Assembly: GCA_965238005.1 (NCBI GenBank)
Contig: OZ250165.1
Span: forward strand, 352,001 to 416,000
DNA from: Longimicrobiales bacterium
GTDB taxonomy: Bacteria; Gemmatimonadota; Gemmatimonadetes; Longimicrobiales; Gaopeijiaceae
Direction of reading: 5' to 3'
DNA: 64,000 nt
The translations under genes were made by a program, and so were the position numbers. Positions 1 through 64,000 of the stretch are shown one piece after another (position 1 is the stretch's first letter; every line of letters begins with the position of its first letter). The notes below the pieces were generated by a model. That model did not search any database, was not told the DNA's origin, and worked only from the letters and a program-made list of their open reading frames with translations.

Positions 1-148
1 TTGCACATGTAAAGCCGCTCGGAAATCTCCTTCACCTTGGAGAGGAGCGCCCTGGCGTCGGACTCCCTGCCGGCCTCGGCAAGAGCCCATGCGAACCACG
101 CCCCACACCGCAGACCGCGAGCCAGGCGTAGAATCGCTTCCTTACGCA

Positions 149-205
149 GCGGAGCCGGTGGGACTCGAGCCCACAAGCCGTTAGGACACCGGTTTTCGAA
201 ACGGG
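149..205 (-). pseudogene. tRNA-Ser(CGA)-like remnant (3' portion only)
   Basis: Minus strand reads CCCGT-TTCGAAA-ACCGG (anticodon arm, one mismatch), a variable arm, GTGGG-CTCGAGT-CCCAC (T arm), then CGGCTCC-G. No recognisable D arm or 5' acceptor strand. Confidence 0.6.
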
Positions 206-271
206 TGAGCGCGTGCCCTGCGTTCGCCGAAGCCCCTGCAAGAGGTTTCGCTGATCGTTAGAAAATCTACT

Positions 272-658
272 ATGGGAATCGTCGACTATTTTGAGCCAGA
301 GCCGGACCTTGAATGCCCTCGATGTGGGCGGGTCTTGAGCGGATGGCAAGGGAAAGAAGCGGAAAACGCGCTATTTGTATGGAGACAAGGCGTTCGTCAC
401 CCCACGACGCAACGTGTAGATGAAGATTGTCGTCTTCCGGAGGAAGAATTGACTCGATTTACGTTGCCGGAAGAGTTTACGATGGTGACACACTGCACCT
501 GTAGCACGGAATTCCTATTAGACGCGGTGGGGACATCTATTGATGGCTTGTGGTCTCAGTCAACGCTGATGAAGCCGGATGAAATCGAAGAGATGTATAA
601 GAATTGGCCTCGTGGTCGGCGTAAGGCTCTGCGCCAATGGTTGCTGGATAGGGTTTAG
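272..658 (+). CDS. hypothetical protein with CPRC / HCTC putative Zn-binding motifs
   Basis: 128-aa ORF with normal composition, first of a three-gene run. Confidence 0.7.
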   Translation: MGIVDYFEPEPDLECPRCGRVLSGWQGKEAENALFVWRQGVRHPTTQRVDEDCRLPEEELTRFTLPEEFTMVTHCTCSTEFLLDAVGTSIDGLWSQSTLMKPDEIEEMYKNWPRGRRKALRQWLLDRV

Positions 659-678
659 CAAGTTGTAAGACATCACAG

Positions 679-1122
679 ATGAAGTATTTCAGAAACCCCA
701 AGCAAGCTGTTGATGCGATCAGCACTATGCTGTCGTCAGAAGCTTGGGAGAAGCTCAGCCGCTACTACGATCTTAGTGATACTGATATCGATCCGGCGAG
801 CCTGATTTCCGGAGAATTCTTTGTCCGCAAAGAAAGACCTGAGGTGGCGCATCCCGCAGAGTTCTGGAGAATCAAGGAACCTTTTTCTCCGCAGTATGCC
901 TACCAGTCGCACTACCATCGTTCAGATGAAATAGTCGACGTAACCGTACATATCGAAATTGATGAGGGGATGGGCATGATCCGGCGAGGCCTGCAAAGCT
1001 TCCAGCTTCGGAAATCCCCCGATGGCTATCAACTGTTGCCAAGCTCAGTTGCTCCACCGCCTCCTGATGAACCGCCGGAGTACGTTCAGCCGAGCGTGAA
1101 GCCGATTTGGGAGAAGGAATGA
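679..1122 (+). CDS. hypothetical protein
   Basis: 147-aa ORF; its stop overlaps the next start (ATGA at 1119-1122). Confidence 0.7.
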   Translation: MKYFRNPKQAVDAISTMLSSEAWEKLSRYYDLSDTDIDPASLISGEFFVRKERPEVAHPAEFWRIKEPFSPQYAYQSHYHRSDEIVDVTVHIEIDEGMGMIRRGLQSFQLRKSPDGYQLLPSSVAPPPPDEPPEYVQPSVKPIWEKE

Positions 1123-1436
1123 TCTGGATCGGGCTGGGCGTTGTCGCCGCCGGGTTGCTCTTTTGGCTTTGGACGATCGTGTCGTTCCTGGCCAATCCGG
1201 GTTACGGCGGCTTCGACATGTCGAGCGCTTCTGCGTTCGACCTTCAATGGAGCAAGGGAGCCGCCCTGGTGGCGATTGGCGTCGGCGTGACGACATCCTC
1301 GTGGCCCATCGGCGTCGCGTCTGGACTGGTAGCCTTCTTCTCCACGATGCTGGTAAAGCCGGTGATCCAGAGGCGGGTCCGGCACCAGATGTCCCGACCA
1401 ACCGAAGCTGAAACCCCGAGCGAGAAAAACCGATGA
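1119..1436 (+). CDS. small membrane protein
   Basis: About three hydrophobic segments; ATGA coupling to the upstream gene. Confidence 0.6.
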   Translation: MIWIGLGVVAAGLLFWLWTIVSFLANPGYGGFDMSSASAFDLQWSKGAALVAIGVGVTTSSWPIGVASGLVAFFSTMLVKPVIQRRVRHQMSRPTEAETPSEKNR

Positions 1437-1488
1437 CGTCGGGGATCAGGCGGGAATGACAGACGTAACGCAGCTCTCGTCGCAGCTC

Positions 1489-2796
1489 CTACCGTGGTTC
1501 GAGCCTGTGAAGCTGCCCGTGACTCGCGACAAGGAGCTTGCCGTCCGATGTCAGGATCGGCGCGGTGGTCAGCGTGACGCCTTCGATGGTGGCCAGAATC
1601 CTGGCCGCGACCTCGCCGTCCTTCATCTCGTAGCTCGTGACCCGCGAGCCAGTGGTCACGAGAAGCTTGCCGTCGGCGGTGACGGCCGCGCCACCGATTT
1701 CGCCGCTCAGCTCGACTTCCCACGCGAAACGGCCCTCGGCGTCGAGGGCTCGAATCACCTGCTGCGAGACCAGGTACGGGCGGTGATCGTAACCGACGAC
1801 CGGCGGCATGACGAGGAGACCGTCGGCCCGCGACCATGGCAGGGTAGCGAGGCGTTCGCCCTGGGGTGAAAGCAGCCAATAGGCGAACTCGCCGTCGGGT
1901 TCGCTTACGAACAAGTGGATCCGTCCGGCCAGATCCACGCTGAGTTGCTCGGGGCGAGTGAACTCGGAGGTGATGACCGATGTCAGGTTCAGGTCGGCGT
2001 CGGCGAAGGCCACGGCGCCGGAAACGGCGATCACGAAACCGCCAGGCCGCTGAACGACCAAGAAGGAGCGCGAGTTGTGGGACAGGACCTGGAACTGGTC
2101 GTTCGTCCGGAGGATCCCGACGTCGTCGACCTTGGGTGGATCGCCGAAGGACCACACCTCCAATCCGCTGAACTCTCTCGGCTGCCCGCCGTGCGGGTCG
2201 AGCCGAGCTTCGATTCCTGCGGCGGCGAAATTTCCGTTCGGAAGGACCGACAGGTGCGTTCGGTCGAGATCGGAGAAGGTCAGCGTCGTCACGAAGGCGT
2301 CGCTGCCGTCGCGCATGTGGCGCGCGACGAACATGCTCGGGTTCCGACCCTCCTGGTAGAAGACCTCACCGTCGGGGTGGAGGAGGATGTCGCTCACAAG
2401 CGTCTGGCCGCCGGCAACGTGTGCGCCGTCTTTGGCGGCCACCACCTCCCACCATGTCTCCAGCTGGAGCAGAACCCGGTCGCCGGCTCGCTGGATGCTC
2501 ACCGGTGAGGCGTCCACCTCGAGCTGGCGGCTCCAGGCCACCTTCCAGACGTCGCCGGCGGGGAGCGACTGGGCCAGGTGTGACGTGTGTCCGGGACTCA
2601 ACCAGCGGCCGGAGACCACGCCGGTGGGGCTGGGCGTCGCGGCGGGCGGCGCCGGGGCCTGACCGGAGGCCATGGGTAACGTCGACACCGGGATCGGCAC
2701 ATTGAGGTCCATCCTGAAGAACTGCGGGATACTGTCCCCCCGAACCGTCTGAGAAACCACAGCCACGAGCGTGGCGAGGATGAATGTGTCGATCAT
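1489..2796 (-). CDS. secreted PQQ/BamB-like beta-propeller protein
   Basis: Hydrophobic N-terminus; W-ended blade motifs (VWKVAW, GRFAWEVEL, TTAPILTSDGKLLV). Confidence 0.65.
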   Translation of the reverse strand: MIDTFILATLVAVVSQTVRGDSIPQFFRMDLNVPIPVSTLPMASGQAPAPPAATPSPTGVVSGRWLSPGHTSHLAQSLPAGDVWKVAWSRQLEVDASPVSIQRAGDRVLLQLETWWEVVAAKDGAHVAGGQTLVSDILLHPDGEVFYQEGRNPSMFVARHMRDGSDAFVTTLTFSDLDRTHLSVLPNGNFAAAGIEARLDPHGGQPREFSGLEVWSFGDPPKVDDVGILRTNDQFQVLSHNSRSFLVVQRPGGFVIAVSGAVAFADADLNLTSVITSEFTRPEQLSVDLAGRIHLFVSEPDGEFAYWLLSPQGERLATLPWSRADGLLVMPPVVGYDHRPYLVSQQVIRALDAEGRFAWEVELSGEIGGAAVTADGKLLVTTGSRVTSYEMKDGEVAARILATIEGVTLTTAPILTSDGKLLVASHGQLHRLEPR

Positions 2797-2830
2797 TCCG
2801 GTTCCGATACCGAACAGGTTATAGATAAGG

Positions 2831-4282
2831 ATGGGGCGAGGTTGGGCGGAGAGGCAAGGCGGAAAGGTGCTGTGGCTGCCCGAGTGCCCGCTTGTTCATC
2901 GGGCGCCGGCAAAGGCTCCCTGCTTGCCGGGTCCGGGACCGTTCCCTCACGTTATCTCGATCCCGCAAGGAGCCTTTGTTTTTCCTTCCTATCTCAGTGG
3001 CGGCACCACCATCGACCCTAAGACTCCCCCTCTCCGCCCGACCTCCACCGCCGGGTCCATTGGCGAGATCAATCTGACCCTCTGGCCGGCGATATTCGGC
3101 GTTACCGGCCATGCACTGGGGAGCCTATTCGGCCTCGGCTGGGTCGGGGCCATTGTCGGCCTCGTGCTCGGTGTGGCCACCGGCATAGCGATGATGCCCG
3201 ATCCCACCCACGGCGTCCTGGCGCTATTCGTTTTCGTACCGGGCATGATCCTCGCGCCGATGCCGATGAAGCTATGGCTCATGGCCACCGTCTGCCTTAG
3301 CGCGTGGGCACGGTTGATCCCTACGGCAGTGGCCGGGCGCACGCGAGCGAAGGCGACCCGGCAGCGCAGCGAGGAGACCGCAGCGTGCGCGTCCGTGGAC
3401 GACCTCGTGCGCTATCTGGGCGACGACGATCAAAAGGTTTTCGAGGCCGCCTGCAACCGGCTCTATGCCCTGGGTCTGCCCCACGACGAGATCGCCGGGG
3501 TCATCCTGGCGCACGCCAGAACGCTGGACCGCTCGGGCTCAAGCGACCGAGAAAGATGCTGTTGGCTTCACGACTTGGTGACACCGCTAACCGAGGCGGG
3601 TACGGACGCACGCGACGCTCTGCTCGAGTTGTACGCCAACCTCGGTTGGCTGCGGGACGCGGTCGGTCGGTACGGCGCGGACCACGAGAATGCGGACCTC
3701 CTGGTCGAGGGGGTGCTCTTCGACCGGCTGCGCTGGGAGGACGACGCCCCCCTATTGCAGGTGACCGAACGGCGCCTGTCCCATGGGTGGAGCGTGGACG
3801 CCATGGTCGACCGGCTGCTCGACTCGGACCGCGAGGCGGGCCTGGCCTTGGCCGAGCGGGCCTTCCTGGCCGGATCGCTGTCACACGATCGGTTGGACAC
3901 GCTGGGCGACGAACGTGCCGGCGCTGTCGTCCGGAAGGCCGTCGGCCTCGGCTCTGATGGGGACGAGGAAGGGAACGGACCACGCTGGGACGACATCATC
4001 GACGGTGCGCTCTCGCGACCTACGAGCCTGGCGTTCTCGCTCATGGCAGCCGTGCTACGGACCGAGGACGACTCCTACTACATTGATGTCCGCGTCGAGC
4101 AGGACCTTATCAGGGCCGACGAGAGCCACCTCTTGCATCGGCACGAGGCGCCCGATGAGGCCGCCGACCTGCTGGACGCGGCTCGGTCACGGACCGCCTG
4201 GCTCCGGGAGCACCCCGACGTGATAGGTCAATCCTACAAGATCGGCGTGATGCGCGAGTTGGAAGAAGCACTGAGTGTGTGA
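2831..4282 (+). CDS. hypothetical protein, TM segments followed by a HEAT-like helical region (start uncertain)
   Basis: 483-aa ORF; hydrophobic helices, then LVRYLGDDDQKVFEAACNRL. Confidence 0.55.
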   Translation: MGRGWAERQGGKVLWLPECPLVHRAPAKAPCLPGPGPFPHVISIPQGAFVFPSYLSGGTTIDPKTPPLRPTSTAGSIGEINLTLWPAIFGVTGHALGSLFGLGWVGAIVGLVLGVATGIAMMPDPTHGVLALFVFVPGMILAPMPMKLWLMATVCLSAWARLIPTAVAGRTRAKATRQRSEETAACASVDDLVRYLGDDDQKVFEAACNRLYALGLPHDEIAGVILAHARTLDRSGSSDRERCCWLHDLVTPLTEAGTDARDALLELYANLGWLRDAVGRYGADHENADLLVEGVLFDRLRWEDDAPLLQVTERRLSHGWSVDAMVDRLLDSDREAGLALAERAFLAGSLSHDRLDTLGDERAGAVVRKAVGLGSDGDEEGNGPRWDDIIDGALSRPTSLAFSLMAAVLRTEDDSYYIDVRVEQDLIRADESHLLHRHEAPDEAADLLDAARSRTAWLREHPDVIGQSYKIGVMRELEEALSV

Positions 4283-4305
4283 TTATGGACTAGTTCTGCA
4301 TCGTC

Positions 4306-4602
4306 CTATCCCTTCGGTATCTCACGCTGGATGAACCGAAACTCCTCGATGCCTCCCTGGGGATCGAAGCGGACGAGCTGCGATTGAAGAGCATCGGAAA
4401 TCTGGTGCTTTGTTTCCCTGTAGCTGATGTACATATAGCGAGGTCGCCGGTCGTGCGGGGTGCCTTCGATGTGGAATCCCCAGCGGTCGGCTCGTGGGAT
4501 CATGTGCACGATCTCTTGCACGTAGGCGATCGCATCGTCCTCCGTCAGGATCCGCAGGTCGAGCTGATCCTCAGGGGCCGCTGGTGTTTCCGCGGTCGCC
4601 AC
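4306..4602 (-). CDS. hypothetical protein (probably 5'-truncated)
   Basis: 98-aa ORF with protein-like composition; its start abuts the repeat at 4615. Confidence 0.4.
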   Translation of the reverse strand: MATAETPAAPEDQLDLRILTEDDAIAYVQEIVHMIPRADRWGFHIEGTPHDRRPRYMYISYRETKHQISDALQSQLVRFDPQGGIEEFRFIQREIPKG

Positions 4603-4614
4603 CGTATGACCGAT

Positions 4615-4782
4615 CCGTTAACGGCCCCTCTAAGCCACGAGGACACTCCAGCCTACCCGGGATACCGAATATAGCCCGAAGACGCTCAGAACGTGTTTGC
4701 AGGCGTCTGACGGGCTTCTGCTTGCGCCTCCAGGCCTGTAGATAGGATGTTGACCTCGGTCTGATCCCGGAGTGCGCCCATG
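4615..4782 (+). repeat. dispersed ~165-bp leader/promoter repeat, copy A
   Basis: Aligns with 8597-8762 (+), 23610-23774 (-) and partly with 6765-6831; ends GGAGTGCGCCC-ATG. Confidence 0.9.
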
Positions 4783-4880
4783 TCTGATCCCGTCTCCCGC
4801 CTGAATGCAGCCCTGGAGGGTCGCTACTCGATCGAGCGTGAGCTGGGTGAGGGCGGAATGGCCACGGTCTACCTGGCGGA
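4780..4880 (+). pseudogene. Ser/Thr protein kinase N-terminal stub
   Basis: MSDPVSRLNAALEGRYSIERELGEGGMATVYLAD is kinase subdomain I; similarity stops there. Confidence 0.85.
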
Positions 4881-4933
4881 TAAACTATTTAGCTCAAGAA
4901 AGAAACCCAGCGCCAAGAGGGTGGATCTCACCG

Positions 4934-5833
4934 ATGGGTGACCAAAAAACGATCATCATCCGAAGATCGATGCTCGACGACCAGGGGCTCAACAAGAGTC
5001 ATGCCTCCCTGATCGTCCTAAAGGGTGCGGAAATCGGACGGGACTTTCGTCTGCGAAAAAGCAGTATGGTTATCGGGCGTAGCACTACAGCCGATATCTG
5101 TCTACCGGATGACACAGCATCGAGGGAGCATGCCCGCATCAACCATAAAAGCACGGGTAAGAACGACGATGCAACCTTTACCCTCACCGATCTGGGGAGT
5201 ACGAATCACACCTTCGTTAATTCAGAACAGGTGGAATCCGTCCAGCTTCGAGATGGAGACAAGATTCAAATCGGTGACTCTGTATTAAAATTCGTTGTCC
5301 TCGACAACATCGAAGCCAAATTCCACGCAGAAGTCCGCGATCTGATTTCCTACGATCAGCTCACAGGTCTATTGACCAAGGAGTCCCTCTACATGGCCTT
5401 TGAAAGAGAGCTGAAACGGTGCCTGCGCTACGGCCTTCCCCTTGGGGTTTTGATGATGGACCTGGATTTCTTCAAATCGGTAAACGACGGGCATGGCCAT
5501 CTGATGGGGAGCCATGTGCTGGCTGAAGTCGGGCGTCTAATCCGACAATCCTTCCGTATCTCCGATGTTTCCGCCCGCTACGGGGGAGAGGAGTTCCTCA
5601 GTTACTTGGCAGAGACCGATACTACGGGGGCCGAACTCGTTGGAGAACGCATTCGAAGCGAAATCCAGGCCTTCCCCTTCATCCTGGATGAGGTAAGCAT
5701 TCACGTCACCATCAGCATCGGCATTGCTGTTGCCCCGAGGCACGGAGAGAATATTAAAACCCTCGTGGCTGCGGCAGATCAAGCACTCTATCGGGCAAAG
5801 GAAACCGGACGGAACCGGGTGTGCAGCGCATAA
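4934..5833 (+). CDS. FHA-domain diguanylate cyclase
   Basis: FHA (IGR...SREHA...GSTNHT) followed by GGDEF domain (DLDFFKSVND, RYGGEEF, ADQALYRAK). Confidence 0.92.
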   Translation: MGDQKTIIIRRSMLDDQGLNKSHASLIVLKGAEIGRDFRLRKSSMVIGRSTTADICLPDDTASREHARINHKSTGKNDDATFTLTDLGSTNHTFVNSEQVESVQLRDGDKIQIGDSVLKFVVLDNIEAKFHAEVRDLISYDQLTGLLTKESLYMAFERELKRCLRYGLPLGVLMMDLDFFKSVNDGHGHLMGSHVLAEVGRLIRQSFRISDVSARYGGEEFLSYLAETDTTGAELVGERIRSEIQAFPFILDEVSIHVTISIGIAVAPRHGENIKTLVAAADQALYRAKETGRNRVCSA

Positions 5834-6059
5834 CTGCCGCAGCGCAGGTAGTCCTCTCGCCCCATGGCCTCGAAGGAGATTCAGCATAACGTCACGGGTG
5901 ATTCGCCTCCCGGCATGAGACCCACGAAGGGCAGAAGAAGGCCGGGCTCCCACACCGGTGCCTACGGGGCCCGCGCCCTTCGCTTGCGGTCGGCATCTTA
6001 GGCGCGCAGGAGGATCGCAGATCCTTTTGGCGTCTTCTTCACGTCACGCGGGTGTGGGT

Positions 6060-6653
6060 ATGGATCGGTCAGCTCAAGATCCGCTGGTGTTAGAGAACCG
6101 GCACACCGGAGAGCGACTCGAATTGCGTAGAATCGCTCAGGACGGTGAGACGTGGCTGGAATTGAAGGGCTCGCTACCACCGCATCGGGATGGCCCACCC
6201 CTGCACGTCCACCATGACGAGCATGAGGGCGGTCGCGTCCTATCCGGCACGCTCTCTGCCATGGTGGACGGCCGAAAGATCGAGGTAAGGGCAGGAGAGG
6301 CAGCAAGCTTCCCGCGGGGCTGCGCGCACCGATGGTGGAACGACGGTAGCGAGACGCTTGTCTTTGAGGGGTTCGCCCGGCCTGTGGTCGATCTAGATCG
6401 CTACCTCCAGGCCGCATTTGAAGTGATCAACGCCGGTCCTCCCGATCGTCCACCACTGTTCTACATCACCCACGTTGCCTGGCGGCACAGACGGACCCAG
6501 GCACCCCTGGTCATGCCGCGCCCGATTCAGGCAGTGTTATTTCCGATCGTCGTTCTCGTGGGCTCGCTCCTGGGGCGGTATCGGGGCACCGAGTGGCCTG
6601 GCTGCCCGACCCGGTGTGGGGGAGCGCCCGTCGTGTCGGCGGAAGATGCGTAA
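6060..6653 (+). CDS. cupin domain protein
   Basis: PPLHVH...E...G...PRGCAHRWWN cupin motifs. Confidence 0.85.
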   Translation: MDRSAQDPLVLENRHTGERLELRRIAQDGETWLELKGSLPPHRDGPPLHVHHDEHEGGRVLSGTLSAMVDGRKIEVRAGEAASFPRGCAHRWWNDGSETLVFEGFARPVVDLDRYLQAAFEVINAGPPDRPPLFYITHVAWRHRRTQAPLVMPRPIQAVLFPIVVLVGSLLGRYRGTEWPGCPTRCGGAPVVSAEDA

Positions 6654-6764
6654 CGCCATCAGGTCCCCGGAATTCTGAGCGCACATGTCTCCGTGATCAT
6701 CGTGTCGGCGATCTTCGCGCTGGGGCTGCCGTTGGTGCTGCTGTAGTCGCGTCCAAGATCAGCA

Positions 6765-6831
6765 CAAGCGTCTGACACGGTTTTGCTTGCGCCTACCGGA
6801 CCGCACATTAGGAATTCTTGACCTCGGTCTG
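6765..6831 (+). repeat. leader/promoter repeat, partial copy D
   Basis: GCGTCTGACACGGTTTTGCTTGCGCC...TTGACCTCGGTCTG matches copies A-C. Confidence 0.8.
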
Positions 6832-7227
6832 GTCTTGGCCGGTCTTTTCCTGTAGGTGCAGAAGGCGGCTGTGATTATAGAAAATGGCCCCGGTGCTAAT
6901 TAAAATGCGGTTGCCCCACGAGCGGGCCGCGTTTCCACGCTCGCGACCAACCTCAGAGCCATTAACCCCTCCATATCAGGGTTTTTCTCCATAGCGCCGA
7001 TTTGTTAGGCGCCGTATGATGAGGCCCGGAGTTGAAGGTATGGCACGCACGAACCAGTCCCCTCTCTTCTTCACTCGTGGCACCGAGCGGCGTACAGTTC
7101 TGCTGGACCGTCAAGCCGACCTAGACAACTTGACTGACGAGCAGCTCGAGGCACTGTTGGATCGTGCTCTGAGGGTGCACGAAAGCGATGGGTAACGCCG
7201 GCAACCGCCCAAAGGGCAGGGCCTACG

Positions 7228-7690
7228 TCACCCGCCGCATCTGGCCCGGGCCCCGGGAGCCTGGAGCCGCAGCATCACGCGCGTGCTGTCCTCGACGAGG
7301 TTGCGATAGGCTCGAGTCAGCTCCTTGAGGTCGGCTCGGCCGTGTGCGCCGTGGTAGACCGCTCGCACACCGCCACACCGTAACAGCTCTGACAGCTCGT
7401 CGGCATCGACCTGGTCCCCCTTGTTGCCTGATCGCTTTTCGCCTCTGCGGTCGCACACGATCACCCGGTCCACACGAGGACTCAAGAGGTCGTAGAGCCA
7501 CTGAGCCTGGTTTCCCTCTTCGAACACTACGTGCACCGACCCCCGCATCGCGGTGAACAACTCCGTGATCGACTCGTCTCCCGTCTCGATCACGCTGCGC
7601 GCGATCACACGTCCCCCTTGGCCCCGAACCGTCGCCACCGTCCATTGCCTGGTGCACGTCGAGTCCCACATACTTGGTGTTCCGCATCAT
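7228..7690 (-). pseudogene. IS110-family recombinase, N-terminal fragment, frameshifted and truncated
   Basis: KYVGLDVHQ, a frameshift, then VVFEEG...KGDQVDA (DEDD RuvC-like residues); C-terminal domain absent. Confidence 0.85.
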
Positions 7691-7833
7691 GAGAGCCGCC
7701 CTCTGCTGTGGTCCGTGGTTGTTTCGCAACTCCACCGTACCCACAGGGGGCGTGCTTTCAAGTTGTGTTAGGAATCGCGCTTGCAGGACTGTGAGACTTT
7801 CTGACCGGAACCAGCACACCAGAAGGGAAAGGG

Positions 7834-8478
7834 ATGGGCCAAATGCAGGAGAGAATCCCTTGGGCTATAGGGTTTTGGAGAGAACCGGACATTCCTGACC
7901 ACCGCTTTCGCCATCCCATTGCGTTCGTGGACTGCGAATGGGACCTCGCAGAGCGCCGTCTCGTCGCCCACCACCTCCGCTCCGCGAAGCGGGCCGACAG
8001 CTGCCTGGGCTACTCCTGGTGCCGGTTTCATTGCGGAGTTGACGACGCCGAGATGGGGGACTCGGACTTCTCTGATGGTCTGTGGCTTTGGCCTGAAGGT
8101 CTGGCACACTACGTGCTCGAGCACGCGGTTCGTCTTCCTGAGGAGTTTCTTCGTCACGTCAGGCATGAGGCCCAACACCCTGGTCGGAAATACAAGTTGC
8201 TTGGGACTGACCAGAAGTTCTGCGACTACGACTTCTGGGTTGCTTGGTGTAACGAGCACGCCAATCCGGAGTCTGGTTTCAGAGAGCTCGAGGAGTCCGA
8301 GAGGAAGGCGTTTCTTCAGCTTGAGGAGTCCGAGAGGAAGGCGGTTCCTCAGCGGAACCGCGAGCTGCTTGTTACCCTCCGTCAGAAACTCCTCGAGGGA
8401 GGCTTCACTGAGGCCGAGGCGTCCGCCCGAGTGCAGGAAGTAGAGGAACGCCTAAGGGCGACTCGTGGCGATTTCTAA
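7834..8478 (+). CDS. hypothetical protein (GYSWCRFHCG...WPEGLAHYVLEHAVRLPEEF family)
   Basis: 214-aa ORF with RBS; Cys/His motifs. Confidence 0.75.
   Translation: MGQMQERIPWAIGFWREPDIPDHRFRHPIAFVDCEWDLAERRLVAHHLRSAKRADSCLGYSWCRFHCGVDDAEMGDSDFSDGLWLWPEGLAHYVLEHAVRLPEEFLRHVRHEAQHPGRKYKLLGTDQKFCDYDFWVAWCNEHANPESGFRELEESERKAFLQLEESERKAVPQRNRELLVTLRQKLLEGGFTEAEASARVQEVEERLRATRGDF
8285..8350 (+). repeat. 33-bp in-frame tandem duplication (LEESERKA x2)
   Basis: AGCTCGAGGAGTCCGAGAGGAAGGCGTTTCTTC followed by AGCTTGAGGAGTCCGAGAGGAAGGCGGTTCCTC. Confidence 0.85.
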
Positions 8479-8596
8479 ACGAACGCCTGCTGCTGGCACG
8501 TGTGGCTCGCGATTCGGGTCACCATGCCCCGCGAAGCCACCGAACAGAGCGAGGGCTGCTGACGCGGGAAGCGTCTGGCTCGTCAGACTAGCAGAG

Positions 8597-8762
8597 CCGT
8601 TAACGGCCCTCCACGCCACGAGAACCCTCCATCCTACCCTACATACCGAATAAACCCCGAAGACGCTCAGAACGCCTCTACACGCGTCTGACACGGTTCT
8701 GCTTGCGCCCACTGAACCACTCTCGGATGTTGACCTCGGTCTGACCCCGGAGTGCGCCCGTG
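8597..8762 (+). repeat. leader/promoter repeat, copy B
   Basis: Aligns over its full length to copy A; ends GGAGTGCGCCC-GTG. Confidence 0.9.
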
Positions 8763-8854
8763 AGATGTCATGAAGTCGCGTTCGTCAGGTGCCGGGATGG
8801 TGTGTCCGATGCGGCAAGCGTGTCCCGCGGGGACTTCGCAAGGTGGCCGAAGGC

Positions 8855-9019
8855 CTCAAGGCTGCCTGGTACGAGCGATTTCTCCAGAACGAAGAGGTCA
8901 TCCGGGACCTTGTGAACCGGGAGACGTTCAGGGCATGGCAGATCTATCTGGCCGGGGGCTCGGGAGCATTCACGAGCAAACTCGCGCACGTGTATCGCCT
9001 CCACTGCGAGGCGGTCTGA
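8855..9019 (+). pseudogene. C-terminal fragment of a cyclopropane-fatty-acid synthase-like methyltransferase
   Basis: AWYERF...TFRAWQIYLAG...AF...VY resembles the CFA synthase C-terminus. Confidence 0.6.
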
Positions 9020-9164
9020 GCGATTCACACGCCGGCTCAGGCGCCGGACGCGGCTTCGAGAGCGTGCCGCCCGATGTCTACCAGAACGGGTGGAGGCATG
9101 GCGCCGGACAGCGTGGAGAGACCGACCACATTTGCCCCGCCCCCGGCTATTCCACCATCACCTG

Positions 9165-9342
9165 CTTGACCGTCTCACTCCAAAACGGCATCGGCAACTC
9201 CCCAGGCTCATCAGTCTCCACCTCGAACTCCTCATGCTCCTGCATCATGCCCGATTGTTCGGGTTGGACAGAGCCAGACCCGAAGCTGCCCCAGGAGGAT
9301 ATGCCTATGCGCTCAAGCTATGGGTGATGCTGAGGTTGGGCG
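9165..9342. repeat. diverged, internally deleted copy of 10091-10393
   Basis: Shared blocks TGACCGTCTCACT...CCTGCATCATGC and CCGAAGCT...GAGGTTGGGCG. Confidence 0.85.
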
Positions 9343-9395
9343 TTTCGGCTTCGATTCAGTCCCTGCCCGACTGAGACACAGCCCGACGGACTCCT

Positions 9396-9494
9396 CTACA
9401 GCCAGCGCCGTACGGACGCGTTGTATTGAAGATACTCCTCGGCGAACTTCCTCTCCAGGTACCTCTCCTCCCTGGCGATGACGCCAAACGACAT
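9396..9494 (-). pseudogene. isoprenylcysteine carboxylmethyltransferase (ICMT/PEMT) family C-terminal stub
   Basis: IAREERYLERKFAEEYLQYNASVRRWL. Confidence 0.75.
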
Positions 9495-9874
9495 TTTCCC
9501 CTTTTCCTCAATCTCGCAGGTGTCCGCCAAATCGGGGGTACTCCACTTCGACCGCGTCAGCCAGAGGTTCGGACTGGCTGCTCCGGGTAACAGTTCGGGT
9601 AACACCCCCCTGGAGGAGGCCACCGTGGCCGCTACCCAGCATGTGCCGTAAGTCGGTGTCCTGCAAAGGGTGGAGGGGGTTGGACTCACACTCACAAACC
9701 CCTTCAGGCATAGGTCATTCAGACCGACGCCGGGGCCGTGGTGCCCTGCCCCCGGTGTGGGGGGGAGATCCCGACAGAGGCCCTGGGGTGCCCCTACTGC
9801 GGCCTGACCGTGAGGCGGCTCTGCCGGTGCGGCTCCCAACTTCGACGAGGGTGGCGCTTCTGCCCTCTGTGCGC

Positions 9875-9991
9875 CGGACGACCAACCGTGGGCAAGAGAA
9901 ACTCGCCATTTCATTAGGCTTTCGGTTTCCCTTCGACCACCAGCAACCGTCAGCAACCGTGAGGTTTGTCACTGACACTGACACTGTTGGG
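9875..9991 (+). repeat. ~115-bp dispersed repeat (inverted copy at 26804-26921)
   Basis: GGACGACCAACCGTGGGCAA...TAGGCTTTCGGTTT...CAGCAACCG...GTTTGTCACTG...CACTGTTGGGT in both copies. Confidence 0.85.
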
Positions 9992-10090
9992 TGGGTCAAC
10001 TCGCGCCCCTTCCTATCGAGAGCATCCCGGAACGCGGGTGCCCAGTCGTCACCTTACCCAGATTCTTGCATGATCAACAGACTCGTGACT

Positions 10091-10393
10091 CTTCTGACCG
10101 TCTCACTAGAGAACGGCATCGGCAACTCCCCCAGCTCATCCGTCTCCACCTCGAACTCCTCATGCTCCTGCATCATGCGCAGGAGCCAATCGTGGGCTTC
10201 GCGAGCAGAGTGGATGCCATAGCGAGATGAGAGTCTGAAGCTCACCTCCGTAGGTGCCATGTAGCTGTCGGGATACTCGCACCGGATGGTCAGGCGGGGG
10301 GTGCGAGTCTGCGGCTGAGCTGAGCCAAATCCGAAGCTACCCCAGGAAAATATGCCCATGCGTTCAAGCTATGGGTGATGATGAGGTTGGGCG
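10091..10393. repeat. longer copy of the 9165-9342 repeat (overlaps the 101-aa ORF 10054-10359 minus)
   Basis: Direct comparison; a short inverted match also at ~31396-31420. Confidence 0.8.
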
Positions 10394-10788
10394 ATGGCTG
10401 GATGGGATGGACGCGAGGCCGCTAGTTCGGCAGTTTGCCGACGATCACCACGCCTTCCATGAAGACGCGAAGCCAGGGGATCTGACGGGTCAATTGGGCA
10501 CCAGCTGGCGAAGCTCCTCGAAGAAGTTCTGGACAGAAAGCCCCGAACGCCGCTGGGACGCTCATTCGTCTCCGCTTCACGTTCTACGGTGACGACGGAG
10601 AGTTGGGAGCGGAGGCCGTCACGGTTTCCGCCCCACCCTCGGAGGAGAGTGCCACGTTTGAGGTCTCGTTCGGGTCTCGAGCCACGGCCTATCGATACGA
10701 ACTGATCCCCTGATGTCGGATCTCCCCATGCCGCACGCCGCATGGGGACCGTGGACGGGCTGCTCGACGCCAGTCCTCTGATGGAGAG

Positions 10789-13404
10789 CTAGCGGTTGCC
10801 CTCAGAGGCTTCAACTCCGGCTGCCGGCGGAGTGACCGTCATATCCAGGCCGTAGACCACAGGGTGGCCGGGGCTGATGGCGCTCGTGGTATCCATGGAG
10901 TAGTTGCCCACCAGTGTGCCAGCCTGCTCATCGAATGTGCCCGAGAACGATACGCTGATGCTCGGCACCCCCGCCACGGTTCCAATGCCTACCGCGGTGA
11001 TCGTGCCGTCCGCCGCGATCGGACCCGAAACTTCGACCCAAGCGCCGCTGCCGCTGAGAGTGATCGTGCCGGGAATGGCCTGCGTCACGGCGACCGCTAC
11101 CGCGGCGGGTGCTCTTGCGGCACCAGCCGGTGGAGCAGGGGTGGAGCACGACCATGCGCTGACATCGCCGGACTCGAACCCGTCGGTAAATATCGGATCG
11201 ATGGCGACAAAGGGTATAGCTGGGCCGGTGCCGGCCATTCCGCCGGTTCCTTGCGAGAGCCCGCGCCCCATAGCCCCGCCGTTTCCGCCCGGCCCGATGG
11301 TCAGCGTGCCGGGAGCGCCGAAGAAGAAGTCATTGAGCGGATCGGCTTGGTTAAAGCCCCAGTCTCCCCAAATGCCGTTCAAGTCGCCGCCGTTGCCCCC
11401 GGCGAAACCGGGCCCGCCGCCCTCCCCCACGATCTCCTCGAACAGGTGGTACGGGATACCGATCGTACCTGCGTTTACCATTTGGTTATCACTGCCGTCC
11501 GTGTCGGTGATCACTCGGATGGTGCCGTCGAGGTCGAATATCTCGATGACGGGGCAGTTCGGGAATGCATTCCCACCGTTTCCTCCACTCACGAACGCGT
11601 CGCCTCCTGGGGCGCCAGGTCCCCCAAACGCGTGGCCGCCGGCTCCACCGGAGGCAAAGCCATCCCCTCCGTCGAGCCCGGGACCAAAGAGGTCGCTCCC
11701 GTCCGCACCGTTGATGGCCATCGCGTCACCGGTCCCCCCGATTCCTCCGACTCCGATACCGGGCGCGAACCCTGGCCCGGTTGGAGCCATGCCCGAATGC
11801 CCGCCGGGTCCGCCCGTGGCGTTCGCGAAAGGGAAAAAGTCGGGAGGCAGGGAGGCGTCGCGTGGGAAACCGCCCGGCGGGACCGAAAAAGCGTCTCCGC
11901 CCGGGAATCCGTCGCCGGGGTTCGCATTGATCGGCGTTGCCAACTCGACCTCAAGCACGCCGTCAAAGACGACACTCCCGCCGTCACCACCAGCGCCTCC
12001 GAAGGAGTTGGTGTGCGGCAGCACGCCGACGTTGACGTCCCAAAGACCAGTAGACTTACCTGATCCAGCTGCCCCGCCATCCCCAGCATCGAACCGAACT
12101 TCGATCGGGTCCACCGACTGGAGTGACAGGGCGACGATCTAGATCGGCACCACGTTGATGTTGCCTCCCGACCCCCCGTTAGCCCCTCGAGAGACGACCG
12201 TTCCGTCGGTGCCCTCGACATCCGACGAGCCAGCCGCGCCGCCGTTCTGAGCCTGGACCGTCGTCCCGCCGAGAAAGAGAATGTTGGCGACTTGGATGAG
12301 GACGTTCTGGCCGTCTTGCCCGGCGGTGGGTACTTCGCCGCTCAACCCGGGCGGTGCATTGATTGGGTCGTGCCGCACCGTGGTTCCCACGAGGGAGACG
12401 GTGCGCACCCCGGCCGCGCTGGTACGGCCGGGAGCCGAGGCGGATGCGGATGCCGTGGAGTTGCCGATCGTGATATCACCCGAGCTGGTGATGATCGCCG
12501 CGTCGAGATTGACGATCCCCTGCCCTACGATCAGAAGTGCCGGTGGCTCCTCGTCGGCTGACGTTACCGAGCACGCATTGCTGAACGTCCCCGAGATGGT
12601 GATGTCGGCCTGGCCGTTCAGCGACAGCCCCAGGCAATCCCCCGAGACGTCCCCGGCGATCGTCACCGCTCCCTCGGCGTCGATCACCGCGTCGTCGGTC
12701 AGGGTGACCGTCACGCCGGCCGCCACGGTCATCGTGGCCACCTCGACCGTACCACCCAGCGTGGCGTCGGCGGTCGGTATGAAATCGCCCCGGACCACCG
12801 TCAGGTCGGACGTTCCGCTCGCCCCGTCCTGCGACGCTGTGATGACCACCGGCCCCGAGCGGAGCCCCGACACCAGGCCCGTGGCGTCCACAGTCGCGAT
12901 GGCCTCATCGGACGACGCCCAAGCGAGGTTGGGCGCAGCCAGCGCGGTGCCGCCTGCGTCCTGCACGGTCGCGGATAACTGAAGCGTTTGGCCCGCCGTT
13001 ACGATCCCCGCCGGGGACGTGACGGCGATGCTTGCAGCCGTCTGTGCCACGGTCACGTTGGCCGACCCGGACGCGGTGGCGCCGCTCGCCGTGGCTGTCA
13101 CTGTGGCCGTTCCGTTCGCTACGGCCGTCACGAGCCCGTTGGAGTCGACCGTGACCGCAGAGGGATTCGAGCTGGCCCACGAGAACACGGTTCCAGGCAC
13201 GCTCGCTCCGCTGGTGCTGGTGGCCGAGGCGGAGAGCTGGGTCGTGGCTCCCAGACTGTTCAGCGTCGCCGTGCCCGGGCTCACTTGAACCGACGCAACG
13301 GTGTCTACGGGCGGGGTGACGCTGTCGTCCCCACCACCGCATGAGGCGATGAGGGTAGCGAGCAGGACGGGGGCGATCAGACGGAGGGGGGCGAACGGTC
13401 TCAT
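10789..13404 (-). pseudogene. Big_2 Ig-like lipoprotein with Gly-rich region, interrupted by one in-frame TAG (12139-12141)
   Basis: Lipobox LIASC; two Big_2 domains (W.SS.PS.VTVD..GLVTA); the two ORFs of the track share a frame across the stop. Confidence 0.8.
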
Positions 13405-13526
13405 CGGATAACGCTCCAATGGTTGGCTGGAAACTTCCCAGTGCTTCTCTAGCCCTTCCACCAGGCTCACGGGCCTACAGCTCTTTCTAGTACCACAGCG
13501 CATCAGATCGGGCAAGAGGCGGGAGG

Positions 13527-14200
13527 GATAGGCCATTCAAAGGCCCTGGGCCGAGTTCAGCATCCTCCTCGGGCGAGCCGAGGCACCCCAAGGACATCCC
13601 CTTGCGAGGCCGTGCCCATGCCAAGGTGCATTCTCACCGTTCGCCCATCAAGGATGTGACGAGCGGATGCGTGGATGGGCAAGAGATGCCGAACGGATCC
13701 GACCCCGCGTCGGGGACGGCAGGTCCGTGGTGCGTCGGTCTATGTCTCAGTCGGGCAGCGACTGATCGAACTCGAGGGCACCGCGCGAAGCGTGGTCGGG
13801 AATGGGTTCCGGATCGGCGGGGTCGAACCCGCCGGTCTGATCGAACTCGAAGATGCCCGACCACGCTTTGCGTGGTGCCCGCGGCGCCCGAGCCGCAGAC
13901 AGTGGAGGGGATCGGGTGGGGAGATCGAGGTAGGACAGAATGGAGCGAACGGGAACGGGATCGGTGACGAAGGCGATGATGCTCATCGAAGCACCGCGAC
14001 CACGCTTCGCGCGGTGCCCCCAGGCAGACCAGCGGCAGGACATCGTAGATACGCGCGATGAGGGAGGCCCAGCGTGAGGACGTGCGGCGGCCCGGGGCGC
14101 CGCCTGACGAACCCGCGGCGGACTGAGCGCCGAGCTGCCCCGAGGGCGACGCCTCTACACCACCCTGCTCACGCCCGAGCGCGATGACCTGATACCTGAG
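13527..14200 (-). mobile_element. IS91/ISCR-like rolling-circle element remnant: transposase C-terminus plus oriIS-like end
   Basis: WASLIARIYDVLPLVC..CGASMSIIAFVTDP..VRSILSYL..FDQ; terminus on minus strand CCAGGGCCTTTGAATGGCCTATC. Confidence 0.8.
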
Positions 14201-14550
14201 CCTGGGACCCACCTTCGGTGGGTCTTGATTGGACGCCGCCTCCCGCTTCCCACACATCGCCATCGGTCTAACGTGGACTCTGCCCCTCACCCGAGCCCGG
14301 AGCTAACTGCCCCGGCCTCTCACGGCCCCATTTGGGGCCGCGGCAAGTTGTGTCGAACGCCCCGACCCTCCCTTGTTCACGTTCACCAACTTCCGGCGGC
14401 AAAGGCGAGACGGTTACCTTCGGGGGACACGCGAAAGAATTCGTCGGCCTTCTAGGCCCACGTTGAGGCGAGGGACGGGATCGGACATCGGTTCGAACGG
14501 CGATCCTATGACTGACCCTCTCACCTCTTACTTCTCACCTCTCACCGTCA

Positions 14551-14621
14551 GGGTGGCTGAGGGGACTTGAACCCCCAACCTCCGGAGCCACAGTCCGGCG
14601 CTCTAACCAGTTGAGCTACAA
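14551..14621 (-). pseudogene. tRNA-His(GTG), 5' acceptor strand truncated
   Basis: TAGCTCAACTGGTTAGAGC, CCGGA-CTGTGGC-TCCGG, GGGGG-TTCAAGT-CCCCT, CAGCCACC; the expected 5' GGTGG is replaced by CTATCC. Confidence 0.85.
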
Positions 14622-14698
14622 GGATAGGCAGTCTAAAGACCCTACGGACTGGACGAGCAACGTCCTCCAAGGCTGCAGACTGGATCCACGTGGTGGGA

Positions 14699-15202
14699 TC
14701 AGCCTCTGCCCCCAAGTAGTTCCTGCGCCTCGTCCCCGGTAAGCCCCACTTCGGCCACTTCCGCGCTGGCGTCGGCCAATGACCGCTCCTCCGCCATTCT
14801 GGCCAGCATCAGTGAACCGGACGCTGAGACCGCGCCCAGGAAGGTCACAGCACCGACTATTGCGGCGGCCTCAACAACACTCGCCGCCCCCACAGCAACG
14901 AGGGCTGCCGGAAACAGACCCAGAAGGAGACCCCCGAGCGCCCCCCACGCCGCGAATCGGGGAAGCGACAACTCATCGAATCTGCGACGGCGCCCTGCAA
15001 TCCCGAGCACCGTGGAGAAGACCAAACCGCCTAGGAAGGCGGGGTACGCTAGCGCCGCCGGCCAGATATCAACGAGCGACCCAAGCGGATTCGGCCAGAC
15101 GTTGTGGATCACCTCTATACCGAACCCGACGAGCGCCCATCCGGCCGCCCAGGTCAGGCCCATCCCAACTGCTGCCCGGATGCGCGTCAGCCACTTCTTC
15201 AT
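14699..15202 (-). CDS. four-TM membrane protein
   Basis: RBS GGAGGT; motif RRRFDELSLPRFAAWGALGG. Confidence 0.8.
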   Translation of the reverse strand: MKKWLTRIRAAVGMGLTWAAGWALVGFGIEVIHNVWPNPLGSLVDIWPAALAYPAFLGGLVFSTVLGIAGRRRRFDELSLPRFAAWGALGGLLLGLFPAALVAVGAASVVEAAAIVGAVTFLGAVSASGSLMLARMAEERSLADASAEVAEVGLTGDEAQELLGGRG

Positions 15203-15224
15203 GACTACCTCCCCTCCCGCAAGC

Positions 15225-15773
15225 CTACCCCGCACCTAGGCTGCGCGATTCGTCGCCAGACTTCAGCGCAGGTCCTGCTCTTCGGGCGAGCATTAGGGTC
15301 GCTGTGGCCGATCCGCCACCCAAGAGTACGAAGATCGTCGCGTTGGCTAGGGCGGTCGAGACGGACCACGCCTGCCAGGCGTTTATGGCAAGAACCCCAA
15401 AGAGGAGAAGCCCGCCTCCAGCACCCAGCGCGGCGAAGCGGGGGAGCGAGAGCTTGCCGAACGGACGGCCGCGTGCTGTGATCGCCAGAAAACCAGAGAA
15501 GGCCACACCGAAACTCGGATCCGTAATGGTCAATCCTCCGAAGAAGCGGCCCCCGATGGTGTGCGCCCCGCTTATCATCCCCTGGGCTTCAAGTGCGGCC
15601 AGGGGTCGGCTGAACTCCTCGTAGAACTCGCGGGGGAACTCAAGGTGGGTCTTGTCCTCCGCCTTCAAGGCCGCATAGAGATGCCTCGACACCTCCTGCA
15701 CTTGAGGATCGAGGGTGCTAATCGGATCTTCTAGTCTCCTGACGCCAGCCCGACTGGGTTGCGCGGAGGGCAC
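15225..15773 (-). pseudogene. chimeric ORF: unrelated 5' part fused to the 3' half of a paralog of the 14699-15202 gene
   Basis: RPFGKLSLPRFAALGAGGGLLL matches the neighbour's motif; similarity starts near 15520. Confidence 0.55.
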
Positions 15774-15840
15774 CGTGAAGGCCTCGCTGCATCACGCATT
15801 GAAGAAACTACGCGAACCGATGGAGGTGTGGACTCGATGA
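15748..15840 (+). pseudogene. ECF sigma factor region 4 stub
   Basis: ARLGCAEGTVKASLHHALKKLRE; its stop overlaps the anti-sigma start (ATGA). Confidence 0.75.
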
Positions 15841-16271
15841 GCCCTTGCATAGACGTGGGAGAACTGGTCGGCGTAGGTGCTGCTGTCGGCTGGGAGGTAG
15901 ACCGGCTGATCGAGCACCTCCAAGCGTGCGATGGCTGTCGCACAGAGCTCCGCGAGCTGGCGACGGTGCGTATCGCGTTGACCGCGGAGGTAGAGCCACG
16001 CCCGGGATTCATCGACGAGGTAATGGGGGCCTTAGGCCCGGCTTCAACGTTCGACTCCAGAGCCGAGAGACGGACAGGCCTGCTCGGCTCCGTAGCCTCA
16101 TTCTCCGTCACCGCGATACTGGCCGGCGGCACCGCGATCCTTGCGGTCGCCACAGTATCATCGGCCTCAGCCCCCGTCGGGCTCCCAACCATGGTACTCG
16201 CCGCGACGATTGCGTCACTCGGCGCGGGGTCCTGGAGTGTGTTCAGCCATAGGCAGGCCGAGGCAAGATGA
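15837..16271 (+). CDS. zinc-binding anti-sigma factor (ZAS), membrane anchored
   Basis: HLQACDGC (HxxxCxxC) plus C-terminal TM helices. Confidence 0.75.
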   Translation: MSPCIDVGELVGVGAAVGWEVDRLIEHLQACDGCRTELRELATVRIALTAEVEPRPGFIDEVMGALGPASTFDSRAERRTGLLGSVASFSVTAILAGGTAILAVATVSSASAPVGLPTMVLAATIASLGAGSWSVFSHRQAEAR

Positions 16272-16406
16272 ACCGAATGACTGAAGTGCCGATAACCACC
16301 GAGCCCGGCTAAGCGGACCTGACGACGACTACAGCCTCCTTCGGTAGCTCGCCATGATGCCGGGAATGCGCAACGCCAGGGCTCCTTAGCTCTTTATGAG
16401 GTTGTC

Positions 16407-17116
16407 ATGGGGATCAGACGTGATCTGTTGTATGCAATCCGCTCATTGAGCCGAGCCCCTGCGTTCACCTTACCCGCGGTTGCTTCGCTGGCGCTAGGCA
16501 TCGCCATCAACACGACGATGTTCAGCGTGGTCAACTCCGTGCTCCTGAGGCCGCTAGGGTCGTTCGGCACCAGCGATCTGGTACGGATCGGCCGCTCCAC
16601 CGTGGGCGAGGAGCAATTCCGATCATCGTCCTACGACGAGTTTACATACCTGCGCGAGCACGCCTCGTCGCTCGCTAGCCTGGCGGGCCACCAGTTGGAG
16701 CCCCTCATCATGGACGGGCCCGACGATTCGCAAGTCGTGTCGGCCGAGATCGTGGCAGGTGATTATTTCTCGGTGCTGGGCGTTCCACCGATTCTAGGCC
16801 GCGGCTTCGTCGCTGAATACGGCGTCCCTGGTGAAGATCCCGTTGTGGTCATCAGCGATCGCTTTTGGCGCAGCCAATTTGGCGCAGATCCAGTGATCTC
16901 AGGGCGCACAGCGTCGCTCAACAACGTCCAGTTCACGATTGTTGGCGTAGGACCGCCCGGTTTTATCGGCACCTTTCCCGGCGTATCCGTCGATCTTTGG
17001 CTGCCTGTGTCGATGACGGATGCCCTCAGGCCTCGCGCGAATCGTCGCGTATCTATGGACCTAATAGGTCATCTGAAGGAGGGCGTCTGAATCGCGACGG
17101 CTCGGGCCGAACTAGA
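16407..17116 (+). pseudogene. ADOP/MacB-type ABC permease, N-terminal part only
   Basis: RDLLYAIRSLSRAPAFT...LALGIAINTTMFSVVNSVLLRPL; breaks at an oriIS-like end at 17117. Confidence 0.85.
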
Positions 17117-17139
17117 GATAGGCCATTCAAAGGCCCTGG
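17117..17139 (-). mobile_element. IS91-like oriIS terminus
   Basis: 23 bp identical to 13527-13549. Confidence 0.75.
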
Positions 17140-17231
17140 CGCAGCCGTTGCGGCCGGGGAGCAATTCTTCGCGTCGATTCAACGCGGAACTGGATCCGGA
17201 CGGATCCCATGCCGAGCGGCTTGTCGCCGGC

Positions 17232-18722
17232 CTAGCGGGAGCCCTCGCCCCAGGGAAGAAGGGAGCGAAATGAGAAGGTTGGCCGCACGCCCACTTTGAC
17301 GGTCGCAATCACCCTGTTCGTCGCGACCTCGATCACCGACAGATCGTTGGAGCCCGAGTTCGCCACGTAGGCGAAGGCTCCGTTCGGCGTTATGGCCACG
17401 TCGATCGGGCTCATGCCTACGGCGACGGTGCTCAGTACACGGTTTGTGGCCGTCTCGATGACGGTCACCGAGTCGGCGAACTGATCCGTCACGTAGACGT
17501 GGGAGCCGTCCGGGGTGACGGCGACTCCACTAGGATAGGAGCCCACGTGGACTCTGCCGACCACGCTCCGGCTCTGGGTCGAGATTACGGAGACCGTGTT
17601 GGAGCCGCGATTCGCCACGTAGGCGAAAGCCCCGTCCGGTGTGAAGGCAACGCCGAGGGGCCTGCGCCCGACTCGAATCGTATCGATCACGGAGTTCGTC
17701 GCCGTCTCGATCACTGACACCCCGCACCTCCCGAACCACGTCCCCGGTGTGCAACTACCGAAGAAGTCCGTGACGTAGACAAAGGCCCCGTCAGGTGAGA
17801 TGGCCACCTCCTCAGTCGGGGAGCCGACGCGGATCGTGGCGACGATGGCGTTTCCGGCCGTCCCGATCACCGAGACGGAGTCGGAGGCTACGTAGACGAA
17901 TGCGCCGTCCGGCGTGACGGCGACTCCACGAGGATCGGAGCTCACGCGCACCTTCCCCACCACGCGCTTCGTCGCGGTTTCTATCACCGAGACCGTGTTG
18001 GCGCTCCAGTTCGCCGCGTAAGCGAAGGCGCCATCCGGCGTGATAGCGACTCCACGAGGATCGGAGCCCACGCGCACCGTCCCCACCACGCGGTGGGTCG
18101 CCGTCTCGATCACCGAGACGGAGTGAGACCGTGTATCTCCGGCGTAGACAAACGAGCCGTCCGGCGCGATCGCGACGCCTTCGGGCCCGGTACGGTATTC
18201 CGAGTCCCCGTCATCGCTGCAAGATTGTCTGGGGTCGCCCGCCTCGGGACGGGAGCCGGGCGGACCATCCGCACCGAACGAGCACGTCTGCGTGATCGCG
18301 CGGTGGGCGACGGTGGCGTGCCAGCCCCGGGCATCCGCGCAATCGATCTCGATCGTCATTCTGCCCTCGCTCTCTAGATCGGGGTCAGGCAGCAGCCGCG
18401 CGAGAGTGTCGAGGTTGGTCGTGTAGACATCGTGCTCGGAGAAATAGAGCGACTCGGCGACGGCCACCTGACGGAGCGTGGAGCGCATCACGCTTCTGTA
18501 GGCACGCTGCCTCCCATCGTAGCCGGGACGCATGTTGATGACCACCACGAGCATCAAGGCGACCAGCAGGATAGTCGTTACCGCAGCGACCTTGATGATT
18601 CGACGCACCGCCCGCCATCGAGACACTCGACTACCTCGCCCTTGTTCGCGTCGCGCGGGGCATCGGCGTTCTTGTGGTTTCCATAGGTACGTCACTCCAA
18701 AATCGATGGCGCGTGTCGACAC
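17232..18722 (-). CDS. pilin-like N-terminal domain fused to a YVTN beta-propeller (start uncertain)
   Basis: TM helix, then RAYRSVMRSTLRQVAVAESLYFSEHDVYT; seven P.GVA.TPDG..AYV.N..S..VSVI repeats. Confidence 0.8.
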   Translation of the reverse strand: MSTRAIDFGVTYLWKPQERRCPARREQGRGSRVSRWRAVRRIIKVAAVTTILLVALMLVVVINMRPGYDGRQRAYRSVMRSTLRQVAVAESLYFSEHDVYTTNLDTLARLLPDPDLESEGRMTIEIDCADARGWHATVAHRAITQTCSFGADGPPGSRPEAGDPRQSCSDDGDSEYRTGPEGVAIAPDGSFVYAGDTRSHSVSVIETATHRVVGTVRVGSDPRGVAITPDGAFAYAANWSANTVSVIETATKRVVGKVRVSSDPRGVAVTPDGAFVYVASDSVSVIGTAGNAIVATIRVGSPTEEVAISPDGAFVYVTDFFGSCTPGTWFGRCGVSVIETATNSVIDTIRVGRRPLGVAFTPDGAFAYVANRGSNTVSVISTQSRSVVGRVHVGSYPSGVAVTPDGSHVYVTDQFADSVTVIETATNRVLSTVAVGMSPIDVAITPNGAFAYVANSGSNDLSVIEVATNRVIATVKVGVRPTFSFRSLLPWGEGSR

Positions 18723-18850
18723 TACAACGATTCACCCTTCATGCCTTGGCGGACAAGCCAGAACTCGTCCGGGAGGTGGCCTGTGGGTGGCGAAAACCTC
18801 GTCTGCTGCGAGATTACTGGCCTTTCGCGGTTCGGTGAGAGCAGGCGTCG

Positions 18851-19440
18851 ATGTGGGATTGGGTACGTATCGCGGCGTGGAGCGTCGTTTCAGCGCTGAA
18901 GAGTCGACGGGAGCTCGCGCTTGAGAACGTCGCGCTGCGCCACCAGCTGATGGTGCTGCAGCGGCAGCCCGGGAGGTTACGGCTCAAGGACCGTGACCGG
19001 CTCTTCTGGATCTGCCTGCGCCGTCGCTCGCCTGGTTGGCACCGAGCCCTCGTCCTCGTTCAGCCGGCTACCGTCGTGACGTGGCACCGCGATGGGTTCC
19101 GCGCCTATTGGCGTTGGAAGAGCCGGCCCACCGGTGGCCGGCCGAGGATCGATCGCGAAGTATGGGAGTTGATCCGCGACATGTGGCGCTCGAATCCTAC
19201 CTGGGGCAAGCCGCGCATCCAGGCCGAGCTGCGCAAGATCGGGATCGAAGTCAGCGACTTCACGGTTGGGCGGTACCGGCCACCTCGAGGCAATCCGCCC
19301 TCTCAAAGTTGGCGTGCGTTCTTGGACAACCACGTCGGGGACATCGTCGCGATCGACTTCTTCGTGGTTCCAACGGCGACGTTCCGCGTCCTCTACGTTT
19401 TCCTCGTCATGCCCGACGATCGGCGTCGCATCGTCATGTG
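18851..19440 (+). pseudogene. rve-type integrase/transposase, truncated inside the DDE core
   Basis: ELALENVALRHQL...NPTWGKPRIQAEL...AIDFFVVPT. Confidence 0.85.
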
Positions 19441-19731
19441 CTCAAGTCTGAAAAGGCCCAGCCAGATGCCCGCCCCGCAGCGGAGCCTCCGCTGTGAAAG
19501 TCCTCGCACACCCGTGAGACACGCCCCGGAGATCAGCAGATCGATAACTACACGGCCGAGCTGCATACTCGAGCGCCACCTCTCCCGCAGCGACAAGTTC
19601 ATGAATATACGCTGAGATCTAAATGACTGTCCTGCATTAACTTACGGCGCAACACAGGCTGTATATAATGGTTGTTATGTTAAGCTGCTGACCCCGGAAC
19701 CTTCCACCAGAAGCTCGAGCGCGGGCAAACC

Positions 19732-20190
19732 ATGTACGTGAACTGCGACATCAAGCTCGGCGACATCGGAGGCGAGTGCTATCGGAACTACCTCATCAGT
19801 CCCTGGACTCCTGAGCAGAAGCGCATGTGGGAGGTCGTGGCCGAGACCGTCCAGATCCAGGAGGAGGAATCGAAGACCGGTGCGGTCTGCTCGGACATCG
19901 CCGCGAGGATCCATCAGCATCAGGTCGACGCGGGGATGGCGGAGTACATCTACCACCGGGTCGCCCACGGCCAGGGTCAGTTCTTCAGCGGGCACCAACC
20001 GCCTTTCATCGCGCTGGGCGACTACAGCGTGCTTGAAGAGAACATGACGTTCAGCATGGAACCGGGTCTGTTCGACCCGGTGCGCGGCATCGGGATCAAC
20101 CCCAGGGACAACCTCCGCGTCACCGCGGACCGGGGCATTCGGCATTCGAGCGTTCCATTCTCCAAGGAATGGAGCCTCCTGGGGGTGTAG
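19732..20190 (+). pseudogene. M24 (Xaa-Pro) peptidase C-terminal fragment
   Basis: HRVAHGQG...H...LEENMTFSMEPGLF. Confidence 0.75.
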
Positions 20191-20360
20191 GCCGGCTCAG
20201 TCCCCGCCGCTATGCTGCTGCATTATGTCAAGTAGACGCCTTGCAGAGTGGTGGATCTTGCATCATTAACCAGGTCACGAAACCGTCACTTTCCTGACCC
20301 TCTCACCACAATCAGCATCGGCAACCTTCACGGCTGATCCGTTCCCATCTCGAACTCCTT

Positions 20361-23300
20361 CTAGCGCCGTCGTGGCGCGGGCGGTACGATGGGTGGCACG
20401 CGGCCTGGCCAGAGGTTCCGGTCCATGAGCTCGGAATAGAGGGACGGTAGCTCAGTCTCCAGAAGCCCGTTCAACTCTTGGACGGTCTCCGTCGCGTCCT
20501 CGAACAGCCAATCGATCTGCCGGAGCTGATCGGGCCGCGGCGGGCCGGATGGCCAACGTTCGAGGTAGCCTTTGAGCCCCTGCCAGCCCGTGACGGCACT
20601 CATCACTTGCCGAACATCCCCCTGGAGGTCCGAGAGCCTTTCGGCCAACTCCTCTACGCGGCTCTGGATCTCTTCGCTGGCGGCCTCGCCTCCACGGCCA
20701 GCCTCGTCGGCAAGTTGCTTCTTGAGCCCCTCGATCTGGTCGGAGAGGGGGTTCACTACCTTCTGGGCGGCATCCAGGGTCTTCAGGATCTCATGAAGGT
20801 CCAGCTGGGCAGCCTGGCGTGCCTGCCGATCCGCGTCCGAAACGTGGATCAAGGGATCTGCTTCCACCGTTATCTGGCCCGTGAGCCGGGCTAGGCCGGC
20901 AGCACTCTCATCCCTGTTCACCGCTGCGCCTCGCGGGACATTGACTGCCACCCGGTAGCTTCCAGGCAGGACGTTGGGACCTCGGGGCCCGGGATCACCG
21001 GCGTAAAGAAACGCTCCAGGCTCGTAGGCTGGCTCCATGCGGAGGTCCCAGAACACCCGATTCAGCCCCCGCTCGCCCGGCCCCTCCAGGGTGCGGATCA
21101 CCCTCCCCCCGGCGTCGCTGATGACAACCTCCACGTCACCTTGGGATGACTCACCGAGGTAGTAGGTGATGCCAGCTCCGTACTCCGGGTTGGGCGCCAG
21201 GAACTGGCCGTTGCCGAACCAAACCTCGGGGTCGTAGGTGTAGAGGAGCCGGGCCGTCGGGACGGGCAGGAGGTGCTCCCGGGCCGCCAACACCTCAGAC
21301 GTCAGGGCCTCCAGGGGTCCGATATCGTCCAGGATCCAGATACCCCGCCCATGGGTCCCCACGATCAGGTCGTTGTCCCGAGGGTGGATGATCAGATCAT
21401 CCACAGGGACCGAAGGCATGTTGCCGTTCAGAGAGGCCCACGTGGCTCCCCCGTCAATGGACACATGCACCCCCTTCTCGTGCCCCACGAAGAGGAGCCG
21501 GGGGTTCCTCGGATGCTCCTGAATGATGTTGACCGTCGTCTCCTCCGGCAGACCCCGGGCCAGCGCCCGCCACCTCTGGCCGTAGTCCTCGCTCACGTAG
21601 ACGTAGGGCCGGTAGTCGTCGTTGAAGTGCCCGTCGAAGGTGGCGTACACCCGGCCTTGGGCATGGTGGGAGGCCACCACCCTGCTCACAAAGGTTGTGG
21701 GGGGGAGGTCGGGGATCCGATCGGTGACGTTCGTCCAGTCGGCCCCGCCGTCCCGGGTGACGTGCACCTGCCCGTCGTCGCTCCCCGTGTAAAGAACATC
21801 CGGATTCAGGGGCGACTCGCCGATCGTCGTGAGGGTGGGGTAGGACGCGCTCCCGGTGACCCAGCGGCCCTTCATCTCCAGCGTATCCCGGTCCACCCCC
21901 ATGGTCAGGTCCGCACTGATCACCTCCCAGTGCCGCCCCCGATCGCTTGACCGGAAGACCACCTGCGCTCCGAAGTAGATGGTCGCCGGATCGTGGCTCG
22001 ACATGACCACCGGCGAGTTAAAGCCCCAGCGGTGGACTCTCTCCTCTTCCCCTTCCTCGTTCTTCACAGGCTTTTCCGCCGGAGCCGGGTTGATCGCCTG
22101 GCGCTCCCCGGTGGTGAGATGTAAGCGGTTGAGCCGCCCACCCTGGGACTCACTGAAAACAATGGTGTGGTCGTTGGGGTCGATCAGTGTGTAGAAGCCG
22201 TCACCCGGCCCGACCTTGGAGACATCGTGATTGGAGATGCCATCTTCGCTGCGGGTGGCGCTGGGCACGCACCAGGAGCCGTAGTCCATGCTGCCTCCGC
22301 AGACCCAGTACGGATCCCGCATGTCCACACCGATCTGGTAGAACTGGCCGATGGCCAGGTTGTCCTTGAACAACCAGTTCTCGCCCCGGTCCCAGGAGAT
22401 CGATACCCCAGCGTCGCCGACGAGAATCATGTGGTTGGAGTCGTCTGGATCGATCCAGAGGTCGTGGTGGTCAGGGTGGACTCCGATCGCCACCGGGGCA
22501 TCGTCGCGGAAGGTCTTGCCACCATCGTCCGAGACGTGAACGCGGAGGCCGAGCAGGTAGACACGGTCAGGGTCGTCGGGGGCGACGCGGATCTGGCTAT
22601 ACGAGGGTCTGGGGTTGAGCGTGTTGACGTGTTCCCAGCTGTCGCCCCGGTCGAGGCTCCGGAAGATGCCCCCCCTCGGCGCAATCGCCTCTACCACTGC
22701 GTAGATGATCCGCCCGTCTCGCCGGTAGATGTCCAGGCTGATCCGCCCCTTGTCCCCCTCCGGGAGTCCTCCCGTCAGCTCGGTCCAGCTCTCTCCCCCG
22801 TCGTGCGTCCGGTAGAGGCCGCTCCCGGGGCCACTACCGCTGAACCCCCACGCCCGCCGCCGCCGCTGGTACATGGTCGCGAAGACCGTCTCCGGGTCGT
22901 GGGGATCCATGGCCAGGTCGACCGCCCCGGTGTGCTCATCCACGTAGAGCACCCTCTCCCACGTCTCCCCCCCATCGTTGGTCTTGAAGACTCCCCGCTC
23001 CGGGTTCGAACCCCATAGATGCCCCACCCCCGCCACGTACACGACATCCGGGTTCGTCGGATGGATCACGATCCGGCCTACGTGCCGCGTCTCCTTCAGC
23101 CCCATGTGGCTCCAGCTCCGGCCGCCGTCCACCGACTTGTAGACGCCCTCGCCCCAAGTCCCGGTCCGGTAGCTGTTCGGCTCGCCCGTGCCTACCCACA
23201 CCAGGTTCGGGTTCGAGGGGGCCACCGCCACACGGCCGATCCCGATCATCCCCTCCACGGAATCGAAGACCGGATCCCAGGTGGTGCCCTGGTTCGTGGA

Positions 23301-23612
23301 TTTGAAGAGCCCTCCGATAGCAGTGCCCAGGTAGATGACGTCCGGGGCACCCGGCACCTTGGCGACTTCAATATCAGCGATTCGCCCCCCCATGGTTGCC
23401 GGACCCACGCTGCGCCACTTCAGGCCCGACAGGGCACCGCCAGCCGCCGCATCGTCCATGCTCTGTCCAGCCACTTCGGCGAGGTCTGGACCGCTGGGTA
23501 TCCCAACCAGAAGCAGAATAAGGGTGAGGCAAGAACTCCCGGTACGCATGAGTACTCCTCCCTGCTTTCCTACGTTAACAACAACGCCCCCGCTATCCGA
23601 TGGATCGGACAC
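20361..23612 (-). CDS. secreted VPS10/BNR (Asp-box) repeat glycosyl hydrolase-like protein
   Basis: WRSVGPATMGGRIAD; many S.DGG..W Asp-boxes; HPDHH; native start probably MRTGSS at 23549. Confidence 0.9.
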   Translation of the reverse strand: MSDPSDSGGVVVNVGKQGGVLMRTGSSCLTLILLLVGIPSGPDLAEVAGQSMDDAAAGGALSGLKWRSVGPATMGGRIADIEVAKVPGAPDVIYLGTAIGGLFKSTNQGTTWDPVFDSVEGMIGIGRVAVAPSNPNLVWVGTGEPNSYRTGTWGEGVYKSVDGGRSWSHMGLKETRHVGRIVIHPTNPDVVYVAGVGHLWGSNPERGVFKTNDGGETWERVLYVDEHTGAVDLAMDPHDPETVFATMYQRRRRAWGFSGSGPGSGLYRTHDGGESWTELTGGLPEGDKGRISLDIYRRDGRIIYAVVEAIAPRGGIFRSLDRGDSWEHVNTLNPRPSYSQIRVAPDDPDRVYLLGLRVHVSDDGGKTFRDDAPVAIGVHPDHHDLWIDPDDSNHMILVGDAGVSISWDRGENWLFKDNLAIGQFYQIGVDMRDPYWVCGGSMDYGSWCVPSATRSEDGISNHDVSKVGPGDGFYTLIDPNDHTIVFSESQGGRLNRLHLTTGERQAINPAPAEKPVKNEEGEEERVHRWGFNSPVVMSSHDPATIYFGAQVVFRSSDRGRHWEVISADLTMGVDRDTLEMKGRWVTGSASYPTLTTIGESPLNPDVLYTGSDDGQVHVTRDGGADWTNVTDRIPDLPPTTFVSRVVASHHAQGRVYATFDGHFNDDYRPYVYVSEDYGQRWRALARGLPEETTVNIIQEHPRNPRLLFVGHEKGVHVSIDGGATWASLNGNMPSVPVDDLIIHPRDNDLIVGTHGRGIWILDDIGPLEALTSEVLAAREHLLPVPTARLLYTYDPEVWFGNGQFLAPNPEYGAGITYYLGESSQGDVEVVISDAGGRVIRTLEGPGERGLNRVFWDLRMEPAYEPGAFLYAGDPGPRGPNVLPGSYRVAVNVPRGAAVNRDESAAGLARLTGQITVEADPLIHVSDADRQARQAAQLDLHEILKTLDAAQKVVNPLSDQIEGLKKQLADEAGRGGEAASEEIQSRVEELAERLSDLQGDVRQVMSAVTGWQGLKGYLERWPSGPPRPDQLRQIDWLFEDATETVQELNGLLETELPSLYSELMDRNLWPGRVPPIVPPAPRRR

Positions 23613-23774
23613 GGGCGCACTCCAGGATCAGACTGTCAACATCCGTTACACGGGCTAGGTGGCGCAAGGAGAACACCTGTCAGACGCTTGTATTCGCGTT
23701 CTGAGCGTATTCGGGCTTTATTCGGTATCCAGGGTAGGCTGGAGTGTCAGCGTGGCTTAGAGGGCCGTGAACGG
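23610..23774 (-). repeat. leader/promoter repeat, copy C
   Basis: Reverse complement aligns to copy A; ends GGAGTGCGCCC-GTG TCC GAT CCA (MSDP). Confidence 0.9.
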
Positions 23775-23849
23775 CTTGCTGATCTGTGGGCGACTACAGC
23801 AGTACCAACGGCAGTCCCAGCGCGAACAGCCCCGACACTATGATCACGC

Positions 23850-24400
23850 TCACGAAGCCCATCGAGCGGAAAGGCTGGCGCTCAACGTCGGTGACGTGGC
23901 GTTTGAGCAGACCGTGGCAGTGGAAGTAACGGAGCACGCGGTGTCGAATCGTGTGCTGGAGTTCGCCCCAGTCGGAGGCCGTGAGATGGGTGGCCTCGTG
24001 GAATTGGACCGAGCCCTAGGGATCCTCGCTGAACATGCCGTCGATGACACAAACATGGAAATGGAAGTGCGCGTTCAAAGATGAGCCGAACCTATGAAGG
24101 AACGAGATGGCGCCTATCTGGGCACCGGGACCGGCTCCCGGGCTCGCCTGTCGGAGCGTGGTCCGAAGGGCGCGCAGAAAGATGCGCAGCACAGCGCCGG
24201 CGATGGCGGGGTTGTGGTGAAGGAAGGGCCGGAGGCGCTTCGGAACGGAGAGCACCCATTGCCGCACCGGAAGCGGCGGCAGGACATGGTCGACGAGATG
24301 GGCGGCGCTCTCGACCATAGGGCGCGCATTACACGACGGACATGCTCCCCGGCTCCCGCATGAGAACGCCACCAGAAAGTCCTAGCCACAACCGGCACAC
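23850..24400 (-). pseudogene. IS91-family transposase N-terminal fragment
   Basis: AFSC..RG.CPSC, VRQWVLSVPKRLR, HRFGSSLNAHFHFH (HUH motif). Confidence 0.9.
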
Positions 24401-24799
24401 CGGGCTCGTGCGAATCCATGAGCGAGAATGCCACAACGCAGATAGGCCCGGAAGTCGCGCTCGACCCATGCGGGGACGCCGCCCCCCATGGGGTCCGCCT
24501 CGGCGGCCTCTGTAATGATGCGCGGGCGTGTCAGATCAGTATCCCGACCTTAGAGTTGACCGAGTAGCGGGGCCACCGCGCGGCTTCTAGGACGGCGAGC
24601 GTATCGAAGTGCTCGGCGACAACCCTGAGTAGCCGCCGTGGTACCCTGATTGTCTGACCGCGCAGCCCGTCGGGAGAAATTGCCGCCGTGCGGGCTTGCC
24701 GTATCGGTCCCCGACTGGCTAGTCTGCCTCCCTTCAGCAGGACGCTCGACGATACCAACCCCAACCTGTGACGTGCATCGTGAGCGCGGAGGCTCGAGC

Positions 24800-26329
24800 A
24801 TGAGAGTGCGTATACCTGGCCCGTGGACCCCGGCGGTGTGGATTCTGACCATCTTGAGCACGCTCGCTGTGGTGTTCTCGAGCTCGGCCGAGGCGCAGTG
24901 GGTGCAGAGTCCACCGGATCAGGACGTGGTGATCCGCGGCGGCTGGCTCTTCGACGGGATCCGGGACACGAGGGTCCGTAACACGGGCATCGTGATCCGG
25001 AATGGGGTGTTCGCGGAGGTGGGCGCCGACCCGGCGAGCGTCTCGACGGCCGGCGCGCGCGTGATCGATCTGGACGACGACATGACGATCCTGCCGGGGA
25101 TGGTCGACCTGCACGCGCACTTGAACATGAACCTCGTAGGCGAGGGACGGGCCGAGGAGGTTACGTACAACCCGATCCTCTTCCTGGCGAACGGGGTGAC
25201 GTCGACGTGGTCGGGTGGTGAGTTCATCCCCCATCGGGTGATCGAGGCGCGGGACCGCATCGACCGGGGCGAGGCGGTCGGGTCGCGGCTGTTCGCTTCG
25301 GGGCCGTACTTCGGGGCGTTCCGCTGCGAGTACAACATCGAGAAGGCAGAGGACGAGTGCCCGGGTTGGCCGAACGGGATCTCGGAGCGACAGATCCGGG
25401 CCGAGGTGGACTACTGGGCGGACCGGGGGGTGAGGAGCATCAAGATCAAGCAGTCGACGCCGGAGGAGATGCGGATCCTGATCGATCAGGCTCACCAGCG
25501 GGGGATGACGACGACGAGCCACCTCAGCAACTACGCGCGTGGCTACGATGTGGGCGTGAAGGAAGCGATCCGCATGGGCCTCGACCGCGTCGAGCACGGG
25601 ATCACGGAGGGCAGGGGCGGCGGTCCGTCCGAGGTAAGCGAGATGATCGACATGTTTCTCGCCTACGACGTCTTCTTCGACCCCAACCTCCAGATGTCGG
25701 GCCGCAACGAGTTACGTAGCATACCGGAGCTCGAGATGGTGTGGGTCGACGAGATCAAGTTCTTCACCCCCTACGTCCGGCGCCTCATCCGCGAGCGGAG
25801 AAGCGCCTTGGCCGAGGACCCTGCGCCGCCGTTGTCGGACGGGAATCTTCGTAGAATGGTCGCACTGAAGGCGCTGTACGAGGCCGGAGGCGGTCACCTG
25901 ATTCTGGTCGGCACCGACGAGCCGACGAGTGGCTGCACTCCCGACTACAAGTCGCCCGTGGACGCGTGCGGTCCGTTGTTGCCTGGATTCGCCTACCATC
26001 GCGAGCTCCAGGCTCTCGTGTACGCCGGGCTGCCGCCGGTGGCGGCGCTGCAGGCGGCGACGATCAACGGCGCGCGCGCGCTGGGCGTTGAGAACCAACT
26101 CGGCACGATCGAGCCCGGTAAGCTCGCGGACCTCTCCATCGTCGAGGGCAACCCGCTCGAGGACATCAAGATGGCCCGCGAAGTCCGTTACGTCCTGAAG
26201 AACGGCGAGGTGTACGATCCACAGGCCCTGCTCACTTCGGCCGAGGGCAAGATCGGACCGTCGGGCCCGGACGACCACGACTACTGGACGCTACGCGTCG
26301 AGCCACTGGTACGAGTGCCACTGTCGTAG
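24800..26329 (+). CDS. secreted amidohydrolase family protein
   Basis: Signal peptide; PGMVDLHAH; GTD; GTIEPGKLADL. Confidence 0.9.
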   Translation: MRVRIPGPWTPAVWILTILSTLAVVFSSSAEAQWVQSPPDQDVVIRGGWLFDGIRDTRVRNTGIVIRNGVFAEVGADPASVSTAGARVIDLDDDMTILPGMVDLHAHLNMNLVGEGRAEEVTYNPILFLANGVTSTWSGGEFIPHRVIEARDRIDRGEAVGSRLFASGPYFGAFRCEYNIEKAEDECPGWPNGISERQIRAEVDYWADRGVRSIKIKQSTPEEMRILIDQAHQRGMTTTSHLSNYARGYDVGVKEAIRMGLDRVEHGITEGRGGGPSEVSEMIDMFLAYDVFFDPNLQMSGRNELRSIPELEMVWVDEIKFFTPYVRRLIRERRSALAEDPAPPLSDGNLRRMVALKALYEAGGGHLILVGTDEPTSGCTPDYKSPVDACGPLLPGFAYHRELQALVYAGLPPVAALQAATINGARALGVENQLGTIEPGKLADLSIVEGNPLEDIKMAREVRYVLKNGEVYDPQALLTSAEGKIGPSGPDDHDYWTLRVEPLVRVPLS

Positions 26330-26633
26330 GAGTCTTCGGCGAGCGCAGCCGACCAAGCAGTCATCGGAGATCCCGCCTATGACGCGACGCAGCACCTGTT
26401 CAACTGTGCGGACAGATTGCGCTCGGACCCGGACAGTACGATACGGCATTTCGCAGACCTGCTCGGTGTGGACCATGAGCGCGTTCGACTGTGGACCTTC
26501 GCTCGTGGGGTTGCCGGACCGTGGGACGATTGGATGGACGACGGCTGGGTAACGTTCGCGAGAGCGATGGCGCCTTAGGGCGTTCGGCTTGCATCTCGCG
26601 AAGCGCAAGGACATCGTGCCTTTTGGACGGTTC

Positions 26634-26706
26634 ACTAGGTGGACTCGGCATGTGGGAGATGCTCCTGATCTTCGCTGTGGTCCTCCTTCTCTTTTCGGCG
26701 AAGCGA
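26634..26706 (+). pseudogene. tatA: TatA/E N-terminal stub
   Basis: LGGLGMWEMLLIFAVVLLLFSAKR. Confidence 0.65.
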
Positions 26707-26803
26707 CAACCGCCGACAGGCTACTGGTAGAGACGGCCACCCCCATCGTTCGGAGGTCGCCGCCTTCTGGTTCAGGGGGGTTGGCGGTCATCGCTGACCC
26801 CGA

Positions 26804-26921
26804 ACCCAACAGTGCCAGAAACAGTGACAAACCCCCCGGTTGCTGGCGGTTGCTGACGGTCGAAGGAAAACCGAAAGCCTAGTGAAATGGCGGGTTTCTG
26901 TTGCCCACGGTTGGTCGTCCG
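26804..26921 (-). repeat. inverted copy of the 9875-9991 repeat
   Basis: Direct comparison. Confidence 0.85.
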
Positions 26922-26924
26922 CCC

Positions 26925-27290
26925 AGACTCCAGCGTTCGATCCCTCCGAGGCTGAGCCTGTGCCCGACTTCGTGTTCGGCGTTCGATCCCTCCGAGGCTG
27001 AGCCTGTGCCCGACTTCGTGTTCGACCAGTCCTTGCCCGACGAGTTCGCAGACTGACGGCCCGCCCTAGCGCAAAGATCGCTCTCCGCCACGATCACGAG
27101 TTCTCCTGACTCCTGCCGCCCATCCACGCATCCCGGCGTCTCATCCGCGTATCGGAGTCTCCACGGCCGCCCGTTCCATCCGATCACGCTTCGGTGTGCC
27201 CTTACCCTGAGTCCTCCCTCCAACTGGACCATCCATCACTGCACGCCATACCTTGGCTCTTGGACCAATTGGGCGGTTGGATCTCCTATC
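26925..27290 (+). mobile_element. IS91-like 3' end: last transposase codons, with a 46-bp tandem duplication (26933-27024), and oriIS-like end
   Basis: FDPSEAEPVPDFVFDQSLPDEFAD*; terminus GCGGTTGGATCTCCTATC. Confidence 0.75.
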
Positions 27291-27291
27291 C

Positions 27292-27645
27292 TCAGTAGAT
27301 CGCGCGCTCGTCGTAGGCGATCCGTACCTCGGTGCGCTCCGTGGGTTCGGCACCCTCGTTCGGCACCCGCTGCCTGAAGTCGCTGATGGGCTCGATGAGT
27401 TGCCAGAAGGGCTCGTCCAAGACGCCGTCGATGTCCGGGCGATCCTCGACGTACGTGGCCGGCGCCAGGAGGTCGCTGTTTCGCTGCCCGACCCCGCTGT
27501 CCGACGTCTTGGCCGACGGCTGCGCCCGACTCGGGTCGGGGTGGGCCATGGCTGCCACGAGCACGAGGGCCCGACACTGATAGGAGCGTCGGGCTGACAC
27601 GTGGCGCGGGTCGTGTGGCTGATCACCCCCCCGGGACTTGCCATG
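27292..27645 (-). pseudogene. DUF5916/CBM9-like protein N-terminal stub
   Basis: PDIDGVLDEPFW...FRQRVPNEGAEPTERTEVRIAYD; cut at the IS end. Confidence 0.75.
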
Positions 27646-27811
27646 ACAGCGATCCGCGTGCCGCGAGCGGCACGCTAGCACGTCAGTTGGCCGACTGATC
27701 GACCTCAGGACCCTTCCTCCACCACGCGCGCATCCATAGGCAACGTGCGGAACTAGGTCGTCTAGCTGTTGAGCGGACGGTGGATTCGCGACGCCTATCC
27801 CGGAGCCCGGG

Positions 27812-30800
27812 CTATCTTCTTACCCGCACCGGATAGGGCGGCGTCGTCGGTTTGGGGGGCGGGTTCGCCTCCAGCTCCTTCATGATCTCCTCGATGGCCC
27901 GCTCGAGCTGCGGGTCCCGGCCGGCGAACACGTCCGCCGGGTACTGCTCTACCTCGATGTCCGGCGGCACCCCCACGTTCTCTATGATCCAGCCTTGGTC
28001 CTCCACCCAGATGGCGAAGTTCGGGGCGCTGATCACGCCACCGTCCAGGAGCATGGGGAAGCCCAGGGTCCCCACGAGACCACCCCAGGTCCGCTTCCCG
28101 ATGAGCTTTCCCAGGCCGAATTTCCGGAACATCCACGGGAGCATGTCCCCGCCCGAGCCGGCGTTCTCGTCGATGAGCATCACCTTGGGACCCTGGATCG
28201 ACGCGATGGGGGTCTTGAGGTCGTTGCCGTATCGGGTGTTCCAGTGGGAGGCGTAAGGCCGGCGCAGGATGTCGATGTAGTAGTCGGCCATATATCCGCC
28301 GCCGTTGTAGCGCTCGTCGACGATGATCGCGTCCCTGTTGGCCTGGGGGAAGAAATAGCGCTTGAAGTAGGCGTGGCCGAGGGTTGACGTGTTGGGCAGG
28401 TATACGTAGGCGACGCGGCCGCCCGTGGCCTCGTCCACCTTCCTCATGTTCCCCTCGACCCAATCCCGGTTGCGGAGCGCGAGCTCGTTCCCTATGGGCA
28501 CCACCGTGACGGTGCGGGAGCCCGAACCGTCGGAGTTGGGCCCCACCGTGATCTCCACGGCCTTGCCAGCCGTGTTCTCGAAGCGGGAGTACAGGTTCTC
28601 CGGGGGCCGCAGCTCGACTCTCCTCACTGCCAGGAGATACTCCCCCGCCTGCGCGTCCACGCCCGGCTCGGTGAGGGGAGAGCGGAGCTCGGGGTCCCAG
28701 TTGAGACCGCCGTAAACCCTCTCGAACCGATAGCGGCCGGCCTGGACCTCGAAATCGGCCCCCAGGAGCCCTCCGGGGATCGAGTCTGGACGGTCCCCGA
28801 AATCGCCGCCTCCGACCCGGTGGTGCCCTACGGCGAGCTCCGAGCCCATCCACATGATCACGCGGTTCAAATCGCTTCGGGTCGTCAGGTGGGGAAGGAA
28901 GACCCGGTACTTCTCCTGCATCGCGGGCCAGTCGGCCCCGTGCATGTCGGGGTCGTAGAAATAATCCCGGTTGATCCGCCACGCCTCGCCGAAGATCTGC
29001 TTCCATTCAGCCCGGGGATCGATCCGCGCCTGGATCTCCTCAGCAGAGATCCTCCCCTTTGAAGCGTCGATCTTCCCCTTGGCATCGGCGATGATCCAGT
29101 TGTCGCCGCTGAGCAGCAGGACCCTCTTCTTATCGGCAGAGAGGGCATAATTGTTGACATCGTCGAGAAGTGTCGACTCTTCCCGCTTCTCGAGATCGAA
29201 GCGACGCAGACTCCCCGGCCCGCTGAAGCGCTGCCGGGGGCTCCGCCCCCTCCAGAAGTTCTCGTCACGCTTCAGGTAGTAGAGCTGGCCCGCGGGGCCC
29301 GGCTGGAGGTCCGTATAGAGGGCCTCATCCACCGGGAGGGCGAGGATCCGGTGATCCAGATCCTCAAAGTCGATACGGACTTCCTCCACCTCCATTCCCT
29401 CCGTCTCTTCTCCTCCCTCGCCCCCCTCCTCCGCCTCCTGTTCGTCGCTCTCCTTGGCCAGGGGCGACTCGACGCCCTTCGCGAGGACCGTCAGATAGAG
29501 GGAGCCCGCCATCAGCATGTCCTGGTTGGACAGGGCGAACCAATCGCGGACGGGTCCCGCGTTGGTGGAGGCGACGAAATACAGGTACTTCCCGCCGGCG
29601 TCGAAGACGGGCTCCGTAACGTCGGAAAGGCCCTTGGTGATGAGGTGGGACTCCCCCTCCTCCAGCGAGTAGAGGTACACCTGCTGGAAGTAGGTCTGCG
29701 TGTTCAGGGTGTAAGCGAGCCAGCGGGAGTCGGGGGACCAGGCGTGGTGGAGGGTCTTGAATTCCCCGTAATACGGCTCCTGGGCGATCTTCCTCGAGCG
29801 CCCCGACTCAAGGTCCAGGACGTACAGGGACCACGAGTTGTCCGTGTAGCTGATCTTCTTCCCGTCCGGGGACCACTTCGCGTCCTCGTAGAAGCCCGCG
29901 CCGCCGACCTCGATGGTTCGCACTTCTCCCTTTCCGTCCTGGGGTGCGATGTGCAGCTCGTATTCTCCAGAGGCATCGGAGAAGTATACGATCCACTTCC
30001 CGTCCGGTGACCACGCCGGGGAGCGCTCGTGGGAAGCCGACCTGGACATGAGGTGGCGGTGGTCGCCCTTTTCAGCGGGGACGGTCACAATGTCGCCCCG
30101 GAACTCGAAGACGGCGCGGGCCCCGGAGGGGGAAATGCCCGCATTGCGAATGTACCGGGTCCCCGTCGCGTAGCGGGGTCGGGCCTCGTTGAGGTCCGCG
30201 GCCACTCCCACGGTCAGCTTCGCGCTCTGGCCCCGATCCGGATCGAATACGTGGAGGTAGCCCGCCTGCTCATAGATGATCTGCCCACCCCCGGCCGAGG
30301 CGTTCACGATGGGGAAGTCCGCGTGGGGAGTGAGCTGCTCGACCTGGCGATCTGCCGGGTCGTAGGAGAACAGGTTGAACTCTCCGTTGCGGTCGGAACG
30401 GAAGTAAACTTTGCCGCCGAGCCACATGGGGTCCGTATCGTTGCAGCGACCCTCGGGCTGAGGGATCTGCACGACGGAGTGGTCCGCCACGTTGTACAGC
30501 CAGATGCGTGAGGCTCTCCCGCCCCGGTAGTGCTTCCACTGGTTGAAGGACTCGAAGACTGGGGTATAGGCGATATGCGACCCGTCCGGCGAGTACGTCG
30601 CTTTCCAGGCATTGGGCAGGGGAAGCTGCTCCGGCATCCCGCCGCCCACGGAGACCGTGAAGAGCTGCCGAAAACGACTCGTGTGCACGTTCCGGGGGGA
30701 AGCGAAAAGGACCTCCGAGCCGTCGGGGCTGAAGCCCTGGACCACATCGGCGCCCGGGTGCCAGGTGAGCCGATTCGGCGCTCCCCCCTCCACCGGGACG

Positions 30801-31111
30801 AGGAAGACGTCGGTGTTGCCGTCGTATTGTCCGCTGAAGGCGATCCAACGCCCGTCCGGGGAGAAGCGGGGGTTCGACTCGGTCCCTACGTGGGTGGTGA
30901 GGCGTCGCGCCCCGCTTCCGTCCCGATTTGCCACCCACAGGTCACCGGCGTAGACGAAGGCGATGTGGTCCAGGCTCACCGCCGGCTGGGAGAGGAGTCG
31001 GGTGTCACGAATGTCCTGGGCCACAGTCGGCGTGGGCACGACCCCCGCCACGAGCAGGGCGGCCAGCGCTGACGTGAAGTACGCGGCAAAAGGAAGCCTG
31101 GTCGTACGCAT
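27812..31111 (-). CDS. tricorn-type protease (S41 family)
   Basis: PD40 repeats, PDZ, DERYNGGG, AGSGGD, GKRTWGGLVG, IENVGVPPDIEV. Confidence 0.95.
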   Translation of the reverse strand: MRTTRLPFAAYFTSALAALLVAGVVPTPTVAQDIRDTRLLSQPAVSLDHIAFVYAGDLWVANRDGSGARRLTTHVGTESNPRFSPDGRWIAFSGQYDGNTDVFLVPVEGGAPNRLTWHPGADVVQGFSPDGSEVLFASPRNVHTSRFRQLFTVSVGGGMPEQLPLPNAWKATYSPDGSHIAYTPVFESFNQWKHYRGGRASRIWLYNVADHSVVQIPQPEGRCNDTDPMWLGGKVYFRSDRNGEFNLFSYDPADRQVEQLTPHADFPIVNASAGGGQIIYEQAGYLHVFDPDRGQSAKLTVGVAADLNEARPRYATGTRYIRNAGISPSGARAVFEFRGDIVTVPAEKGDHRHLMSRSASHERSPAWSPDGKWIVYFSDASGEYELHIAPQDGKGEVRTIEVGGAGFYEDAKWSPDGKKISYTDNSWSLYVLDLESGRSRKIAQEPYYGEFKTLHHAWSPDSRWLAYTLNTQTYFQQVYLYSLEEGESHLITKGLSDVTEPVFDAGGKYLYFVASTNAGPVRDWFALSNQDMLMAGSLYLTVLAKGVESPLAKESDEQEAEEGGEGGEETEGMEVEEVRIDFEDLDHRILALPVDEALYTDLQPGPAGQLYYLKRDENFWRGRSPRQRFSGPGSLRRFDLEKREESTLLDDVNNYALSADKKRVLLLSGDNWIIADAKGKIDASKGRISAEEIQARIDPRAEWKQIFGEAWRINRDYFYDPDMHGADWPAMQEKYRVFLPHLTTRSDLNRVIMWMGSELAVGHHRVGGGDFGDRPDSIPGGLLGADFEVQAGRYRFERVYGGLNWDPELRSPLTEPGVDAQAGEYLLAVRRVELRPPENLYSRFENTAGKAVEITVGPNSDGSGSRTVTVVPIGNELALRNRDWVEGNMRKVDEATGGRVAYVYLPNTSTLGHAYFKRYFFPQANRDAIIVDERYNGGGYMADYYIDILRRPYASHWNTRYGNDLKTPIASIQGPKVMLIDENAGSGGDMLPWMFRKFGLGKLIGKRTWGGLVGTLGFPMLLDGGVISAPNFAIWVEDQGWIIENVGVPPDIEVEQYPADVFAGRDPQLERAIEEIMKELEANPPPKPTTPPYPVRVRR

Positions 31112-31675
31112 CGGTCTCTGCCTTTCCGGCGAGTACGGCAATCCAACGGATCCTGATCGTTGACAGGAGTGGGAGCAGTGCGAGGTCCCCGTCTATCCTA
31201 CAAAACCAACTCCACCCCCGCGGTGAAGTGAAAATCGTTCACTGTCTCGTCAAAGACACCAATTCGATAGATACGATCTTTTACCTCCAACCTCACTGCG
31301 GCTTTTTCTAAGACGAATAGTTTAATGCCAAACCCAGCGTTCCCGCAAAATCCTCAGCGGGTGGGGAATTAGCGCCTAGCATCAGACCCATCAAGCCATC
31401 GCCCAACCTCAGCATCACTCGCTGCTGACCCTGTAGCCACGGCACGGGGCTGCCTCGTGCCCTGTTAACGCCCCAACCAAACGAAGTTTATGCGCAACAA
31501 TCCTGACCGCTCCACCCACGCCGAGGCGAGCCCCAACTAGCGCTGCTTACCGCGTCACTTTGTCGGACAAGACTCCCCGCAGCTTACCCCGCAGCAGCAA
31601 TCGCTCGGTGGACTGCTCTAGAACTCCAGCCGCTGCATCCGCAAATCCGAGGTCTGCGTCGGCAGCCGCCCACCT

Positions 31676-33052
31676 CTAGCTCGCCGGCACGATGTTCTGG
31701 TTGATGTGGAAGAGGTTGTCCGGGTCATAGGCCGCCTTCACTGCTGCGAGCCGCTCGTAGTTGGCGCCATAGTTTGCAGACGCACGGTGGTCGTCGTCGC
31801 TGGACATGAAGTTGATGTAGCCCCCATCGCTGCCCGAGTGGGGATGAATGGCTGCGTAATAGTCCTTCACCCACTTGGTGTTGGCTTCGTTGTCGGCAGG
31901 GTCGTCCCAAATTCCCACGATCACCGGGGCAAAGTTCTTGTCTCGGTGTCCGAAGGCGGTCTCGTCGGCGCTGACTCGCTGAGCCGCACCGTTGATCGGA
32001 TGGAGATGCATGCTCGAGCTGATGTGCGGTGTCTTCTTGCCATGCTCGATGTGAGCCGCGATCGCCTCGTCGGTGAGTGCGGTGGCGAAGTCTGTTTTCC
32101 AGTAATGCTGCATGCCCTTCGGGACGAGACCGTCGAAGGCGCTGTTGAGGACCGGGAACGGCATGACGTCGACCTGCTCCGCCTTCACTTCGGCAACGTC
32201 GCGTAGTGGCTGAAGTACTTGCTCGGCCTCCTCGTGTGGACCGTTCCAGCAACTGACCAAGACGCAGAACAGATCTCCGACCCGGTCCTCGGGGATGAAG
32301 GGCAGGGGAGGAGCTATCTGCCAGCCGAAGAAGCAGCCGAGCTGTTCGGGCGCATCGGCTATGAATTCGCGGTAGCACTCCAGGACTGCCGCGGCATCGC
32401 CGACCTCATAGAACATCGGGCCGCCGACGATGTCACCGACCTTGTGGAGCTGAAACTCGAAACTGGTGACGACACCGAAGTTGCCGCCGCCGCCGCGCAG
32501 GGCCCAGAACAAGTCTTCGTTCTGGTAGTCGCTCGCAGTCACCTGCCGGCCATCAGCAAGAACGACATCGGCCGACAGCAGGTTGTCGATGGACAACCCG
32601 ACGCTGCGGGTCAGGTAGCCGAGGCCGCCACCCAGCGTCAGACCACCTACTCCGGTCGTCGAGACGACCCCGCCGGGCGCGGCCAAGCCGAACGGGTAGG
32701 TCGCATGGTCGACATCACCCCACGTCGCGCCGCCCCCGACCCGGGCGACCTTCTTGTCCGGGTCGACCTGAACGTGGTTCATGGTCGACAGGTCGATGAC
32801 CAGACCGTCGTCCACCGTGCCGAAGCCCGGAACGCTGTGGCCGCCACCGCGAACTCCGAGGTCCAGGCCGCCGTCGCGGGCAGCGGCGACCGCGGCCATC
32901 ACGTCGGCCGCATCCACGCACCGGATGACGGCACTGGGCTTGCGGTCGTGCATGGCATTGTAGACAACGCAAGCGTCGTCGTAGTCAGGATCCGAGGCGG
33001 TAATGACGCGCCCCCGTACCGCTTCGGTCAGTGCCTCGATCATGTCGCTCAT
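31676..33052 (-). CDS. FAD-binding oxidoreductase (berberine-bridge family)
   Basis: RGGGHS, LFWALRGGGGNFGVVT, KAAYDPDNLF. Confidence 0.95.
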   Translation of the reverse strand: MSDMIEALTEAVRGRVITASDPDYDDACVVYNAMHDRKPSAVIRCVDAADVMAAVAAARDGGLDLGVRGGGHSVPGFGTVDDGLVIDLSTMNHVQVDPDKKVARVGGGATWGDVDHATYPFGLAAPGGVVSTTGVGGLTLGGGLGYLTRSVGLSIDNLLSADVVLADGRQVTASDYQNEDLFWALRGGGGNFGVVTSFEFQLHKVGDIVGGPMFYEVGDAAAVLECYREFIADAPEQLGCFFGWQIAPPLPFIPEDRVGDLFCVLVSCWNGPHEEAEQVLQPLRDVAEVKAEQVDVMPFPVLNSAFDGLVPKGMQHYWKTDFATALTDEAIAAHIEHGKKTPHISSSMHLHPINGAAQRVSADETAFGHRDKNFAPVIVGIWDDPADNEANTKWVKDYYAAIHPHSGSDGGYINFMSSDDDHRASANYGANYERLAAVKAAYDPDNLFHINQNIVPAS

Positions 33053-33125
33053 TGGGTGCTCCTTTCTCGGGTTCACAAAAGATGCCCCAAGGATGCACCC
33101 TCAGGCGTTCCCGAAGCGTTCCCTC

Positions 33126-36100
33126 TTAACCGGGCTCGCTCAGCAGGCCTATTGCCGCACGGAACGCCGGGAGATCATGGCCCGACGGAATGGTGTCGAC
33201 GAGGTCCCCAAGTTGCTCACGCACTGTCTGATCGGGAAATCGACTGGCGAGGGAGTGAAGCGCCCGAAGCTCCAACCAGCCCGCGCCTTGTGCGGAGGCG
33301 AGCTCGACGGCATTGCGCAGAGACGCGGCTGCGGCTTCGGCTTCTCCGCTGCGATACGCCAGCTCCCCATCGACTCGCCACAGCTCGGCCTCGAGATAGC
33401 GCTGGTTGCAGCTGTGTGACCATGAGAGCCCCTCGCGTGTGGCGGCTCGTCCTTGCTCGAACTCACCGGCCATGCTACGAGCCCGGGCGAGCAGCAGGAG
33501 ACAGTAGGTCAGGTGCAGGGTCTCCCCCTCGGTACGCGAGCGCGCCACCGACCGCACGATCTTCTCGATGCCCCCGAGCGATCCCTCGCAGACGTCCAGC
33601 CAGCCCCGAAGGGCCTCCAGGACGACTACGAGGTAGCGCTCCGAAAGACGCCGCCACAGAAGCCCAGCGTCGCCGAGGAGCTCGGCGAGGCGGACGAGGT
33701 CTTCGGATTCGGCCGCGATGATCGCCGCGTAAGTGGTGACGTACCCCAACGTCATCAGGTGATCGAGATCGACGGCGATCTCAAGAGCGGATCGGGCCGT
33801 CTCGTTGGCCCGGCCGGCATCTCCAGCCCACAGCTCGACCCACGCCAGCCGTACGAGGCAAACCGCCCTCGGGTCCTGGGCGTACAAGGCCAGATGCTCA
33901 TCGCGATGAGACACGTCATAGGCTTCAATAGCGCCTTCGAGATAGTGCCGGGCCATAGCCAGATCGCCCCGCCAGAACGCACTCACGCCGAGGAGATATC
34001 GGCCCTCTGTCCTGGCGATCGGATCATGCCTCTCATCGTCGAGGAGGGCCTGGCCGAGTTCACTGCAATCGTCGAAGCGGCAGCCCTGCAGCCGGGCGAG
34101 GCCGAGACCGCGCAGAATCGGTGCGTCCACGGGTCGGTGAAGCTTGCGGCAAAGCGAGAGGGCTCGTTCATAGAGTCGGTGCGCACTGTTGGAGCCGTAG
34201 CCCTCGAGGGCCACAAGGGGTGATCCGAGAGCGATCCGCACGTCGAGTTCGAGCGCATCGCGGTCGGGCGACGTCGGCAGGTCAGCAAGCAGTGAGAGTG
34301 CTCGCCGAAACATGGTGACCGCTTCATCGAGAGCCGACACCGCCACCGATTGGGCCCCCGCCGTGCGGTAGGCATCGATGGCCGGTTCGACCATGCCGGC
34401 CTGGTCGTAGTGCGCGGCCAGCTGCGGGCCGGCCGCGTCGATGTGGTCCTGGAACTCGACCGCGATCGCCTCGGCGACGGCCCGGTGGAGTTGACGTCGA
34501 CGAGCTGGAGTGACCATCTCCAGGGCAACGGCCCGAAGCTTGTCGTGACTGAAATCGTACGTGAGGCCCTGATCGCGGATGATCCGTCGGCGCCAGAGTT
34601 CATCGACATGGTCAACCAGCTCGTGCTCACCGATCCCAGTGGCCGAAACGATCAGACCAACCGAGAACGGTCGACCGATGACCGCCGCCACCTCAGCGAG
34701 TCGCCGAGCGCCGTCAGGTAGCTGGCCCAGTCGGGCGCGAAGCACCGCCCGCATTGTCGGTGTGAGCACTGCCTGACTTCCATCAGAGGAGATCCCGGCT
34801 CGAAGAGCTTCGATGACGAAAAGTGGATTGCCTTCGGTCTCGCTCCAGAGTTGTGCCGCCAGTTTCTGGTCAATCGTGTCTTCAGCGCCTAGCCGAGCAG
34901 CGAGGGTTGCCGTGGTGGCTTCATCGAGCGGGTCGAGTGGCACGGTGGTCACTGCCTGGTCGTGGCGCAAAGCGTCGACGAGTCCGACGAGGGGATGGTG
35001 CTCTGGGATCTCCTCCCAGCGGACGGTACCGACGATGAGGACCGGTGCCGTCTGTCCGGAACGGACAACGAAACCGATCAACTCGATGGTCTCGGCGTCA
35101 CACCACTGCAGATCGTCGATGATCAGCAAGCGCGGGCGGTCGCCGACGACGATGGCTCGGTTCACAGCATCGAACAATCGATGGCGTTGAGCCAGGTCGC
35201 CCGACTGGCTCGGTCCAGATGGCTGGGAAGCGTCGAGGAGTTCGGGCAGGAGGCGAGCGAGCTCGGCCCTCCAGACCGTTTCGAGCGTGTCGATGTGGCT
35301 CCGGAGAGCATCCGATCGGAGTAGGTCGATGACGGGACCCCACGGCAGTCTGCCCGCAGCCTCGTACGCACGAGCCGATGCCACCATGTGTCCCTCTGCT
35401 CGAACGCGCCTGCCGATCTCCATTGCGAGACGGGACTTTCCGATCCCCGGTTCCCCGGTCACCAACAAGAGATGTGCCCCACCTTGCCGCGCGGTATTCC
35501 AGGCCTCGTTGAGCTGGTTCAACTCCAGGTCGCGGCCCACGAAAGGCGATTCGGCGACGGGTGCCAGGTTCTCACCGTGCACTTCGTCGCGGTTGATTGT
35601 GCCGGCCCGGAGCTGTTGGTACATGGCCCCGATCGCCTCGCCCGGTGCCACCCCGAGGTCGCGCTCGAGCACCTCTGCATACCGGTGGTAGGAGCGCAGC
35701 GCAGCGGCTCTATCGCCAAGTGCGAGATGTGCTTCCATCTGAAATCGGACGGCCGCTTCGTCGGTCGGCTCCAGGCCGATGACGCGTTGGGCATGCTTGA
35801 TCGTGGCCTTCTGTTCGCCGCGCCCCGCAGCCTGTTCTGTCAGCCGCACGAAGGCCCCGTACGCCTCAGCTCGAAGTTTCGCTCGCTCGTCCAGGACCCA
35901 GTCGTCATAGCAAGCTGGAAGGAGATCGCCCGAATAGAGGTGCGCGGCGAGCTCGAGATCACCGACCGCCAAGGCATCGCGGAACCTCAGCACGTCGACC
36001 TCGCTCGGCCCAGTCGGAATCCACCGGACAATCTCGTTGTCGATCTCGACGAACTCACCGATGTCGGGAAGGGAATGACGGAAGTCGTGGAGCAGCTTTC

Positions 36101-36332
36101 TGAGGTTGGTGCGCGCCTGACGTTCGTCGGAGTCGAGCCAGAGCTCGAACGCGAGTCGTGAGCGGTGCTGCAGGTCTCTCCGTATCGCGATCAACGCTAG
36201 AGACCGTTGCAAACGAAGAGAGTTGAAGGCGCGAAGACGCCGCCCGTCCAAGATGATCTCGACTACACCAAGAAGTCGGACCTCTAACCGCGCCGGCGCT
36301 CCGCCACTGACCCCGCTCGTGTCACTCGGCAT
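33126..36332 (-). CDS. SARP/BTAD-AAA ATPase-TPR (STAND-type) transcriptional regulator
   Basis: N-terminal wHTH/BTAD; GEPGIGKS; DDLQW; TEGNPLF; helical repeats. Confidence 0.92.
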   Translation of the reverse strand: MPSDTSGVSGGAPARLEVRLLGVVEIILDGRRLRAFNSLRLQRSLALIAIRRDLQHRSRLAFELWLDSDERQARTNLRKLLHDFRHSLPDIGEFVEIDNEIVRWIPTGPSEVDVLRFRDALAVGDLELAAHLYSGDLLPACYDDWVLDERAKLRAEAYGAFVRLTEQAAGRGEQKATIKHAQRVIGLEPTDEAAVRFQMEAHLALGDRAAALRSYHRYAEVLERDLGVAPGEAIGAMYQQLRAGTINRDEVHGENLAPVAESPFVGRDLELNQLNEAWNTARQGGAHLLLVTGEPGIGKSRLAMEIGRRVRAEGHMVASARAYEAAGRLPWGPVIDLLRSDALRSHIDTLETVWRAELARLLPELLDASQPSGPSQSGDLAQRHRLFDAVNRAIVVGDRPRLLIIDDLQWCDAETIELIGFVVRSGQTAPVLIVGTVRWEEIPEHHPLVGLVDALRHDQAVTTVPLDPLDEATTATLAARLGAEDTIDQKLAAQLWSETEGNPLFVIEALRAGISSDGSQAVLTPTMRAVLRARLGQLPDGARRLAEVAAVIGRPFSVGLIVSATGIGEHELVDHVDELWRRRIIRDQGLTYDFSHDKLRAVALEMVTPARRRQLHRAVAEAIAVEFQDHIDAAGPQLAAHYDQAGMVEPAIDAYRTAGAQSVAVSALDEAVTMFRRALSLLADLPTSPDRDALELDVRIALGSPLVALEGYGSNSAHRLYERALSLCRKLHRPVDAPILRGLGLARLQGCRFDDCSELGQALLDDERHDPIARTEGRYLLGVSAFWRGDLAMARHYLEGAIEAYDVSHRDEHLALYAQDPRAVCLVRLAWVELWAGDAGRANETARSALEIAVDLDHLMTLGYVTTYAAIIAAESEDLVRLAELLGDAGLLWRRLSERYLVVVLEALRGWLDVCEGSLGGIEKIVRSVARSRTEGETLHLTYCLLLLARARSMAGEFEQGRAATREGLSWSHSCNQRYLEAELWRVDGELAYRSGEAEAAAASLRNAVELASAQGAGWLELRALHSLASRFPDQTVREQLGDLVDTIPSGHDLPAFRAAIGLLSEPG

Positions 36333-36479
36333 GGCGTGCCCTAATGTGATCGAGCACCGTGAGGTTGTCCTCTGCGCGGTCTCTCAAAGGTCTATCCCGG
36401 CAGGCATAGTAGCCACTGGACGAGACCTTCAGGCAACTGCACATCAGGCGAACCGGGAACGCGTCGCTGCCACGCTCGA

Positions 36480-36942
36480 TCATGCAGAGGCGCGTCGCCG
36501 CTCAGCCGTCTCGAAGTAGCAGCCGAACCGCCAAGGGCACGTGTCAGGGCCTTGGAACAGCACCCGTCGCACTCTCCATCCCGCGTCGCCTCGCGCAGAT
36601 GGCCCAAACCTGCCGTCCCCCCCAAGGAACGTCCGAGTCTGTGTCGCAAGGTCGCGCAACTGCAAGCTCAAGCCCATGAGCAACATTGGCACCGGGAGGA
36701 AGAACCCACCAGCGAACACGGATCGGCGGCTCCGTAACCACCCGCAGCGACGTGAGAACTATGGTCGGCACGTCTCGCGGAAGTGGGACAGCAACGACTT
36801 TGTCCTGCTCCATGAATTGCTGCAGGTCCTGGACCTCCCTGAGGACTGTCTCAATCTCAGGGCCAGGCAATTGGAAGACATCTCTGAGTGTCGTTCTGAG
36901 TGCCGATGGGTCGAGCGCCTCGAAGACTTGGTTGCCGAGCAA
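36480..36942 (-). pseudogene. degraded alpha/beta-hydrolase-like C-terminal fragment
   Basis: PLPRDVPTIVLTS...; several frames and stops. Confidence 0.3.
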
Positions 36943-37155
36943 GAATACGGGGGCTATGCGCTACGCGCACGGACTATCGGCTGCCGTTACATCCCAAGGA
37001 TAGCAGCGGAACGCGAGCAGGACTGGGCGGTGTCGAGGCGGCTTCTCAAACTGTGCCAAAAAACTGCGTCGTTACCCACCGACGCTCACCGACGTCCACC
37101 AACGCCGCTGATGCGTTCCCAAGGCAGGTGCGCGACTGAGTCGAGATGCCGTCCC

Positions 37156-37298
37156 CGTATCGGAGTCTCCACGGCCGCCCATTCCATCCGATCACCCTTC
37201 GGTGTGCCCTTACCCTGAGTCCTCCCTCCAACTGGACCATCCATCACTGCACGCCATACCTTGGCTCTTGGACCAATTAGGCGGTTGGATCTCCTATC
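37156..37298 (+). mobile_element. second copy of the IS91-like oriIS end
   Basis: Near-identical to 27148-27290. Confidence 0.8.
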
Positions 37299-37514
37299 CT
37301 CGAACAACTGCCAATGCGATCGGCGCTGCCGGTGCCCAACCACGTCGCACGGTGCGGCCGACGCCGCGGCTGCGTTCACCTCGTTGAAGGCCAGCAGGGC
37401 GCGGCGGGAGTGAGGCCAGCCCAGCTCGCATCAGAACACACGCGCTGACATCCTTTACGCGTCAGCGCGCCCGTGATTCCGACCACTTGGTGGTCAATGC
37501 CAAAGGAGTGCCCC

Positions 37515-39209
37515 GTGTCAGATCCGATCGAGCAAGCCGAGTCCATGAGTGACGACCCAAGGGTTGGCGAACGGCAACCGAGCCCCGGCCTCAGTCGTCG
37601 GGAGTTCCTCGGCATCACCGCGGCGGGCAGCACGATTGCGCTTGCCGGACCGTTGGGCTGTGCCCCGGCGGAGACCGGCAGTACGGGGCGAGGGTTCAAT
37701 ATTCCGGAGTCGGAATTAGATGAGGTAACGGTTGCCGATCTTCAGGAGGCGATGGAATCAGGCCGGTGGTCAGCCGCGCGTATATCGGAGATGTATCTGT
37801 CCAGGATCGAGGCGGTTGATCGAAGCGGCCCGACACTTCGGTCTGTCATCGAGACCAACCCCGATGCCCTGTCGATTGCCAGGGAGTTGGATGATGAGCG
37901 CGCCAGGGGCAATGTCCGTGGGCCGCTGCATGGTATTCCGGTCCTGATCAAGGACAACATTGGAACGGCGGATCGGATGAATACGACTGCTGGCTCGTAC
38001 GCGCTCGAAGGTGCGGTTCCGGCGGAGGACTCATTCGTTGCCAGGCGGCTGCGTGAGGCGGGCGCGATCATCCTCGGCAAAGCAAACCTCAGCGAATGGG
38101 CGAACTTCCGCTCGACCCGCTCGTCGAGCGGATGGAGCGGGCGCGGTGGTCAGTGCAAGAATCCCTATGTACTCGACCGCAATCCGGACGGATCGAGCTC
38201 GGGTCCCGGCGCTGCGGCTGCTGCCAATCTCGCCGCGCTCGCCATCGGTACCGAAACCAATGGATCCATTGTCAATCCCTCCTCGGCCAACGGTCTCGTC
38301 GGCATCAAGCCAACCGTAGGCCTGTGGAGTCGAAGTCGCATCATTCCCATTTCTCACTCTCAGGATACCGCAGGACCCATGACCAGAACGGTCCGCGACG
38401 GCGCAGTCTTACTCGGCGCATTGACGGGCGTCGATCCTAGCGATCCGGCTACGAGCGCCAGTAGGGGGAACGCACAGTCCGACTACACACAGTTCCTCGA
38501 TCGGGACGGGCTGCGAGGCGCCCGCGTCGGCGTTGCCCGTCAGTACTTCGGGCGTCACGAGCGGATCGACGCGCTGATGGAAGATGCGATCGCCGCGCTG
38601 GCGGAAGCGGGTGCCATGGTGGTGGATCCGGTTGAGCTCACGACCAGAGATGAGCTGCGGCAGCACACCCGCGACATTCTGCTATACGAGTTCAACGCAG
38701 ATATGAAGGCCTATCTCGACGATTTGGGTCCAGCGACCACGATGCGTTCGTTGGCCGATCTCATCGATTTCAACAACCAGAACCGTGACCGCGAGCTTCA
38801 GTACTTTGGACAGGAAGTCTTCGAGCAGTCCGAGGAAAAAGGCCCGCTCACCGATCGTGAGTACCAGGACGCCTTGGCCAACGCGCACCGACTGTCGCGA
38901 GACGAGGGAATCGATGCGGTCATGAACGAGCACCAATTGGACGCCATCATCGCCCCAGCCGGGGGTCCGGCCTGGATGATTGATCTCATCAACGGTGATC
39001 ACTATCAGGGTGGAAGTTCGACCTTCGCGGCGGTGTCAGGCTACCCGAACGTGACGCTCCCAATGGGGACGGTGTTCCGGTTGCCCGTTGGAATGTCGAT
39101 CTTTGGTCGAGCCTGGAGCGAACCGACCTTACTTCGAATCGCATACGGGTTCGAGCAAGTCACGCAGCATCGGCAGCCGCCGACGTTCTTGCCCACCCTG
39201 GAGTTGTGA
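37515..39209 (+). CDS. Tat-exported amidase (amidase-signature family)
   Basis: SRREFLG Tat motif; GPLHGIPVLIKDN; GSSSG; GTETNGSI. Confidence 0.92.
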   Translation: MSDPIEQAESMSDDPRVGERQPSPGLSRREFLGITAAGSTIALAGPLGCAPAETGSTGRGFNIPESELDEVTVADLQEAMESGRWSAARISEMYLSRIEAVDRSGPTLRSVIETNPDALSIARELDDERARGNVRGPLHGIPVLIKDNIGTADRMNTTAGSYALEGAVPAEDSFVARRLREAGAIILGKANLSEWANFRSTRSSSGWSGRGGQCKNPYVLDRNPDGSSSGPGAAAAANLAALAIGTETNGSIVNPSSANGLVGIKPTVGLWSRSRIIPISHSQDTAGPMTRTVRDGAVLLGALTGVDPSDPATSASRGNAQSDYTQFLDRDGLRGARVGVARQYFGRHERIDALMEDAIAALAEAGAMVVDPVELTTRDELRQHTRDILLYEFNADMKAYLDDLGPATTMRSLADLIDFNNQNRDRELQYFGQEVFEQSEEKGPLTDREYQDALANAHRLSRDEGIDAVMNEHQLDAIIAPAGGPAWMIDLINGDHYQGGSSTFAAVSGYPNVTLPMGTVFRLPVGMSIFGRAWSEPTLLRIAYGFEQVTQHRQPPTFLPTLEL

Positions 39210-39230
39210 CTGGAAGGCGTTGAGCCCCCC

Positions 39231-39275
39231 TTGACCTCGCGCCCTCCTTCGTGAATATTGCTTGTGTACTACAAC
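39231..39275 (+). promoter_or_regulatory. sigma70-like promoter and candidate MarR operator
   Basis: TTGACC-17 nt-AATATT, followed by CTTGTGTACTACAAC; similar GTTGTAACTGCCAAC at 39827-39841. Confidence 0.5.
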
Positions 39276-39289
39276 TATCAGCGGACGCC

Positions 39290-39781
39290 ATGCCGACCAC
39301 CATCGCCGACAAGAGCATCGCCGAGGACGCTCGGGCCCTATCGCAGGCGTTCTCGGAGCTGATCCGCCTGGTCCAGTTCCGTGATCGGGATCGGGCCTGC
39401 TGCTACGGGCTGACGGTGAGCCAGTGCTATGGGCTGAAGGCGGTGTGCGAGACGGGACCGCTGAGCGTGAACGAGCTCGCCGGCGCCCTCTACCTGGAGA
39501 AGAGCACGGCCAGCCGGCTCGCCAGGGGACTGGAGGACGCGGGTCTGGTCGAGCGCTCCACCCACCAGGAGGACCGGCGCTCCGTGCGCCTCGCCGCCAC
39601 CGCGGCGGGCCGGCGCGCCTACGAGACCGTCGAGGCGGCACTCCAGACGGAGTACGCCGCCCTGCTCGAGGACTTCGAGCCCGAGGTGCGCTCCGGCATG
39701 ACCGAGCTCCTGGGTCGCCTCACTCGAGCGGTCGGCAGCCGTGTGGAGGCGGAGGGGGGAAGCTGCTGTGTGGTTCGCTGA
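39290..39781 (+). CDS. MarR-family regulator with Cys pairs (putatively arsenic-responsive)
   Basis: RACCYGLTVSQC; EDRR wing; C-terminal SCC. Confidence 0.85.
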   Translation: MPTTIADKSIAEDARALSQAFSELIRLVQFRDRDRACCYGLTVSQCYGLKAVCETGPLSVNELAGALYLEKSTASRLARGLEDAGLVERSTHQEDRRSVRLAATAAGRRAYETVEAALQTEYAALLEDFEPEVRSGMTELLGRLTRAVGSRVEAEGGSCCVVR

Positions 39782-39844
39782 CCGCTTCGAGTCGCGTCCT
39801 AGGGGCCGTCTTCATTTCAAGTACAAGTTGTAACTGCCAACCAT

Positions 39845-40693
39845 ATGGTGAAGAACATGGAACACGACACCATCCGCGAAGCGGTCCGGGATCGCTACGC
39901 CACCATCGCAGACGACGAGGCCTCCTGTTGCGGTCCCTCGTGCTGCGCTTCCGGCGAGACCGACTCCGTCTCGACCGCCATGGGCTACGACGAGGAGCAG
40001 CTCGATAGCGTGCCCGAGGGCGCGGACCTGGGCCTGGGCTCCGGGAACCCCGTGGCCGCCGCCGGCCTCCAGGAGGGGGACACGGTGCTCGATCTCGGAT
40101 CGGGGGGCGGCATCGACTGCTTCCTGGCAGCCGAGAAGGTGGGCCCCACGGGCAAGGTGATCGGGGTCGACATGACGCCCGAGATGGTCGCCCGCGCCCG
40201 CAGGAACGCCGAGAAGGGCTCGTACCGGAACGTGGACTTCCGGCTGGGCGAGATCGAGGCCCTGCCCGTGGCCGACCGCACGGTGGACGTCGTCATCTCC
40301 AACTGCGTCATCAACCTCTCGCCCGAGCGTGACCGGGTCTTCGCCGAGGCCCTTCGGGCCCTCAAGCCGGGCGGCAGGCTGGTGATCTCCGATCTCGTAT
40401 GCCGGGGGCCGATCCCCGGAGCGCTACGTGAGGAGGCGGAGGCGGTGACGACCTGCCTTCCCGTCGAGGAGCACGAGTATCTGGCCGACCTGGAAAAGGC
40501 GGGGTTCACCGACGCGAAGGTGACGAACGCCCGGCCCTACCCCCGCGAGGTCTTGTCCTCGACGCCCATCGCCCGGAGCATCATCGAGAAGCACCCGGCG
40601 ATGGCCGAGTCTCTGGAAGAATTCGCCTCGTCGGTGAACGGCGCCATCATCGAGGCGCGGAAGCCGCTTGCGCCACTCACGTCGCGCGGATAA
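39845..40693 (+). CDS. arsM: arsenite S-adenosylmethionine methyltransferase
   Basis: SCCGPSCC, GLGSGNP, VLDLGSGGGIDCF, ISNCVINL; the usual Cys of GCGNP appears as Ser. Confidence 0.85.
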   Translation: MVKNMEHDTIREAVRDRYATIADDEASCCGPSCCASGETDSVSTAMGYDEEQLDSVPEGADLGLGSGNPVAAAGLQEGDTVLDLGSGGGIDCFLAAEKVGPTGKVIGVDMTPEMVARARRNAEKGSYRNVDFRLGEIEALPVADRTVDVVISNCVINLSPERDRVFAEALRALKPGGRLVISDLVCRGPIPGALREEAEAVTTCLPVEEHEYLADLEKAGFTDAKVTNARPYPREVLSSTPIARSIIEKHPAMAESLEEFASSVNGAIIEARKPLAPLTSRG

Positions 40694-40801
40694 TGCCGCA
40701 TCGGTATGATCCCCCTTTTCGGGGCAGCCAGTTGCGACCGACTTCGCCATCGCGTTGGCTGCCCCCAGACGGGAGCGCGTCCCAACGTGAGGAGCGACAC
40801 G

Positions 40802-42496
40802 ATGCATCGCACGAACACTCTCCGGGCCGCTCTGGTCCTGATACCTACTGGGCTGTTGGCAGCCTGCAGTGGCGAGGCCGGATCCCCGGGCTCGGACGCA
40901 TCCTCCGGCGACGTCCTGGCAGCCGCGTCCGCCATGACCACCGCGGGGCTGGCGGAACACATCCGCACCCTGTCCTCGGACGAATTCGGAGGTCGCGCCC
41001 CCGCGTCACCGGGAGGGGAGCTCACCGAGCGCTACCTGGAGGAGCAGTTTCGTGCCGCTGGGCTCCAGCCCGGCAACGGCGACAGCTACTTCCAGGAAGT
41101 CCCGATGGTGGCCATCACTGGCCTGGGTAGCCCGACCTTGACGTTGTCCGGGGCCGGCGCACCCGCCGAGCTGACCTTCCTGGACGAATACGTGGGCTGG
41201 ACCAAGCGCGTTACCGAGGCCGCGAGCCTGGACGCGTCGGAGGTGATCTTCGTGGGCTACGGGATCGTGGCGCCCGAGTACGGTTGGAACGACTACGAGG
41301 GACTGGACGTAGCCGGAAAGACCGTGGTGATGCTGGTGAACGACCCCGGTTTCGCCACGCAGGACGAGGCGGTGTTCAACGGCAACGCAATGACCTACTA
41401 CGGCCGGTGGACCTACAAGTACGAGGAGGCGGCCCGGCAGGGCGCGGCGGGCGCCCTGGTCGTGCATGAGACCGCCCCGGCCGGGTACCCCTGGGACGTG
41501 GTCACCGGGAGCTGGACCGGCCCTCAGTTCGACCTCGTGCGCGACGACGACAACATGGGTCGAGTCGCCGTCGAGGGTTGGTTGACCCTCGAGGCGGCCG
41601 AGAGCCTGTTCACCCTGGCGGGCCAGGACTACGGCGCCATGAAGGAACGTGCCCTGGAGCCCGATTTTCAGGCCGTGCCGCTGGGCGTGACCGCCTCGGT
41701 GTCCATCGAAAACGACGTCCGGCGGTCCTCGGCGAACAACGTGCTCGGCGTGCTGCCCGGCAGCGACCGGGCCGACGAGTACGTCGTCTATATGGCTCAC
41801 CACGATCACCTGGGCACGGCTTCGGGAGACATGGAGGACGCCATTTACAACGGCGCACTGGACAATGCCACCGGCACGGCCGGGCTCCTCGAGCTCGTCA
41901 AGGCGTACCGGACGCTGGGCGAGCCTCCATCCCGGTCCATTCTGTTCTTGGCGGTGACGGCTGAGGAGCAGGGGCTTCTAGGCTCCGCGTACTATGCCAC
42001 GTACCCGGTGTATCCGACGAACAAGACGGTGGCCGCTCTCAACATGGACGTGCTGAACATCTACGGTCCCATGAACGACGTCACGGTGGTCGGCTTCGGG
42101 GCGTCGCAGCTGGATGACTACCTGAATCGCGCCGCGTCGGCCGTGAATCGCGTATTGCGGCCCGACCCTGAGCCGGAGAAGGGATACTACTACCGGTCCG
42201 ACCACTTCAACTTCGCCAAGGTCGGTGTGCCCGCCCTGTACGTGGAGGGGGGCATCGACCACGTGGAGCACGGAGAGGAGTGGACTCTCGAGCAGCGGGA
42301 CAGGTACACCGCCGACGACTACCACAAGCCCTCGGACGAGTTCGACGAGAGCTGGGATCTGACGGGAGCCATCGACGACCTGATTCTCCTCTTACAGGTG
42401 GGTCACGAGGTGGCCTCGTCGGACGCCTGGCCGAACTGGAGTGAGGGGAACGAGTTCCGGGCCATCCGAGAGGCCGACATGACCGGCGGCCACTAG
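40802..42496 (+). CDS. M28 family metallopeptidase lipoprotein with PA domain
   Basis: LLAAC; AHHDH; GALDNATG; AEEQGLLGS; RSDH; YHKPSD. Confidence 0.93.
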   Translation: MHRTNTLRAALVLIPTGLLAACSGEAGSPGSDASSGDVLAAASAMTTAGLAEHIRTLSSDEFGGRAPASPGGELTERYLEEQFRAAGLQPGNGDSYFQEVPMVAITGLGSPTLTLSGAGAPAELTFLDEYVGWTKRVTEAASLDASEVIFVGYGIVAPEYGWNDYEGLDVAGKTVVMLVNDPGFATQDEAVFNGNAMTYYGRWTYKYEEAARQGAAGALVVHETAPAGYPWDVVTGSWTGPQFDLVRDDDNMGRVAVEGWLTLEAAESLFTLAGQDYGAMKERALEPDFQAVPLGVTASVSIENDVRRSSANNVLGVLPGSDRADEYVVYMAHHDHLGTASGDMEDAIYNGALDNATGTAGLLELVKAYRTLGEPPSRSILFLAVTAEEQGLLGSAYYATYPVYPTNKTVAALNMDVLNIYGPMNDVTVVGFGASQLDDYLNRAASAVNRVLRPDPEPEKGYYYRSDHFNFAKVGVPALYVEGGIDHVEHGEEWTLEQRDRYTADDYHKPSDEFDESWDLTGAIDDLILLLQVGHEVASSDAWPNWSEGNEFRAIREADMTGGH

Positions 42497-42502
42497 ACGG
42501 CG

Positions 42503-43282
42503 TCATGCGTCGTCCGCCCGCATGCGGGCGCCGCCGGGCCGGGCCCCCAGCTCCACTCTTGCGCCCCTGCCCTCCGCCAACTCGGGCGAGCCGACGTAAC
42601 GAAGGAAGACGGCGGTCAGCTCCGATGCCAGGTCCTTGTCCTCGATACCGTCTTCCCGGGCCCCCCACGCGAAGATGTAGCGACTCCTCAGGGTGGCGAA
42701 GACCTGGAGCGTCGCCAGGCGTACGGCCCACTCGGGATCGGGGTGGCCAAGCTCGTCGCTCCGCTCCATGAGGAGCACGATGAGGTAGTCGGCGACCCGG
42801 TTGTCCAGCTCGGCCATCCGGTCCAGGAGCTCAGGCTCCGGATGGGACATGGCGTGAACCAGGAACGCCCGCAGGAGAGAGCCGTGGGCCCGGCTCCAGA
42901 GCACCAGCGTCCGGGTGAACTGTAGGACGATCTCCCGCACGCCGGCCACGGACCAGCGGGCAGGAGCCAGGACGGTCTCCCAACCGTCCTGCGCGTCCTC
43001 CCAGAACCGGCTGGCCAGGTAGGCCAGAAGGGCGTCGCGGCTGTCGAAGCGCGCGTAAAAGGTGCCCGCGCCGGTCCCGGAGCGGGACAGGATCTCCTGG
43101 ACGGTTGCCCCCTCGAGACCCTCCTCGGCGATGAGATCCATGGCCGAAGTCACCATCCGGTCGAAGGAGGCACGGCTCCTCGCCTGCCTCGGAAGACGCA
43201 CGCCCGAGAGAACGCGGGCGGCGGCAGGCTCTTCGCCCCCCAGAGCCGGGGGCACGCCCGGCGGCCGTGGCGGATGATTCAT
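42503..43282 (-). CDS. TetR/AcrR regulator
   Basis: PRQARSRASF...GTFYARF. Confidence 0.9.
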   Translation of the reverse strand: MNHPPRPPGVPPALGGEEPAAARVLSGVRLPRQARSRASFDRMVTSAMDLIAEEGLEGATVQEILSRSGTGAGTFYARFDSRDALLAYLASRFWEDAQDGWETVLAPARWSVAGVREIVLQFTRTLVLWSRAHGSLLRAFLVHAMSHPEPELLDRMAELDNRVADYLIVLLMERSDELGHPDPEWAVRLATLQVFATLRSRYIFAWGAREDGIEDKDLASELTAVFLRYVGSPELAEGRGARVELGARPGGARMRADDA

Positions 43283-43372
43283 GACACCGGCATACCTGGG
43301 TCAGAACGCTCCCGTTAATAATTGGCATTCAAATTCAAAGAAACATCATGAGGGAAGAGGTGGCAAGGGTTT

Positions 43373-44017
43373 TCAGCCCCAGATATCGAAGAACTCCACG
43401 TCTTCGTCGGAAGATGGAGCGGAGGGATGATCCCCGGTGAGGTGCCGGACGAGAGCCGCACAGAGGTCGGTCATGACCGCCGGATCCAGGGAAAGGGCGC
43501 ACGCTTCCAGGGACCGGCAGGTCGTCTCAACGGCCAGATCGGGGGTGGGGTGGGTGATAGCGGCGCTCCGGTCCAGGAGGAGGCGCCGCGAGCTCTCCAG
43601 GACCTTGGCCTTGAAGCGTACGGACGCCTTGGAGGGGCCGGCGCCGGGCCCACGGAGGGCCTGGGCCAGTGCATCACGCGCGGCGCGGTGCACCAACTCG
43701 AGCTCGGCGTAGAGCTTCGCCAGTCCAATCACCACCTCGGGGATGGCCCGATCGCCCCAGCTCCCCTCCGTGGCTTCGTTCCAGCGCTCCTCGGCACTCT
43801 CCCAGATGCGCTCGTCCAGGTAGATGAGCAGGTCGTCCTTGCCCTCGAAGCGGGCGTAGAAGGAGCCTACAGACGAGCGGGCGCGCCCGACGATCGCGCT
43901 GATGGTCGTGCCTTCCACCCCGTTCTCGGCGATGAGCTCGAGGGCGGCCTGGGTGATCCGCTGTAGGGTCCGGCGGCTTCGGGCCTGCTTGGGTTTGCGA
44001 AGGTGCGTAGCACTCAT
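43373..44017 (-). CDS. TetR/AcrR regulator
   Basis: PKQARSRRTL...GSFYARFEGKDDLL. Confidence 0.9.
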   Translation of the reverse strand: MSATHLRKPKQARSRRTLQRITQAALELIAENGVEGTTISAIVGRARSSVGSFYARFEGKDDLLIYLDERIWESAEERWNEATEGSWGDRAIPEVVIGLAKLYAELELVHRAARDALAQALRGPGAGPSKASVRFKAKVLESSRRLLLDRSAAITHPTPDLAVETTCRSLEACALSLDPAVMTDLCAALVRHLTGDHPSAPSSDEDVEFFDIWG

Positions 44018-44147
44018 GACAGGCAAGAGAAATTAGTACGTGCATTCTAAATACGCTGAAGAGCCCCGCTTCGCAACACATATCGGTTGCCTCCGGAGCG
44101 TATCGGCAGCACTATTCCCGCACCCCCGTCACACGGAAGACCACGAG

Positions 44148-44441
44148 TTGGCAAGTCGAGACCCGCTTCAAGAGATTCCCGGCGTCGGCCCGAGCATCAG
44201 TGCAGATCTTCGCGCGTTGGACATCGAGCGGGTGTCCGATCTGGCGGGCCGTGATCCGGAGCAGCTCTACCAGCGGCTTCGCGTGCGTCAGGGCGGGCCG
44301 GTGGACCGGTGCATGCTCTACGTGTTCCGCTGCGCCGTCTACTACGCCACCGAGGAGCGGCACGACCCCGACCTCCTCCTCTGGTGGAGCTGGAAGGACC
44401 GCACGGAGCTGGACGGAAAAGGCGGCGGCGGTCGTATGTAA
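44148..44441 (+). CDS. helix-hairpin-helix protein (Cdd1-like)
   Basis: LQEIPGVGPS...DPEQLY...DRCMLYVFRCAVY...WW.WKD. Confidence 0.8.
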   Translation: MASRDPLQEIPGVGPSISADLRALDIERVSDLAGRDPEQLYQRLRVRQGGPVDRCMLYVFRCAVYYATEERHDPDLLLWWSWKDRTELDGKGGGGRM

Positions 44442-44475
44442 GGGTGTACGTCCCCCGAGCCCGAGGACAAAGCCA

Positions 44476-45117
44476 GTGTCGAAGTCCCCGGTGAACCGCA
44501 ATCCGAAGCTCAACAGGCGCGAGGCTTTCCAGTCCGCGGCGTCCGACCTCGACGCCACGTTCGTGGCGGGCAAGTGGAGCTCTGGCGACGAGGTCCACCT
44601 CGAGCACGGTCCATGGAAGGTGATTCTCGACACCTACGCCCAAAGCACCGGCCAAACGTCGGTCACCTATACGCGGGCGCGAGCCCTCTACGTGGCGAAG
44701 GAGGACTTCGAGCTCGGCATCTCCCGGAGGAACGTCTTCACCCGAATCGCCGAGCTCTTCGGCTTCTACGGGCTCCTGGTCGGTGATCAGGAGCTCGAGG
44801 GCAAATACACGATCAAGAGCTCGAGCGACCCCCGGGGAAGGTCCCTCATGATGGACCGGCGGCTCCGGGAGCTGATCATGGTCCAGCCGTCGCTCCAGCT
44901 GGAGATCCGGCGGCTCTCGTGGGGGATGCGGAGGAAGAGGGGGGACGGCGTCCGGGCGGTGGCGGTCCAGACCACCGGCGTGGTCACGGAGCCGGATCGC
45001 CTCGCGAACTACGTGCTCCTCGTGGCCAACACCCTGGACCAGCTCGTCCGCATCGGCGCGGCCTACGAGGAGCCCGTGGCCGAGGGTCGCACCTACGCTC
45101 TCCCCCGGCGCGTCTGA
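44476..45117 (+). CDS. hypothetical protein (DUF3137-like)
   Basis: LDTY...TYTRARA...GDQELEGKYTIKS. Confidence 0.65.
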   Translation: MSKSPVNRNPKLNRREAFQSAASDLDATFVAGKWSSGDEVHLEHGPWKVILDTYAQSTGQTSVTYTRARALYVAKEDFELGISRRNVFTRIAELFGFYGLLVGDQELEGKYTIKSSSDPRGRSLMMDRRLRELIMVQPSLQLEIRRLSWGMRRKRGDGVRAVAVQTTGVVTEPDRLANYVLLVANTLDQLVRIGAAYEEPVAEGRTYALPRRV

Positions 45118-45182
45118 GTCCAGTCCGGATTTCCGGATACCAAGAGGGAACCTTGGCGGGTATGCTCCCATGAAGGCATCAC

Positions 45183-45590
45183 ATGAGCCGGGAGGTCCGC
45201 GTGAAGGACGTGGCGAAGGGAGTGGGACTGGCGCTCGTGACGAGTGCCGGCCTGATGGTGATCCCCGAGGGACTGGCGCTCCCCCTGGTCGCGATCTTCA
45301 TGGGGGTGGCAGGCGGAGTCTACGTGGGATTCGCCCTGAAGGACCCTGAAGCGAAGGAGGCACCCATCCAGTGGGCGGGCGCCATCGTGTTCGCCGTGGC
45401 CGGAGCGCTGGGCCTGTGGGCATCGCCCTGGTGGCTCGTCGCCGGGTGGGCGGCCCACGCCATCTGGGACGCCCTCCATCACGTTCGAACACTGAAGACC
45501 CAGACGTCCCCCGGCTACCCCGGCCTCTGTGCCGCTTACGACCTGGCCCTCGCCGCTTTCCTGGCCTACTGGATCGGAGCCGGAGCATGA
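45183..45590 (+). CDS. membrane protein (DUF6010-like)
   Basis: GWAAHAIWDALH...YPGLCAAYD. Confidence 0.7.
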   Translation: MSREVRVKDVAKGVGLALVTSAGLMVIPEGLALPLVAIFMGVAGGVYVGFALKDPEAKEAPIQWAGAIVFAVAGALGLWASPWWLVAGWAAHAIWDALHHVRTLKTQTSPGYPGLCAAYDLALAAFLAYWIGAGA

Positions 45591-45651
45591 CGCCTTCCCC
45601 CAACCGTTGGCGGCGGACCGCCCATCGAGACACGCAATCGAGGACGTGACC

Positions 45652-46176
45652 ATGACTGACCCGAGATATCCCATCGGACCCTTCCAGGCCGGAGGCAAGC
45701 TCACCCCGGAGGAGAGAGCCACCCTGCTCCAGCAGATCGAGGAAGCGCCGGCACGGCTCCGCGAGGCCGTGGCGGGCCTGGTCGACGCCCAGTTGGACAC
45801 GCCCTACCGGGAGGGCGGCTGGACCGTCCGTCAGGTGGCCCACCACGTGGCCGACAGCCACATCAACGCCTACGTGCGACTCCGCTGGGCCCTCACGGAG
45901 GACGCACCCACCGTCAAGGCGTACGAGGAGAAGGACTGGGCCCAGCTTCCCGACGCGTCGTCTGCCCCTATTGCGATGTCCCTGAATCTCCTGGACGCGC
46001 TTCACGTGCGCCGGCTCGCCCTCTGGCGGGCCATGAAGGAAGGAGACTTCGCGCGGACGTGGAAGGGACCCGACTTCGACTACCTGCCCGTGGACGACCT
46101 CGTCAGGCTCTACGTCTGGCACGGGCGGCACCACAGGGCGCACATCACGTCGCTCAGGGAGAGGATGGGGTGGTAG
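45652..46176 (+). CDS. yfiT: YfiT/BstA DinB-family thiol transferase
   Basis: DPRYPIG, TPYREGGWTVRQVAHHVADSH, YVWHGRHH. Confidence 0.9.
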   Translation: MTDPRYPIGPFQAGGKLTPEERATLLQQIEEAPARLREAVAGLVDAQLDTPYREGGWTVRQVAHHVADSHINAYVRLRWALTEDAPTVKAYEEKDWAQLPDASSAPIAMSLNLLDALHVRRLALWRAMKEGDFARTWKGPDFDYLPVDDLVRLYVWHGRHHRAHITSLRERMGW

Positions 46177-46210
46177 GGGAGGGTTAGGAGGGTTAGGTGA
46201 TTGGGACAGC

Positions 46211-46936
46211 TTAGGTCACAGGGACGGGCTCTCCGAGGGAGACGCCGTCGAGGGTGACTCGGCAACGCCGGCCTAGCACTCGGACACCAGCCTTCCTGGC
46301 CTGAGCCAAAGCATCCGCGAAGCGGGGATCGATCTCGCGAGCCGCCGAGATGGACCGGGCATCGGCTCTTTGGAGAACGAAAAGGACTGCCGCTTCCCAA
46401 CCTTCCTTCCCCGCGAGCTCGCCCAACTCCCTAACGTGCCGAGCTCCTCTCTCAGTCACCGCGTCGGGAAAGAGGGCAACACCTTCCTCCACCAGAGTGA
46501 CGCTCTTCACCTCCAGAACGAGCTGTCTCCCGTCCTCCCGTGACAGCAGAAAATCGAAACGAGATCTGCCGATGATCACCTCGGACCGATCGAGTCTCCA
46601 CCCACGGAGCTCCGATATTGCGTCGACGGACAGCGCCCGGCCGATGAGTCGATTGGGGAGCGTAGTGTCCAGAGAGATCAGACCATCACCCTCGGGAGCC
46701 TGGACCAGAACGGCCGACCACTTCGTCCTCCTCGCCGCGGACGCTGCACTCTGGAGCCAGATCGATCTCCCGGGAACCAGAAGCTCTCGCAGCCGCCCCG
46801 GATCTGGAAGGTGTGCTTCGTGCGGCCCGCCGCCTTCCACTGGTTCCGCCATGACCAAGAAACGATTGGGACGCTCGAGGAAGCGGGCTTCCAGGAGGGG
46901 GCCTTTGATGGGCTCGAATGGCTCAGCTCGCGTCAT
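46211..46936 (-). CDS. sfsA: DNA/RNA nuclease SfsA
   Basis: RPNRFL, HLPDPGRL, SRFDFLL, EVKSVTL, FPDAVTERGARH. Confidence 0.95.
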   Translation of the reverse strand: MTRAEPFEPIKGPLLEARFLERPNRFLVMAEPVEGGGPHEAHLPDPGRLRELLVPGRSIWLQSAASAARRTKWSAVLVQAPEGDGLISLDTTLPNRLIGRALSVDAISELRGWRLDRSEVIIGRSRFDFLLSREDGRQLVLEVKSVTLVEEGVALFPDAVTERGARHVRELGELAGKEGWEAAVLFVLQRADARSISAAREIDPRFADALAQARKAGVRVLGRRCRVTLDGVSLGEPVPVT

Positions 46937-47103
46937 GCAATCGCCTTTCGGTGTCTAGTCCGCTTCACTCAAAGCAGGTGCCAAAGCTGCCATTTTCGGG
47001 GGCCCTCCCAGCTTCAGCCGATTTGATGATAGGGTGGTGACAGGACGGCGCTACCATCACTGCTCGAGTCCCCTTCGATCCGCCTAGGACTGGAGCAAAG
47101 CCC

Positions 47104-48030
47104 ATGGACGTCACCCCGGCCAACTCTCCCCCCCTTGCCCGACTCGCACCTCCGTATGACAGCCTGGAGCCGCTCTCACCGTCCGATGACTACCTCACCC
47201 AACCTCCAGGTCCGGGATCGAGCATTGTGTGGCAATTGGGCTTCGGAAGCTGGAGCGCGGCCTTCGATGTGATTCGTCGGCGATCCCCCGGAATGGCCCT
47301 GATCGTTATTCTAGCACCCAAAGTAGAGGTCGACTCTGCCCCTCAGTTGCTCAGGGTCGTTGAGGCTGGTCGCCCGCACAGCATCCTCCCCTTCCATCCA
47401 GAGCCACACCTCGATGACCTGACGGCCGTTCTTAGGAGGGAGCCGGAGGACCTCCCGGTGGAGTTCATGGACTATCTCCTTTGGCGAGGGATGAATGTGG
47501 ACATGGACGCTCGCCGGCTCATCAGGAAGACCGTCGAGCTGTCGCTCGAGCTGTACACGGTGACGGCCCTTGCACGAAGCCTCTACCTGTCTCGTCGAGC
47601 TCTGGGACGGCGCTTCCTGAAGAGAGGACTCCCCGTTCCCTCGCACTGGCTCCACTTCGGCAGAATCCTCCGAGCAGCCCTGCGGCTTCAGAACACCGAT
47701 GAGACTCTAGCATCCGCAGCCTATCACTTCGGGTATCCAGACGCCTTTGCTTTTTCCAACCAGATGTACCGGCTTACGCGCGTCCGACCCTCCGAAGCTC
47801 GGCGCTTCCTTGGTTGGGAGTGGCTCGTCGAGGCGTGGCTCCAAACCGAGGGCAGCACGGGTGGCCTGTCGAGGGATCTCTCGCGTACATTGGTCCTTGC
47901 GCCCGACGTCTTATCACGGCGGAAGGACTCCTCTAGCGTGAATGACGCAGAAGGAATGGCGGATCCCGAAGGCCCAGCCCCCCGGCCGACGCGGAGACCG
48001 CTGTCTTCAATGACCAAGGCCAAGTCCTAG
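47104..48030 (+). CDS. AraC-type HTH regulator
   Basis: LSRRALGRRF...GYPDAFAFSNQMYRLTRVRPS. Confidence 0.85.
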   Translation: MDVTPANSPPLARLAPPYDSLEPLSPSDDYLTQPPGPGSSIVWQLGFGSWSAAFDVIRRRSPGMALIVILAPKVEVDSAPQLLRVVEAGRPHSILPFHPEPHLDDLTAVLRREPEDLPVEFMDYLLWRGMNVDMDARRLIRKTVELSLELYTVTALARSLYLSRRALGRRFLKRGLPVPSHWLHFGRILRAALRLQNTDETLASAAYHFGYPDAFAFSNQMYRLTRVRPSEARRFLGWEWLVEAWLQTEGSTGGLSRDLSRTLVLAPDVLSRRKDSSSVNDAEGMADPEGPAPRPTRRPLSSMTKAKS

Positions 48031-48063
48031 CTGAAGCGAGGCGCGGCCCAGGGGTTCTGTCGA

Positions 48064-51000
48064 ATGTCCTTGGACTCAGTCGAAGCAGCCCCCGTTCAAG
48101 TCCGATTGTTCGGTGGGCCGGTCGTAGAGGTGGGAGCAAAGCCGGTGCGGCTCTCGAAGTATCAGGCCTACCTCATTGCTCTAGTCTTCGGGCATGGGCA
48201 GGACGGGCTCTCCCGCTCCAAGGCCATTGAGCTCCTCTGGAATGAGCCAGACGGCCGGAGGCAGCGTCACCGCTTGAGCCAGTTGCTCCATACACTGAAG
48301 CGGAAGTTGGGTGGAAGGGAGATCGTGCGTGATGACGATTTCTTTCTCATGTCGGCCCTGCCGAGTCATGCCACCGACCTAGAGAAGATCAATTCGTCAC
48401 TCGAGCAACGTGATCACGGCACATTGTCAGGTCTCTTAGGAGGTGCGTTTCTGTCCCGTTTGGAGAAAGCACCCACCAGCCAGTTTGACCAGTGGTCAGC
48501 CTTGACGAACAGGAGGATCGACGATGCGGTGGAAGCGAGCCTCCTGCATGCATGCCTCGAGGCAGAAGAAGAGAGCGATTGGCAGGCATTGGGCGATGCA
48601 GTTCGCGTGGCGGAGATCGTCTGCGCTCCCCAGGAGAACGTACTCCTTTACTCAATAAAGCACCTCGCGATGCGAGGACGCTTTTCCCTGGTCCGGCAAA
48701 CCGTAGCACGCTTCGCCTCCCGTTGGGCTGAGGCAACCGGCGATCGCTGGGAGCCTACTCCGGGTACGACCGAGCTGCTCGCGTGGGCACAAAGCGTCAA
48801 GGGCAGATGCCGAACCTCTGCCAATGACGGGGGCCCACTTCCGCTAATCGGTCAAAAGACTGAGTTGCGGGCCTTATATGAAAAGCTCACCACGGCGTCA
48901 CCGGAAGCTGTCCCAACCGTAGTTGAAGGTTCCTGATAGGGGAGAAAGAAAAGTGGTGGCTCCGGGGGTCCCGGGCCGATAGGCTCGGGTAGGCAAAAAC
49001 CCCAACACGGAGCCACCACGATGAAGAGAACGTACGAGGTAAGGGATCGGGCGGACAAGCGCGCGATCAGGGAGTTCCTGAAGCGGGAGGGGCAGTTTCT
49101 GCTTCCGATGCTTGAGCTCGTGGAGCAGACGGAGGTCGCGATCGACGAAGTCATCCAGGTGATGGGACGAGCGACGATCGAAGCGGTGCTGGAGATGAGC
49201 GCCGAGGGTGTGGCAGGCGTGAAGCAGGCAGGTCGGTCACGAGCGGAAGACGACACGGTGTGGTATGGCCGGCAGGGTGGTGTGGTTTACCTGTCGGACC
49301 GGAAGGTGCGTGTGGAGCGGCCACGGCTCAGGCGCCGGGGCGCCGGGGAGGGTGGCGAGGTCGAGGTGCCGGCGTACGCAGCGATGCGGAGACCGGGCGC
49401 CGTGGCGGATCGGATGCTCGAGGTCCTGATGGCGGGGGTGAGCACGCGGAAGTACGGCCGTGTGATCGGTGAGATGGCCGACACGGTCGGGGTGAGCAAG
49501 TCGGCGGTGAGCCGTGAGACGGTCGAGGCCTCGGAGCGCGTGCTGAAGGAGCTGATGGAGCGCCGGCTGGATGCGTGGGACCTCCTGGTGATCTACCTGG
49601 ACGGGATCCAGATGGGCTCGCACCACGTGCTTGCTGCGGTAGGCGTGGACTCAGACGGAAAGAAGCACGTGCTGGGCGTGAGGGAAGGAGCGAGTGAGAA
49701 CGCCGAGGTGACCAGCGCGCTCCTAGAGGATCTGGTCGAGCGCGGCCTGGACCCGGGCAGGCGGCGGCTGTTCGTGATCGATGGCTCGAAAGCGCCCAGG
49801 AAGGCGATCGAGAAGGTGTTCGGCCAACGTCACCCCATCCAGCGCTGCCGCAACCACAAGCTCCGCAACGTGCTGGGTCATCTGCCGAAGGATCAGCATC
49901 CTCAGGTGAAGGCGGCGTTCCGGGCGGCGATGAAGCTGGACGCGAAGCAGGGCGAGCAGAAGCTCGAGCAGCTCGCCCGATGGCTCGAGCGCGACCACCC
50001 CTCGGCCTCGGCCAGCCTACGCGAAGGCCTCAGCGAGATGTTCACGATCAACCGGCTCGGCCTCCCGCCGCGGCTGAGGAAGTGCCTGGGCTCGACCAAC
50101 CTGATCGACAGCACCCACTCGGGCGTAAGACAGAAGACCCGCAGGGTGACCAACTGGAAGAACGGAGCGATGGCCTTGCGCTGGGCCGCGGCCTCGTTCG
50201 TGGAGACCGAGAAGAGCTACCGGAGGATCATCGGCTACGACCAGCTCTGGATGCTCAGGGCCCACCTCGACGACCATGAACCGGTTGCCGAAATGAGAAA
50301 GGCAGGCTAACAAGGAGACTCTCCGGAGCCACCACCTTCAACTGTCAGCGGGACACCATCCGTCACCGGGACCAAGCCTTGCAGTAGTCATCGGCGAAGG
50401 GGGCATCGGCAAATCGAGAATCGTCGAGGATGTGACCAAGAGGAGGGTCCTTGAGGGATGTCAGATCTTAGGTGCACGAGCAGCCGAGTTTGAGGATTGT
50501 ATCCCTCTTAACCCGATTATTGACTCGCTGGATCGGTTGAGTGCGAAAGACCTAGTAGGGCTTGAGGAGCCATGGTCGACCGTACTGCAAAACGTACTAC
50601 CAGGACTCAGTAACGCACCCTCACAGGTAATCGCACCCACTATTCAACCCGGCAGCGTACCACGGCGCCTCTTTGAGGCATTCCTGCGCCTCTTTGAACA
50701 CCTCTCTCGAAAGCGACCCGTCCTGCTGTTCCTGGACGACGTACATTGGATCGACGAGACCTCGCTGTCAGTCATCCAGTTCATCCGCAGACGAGCGGTA
50801 GGCGATATTGAGATCGTCTTGGTCTTCACCACGGAGATGATCCAGAAGCGAGCATGCATAGAAAACTTCTTGGACTCAGTCCCAGACGAGGATGAGAAGC
50901 TTTGTGTCCGCGAGCTCGATCCAGAGGACGCGGAAACACTTGTCCTTGCACTTGCAGGCAACTCGGTAGTGCCAGAGGCGCTTATCAACATATGCGCACT

Positions 51001-52795
51001 GGGTGCCGGCAATCCCTTTTACCTCACCGAGTTGACCGCCGAGTATCTCGCCGGTCGACTCATACATACACCAGAGACTTTAGACCCGCCTCTCCCACCC
51101 TCCGTAAGACATCTACTTGAGCCGCGGCTGTCGGGTCTCTCAATCGCTGCAGGTCGTATGCTGGCAGCCCTGGCGGTGTCTGGACACCCACAGTCGATCC
51201 CCGATGTGGTTCGTCTGCTTGAGCTAGATGCAGACGCCCTCATTGATGCCAGTGAGGAGTTGCTCATGGCGCGACTCGTGACGGAGAGAGACGCCCGGTA
51301 CGTGATCGCGCACCCCATGCTCAGGCGTGCCGTCTATGATCGCATTAGCCCCGCCCGGAGATGTGAGCTTCACGAGCGTGTAGCCCAGTCGTTTGCTCGC
51401 AGCGAAGGCGACGGAAGGGATGGCGCGGTAGCACTACACTTTGACCGGTCCGGCAATTCAGCGGAAGCAGTGAGGTTCGCCCTCCGGGCGGCAGATCGAG
51501 CCGAACGGTCGGGAGCGGTGCCGGAGACGATCAAGAACCTATCCATCGCGCGCCGACATGAGGAGCGACCTGATGCGGCGCGAGAAATTCTTTGTCGTCT
51601 TGGTCATCTCCACTATCTGCACCAGGACCTCGAACAGGCGGCGGCGATCTTGGGCCTAGCAAGTGATCAGCTGAAAGAGGCTGAACAGAATGACCGAGCA
51701 TGGGAGGCCCAGCTGGAGCAGACCGACTGTCTATTGAGACTCAACCCATCCCTAGTGCATGATCTGCTTGACCGTCTAGTCGCGATGAGAGAGTCGTTCC
51801 AGACCGCTTCCGCCACCGAACCCTACGCCAGAGCCTTGGATATTGAGGTCCACGCTCTTGATCGCCTTGGAGATACGGCGGGTATTCGCACTAGGCTCGA
51901 GGAGGCTGAGACCGTCCTGCGGACTGGCACTCCACTGGCCAGATGTCGAGCCCATTGTACGATGGCGTTGCACCAACTCCATGGGAACGCCGCGTTGGCC
52001 TTGAACAATGCTCGACAGGCCGTCGAGCTCGCTGAGGCCAATGACTTGGTCACCGAGTGGCCAATCGCCATCAACCGGCTCATTGTCGTGTTGATCTATC
52101 GGGGATCGATGGAGTCGGAGGGCGGCTTGGAACTCCTGGAAAGAGCCGAGAATGCTGCCGCCCGAGTTGGAGACCTGCTCCTTCGCTTCACGCTCGGACT
52201 CAACCGGGGCGTCTGGTACCTCGAGACGGCAAACTATGCAGCTGCCGAGGTGGCGTTTGAGAAAGCTCAAGCGATACTTGGGGAGCCTGACGACACTTCA
52301 TCCGGAGCACTACTCAATATGAACCTCGGCGAGCTCAGTCTAATGACCGGGGACACGCCTCGTGCCGAGATGTTCTTTCGCCGTGTGTTGGAGACGGATG
52401 CTGCCTCCTTGCCTGCCAATCTCGCTCTCATCGCTGAGGCTGGACTGGGAATCTGTGAGCTCAGCGAGGGTAAGCTCCGCGAGGCACGATCCCGAAGTGC
52501 CAGATTGACACTGCCAAGTCACTGGTCGTTTGACCCAACTTTGCCAGCGACCTTTCAGGCACGGATTAATACTCGGCGAGGCGATCTTGAAGGAGCATTG
52601 CGGACGATCCGTTCGGCCGCAGAGACCATAAGGGACCGGTTCCCACTCAGCTGGATCAAGCTACGAATGGAGGAGCTTCGCCTACTGCAAAGGGGTGACA
52701 ACAGCGATGCCGCGTCGCTAGCCCATGAAGCGTATGACTTCGCTGGCGACCTTGGGTTGGAGCATCACTGCGCGGCGCTCGAGAGGTTCATGTAG
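48064..52795 (+). pseudogene. BTAD-AAA ATPase-TPR (STAND-type) regulator interrupted by IS256
   Basis: Removing 48904-50368 restores one frame: TTASP-GPSLAVVIGEGGIGKS; DDVHW; GNPFY. Confidence 0.9.
48904..50360 (+). mobile_element. IS256-family insertion sequence (transposase 49021-50310)
   Basis: Imperfect IRs GAAGCTGTCCCAACCGTAGTTGAAGG / CCTTCAACTGTCAGCGGGACACCATC; 8-bp TSD CGTCACCG (48896-48903 and 50361-50368); LDG, IDG, QRCRNHK motifs. Confidence 0.95.
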
Positions 52796-52834
52796 GTGTT
52801 GTGTTTCTCTGCGACACGTCAGGAGTGAGGAGGA

Positions 52835-54245
52835 TCAGATCGCCTCCGGGGAAGGCCGTACCGACGAACCCCTACCGTATGCGACCTTCGGGGGGTGAGG
52901 AGCCGGCTGGGGCGCCGATAGGTGAAGAGGCTCTGCGACAAGGTCCTGCCCCATCTCGGCGGCATGGTCGTCGAGAAGGGAGGATCCCACTACCACAGCC
53001 ACGATTGCCTGATCGAACTGGATTCCGGCGAACTCTTCCAGTTGCTCCCGTACTACCGGAAGCGGAAGGGCCTTCCGGTACGAGCGGTCTGATAGCATCG
53101 CATCCATCGCATCCGAGACCTTGATGATCCGTCCACCCATCAGGATCGCGTCACCGGCCACTCCATCCGGGTAGCCCCGGCCATCGACACGTTCGTGATG
53201 GTGTCTCACGGCCCCTAGGACCTCCTCCGGGAACGACGAGAAGGATTCGAGCAGTGCCACACCCCTTGTGACGTGTGACTCGATTACCTTCCGCTCGGCA
53301 GGCGTAAGAGGTCCCTTCTCTTGAAGGATCTCAACGTACATCTCATCGATCTTACCTATGTCGTGGAGGAGTGCAGCCGTCTCAATCAAACTGACCCGAC
53401 GCGCCGAGAGCCCGAGCTCCTCTGCGATCCGTCGTGACAGATCAGCGACGCGCTGGGAGTGCCCCGACGTGTATGGGTCACGCACTTCGATGGCCTTGAC
53501 CAGGGCTTTGAGGAGATTGGTGTTGGCCTCTTGGAGCTGGAAAGTGGTCAAGTACGCGCGGCGGATGAAAAGCAGCGGGAGCAAGACAATTAGAAAGCCC
53601 GGAATACCATGATCGACATACAGGAATGCGATTACGAGAGCGATAGGGCTAACAAGGAGATCATACAGAAGATTGGACCCGGACTTACCGGCCAGTAATC
53701 CCCAGGTCTTCTTGAAGGACATCCTCTGACTCACGGCAATCGCGAACGAAACCGATCCGTGATTGATCAGCAGGAATACGAGGGCGAACGCGACCACTGG
53801 TCCAAGCTGGAAGGCAAAGTCAGGCCCCGTCAGCTCCGGAGCCTGAGGTAGTCCCCCAACCGCTGTGAAGACGAGCCCGCCAACGACCGTCGAAAGAACA
53901 AACTGGCTGATGTTGAAGATGGCCTTTATCGGCAACTTCTGCCGAATAATGAGCTCACCGAAGGTCCCTGTCGTGGCATGGAGGATCAGAGCTGGCGCGG
54001 GCCCAAACAGTAGAACGCAGGCCAACAAGGGAAGAAACGTAATGGACGAACTACCCGAATTCCCACCAACCTTGATCGTTAGCGACAGGGACTCGGATAG
54101 CAACCCCAGGGTGATTAGGGCGAGGAGTCCCGCCCAGGCTTCCGCAGGAAGGCCAAAAAGGGAAGCCCAATCTACCAGGAGGCAGAGAACCCAGGGATAG
54201 AACTACAACTACCGCGACGTATGTACGTACGGGTCCAGTGTCCAT
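52835..54245 (-). pseudogene. multi-TM sensor fused to an HD-GYP phosphodiesterase, frameshifted near 54190
   Basis: RDPYTSGHS, LHDIGK, HHERVDGRGYPDG; MDTGPVRTY..VLSL continues as VLCLLVDW.. only after a frameshift. Confidence 0.85.
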
Positions 54246-54274
54246 TCACAAGACCCCCCTCGACCCAATCGCCC

Positions 54275-54358
54275 TTACCAGCCTGAAATGCCGCTGTAGA
54301 TCAGCCACGCGGCAAAAAAATCCCACAGAGAGCTCCAAGCGTCTACAATGAGCAGCAC
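54275..54358 (-). CDS. 27-aa hydrophobic peptide MLLIVDAWSSLWDFFAAWLIYSGISGW (putative signal/ligand precursor)
   Basis: Strong RBS GGAGGTGA (54364-54371), GTG start, TAA stop, ends 29 nt before the HD-GYP start; too short for the ORF track. Confidence 0.7.
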   Translation of the reverse strand: MLLIVDAWSSLWDFFAAWLIYSGISGW

Positions 54359-54491
54359 ATTTATCACCTCCCTTCGGGTGGTGTCAGCTTCCTCCGCTCA
54401 GGAAGCCGCTGCGCTCCGCTCTTGCCTCTCCGCTTCGCTCTTGGCCGGTCGAGGGGGTCTCCCGTTGTGAGTTGTCCGCTCCGAGCTCGCT

Positions 54492-55205
54492 TCAGATTCT
54501 GCCCCGGACCCAGCGGTCCGCGGCCTGAAGCGTTCCCAATATCACAGCCTTGTCGGCTGTGTCTTCGACGGCCGCCGCCCCCGCGAGGGCGGTGATCGAC
54601 CGTCCGTGAATCGCGTGTATCGCAACCAACGCGAACTGCTTGTCGAACGCCTCCAACAACTTCACTCCATCGACAGATAGGGCCACCTGGCCCTCTCCCA
54701 GGAGGGCCGCGATGGCACCTTCAATCGCCTTGACTGCCGCAGCGGCAGTCGTCTCGAGTCTCGCTCGGGCCAGGTCGGCTCCACTGGCCTCGCCTTCGTA
54801 GCGCTCTCCGCGCCACTCCACCGTCACCCGGATCCGCACTCGGTGAGACCCTTCGGTCTTGGCCTGGTGGCTGACGAAGAGCATCCGCTCCTCCCTGTTC
54901 AGCCGAGCCGGGTGCTGAAATACCTTTGCTTCTCTAGCCGCCTCCTCTTCCGTCGTCTGCGCCACCGACACCTTGCGGTGGTCGATCTTCATGCCGAATT
55001 GGGCCACCAGTGCGGACTCGACGTTCCGGACCGACTGCTTCGGCGACACGTCGCCCAGGGTGAGGAGATGGACCTCTTCGATCTCTCCTCCGGGCCGTGC
55101 CACCACCCGCGCCGACACCACTCCCTTCAGGGAGTTCAGCAGGGCCTATGCCTCCTCGATACTCCATTCCTTCATGGGCGGAGTCGGAGTCTTCTCCGCG
55201 TTCAC
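54492..55205 (-). pseudogene. hypothetical protein (EVHLL...SPKQSVRNVESAL...IDHRKVSVAQ family) with in-frame TAG at 55146-55148
   Basis: MNAEKTPTPPMKEWSIEEA*ALLNSLKGVVSARVV, one frame throughout. Confidence 0.75.
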
Positions 55206-55430
55206 TAGCGGAGCCGAAAGGGGGACGAGGTCTCCCTCCGAGTCGCGCCCCCGACCCTGGTCCAACCCCGTCCGGAGCAGGTCAGGTCATCGTCGAAAGC
55301 GTGGTCTCCTTCGTCTATGTTGCACCCTCCCATCGTTCCCCGATCAAGAGAAACCGTGAGGGACGCCGGTCCGGGCCGACCCGCAGTGACACCGATGGGG
55401 AGGCAAGCCAAATGTTTATGAGACTTAAGG

Positions 55431-55460
55431 ACAATGAGTCCCCAGGTCGGCTCCTGTCAA
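55431..55460 (-). promoter_or_regulatory. candidate sigma70 promoter of the hypothetical-peptide-HD-GYP unit
   Basis: TTGACA-18 nt-CATTGT on the minus strand. Confidence 0.4.
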
Positions 55461-55682
55461 GAACATCTTATGCGGGGCCGTGTATCGGTGGCCTGGGGCG
55501 TTTTCCTATTGTTACGCTGATGATGATTCATCGGGAAAAAATACAACTTAGCAAACATCCGTAGCCAGCTATCTGGAGCCCTCGAGAGTCAAGTGGCTGG
55601 ACATGCGGGGACGCATTCACCTACACTAGGCTAGCCTGGCACCAGAGGGACGACTCAACCTCTCCAAAAGGACCCAGAGACC

Positions 55683-56387
55683 ATGGCGAGACCCCACGGC
55701 GTTGCTGCGCCCGTCCTTGCTTTCTCCCTCTTTCTCGCCGCATGCGCGACCACCCAGTCCATCTCCCGAGTGACTGAGTTTCCCGCGTTAACCAAGACGG
55801 GCGTTCAGCCGGGTGACCAGCTCGTCATCGCCTTCTACACGGCGGCCGGGACCGAGCTCGCGGAGGTCTCGGGAGAACGAACCATCGACGACAATGGTGA
55901 GATATTCCTGCCGTTCCTGGGGACCGTGACCGTCCTCGGCCTCGACGCCCAAACCATACGCGAGCTCCTCGAGGACCGCTACGGAGCTCTGTACTCCGAT
56001 CCCGTCGTCGAAGTGGTAGCCAACATCCACGTCAATATCACGGGCGCTGTCGCCAGAGCCGGCCAGTACTTCGTTCCCCCATCGGCAACACTCGTCGACG
56101 CTCTGGCGCTCGCGGGAGGAGCCGGCTCGGAGGTCGACCTCGGCCTGCAAGGAGGGGCGGCCGATCCAGCCCGCGTGCGGCTCGTCCGTGACGGCGTGGC
56201 GTCGGTCATCGACATGCGGCCTCTGGATGTCCGTCCGGAGGTCCTGTCGCTTCGTGTCCAGTCCGGAGATTGGCTCCACGTTCCCAGGGCCATCCGCTCG
56301 CAGGTTCGGGACGACGTCACGTTCTACGGCACGGTTCTGACTACGCTCCTCACACTCGGCTCTCTCATTGTCCTGATCGCGCGTTAG
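55683..56387 (+). CDS. polysaccharide export lipoprotein (Wza/SLBB-like)
   Basis: [28 protein letters not shown]. Confidence 0.85.
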
Positions 56388-56401
56388 CCGGACCCACCCC
56401 C

Positions 56402-57046
56402 GTGCACCATGGTACACAAGACGGTTGGATCGAGGTGGTCGCGGGGGTGATGTTTTCGGGCAAGTCCGAAGAGCTCCTCCGGCGCGTGCGCCGGGCCCTC
56501 ATCGCCAAGAAGTCCGTTCAGGTGTTCAAGTCGCATCTGGACGACCGTTACGGCGGGGTCTTCCAGATCAGCTCCCACGACGGGCAGCAAGTAGACGCCG
56601 TCCCCGTCTCGAGCTCAGTGCAGGTCGCCGAGCTCGTCAAGCCGAGCGCGCAGGTCGTGGCTGTGGACGAGGCTCAGTTCCTGGACGACGGCATCGTCGG
56701 CGTCGTGAACGACCTTGCGGACCGGGGCGTCCGCGTGATCGTGGCGGGCACGGACATGGACTTCAGGGGCGAGCCGTTCGGTCCCATGCCCCAGCTCCTG
56801 GCAATCGCCGAGCTGGTGGACAAGCTCCACGCCATCTGCGTCGTGTGCGGCGATCTGGCGACCCGGAACCAGCGGCTCATCGACGGGAGGCCGGCCCCTG
56901 CTGAGGGACCCACCATCCAGGTGGGCGGCTCGGAGAGCTATGAGGCACGGTGCCGCAAGTGTCACGAGGTGCCGCAGGTGGATCGCGGCCAGACCGTGAT
57001 GGCCATGGGCGACCTCGGCCCCGACGAGGTGGCGCGCGCCCAATAG
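56402..57046 (+). CDS. tdk: thymidine kinase
   Basis: [26 protein letters not shown], CxxC...YEARCRKC. Confidence 0.95.
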
Positions 57047-57119
57047 CCTCTACCGTCCTTGACACTCCTTCCGCGGCACTAGAGTTTTTCTCACTCTGCC
57101 GACACCCGGCAAGAGTCAA

Positions 57120-57192
57120 TCCCGCGTAGCTCAGTTGGTAGAGCAGGCGGCTGTTAACCGCCTTGTCGCTGGTTCGAGTCCAGCCGCGGGAG
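57120..57192 (+). tRNA. tRNA-Asn(GTT)
   Basis: TCCCGCG...CGCGGGA-G; anticodon arm GGCGG-CTGTTAA-CCGCC; GGTTCGAGTCC. Confidence 0.95.
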
Positions 57193-57369
57193 CTCACGCA
57201 TCACCCTCGAGGCCCCCGGGGCCTGACCCTGGACCTCGTTAGCCATTCGCATAGCCTTCACGGCTTGCACACAGGCGGTCTCGCTCCCTGGAAATGTTCT
57301 TGGGGTCCAACGGGGCGAGATGTAGATTACCTGCCAACAGCCTGGAGTCGCCTCGGACGGAGGGCTCAC

Positions 57370-58719
57370 ATGGGTTACCAGCCCGAGACCACGCGGCAGG
57401 GCGGGATGTTTACCGACGAGACCGGCAAGCAGCTCTCCCTCGCCATGCAGTACGACTATACCAACTTCTACTTCGGGTCGGGCGACGACGCCTTCGCCAT
57501 GCTCGACCCGTTCGACGAGTGGTATAAGGACGCGAAGCCGGCGGGTTACTACCTGTACGGCCTTCCCATGCAGGGCGCACCCACCACGCGCGTGGACATC
57601 CGCAACACCATGACGGGTGAGATCCACGAAGGGCTCCTGAACTTCGCCTCGTACAACTACCTCGGTCTCTCGTATCGCTCCGAGGTCAAGGAGGCCGTGA
57701 TCGAGGCGGCCCTCCTCTACGGCAACGGTGCGTCGGGCTCACCGGTCCTGAGCGGATCGCTCGAGGTCCACCACGAGCTGGCGGACCGACTGGCGGCCTT
57801 CAAGGGCAGGGAGGCGGTGCTCCTCTTCCCCACGGGCTACAGCGTGAACGTCGGGGTCATAGCCGGGCTCATGCGCTCGGGAGACCTCATCGTCGCGGAC
57901 CAGTACGCCCACGCCAGCCTCGTGGACGGCATGATCCTGTCCAAGGCCACGAGCCGCTTCTTCCGCCACAACAAGGTCGAGGACCTCGAGCGGAAGCTGA
58001 AGCGCTACGATGGCAAGAAGCTGGTCCTCATCGAGGGCGTCTACTCCATGGACGGCGACGTGGCCGTCGTCCCCGAGATTGTCGAGGTGTGCCAGCGCTA
58101 CGGCGCCCGCATCCTCATCGACGAGGCCCACTCGACCTTCATCTACGGTGACAACGGCCGCGGTGTGGCCGAGCACTTCGGCTACGACGACGAGATCGAC
58201 ATCCACGTGGGAACGTTCTCGAAGAGCCTCGGCGGACAGGGCGGCTTCGTGGCCGGCTCGCAGAAGCTGATCAACTATCTGCGCGGGTTCTCGAGGTCCC
58301 GATTCTTCTCCTGCGGGCTGTCGCCCGTGGTGGCCGCCGGCATCCTCAAGGCGTTGGATCTCTTCGAGGCCGAGCCGGAGCTCCGGACCAAGCTCTGGGA
58401 GAACGTGGACTTCATGCAGAAGCGCCTCCGAAACGCCGGCGTCCTGGTGGGGGACTCCGAGTGTCAGGTGATCCCCATCATGATGCAAGACGACGCCCGC
58501 GTGTTCGAGATCGGCGAGGCGCTCATGCAGGAAGGCATCTACATCAATCCAGTCAGGTATCCGGCGGTCCCCAAGCACAAGTCCCGCTTCCGCATGTCCA
58601 TCTCCGCGTCCCACTCCCGGGAGGAGTTGGAGGAAGGAGCCCGGATCATAACCAGCGTCTTGCAAAGGTACGGCTCATGCCCGAAAACAGAGGACACTAT
58701 TACTTCAACAATGGGCTGA
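57370..58719 (+). CDS. alpha-oxoamine synthase, serine palmitoyltransferase-like
   Basis: NFASYNYLGL, AHASLVDG, EGVYSMDGD, DEAHS, GTFSKSLG. Confidence 0.85.
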   Translation: MGYQPETTRQGGMFTDETGKQLSLAMQYDYTNFYFGSGDDAFAMLDPFDEWYKDAKPAGYYLYGLPMQGAPTTRVDIRNTMTGEIHEGLLNFASYNYLGLSYRSEVKEAVIEAALLYGNGASGSPVLSGSLEVHHELADRLAAFKGREAVLLFPTGYSVNVGVIAGLMRSGDLIVADQYAHASLVDGMILSKATSRFFRHNKVEDLERKLKRYDGKKLVLIEGVYSMDGDVAVVPEIVEVCQRYGARILIDEAHSTFIYGDNGRGVAEHFGYDDEIDIHVGTFSKSLGGQGGFVAGSQKLINYLRGFSRSRFFSCGLSPVVAAGILKALDLFEAEPELRTKLWENVDFMQKRLRNAGVLVGDSECQVIPIMMQDDARVFEIGEALMQEGIYINPVRYPAVPKHKSRFRMSISASHSREELEEGARIITSVLQRYGSCPKTEDTITSTMG

Positions 58720-59348
58720 GCTGCCTCTTCGAGATGCCGACCTCGAATGCGAAGCGGCTTCTTCCCTCGCACCTACAACCTATCGAAGTCCAGCACCAAC
58801 GGAGCGTCCTCTCGGTCACCGCGTTCGACTTCTTCGAAGGTGACGGCGGGGTGTACCAGGAGCTGCTGCTCTCCATTTTGGTGCCGCCGCTCGTGAAGCC
58901 GGGCGATTCGCTTCCCAAGGCCGCCCTCTATCCGTTCATGGTGGCAACCAGCACTGAGTTCGGGCGCAAGGAGGGCATCGAGCGCTGGAGGTTGCCGCAC
59001 CTCATGCGTGACATCGACATGGAGTTCACCGAGGGCGAGGGCAAGATTTCGGTGGCGGTGAGCGCCGACGGCGATGCCATCTGCGAGATGTCGGGGACGA
59101 GCCACGAATTCGAGCCGGCCGAGCTTCTCTTCCATTCCTTCATGTCGGACGACACCGGCAACTTCAAGGCGAATCTGACCATGCGGGGGGAGGGGTATAG
59201 CGAGCACGAGTTCGAGCGTGGATCGCTCACCCTCCACGAGCACGAGATGACGGCGGGGCTCACCATCGACGAGATCGCCGACTTTCCGTTCCAGGAGCAG
59301 TGGATGAAGGGCGGCGTGGAGATCTTCACGCCCCTGGAGAACGTCTGA
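58677..59348 (+). CDS. acetoacetate-decarboxylase-fold protein
   Basis: AKRLLP..LQP, YQELLLSI, GIERWRLPH. Confidence 0.6.
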   Translation: MPENRGHYYFNNGLSCLFEMPTSNAKRLLPSHLQPIEVQHQRSVLSVTAFDFFEGDGGVYQELLLSILVPPLVKPGDSLPKAALYPFMVATSTEFGRKEGIERWRLPHLMRDIDMEFTEGEGKISVAVSADGDAICEMSGTSHEFEPAELLFHSFMSDDTGNFKANLTMRGEGYSEHEFERGSLTLHEHEMTAGLTIDEIADFPFQEQWMKGGVEIFTPLENV

Positions 59349-59386
59349 CCTCCATAAACATCGAGCCCCGGCCACAGCAACCGGCC

Positions 59387-60352
59387 ATGTCGTCCGACCA
59401 AGGCTCCAAGCGTGCCTTCGTGATCTTCAACCCGGCCTCGGGCCGGGGCAGAGGCGCGCGCCTAATGGATCGGCTGCTCGACCTTCTCGGAAAGCACCTG
59501 CCGGGGTTCGAGCACGCCGTCACGGAGCAGCCCGGCGAGGAGAGCCTGCTGGCCGATCAGGCCCTCGCCGACGGCCGCTTCGACCTCATCGTGGCCGTGG
59601 GCGGCGACGGCACCTGGAGCAACGTGGCGGACCGGGTGGTGGCATGTGACATGGAGGACGTGGCCTTCGGCCTCTTGGCCACGGGCACCGGAAACGACTT
59701 CGGGCGCAACTTTGGACTTTTCGAACGGGATCCCGACGTTGCCGTCCGGGCCCTCGCCGAGGGGAAGGTCATGACCGTGGACGTGGGTCGCGTGGTCACG
59801 CTGGGCACTCCCGTAGGGGCTCAGGCCGACGTTCTGGGCCCGGGCGAGGGGCGTCACTTCCTGAACCTCATCGGGTTCGGGTTCGACGTTGCCGTAGTCG
59901 AGGACGCCGCCGACGCCCGATTCCTCCGGGGGGCCGTCCTCTACAAGGTGACCGCCCTGAAGAACCTGTTCTCCTTCCCGGGCGTGGACCTGGAGCTCAC
60001 GGGTGACGAGCCCACGGTCCAGGGCAAGCAGCTCATGCTCACCATCTCCAACGGACCGTTCTTCGGGGGCGGGTTCCCCATCGCGCCGGCGGCGGAGCTC
60101 ACCGACGGCCTACTGGACGCTTGCGCCATCGGCAACGCCCCTCCGCTCACCCGCATGCGCCTGTTCCAAATGGCCGAGAAGGGCAGCCACGTTCTCTCCC
60201 CGTTCGTACACACACGCCGAAGCCGACGCTTCACCGTGAGCTTCGACGAGCCCCAAAAGTACGAGGTGGACGGCGAGGTCTGGCAGGCCCACGAGCCCCA
60301 CGTGGTGGTGGAGGTGGTGCCCCGGGCCCTCAGGGTCGTGGTCCCGGCCTGA
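59387..60352 (+). CDS. diacylglycerol/sphingosine kinase family protein
   Basis: NPASGRG, GGDGT, GTGNDF, FFGGG, VDGE. Confidence 0.9.
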   Translation: MSSDQGSKRAFVIFNPASGRGRGARLMDRLLDLLGKHLPGFEHAVTEQPGEESLLADQALADGRFDLIVAVGGDGTWSNVADRVVACDMEDVAFGLLATGTGNDFGRNFGLFERDPDVAVRALAEGKVMTVDVGRVVTLGTPVGAQADVLGPGEGRHFLNLIGFGFDVAVVEDAADARFLRGAVLYKVTALKNLFSFPGVDLELTGDEPTVQGKQLMLTISNGPFFGGGFPIAPAAELTDGLLDACAIGNAPPLTRMRLFQMAEKGSHVLSPFVHTRRSRRFTVSFDEPQKYEVDGEVWQAHEPHVVVEVVPRALRVVVPA

Positions 60353-60377
60353 GACTCAGGCAGCTCGCTCCGGGCTC

Positions 60378-61025
60378 CTATCCCGACGTCTTCTTGAGGC
60401 GTCCGGCCACCAGCGTCCAGCTCTGGTCGGCCAGCAGCTCCGCATCGGCCTCGTCGTGGCTCACCAGGACCAGCGGAGTGCCGTGCCTTTGGGCGTAGTC
60501 GCGCACCGCCGTGGCGATCTCCAGGCGTAGGGGCCGGTCGAGGGCGGAGAATGGCTCGTCCAGAAGCAGCAGCCTGGGATTCGAGAGCAGAGCCCTGCCC
60601 AGGGCCACCCTCTGGCGCTCACCCCCCGACAGAAACCGCGGCCGCCTTTCCAGGAGCTCGGAGAGGGAAAGAAGCTCGGAAACCTTGGCGACGTCGGACG
60701 GGTCCGGCCCCGTGTAGGCCAGATTCTCCCGCACCGAGAGGTGGGGGAAGAGAAGGACCTCCTGGGGCACCCAGCCGACCCGTCGCTCCCAGGCCGGCAC
60801 GGACACTCCGGCCCCCGTGTCGAGCCAGATGTCTCCGTTGACCCGCACCGTCCCCTGAGCCGCGGGCTCCAGCCCCGCGAGGACCCGCAGGAGGGAGCTC
60901 TTCCCCGCGCCGGACGGTCCAACGATCGCGACCGAGGCGCTGCTCGGGCTCCAGTCCACGTCGAGCTCGAAGGCGTCCAGAGGGAGGCGGATCCGCGCGT
61001 GCAGGGGTCCGGCCTCAGTGCCCAT
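60378..61025 (-). CDS. modC: molybdate ABC transporter ATPase
   Basis: GPSGAGKS, LSGGERQRVA, LLLDEPFSALD; downstream of modB. Confidence 0.88.
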   Translation of the reverse strand: MGTEAGPLHARIRLPLDAFELDVDWSPSSASVAIVGPSGAGKSSLLRVLAGLEPAAQGTVRVNGDIWLDTGAGVSVPAWERRVGWVPQEVLLFPHLSVRENLAYTGPDPSDVAKVSELLSLSELLERRPRFLSGGERQRVALGRALLSNPRLLLLDEPFSALDRPLRLEIATAVRDYAQRHGTPLVLVSHDEADAELLADQSWTLVAGRLKKTSG

Positions 61026-62622
61026 GGTGGTCCTCCAACCGTCTCCGCTGCCACCGGGACAGCGACTCGAAGCCGAGGAGCGCCACCAGGGAGAGCATCA
61101 CGCTCGCCACCACCAGCGTCCACGTCGCTCCCCGCCCCGACGGAGACTCCAGAAGCGAGTAGACTGCGAGGGCGATGGTCCGGGTCTCGCCCTCCAGGTT
61201 GCCGGCCAGAACCACCGTCGCCCCGAACTCCCCCAGGGCCCGGGCGAAGGCCAGCACGCTGCCTGCTGCGATCCCCGGGAGGGCCAGCGGGAGCGAGATG
61301 CGGCGGAAGGTGGGCGCCTTGGGTACACCCAGCGTCCACGAGACCTCCTCGAAGCGCCGATCCACCGTCTCGAAGGCACCCCGGATGGCCATGACGTAGA
61401 GGGGAAAGCCCACCACGAGAGCCGCCACGATGGCGCCCAGGACCGTGAAGGGAACCGGCAGGCCCATGGCGTCGAGCAGCCCACCCAGGGCCGACTGCCG
61501 GCCCAGGACGCTGAGAAGGAGGAAGCCGGTCACCACGGGCGGAATGACCAGGGGCGCCATGAAGAGCATGGAGACGAAGGTCTTCCCAAGGAAGTCGTGC
61601 CGGGCCAGCATCCACCCCACCGCCACGGCGGGGACGAGGCCCAGGACCACAGCCCCCAGGGCCACGATGAGGGAGAGGCGAACCGCGGACCAGGGATCGA
61701 GGGCGAAGCCCGCCTCGGGTGTCTCGGAAGCGGCCGCTCCGGACTCTGCTACGTCCCGCACCCCGAAGCCCGACGCGGCGAAGATGGCCCGGGCCGCCGG
61801 CCCCTGGAGGAAGCCCACGAACGCGGCCGCCGCCTCGGCGCTGCGCGATCCCGCCGTCACCGCGCCCGGGTACACGACCGCCGGATAGCCCTCGGAGGGA
61901 AACGCGAACACCATCCGGACGCGGTCTTCGGCGAGGGCGTCGGTCCGATATACGATGCCCCCGTCGGCCTCGCCCCTGGCCACCCACTCCAGGGTGCCCC
62001 GTACGCTCCCCCCCCGAACGACGCGGTCCTCGACGGCTTCCCAGACCCCGGCCAGCTCCAGGGCGGCCCTCGCGTAGCGCCCGGCCGGCACGTCCTCGCC
62101 GGCCACGGCTATCCTCCGGAGACTGGAACCCTCCAGACCTCGCGGATCATCCGGTCCGAAGGCGGCATCCGAGGGCACCACGAACACCAGCCGGTTCGTT
62201 GCCAGGGGGCGGATCGACGCGGGGTCGACGCTCCCCTTTTCCTCGAGCCATCGCATCCAGTCGACGTCGGCCGAAATGAAGACGTCCGCGGGGGCGCCAC
62301 GGAACACCTGGGGCGCCAGGCGCGAGGTGGCGTCGAAGCTGAATCGGACCGGGAGCCCACCGGCGCGCTCCCAGGCCCCGGCCACCTCGGGTAGCACGTC
62401 CTGAAGGCTCGAGGCGGCCAGAACCATGAGGGCGTCGGGCTCCTGGGGGGTCCCGGAATCGTCCGACCGAGCGCCTCCCGGAGGGCCGGAAGCGGCCGCC
62501 AGCCCCTGGGCCGCCGATAGCTGGACAGCTAGGGCCCATCGGAGACATTGTTTAGGTTCAAGGAGTGACACGCGGCAGCCCGGAGGCGAGTCCCCGGTGA
62601 GACAAGTAAGTCTGTCGCACAC
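61015..62622 (-). CDS. modB: fused molybdate-binding protein and permease (ModA-ModB); start uncertain
   Basis: AASSL...VPAGRYA...GIVYRTDA, then PLVIPPVVTGF...FARALGEFGAT in one frame. Confidence 0.85.
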   Translation of the reverse strand: MCDRLTCLTGDSPPGCRVSLLEPKQCLRWALAVQLSAAQGLAAASGPPGGARSDDSGTPQEPDALMVLAASSLQDVLPEVAGAWERAGGLPVRFSFDATSRLAPQVFRGAPADVFISADVDWMRWLEEKGSVDPASIRPLATNRLVFVVPSDAAFGPDDPRGLEGSSLRRIAVAGEDVPAGRYARAALELAGVWEAVEDRVVRGGSVRGTLEWVARGEADGGIVYRTDALAEDRVRMVFAFPSEGYPAVVYPGAVTAGSRSAEAAAAFVGFLQGPAARAIFAASGFGVRDVAESGAAASETPEAGFALDPWSAVRLSLIVALGAVVLGLVPAVAVGWMLARHDFLGKTFVSMLFMAPLVIPPVVTGFLLLSVLGRQSALGGLLDAMGLPVPFTVLGAIVAALVVGFPLYVMAIRGAFETVDRRFEEVSWTLGVPKAPTFRRISLPLALPGIAAGSVLAFARALGEFGATVVLAGNLEGETRTIALAVYSLLESPSGRGATWTLVVASVMLSLVALLGFESLSRWQRRRLEDHHGH

Positions 62623-62767
62623 AAGGAGTTCTTCTGGTCATAGGCAGTCGGCAGCTTAGGCATCACCTCAGAGACCGGCAAGGACATGCGGGAGGATGGC
62701 GCGGGCCATGACTCGAGAAACTGAAGCCGCCAGTGGCTGAGCAACCCGACTCCTCTCGCTCCGCATC

Positions 62768-63781
62768 ATGACCACTGTCCTACTCCTCGTAGCACTGACC
62801 CTGGCGCTCACCGCCGGGTGGGCTCTCATCCAGTTGGCAGAGGCCGGCTCCAGCGGTCCGCCCGCCCCTGCGGGAGGCGACCTCATGGTGCTGGAGCACT
62901 CGCCGGTGGGCGCGCTCCTCCTCGATCCGGCGCTCCGGGTCACCTGGGCCAACGACACCTTCTGCCGCTTCTTCGGACTGACCCGGGCCGAGGTCGTGGG
63001 ACAGAAGATGCCCGACCTCATCCAGACCCATTTGAAGGGCGCTGTGGCGGAGCCTGCGGCGTTCGAGTTCGGTCTCCTGGCCGCCTACGCCCCGGGCGGG
63101 GGCGCCACGACGCTCGAGATCCACGTCATCCCGCAGAGCACCCGGCAACACCGGTGGCTCGAGCACGTGAGCCACGTAATCCGAGAGGGCCCTTTGGAGG
63201 GAAGCCGGGTCGAGTACTTCGTGAACGTGACACCCCTCAAGCACGCCGCGCTACATCAGCAGGCCGAGGTGCATCGCCGCACGGAGCTCAACCAGACCCT
63301 CGTCGACTTGGCCAGACGGCGCACGCTGCGCAAGGGGGATCGGGACACGGCGCTCCGCGAGGTGTCGGGGGCTGCCGTGCGGATCCTGGAGGTGGCACGC
63401 GCCGAGCTCTGGCTTCTGTCGAAGGATCGGGACCGGTGGACGTTGGACCACTACTACGATGGGGCGGCCCGTCGCCACAGGAGCCCGCCCCACGAGGTGA
63501 AGGCCTCGGGGGTACAAGACTACTTCGGAGTGATCGAAGAGGTTCGCGTTCTAGCCGTGCACGACGCCAGGAACGACCCCAGGAGCAAAGGGCTCGTCGG
63601 GCAAGGCCTTCTGGAGCCTGAGGCCGGAGCCCGCCTGGACGTCCCCGTACGCGTCAGGGGCAAAGTGGTCGGAGCCACCGTCCTCGCCCACCACGTGACC
63701 CGAGCCTGGACTTCGGAGGAGGAGCAGTTCGCCGCGTCTCTGGGAGACCGATTCTCCCTGATCATGGAAGGGGGATTATAA
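62768..63781 (+). pseudogene. membrane PAS-GAF sensor, probably truncated before its output domain
   Basis: TM, PAS (WANDTFCRFFG), GAF (DARNDPRS...LDVPV); ends abruptly at GGGGATTATA. Confidence 0.7.
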
Positions 63782-64000
63782 AGCTGGCTTGACGGCGGGG
63801 TTGTCCGGTTCGACCTTCTCCGGTGGTGTGACAGACCGCCCGGCCCGCTCTTCCAGATCCTTCTTGGGATGCAACAGCGCCCTCGCCACATCGCTCATCA
63901 TCGCGCCCTTGTAGCGCGGGTTCACGGCCTTGACGTCGAACTGCTTCGGCTTCTCGGTCATAACCCCTGGCTCCGTCTGTGCTTGCTTTGCGGAAGCGTT
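63771..64000 (-). mobile_element. probable IS1595-family element end with a small passenger ORF (63776-63961)
   Basis: Terminus GGGGATTATAAAG; ORF RYKGAMMSDVARALLHP resembles IS1595-associated small proteins (from recall). Confidence 0.45.

What the first reader, a model, noticed from the sequence alone, without database searches (positions are those of the whole stretch)
52835..55205. Unannotated Trp-ending peptide between a hypothetical protein and a membrane HD-GYP: candidate peptide-sensing c-di-GMP module
Seen: on the minus strand a hypothetical gene (54492-55205) is followed by an 84-nt ORF with a strong RBS encoding MLLIVDAWSSLWDFFAAWLIYSGISGW. Only 29 nt later a gene starts for a multi-TM sensor fused to HD-GYP. 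Established: HD-GYP domains hydrolyse c-di-GMP, and short hydrophobic peptides encoded next to membrane receptors act as signals in Agr/ComX-type systems. Inference: the peptide, or its G-x-x-G-W tail, is the ligand or intramembrane partner of the phosphodiesterase, and the upstream protein is a dedicated accessory factor. A divergent Wza-like export gene hints at exopolysaccharide as the output. No processing enzyme is visible in the window.
Basis: partly seen in the sequence, partly recalled or inferred. Interest (0 to 1): 0.82.

Follow-up and report, generated by a model that had tools for sequence, protein, structure and literature searches.

The report
RNA-gated micropeptide beside MASE9 phosphodiesterase
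A tiny conserved gene inside a predicted folded RNA sits in front of a membrane enzyme predicted to degrade the messenger c-di-GMP in several bacterial phyla; its five-residue tail is likely that sensor's unknown ligand and the upstream protein likely binds the RNA, but both larger genes are broken in this genome.

Summary
The 27-codon ORF is a real gene. An RBS-led relative precedes MASE9 in 28 of 29 Gemmatimonadota loci picked by MASE9 alone, and in 66 of 66 loci from other phyla; pooled dN/dS is 0.22. In this lineage the conserved part is G-x-x-x-W-stop (64 of 67 distinct peptides), not GxxGW.

The upstream protein folds as a KH-II/BolA-like domain plus a LeuA-regulatory-like domain. The repeats track it: present in 26 of 30 peptide loci where the genome encodes it, 0 of 7 where it was not found. 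MASE9 has an ECF S-component fold, with its pocket predicted to face the cytoplasm.

Best reading: the peptide tail is the MASE9 ligand, and the upstream protein controls peptide translation through the RNA. Neither binding is shown. This copy is decaying: a premature stop and a frameshift recur in contigs of other runs. The link to Wza is not supported. No paper was found; this scan noted the module earlier in at least eight other genomes.

The parts
54492..55205 (-). Upstream accessory gene (start GTG 55205 or ATG 55175): N-domain KH-II/BolA/CDF-CTD-like, C-domain LeuA-regulatory-like; premature TAG at 55148-55146 in this strain
   Evidence: AF2 of intact homologue P0001 pLDDT 88; Foldseek LeuA E 3e-6; VIA Z 9.3 to 3f6g and 8.9 to 6vd9; no Pfam/NCBIfam family (9, 83, 84)
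54255..54457 (-). Predicted structured RNA enclosing the peptide ORF; no Rfam match; single copy in this genome
   Evidence: fold z -4.09; consensus and covariation; Rfam; nhmmer on own genome
54447..54457 (-). 5' arm of long-range helix P1
54255..54265 (-). 3' arm of P1, 9 nt after the peptide stop and 9 nt before the PDE start, over the place of its ribosome-binding site
54393..54439 (-). Four AGCG(G/A)A repeats (54439-54434, 54434-54429, 54420-54415, 54398-54393; a fifth at 54480-54475 lies outside P1)
   Evidence: 88 of 105 leaders have two or more within 170 nt, against 304 of 56,930 background windows
54385..54408 (-). Hairpin P3 with the last repeat in its loop
   Evidence: 20, 7, 3 and 9 double-sided changes at four pairs
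54364..54371 (-). Strong RBS GGAGGTGA of the peptide gene
54275..54358 (-). 27-aa hydrophobic/amphipathic peptide ending G-I-S-G-W-stop
52835..54245 (-). MASE9-HD-GYP gene, frameshifted near 54178 in this strain; HD-GYP motifs intact in the main frame
   Evidence: ECF S-component fold of orthologue from L213

Best explanation
This is a broken copy of a conserved four-part module in which a short membrane peptide likely serves as the ligand of the neighbouring MASE9-HD-GYP phosphodiesterase, while the upstream protein likely binds the AGCG(G/A)A repeats of the predicted RNA leader to set how much peptide is made. Shown: gene order, conservation and purifying selection of the peptide, the invariant G-x-x-x-W tail in this lineage, helix complementarity across lineages, co-occurrence of repeats and upstream protein, and the two breaks in this strain. 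Predicted: the folds, and a MASE9 pocket opening to the cytoplasm. Inferred: in Gemmatimonadota the peptide's amphipathic helix lies on the inner leaflet and its tail enters that pocket, changing c-di-GMP hydrolysis (sign unknown); the LeuA-like domain supplies a small-molecule input; P1 also couples peptide translation to PDE translation in this phylum. In this strain neither large protein should be made full length.
For: Linkage: sORF before MASE9 in 28 of 29 MASE9-picked Gemmatimonadota loci, 66 of 66 loci of other phyla, and 67 of 80 metagenome loci (11 of the rest cut by contig ends, 2 calls rejected by eye). 15 loci with the upstream gene, room downstream and no MASE9 have no family-like sORF and 0-1 repeats. 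Selection: dN/dS 0.22 over 28 disjoint pairs; differences by codon position 145/72/254 (61). Tail: 64 of 67 distinct peptides end in W and all 64 have G at -5; the nearest subclade keeps G-I-S/A-G-W under quite different N-termini. MASE9: the top 14 VIA rows are all ECF S-components/CbiM (best Z 11.5, rmsd 3.5, 160 aligned; next unrelated 6.7); K/R bias and helix parity put the lid loops on the HD-GYP side. Galperin and Chou suggest ligand binding within the membrane (10.1101/2021.11.05.467447, passages). HdgA is membrane-bound, has no mutant phenotype, and the authors suspect missing activating signals (PMC6205966, passages). Repeats against protein: 9 of 10 and 17 of 20 sORF loci with the protein in the genome have the repeat, 0 of 6 and 0 of 1 without it. 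The gene is often divergent or elsewhere. CsrA was not found in three leader-bearing genomes.
Against: No binding, translation or enzyme activity is shown. In other phyla the peptide looks like a signal peptide (K/R in the first five residues in 64 of 66; an Ala-x-Ala site plus about 24 residues in Armatimonadota, by eye), which fits export better than inner-leaflet action. Four sORF loci lack the strict repeat although their genome encodes the protein (L145, L289, L308, L314). The seven protein-negative loci are few lineages in incomplete genomes. No GxxG loop is visible in the N-domain; it also resembles metal-binding CDF C-terminal domains. Paralogues of the protein occur without any leader (L021-L028). 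Pairing of the repeat with the peptide's start region beats shuffles in only 8 of 33 and 14 of 56 loci. VIA Z 11.5 is under the tool's caution line of about 13 for helical bundles, and Foldseek E was only 0.087. Topology rests on charge bias, not experiment.
Confidence: 0.5

Rival explanations
1. The peptide is exported and cleaved, and a 5-6-residue tail acts as a cell-to-cell signal (Phr/SHP-like), sensed outside or after re-import.
For: Signal-peptide-like build in Bacillota, Actinomycetota and Armatimonadota. A fixed Gly five or six residues from the end could mark a cleavage site. DUF5317 lies next to the PDE gene in G209. The size matches SHP/ComS precursors (recalled).
Against: Gemmatimonadota peptides mostly lack a basic N-terminus (6 of 39). 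DUF5317 was not found in 4 of 4 Gemmatimonadota genomes tested. The pocket is predicted inward. No processing gene lies in the window or in the two relatives' neighbourhoods inspected.
Confidence: 0.22
2. The ORF is only a leader peptide: the ribosome stopping at it melts P1 and frees the PDE start, and the product has no function.
For: In Gemmatimonadota the P1 3' arm starts a median 8 nt after the stop (15 nt or less in 34 of 35) and ends a median 12 nt before the PDE start. The terminal Trp codon recalls Trp-sensing leaders (recalled).
Against: dN/dS 0.22 and an invariant G-5. In other phyla the arm ends a median 20.5 nt before the start, leaving the RBS free. The sORF persists, twice as tandem duplicates, where the repeats are gone (L148, L157). 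W is last in only 16 of 66 non-Gemmatimonadota peptides.
Confidence: 0.12
3. The peptide acts on the upstream protein (its LeuA-like domain) in a feedback loop, and the PDE is only co-regulated.
For: LeuA regulatory domains bind hydrophobic amino acids (entry titles); the three genes travel together.
Against: The sORF stays with MASE9 in seven genomes where the protein was not found, and is missing where the protein occurs without MASE9 (49).
Confidence: 0.08
4. The peptide is a type I-like toxin whose mRNA is held shut by 5'-3' pairing.
For: A small hydrophobic product and a long-range helix round the ORF (53, 60) resemble type I toxin mRNAs (recalled).
Against: Fixed linkage to a signalling enzyme across phyla, single copy (66), no Pfam/NCBIfam toxin match for the peptides scanned. 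No antisense RNA was looked for.
Confidence: 0.04

Closest known systems
MASE9-HD-GYP proteins (Thermotoga maritima TM1467, Streptomyces venezuelae HdgA; 10.1101/2021.11.05.467447 and PMC6205966, passages read)
   Same: Same domain pair, above the Pfam cut-off; HD-GYP motifs intact
   Different: The passages read name no ligand, peptide gene, RNA leader or accessory protein; this copy is frameshifted
ECF transporter S-components and CbiM (4huq_S, 5edl, 5kbw, 4m5c)
   Same: MASE9 residues 33-212 align with the S-component core (Z 11.5)
   Different: Extra first and last helices, fused to an enzyme, lid loops predicted cytoplasmic whereas ECF lids face out (recalled)
Small membrane proteins that tune sensors (MgrB, SafA with PhoQ; recalled)
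   Same: A short hydrophobic protein proposed to act on a membrane sensor
   Different: Target is a c-di-GMP phosphodiesterase; the conserved part is a C-terminal pentapeptide; the gene sits in a structured RNA
Phr/SHP/ComS peptide signals and Agr/ComX (recalled)
   Same: Precursor of 20-45 aa, hydrophobic leader, short C-terminal tail, gene next to the receptor gene
   Different: Receptor is neither a TPR protein nor a histidine kinase; no follower or Cys for cyclisation; no dedicated processing gene found in this lineage
Protein-controlled leaders: CsrA/RsmA, TRAP, HutP (recalled)
   Same: Short purine-rich repeats, one in a hairpin loop, upstream of an RBS
   Different: Repeat is AGCG(G/A)A; CsrA not found in three leader-bearing genomes; the candidate binder is an unclassified KH-II-like plus LeuA-like protein
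LeuA/citramalate synthase regulatory domain (1sr9, 3fig, 3f6g)
   Same: C-domain fold (Foldseek E 3e-6; VIA Z 9.3, rmsd 3.1, 109 aligned)
   Different: No catalytic barrel; 9-18% identity; ligand unknown

Membership tests
MASE9-HD-GYP | PF20972 above cut-off, N-terminal to an HD domain | tested here: met
   43 bits against cut-off 24.3; HD_5 106 bits
MASE9-HD-GYP | HD-GYP metal and substrate motifs | tested here: met
   RDPYT, HDIGK, HHE..DG.GYP and D..DAM present
MASE9-HD-GYP | Intact reading frame in this strain | tested here: not met
   frame change near 54178, shared by contigs of three runs
MASE9-HD-GYP | c-di-GMP hydrolysis | not testable with these tools
   needs an assay
Agr/AgrD cyclic peptides | Ring-forming Cys/Ser with a C-terminal follower, AgrB neighbour, histidine-kinase receptor | tested here: not met
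   peptide ends at W-stop; neighbours are MASE9-HD-GYP and the accessory gene; no NCBIfam hit for six peptides at cut-off
ComX/ComQ | Adjacent isoprenyl transferase and ComP-type kinase | tested here: not met
   none among the window ORFs scanned near the locus; the whole genome was not searched for ComQ
RRNPP peptide systems (Phr, SHP) | Cytoplasmic TPR receptor encoded next to the peptide | tested here: not met
   the conserved neighbour is MASE9-HD-GYP; the STAND-TPR gene beyond it matched in only 2 of loci L001-L060, one being the window's own
RRNPP peptide systems (Phr, SHP) | Export, cleavage and re-import | not testable with these tools
   signal-like build in other phyla, not in this lineage
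Known Rfam RNA families | Covariance-model match over the leader | tested here: not met
   no leader match in the window or nine other loci
CsrA-regulated leader | CsrA encoded in the genome | tested here: not met
   PF02599 not found in G000, G011 (95-96% complete) or G206; found in G001, which lacks the module (65)
KH-domain RNA-binding proteins | KH fold with GxxG loop; RNA binding | tested here: inconclusive
   alpha-beta-beta-alpha-beta fold like BolA/CDF-CTD, no KH Pfam hit in 62 members, no GxxG seen; binding untested
ECF S-components | Six-helix S-component fold | tested here: met
   top 14 VIA rows, Z 9.1-11.5 (93); a shared fold only
ECF S-components | Stand-alone transporter subunit with outward lid loops | tested here: not met
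   fused to HD-GYP; lid loops predicted inside from K/R bias and parity, a prediction only

The most novel reading that the evidence does not exclude
An undescribed three-layer signalling circuit spread over at least five phyla: a ligand-sensing RNA-binding protein reads AGCG(G/A)A repeats in its own RNA family to switch on a micropeptide, whose terminal pentapeptide is the ligand of an inverted ECF S-component that controls a c-di-GMP phosphodiesterase.
Probability: 0.33. Interest if true: 0.9.

Novelty: new variant of a known kind. Interest (0 to 1): 0.74.

Why it matters
MASE9 is a widespread sensor with no known input, and Streptomyces HdgA mutants lack a phenotype, perhaps because the signal was missing (PMC6205966). 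A 5-residue candidate ligand makes this testable with synthetic peptide. If the RNA-protein link holds, it adds a new RNA family and a new RNA-binding protein family, and links translation control to c-di-GMP. The copy in this window is not the one to test; intact relatives such as G011 or cultured Desulfosporosinus, Clostridium and Caloramator loci are.

Tried and rejected
Complex prediction of an intact MASE9 domain with its peptide (L213) gave no verdict: scores 0.37, 0.27, 0.27 against a mark of 0.32, controls not folded. It is not used as evidence.

RNA runs (contigs only): relatives' leader and sORF are covered in 3 of 3 RNA runs from two studies. Two runs of one study stop at 54255-54258, at the P1 3' arm, but the third runs on to 54182, so this does not reach the tool's weak-hint level for a processed RNA; expression is not shown.

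Whole-window duplex energies were too noisy (own best in 11 of 105) and were replaced by longest-helix scoring. Pairing of the repeat with the peptide start (P2) is not general. A regulon of further leaders in the own genome was not found. Wza as output was rejected. Assembly error as cause of the breaks was judged unlikely. A tree of MASE9 (quick search only; the careful search did not finish) shows tails following clades, which shared descent explains. A single-protein metagenome scan found nothing. The ESM Atlas gave only unnamed Gemmatimonadota clusters. The promoter/terminator scan was at chance level. A relaxed re-count of repeats in the Actinomycetota and G207-phylum loci was not done, so the four repeat-negative exceptions stay unexamined.

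Full report
OBSERVATION. The window lies in a 4.84 Mb, one-contig, 95.85% complete genome whose homologues are labelled Gemmatimonadota. On the minus strand the order is: accessory gene (55205 or 55175 to 54492), 133 nt, a 27-codon ORF (GTG 54358 to TAA 54275) behind GGAGGTGA, 29 nt, then ATG 54245 of a MASE9-HD-GYP gene. Both large genes are broken. The first has a TAG at codon 10 from ATG 55175, where the homologues shown have Glu, the closest being 92-94% identical and full length. The second changes frame near 54178. Contigs of runs X1, X2 and X5 (three studies) carry the extra base, one X3 contig lacks it, and X1 and X3 contigs span the TAG unchanged. One run may be the source sample. Both other species of the genus (95% and 90% complete) lack both genes; in G002 sfsA abuts wza, so the block of about 8.7 kb is absent. 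The neighbouring BTAD-STAND gene, 1100 aa in G011, is split here by an IS256.

THE PEPTIDE GENE IS REAL. In 29 Gemmatimonadota loci chosen by MASE9 alone, 28 have an RBS-led ORF of 16-35 codons just upstream (L047 gave none), and 25 have the accessory gene within 1.5 kb. Of 80 loci found with the accessory protein in other phyla (Bacillota, Armatimonadota, Coriobacteriia, Sumerlaeota and others by record title), 66 have MASE9 next. All 66 have such an ORF; L065's start was picked by hand. Of the other 14, five are cut by contig ends, two have an HD gene and the ORF, and seven have neither MASE9 nor a family-like ORF (two of these have an unrelated RBS-led ORF). Eight paralogous loci, L021-L028, also lack ORF and repeats. 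In 80 metagenome loci, 69 calls were made, two were rejected by eye (L216, L252), and the 11 without a call end within 218 nt. Over 28 disjoint pairs pS is 0.434 and pN 0.127 (dN/dS 0.22), with differences by codon position 145/72/254; the alignments were protein-guided, which favours this a little. Among 67 distinct peptides of the window's family group, 64 end in W and all 64 have G at -5. The nearest subclade keeps G-I-S/A-G-W under unlike N-termini. Gemmatimonadota peptides seldom start basic (6 of 39), those of other phyla nearly always do (64 of 66).

THE RNA. The window's 231 nt fold at z -4.09, with 0 of 200 shuffles as good. A long-range helix P1 joins a stretch about 100 nt before the start to one just after the stop. 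Its mean length is 11.4 bp in 39 Gemmatimonadota loci and 13.0 bp in 66 others. Scores are 29.5 and 32.5 against 20.6 and 18.3 for non-cognate arms; the own pair beats all 25 shuffles in 24 of 39 and 54 of 66. The arm sequences differ wholesale between lineages while staying complementary. A model from 13 loci found all 55 further leader loci given and none of nine control loci. On that fitted alignment (57 rows, two being antisense hits) 95.4% of cells pair, with 44 double-sided changes against 13 in shuffles and at most 9 in slid controls. Most lie in hairpin P3; the P1 core varies little there. All 105 leaders hold AGCG(G/A)A within 170 nt, 88 at least twice and 60 at least three times, against 304 and 9 of 56,930 windows of the own genome (one genome as background). 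Rfam has no match. The leader is single-copy here. In Gemmatimonadota the 3' arm ends a median 12 nt before the PDE start, elsewhere 20.5 nt, so RBS masking is lineage-specific. Pairing of a repeat with the peptide start is strong only in a subset.

THE ACCESSORY PROTEIN. It has no Pfam or NCBIfam family and 2172 representatives at E 0.001 or better. The model (pLDDT 88) has a C-domain like the LeuA/citramalate synthase regulatory domain and an N-domain like CDF C-terminal domains and BolA; that BolA has a KH-II-like fold is recalled. I searched the same 201 genomes of G206's phylum (Actinomycetota by the record title of L099) for MASE9 (85 positive, 30 loci read) and for the protein (58 positive). 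Among loci with a recognisable peptide ORF, 9 of 10 in protein-positive genomes have the repeat (L163 dropped as truncated; L153 counted from the 450-nt window), against 0 of 6 in protein-negative genomes. Five of the six were rechecked and stayed negative, in a search without a positive control. In 121 genomes of G207's phylum the figures are 17 of 20 and 0 of 1. Thirteen and eight loci without a recognisable ORF among the top calls were left out. The protein gene is often divergent from the leader or on another contig, so the link is not simply operon order. The negatives are few lineages and incomplete genomes, so no p-value is given. Four unpublished genomes enter only the 85 and 58 tallies. 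CsrA was not found in three leader-bearing genomes. RNA binding is inferred, not shown.

THE SENSOR. The MASE9 model of an intact orthologue (pLDDT 89) matches ECF S-components and CbiM in the top 14 rows (Z 11.5-9.1, then 6.7; Foldseek E 0.087). K/R are enriched at residues 1-10, 101-110, 171-190 and 221-240 and scarce in the opposite loops. With the HD-GYP domain inside, the loops that cap the pocket in S-components (outward there; recalled) fall on the cytoplasmic side. I took this lead from earlier finding e1-9896177 and tested it here. It fits a non-exported amphipathic peptide in this phylum, where DUF5317 was not found in 4 of 4 genomes although it adjoins the PDE gene in G209. It fits less well the signal-like peptides of other phyla, which may be exported and re-imported.

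MECHANISM AND RIVALS. Best reading (0.5): peptide tail as MASE9 ligand, peptide supply set by the accessory protein through the leader. My estimates for the parts are: peptide gene functional about 0.97, peptide acts on MASE9 about 0.65, protein binds the repeats about 0.55. Rivals: exported Phr/SHP-like signal 0.22, leader peptide only 0.12, peptide acts on the accessory protein 0.08, type I toxin 0.04.

LITERATURE. Nine searches of open PMC papers and bioRxiv found one paper naming MASE9 and none describing the peptide, RNA or accessory protein; most subscription papers are not in this library. I read passages of 10.1101/2021.11.05.467447 and PMC6205966; the other papers I saw only as listings with abstract openings. 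The preprint's Figure S5 on MASE9 topology was not seen and may bear on the topology claim. Agr, ComX, Phr, SHP, MgrB, SafA, TRAP and HutP are from recall. This scan noted the module in at least eight other genomes; these are unchecked AI notes, not support. A word query for the repeat-protein link returned none.

VERDICT. A real, apparently unpublished module with a good candidate ligand for an orphan sensor, and a new lead tying the RNA repeats to the accessory protein. The copy in this window is decaying. Interest 0.74.

Noticed in passing
window 48064-52795: BTAD-STAND-TPR regulator gene split by an IS256 transposase (49021-50310); a single 1100-aa ORF in G011.
   Followed up: yes
window about 46937-55620: The AraC, BTAD-STAND and MASE9 block is absent in same-genus G002, where sfsA abuts wza; a contig loose end in run X2 at 55612 also reads into sfsA-like sequence.
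   Followed up: partly
window 54343-54360 (-), also L007: An ATG two bases before the peptide's GTG opens a 5-codon ORF in another frame behind the same RBS.
   Followed up: no
L148, L157: Tandem identical copies of the peptide gene before MASE9 in genomes lacking both the repeats and the accessory protein.
   Followed up: no
L068-L077, L080, L083, L087, L108: Armatimonadota peptides are mostly 43-47 aa with a clear signal-peptide build, and a second HD-only gene follows the MASE9-HD-GYP gene.
   Followed up: no
L032, L040, L050, L052: A response-regulator-like gene (by eye) is inserted between the accessory gene and the leader.
   Followed up: no
L022-L028: Paralogues of the accessory protein, several in tandem, next to signalling-like genes (by eye) and without leader or peptide.
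   Followed up: no
L012: The peptide gene appears to start with ATT behind a strong RBS.
   Followed up: no
L216: Four repeats follow the accessory gene but no MASE9 or family-like peptide is seen in 2.5 kb.
   Followed up: no
L064 1396-1632: A raiA RNA (RF03072, 174 bits) about 1.8 kb upstream of the module in Anaerosolibacter.
   Followed up: no
L158, L160, L172: A different Ser/Thr/Arg-rich small ORF ending T-T-W-S precedes long MASE9 proteins (about 770 aa) without HD in some Actinomycetota.
   Followed up: no
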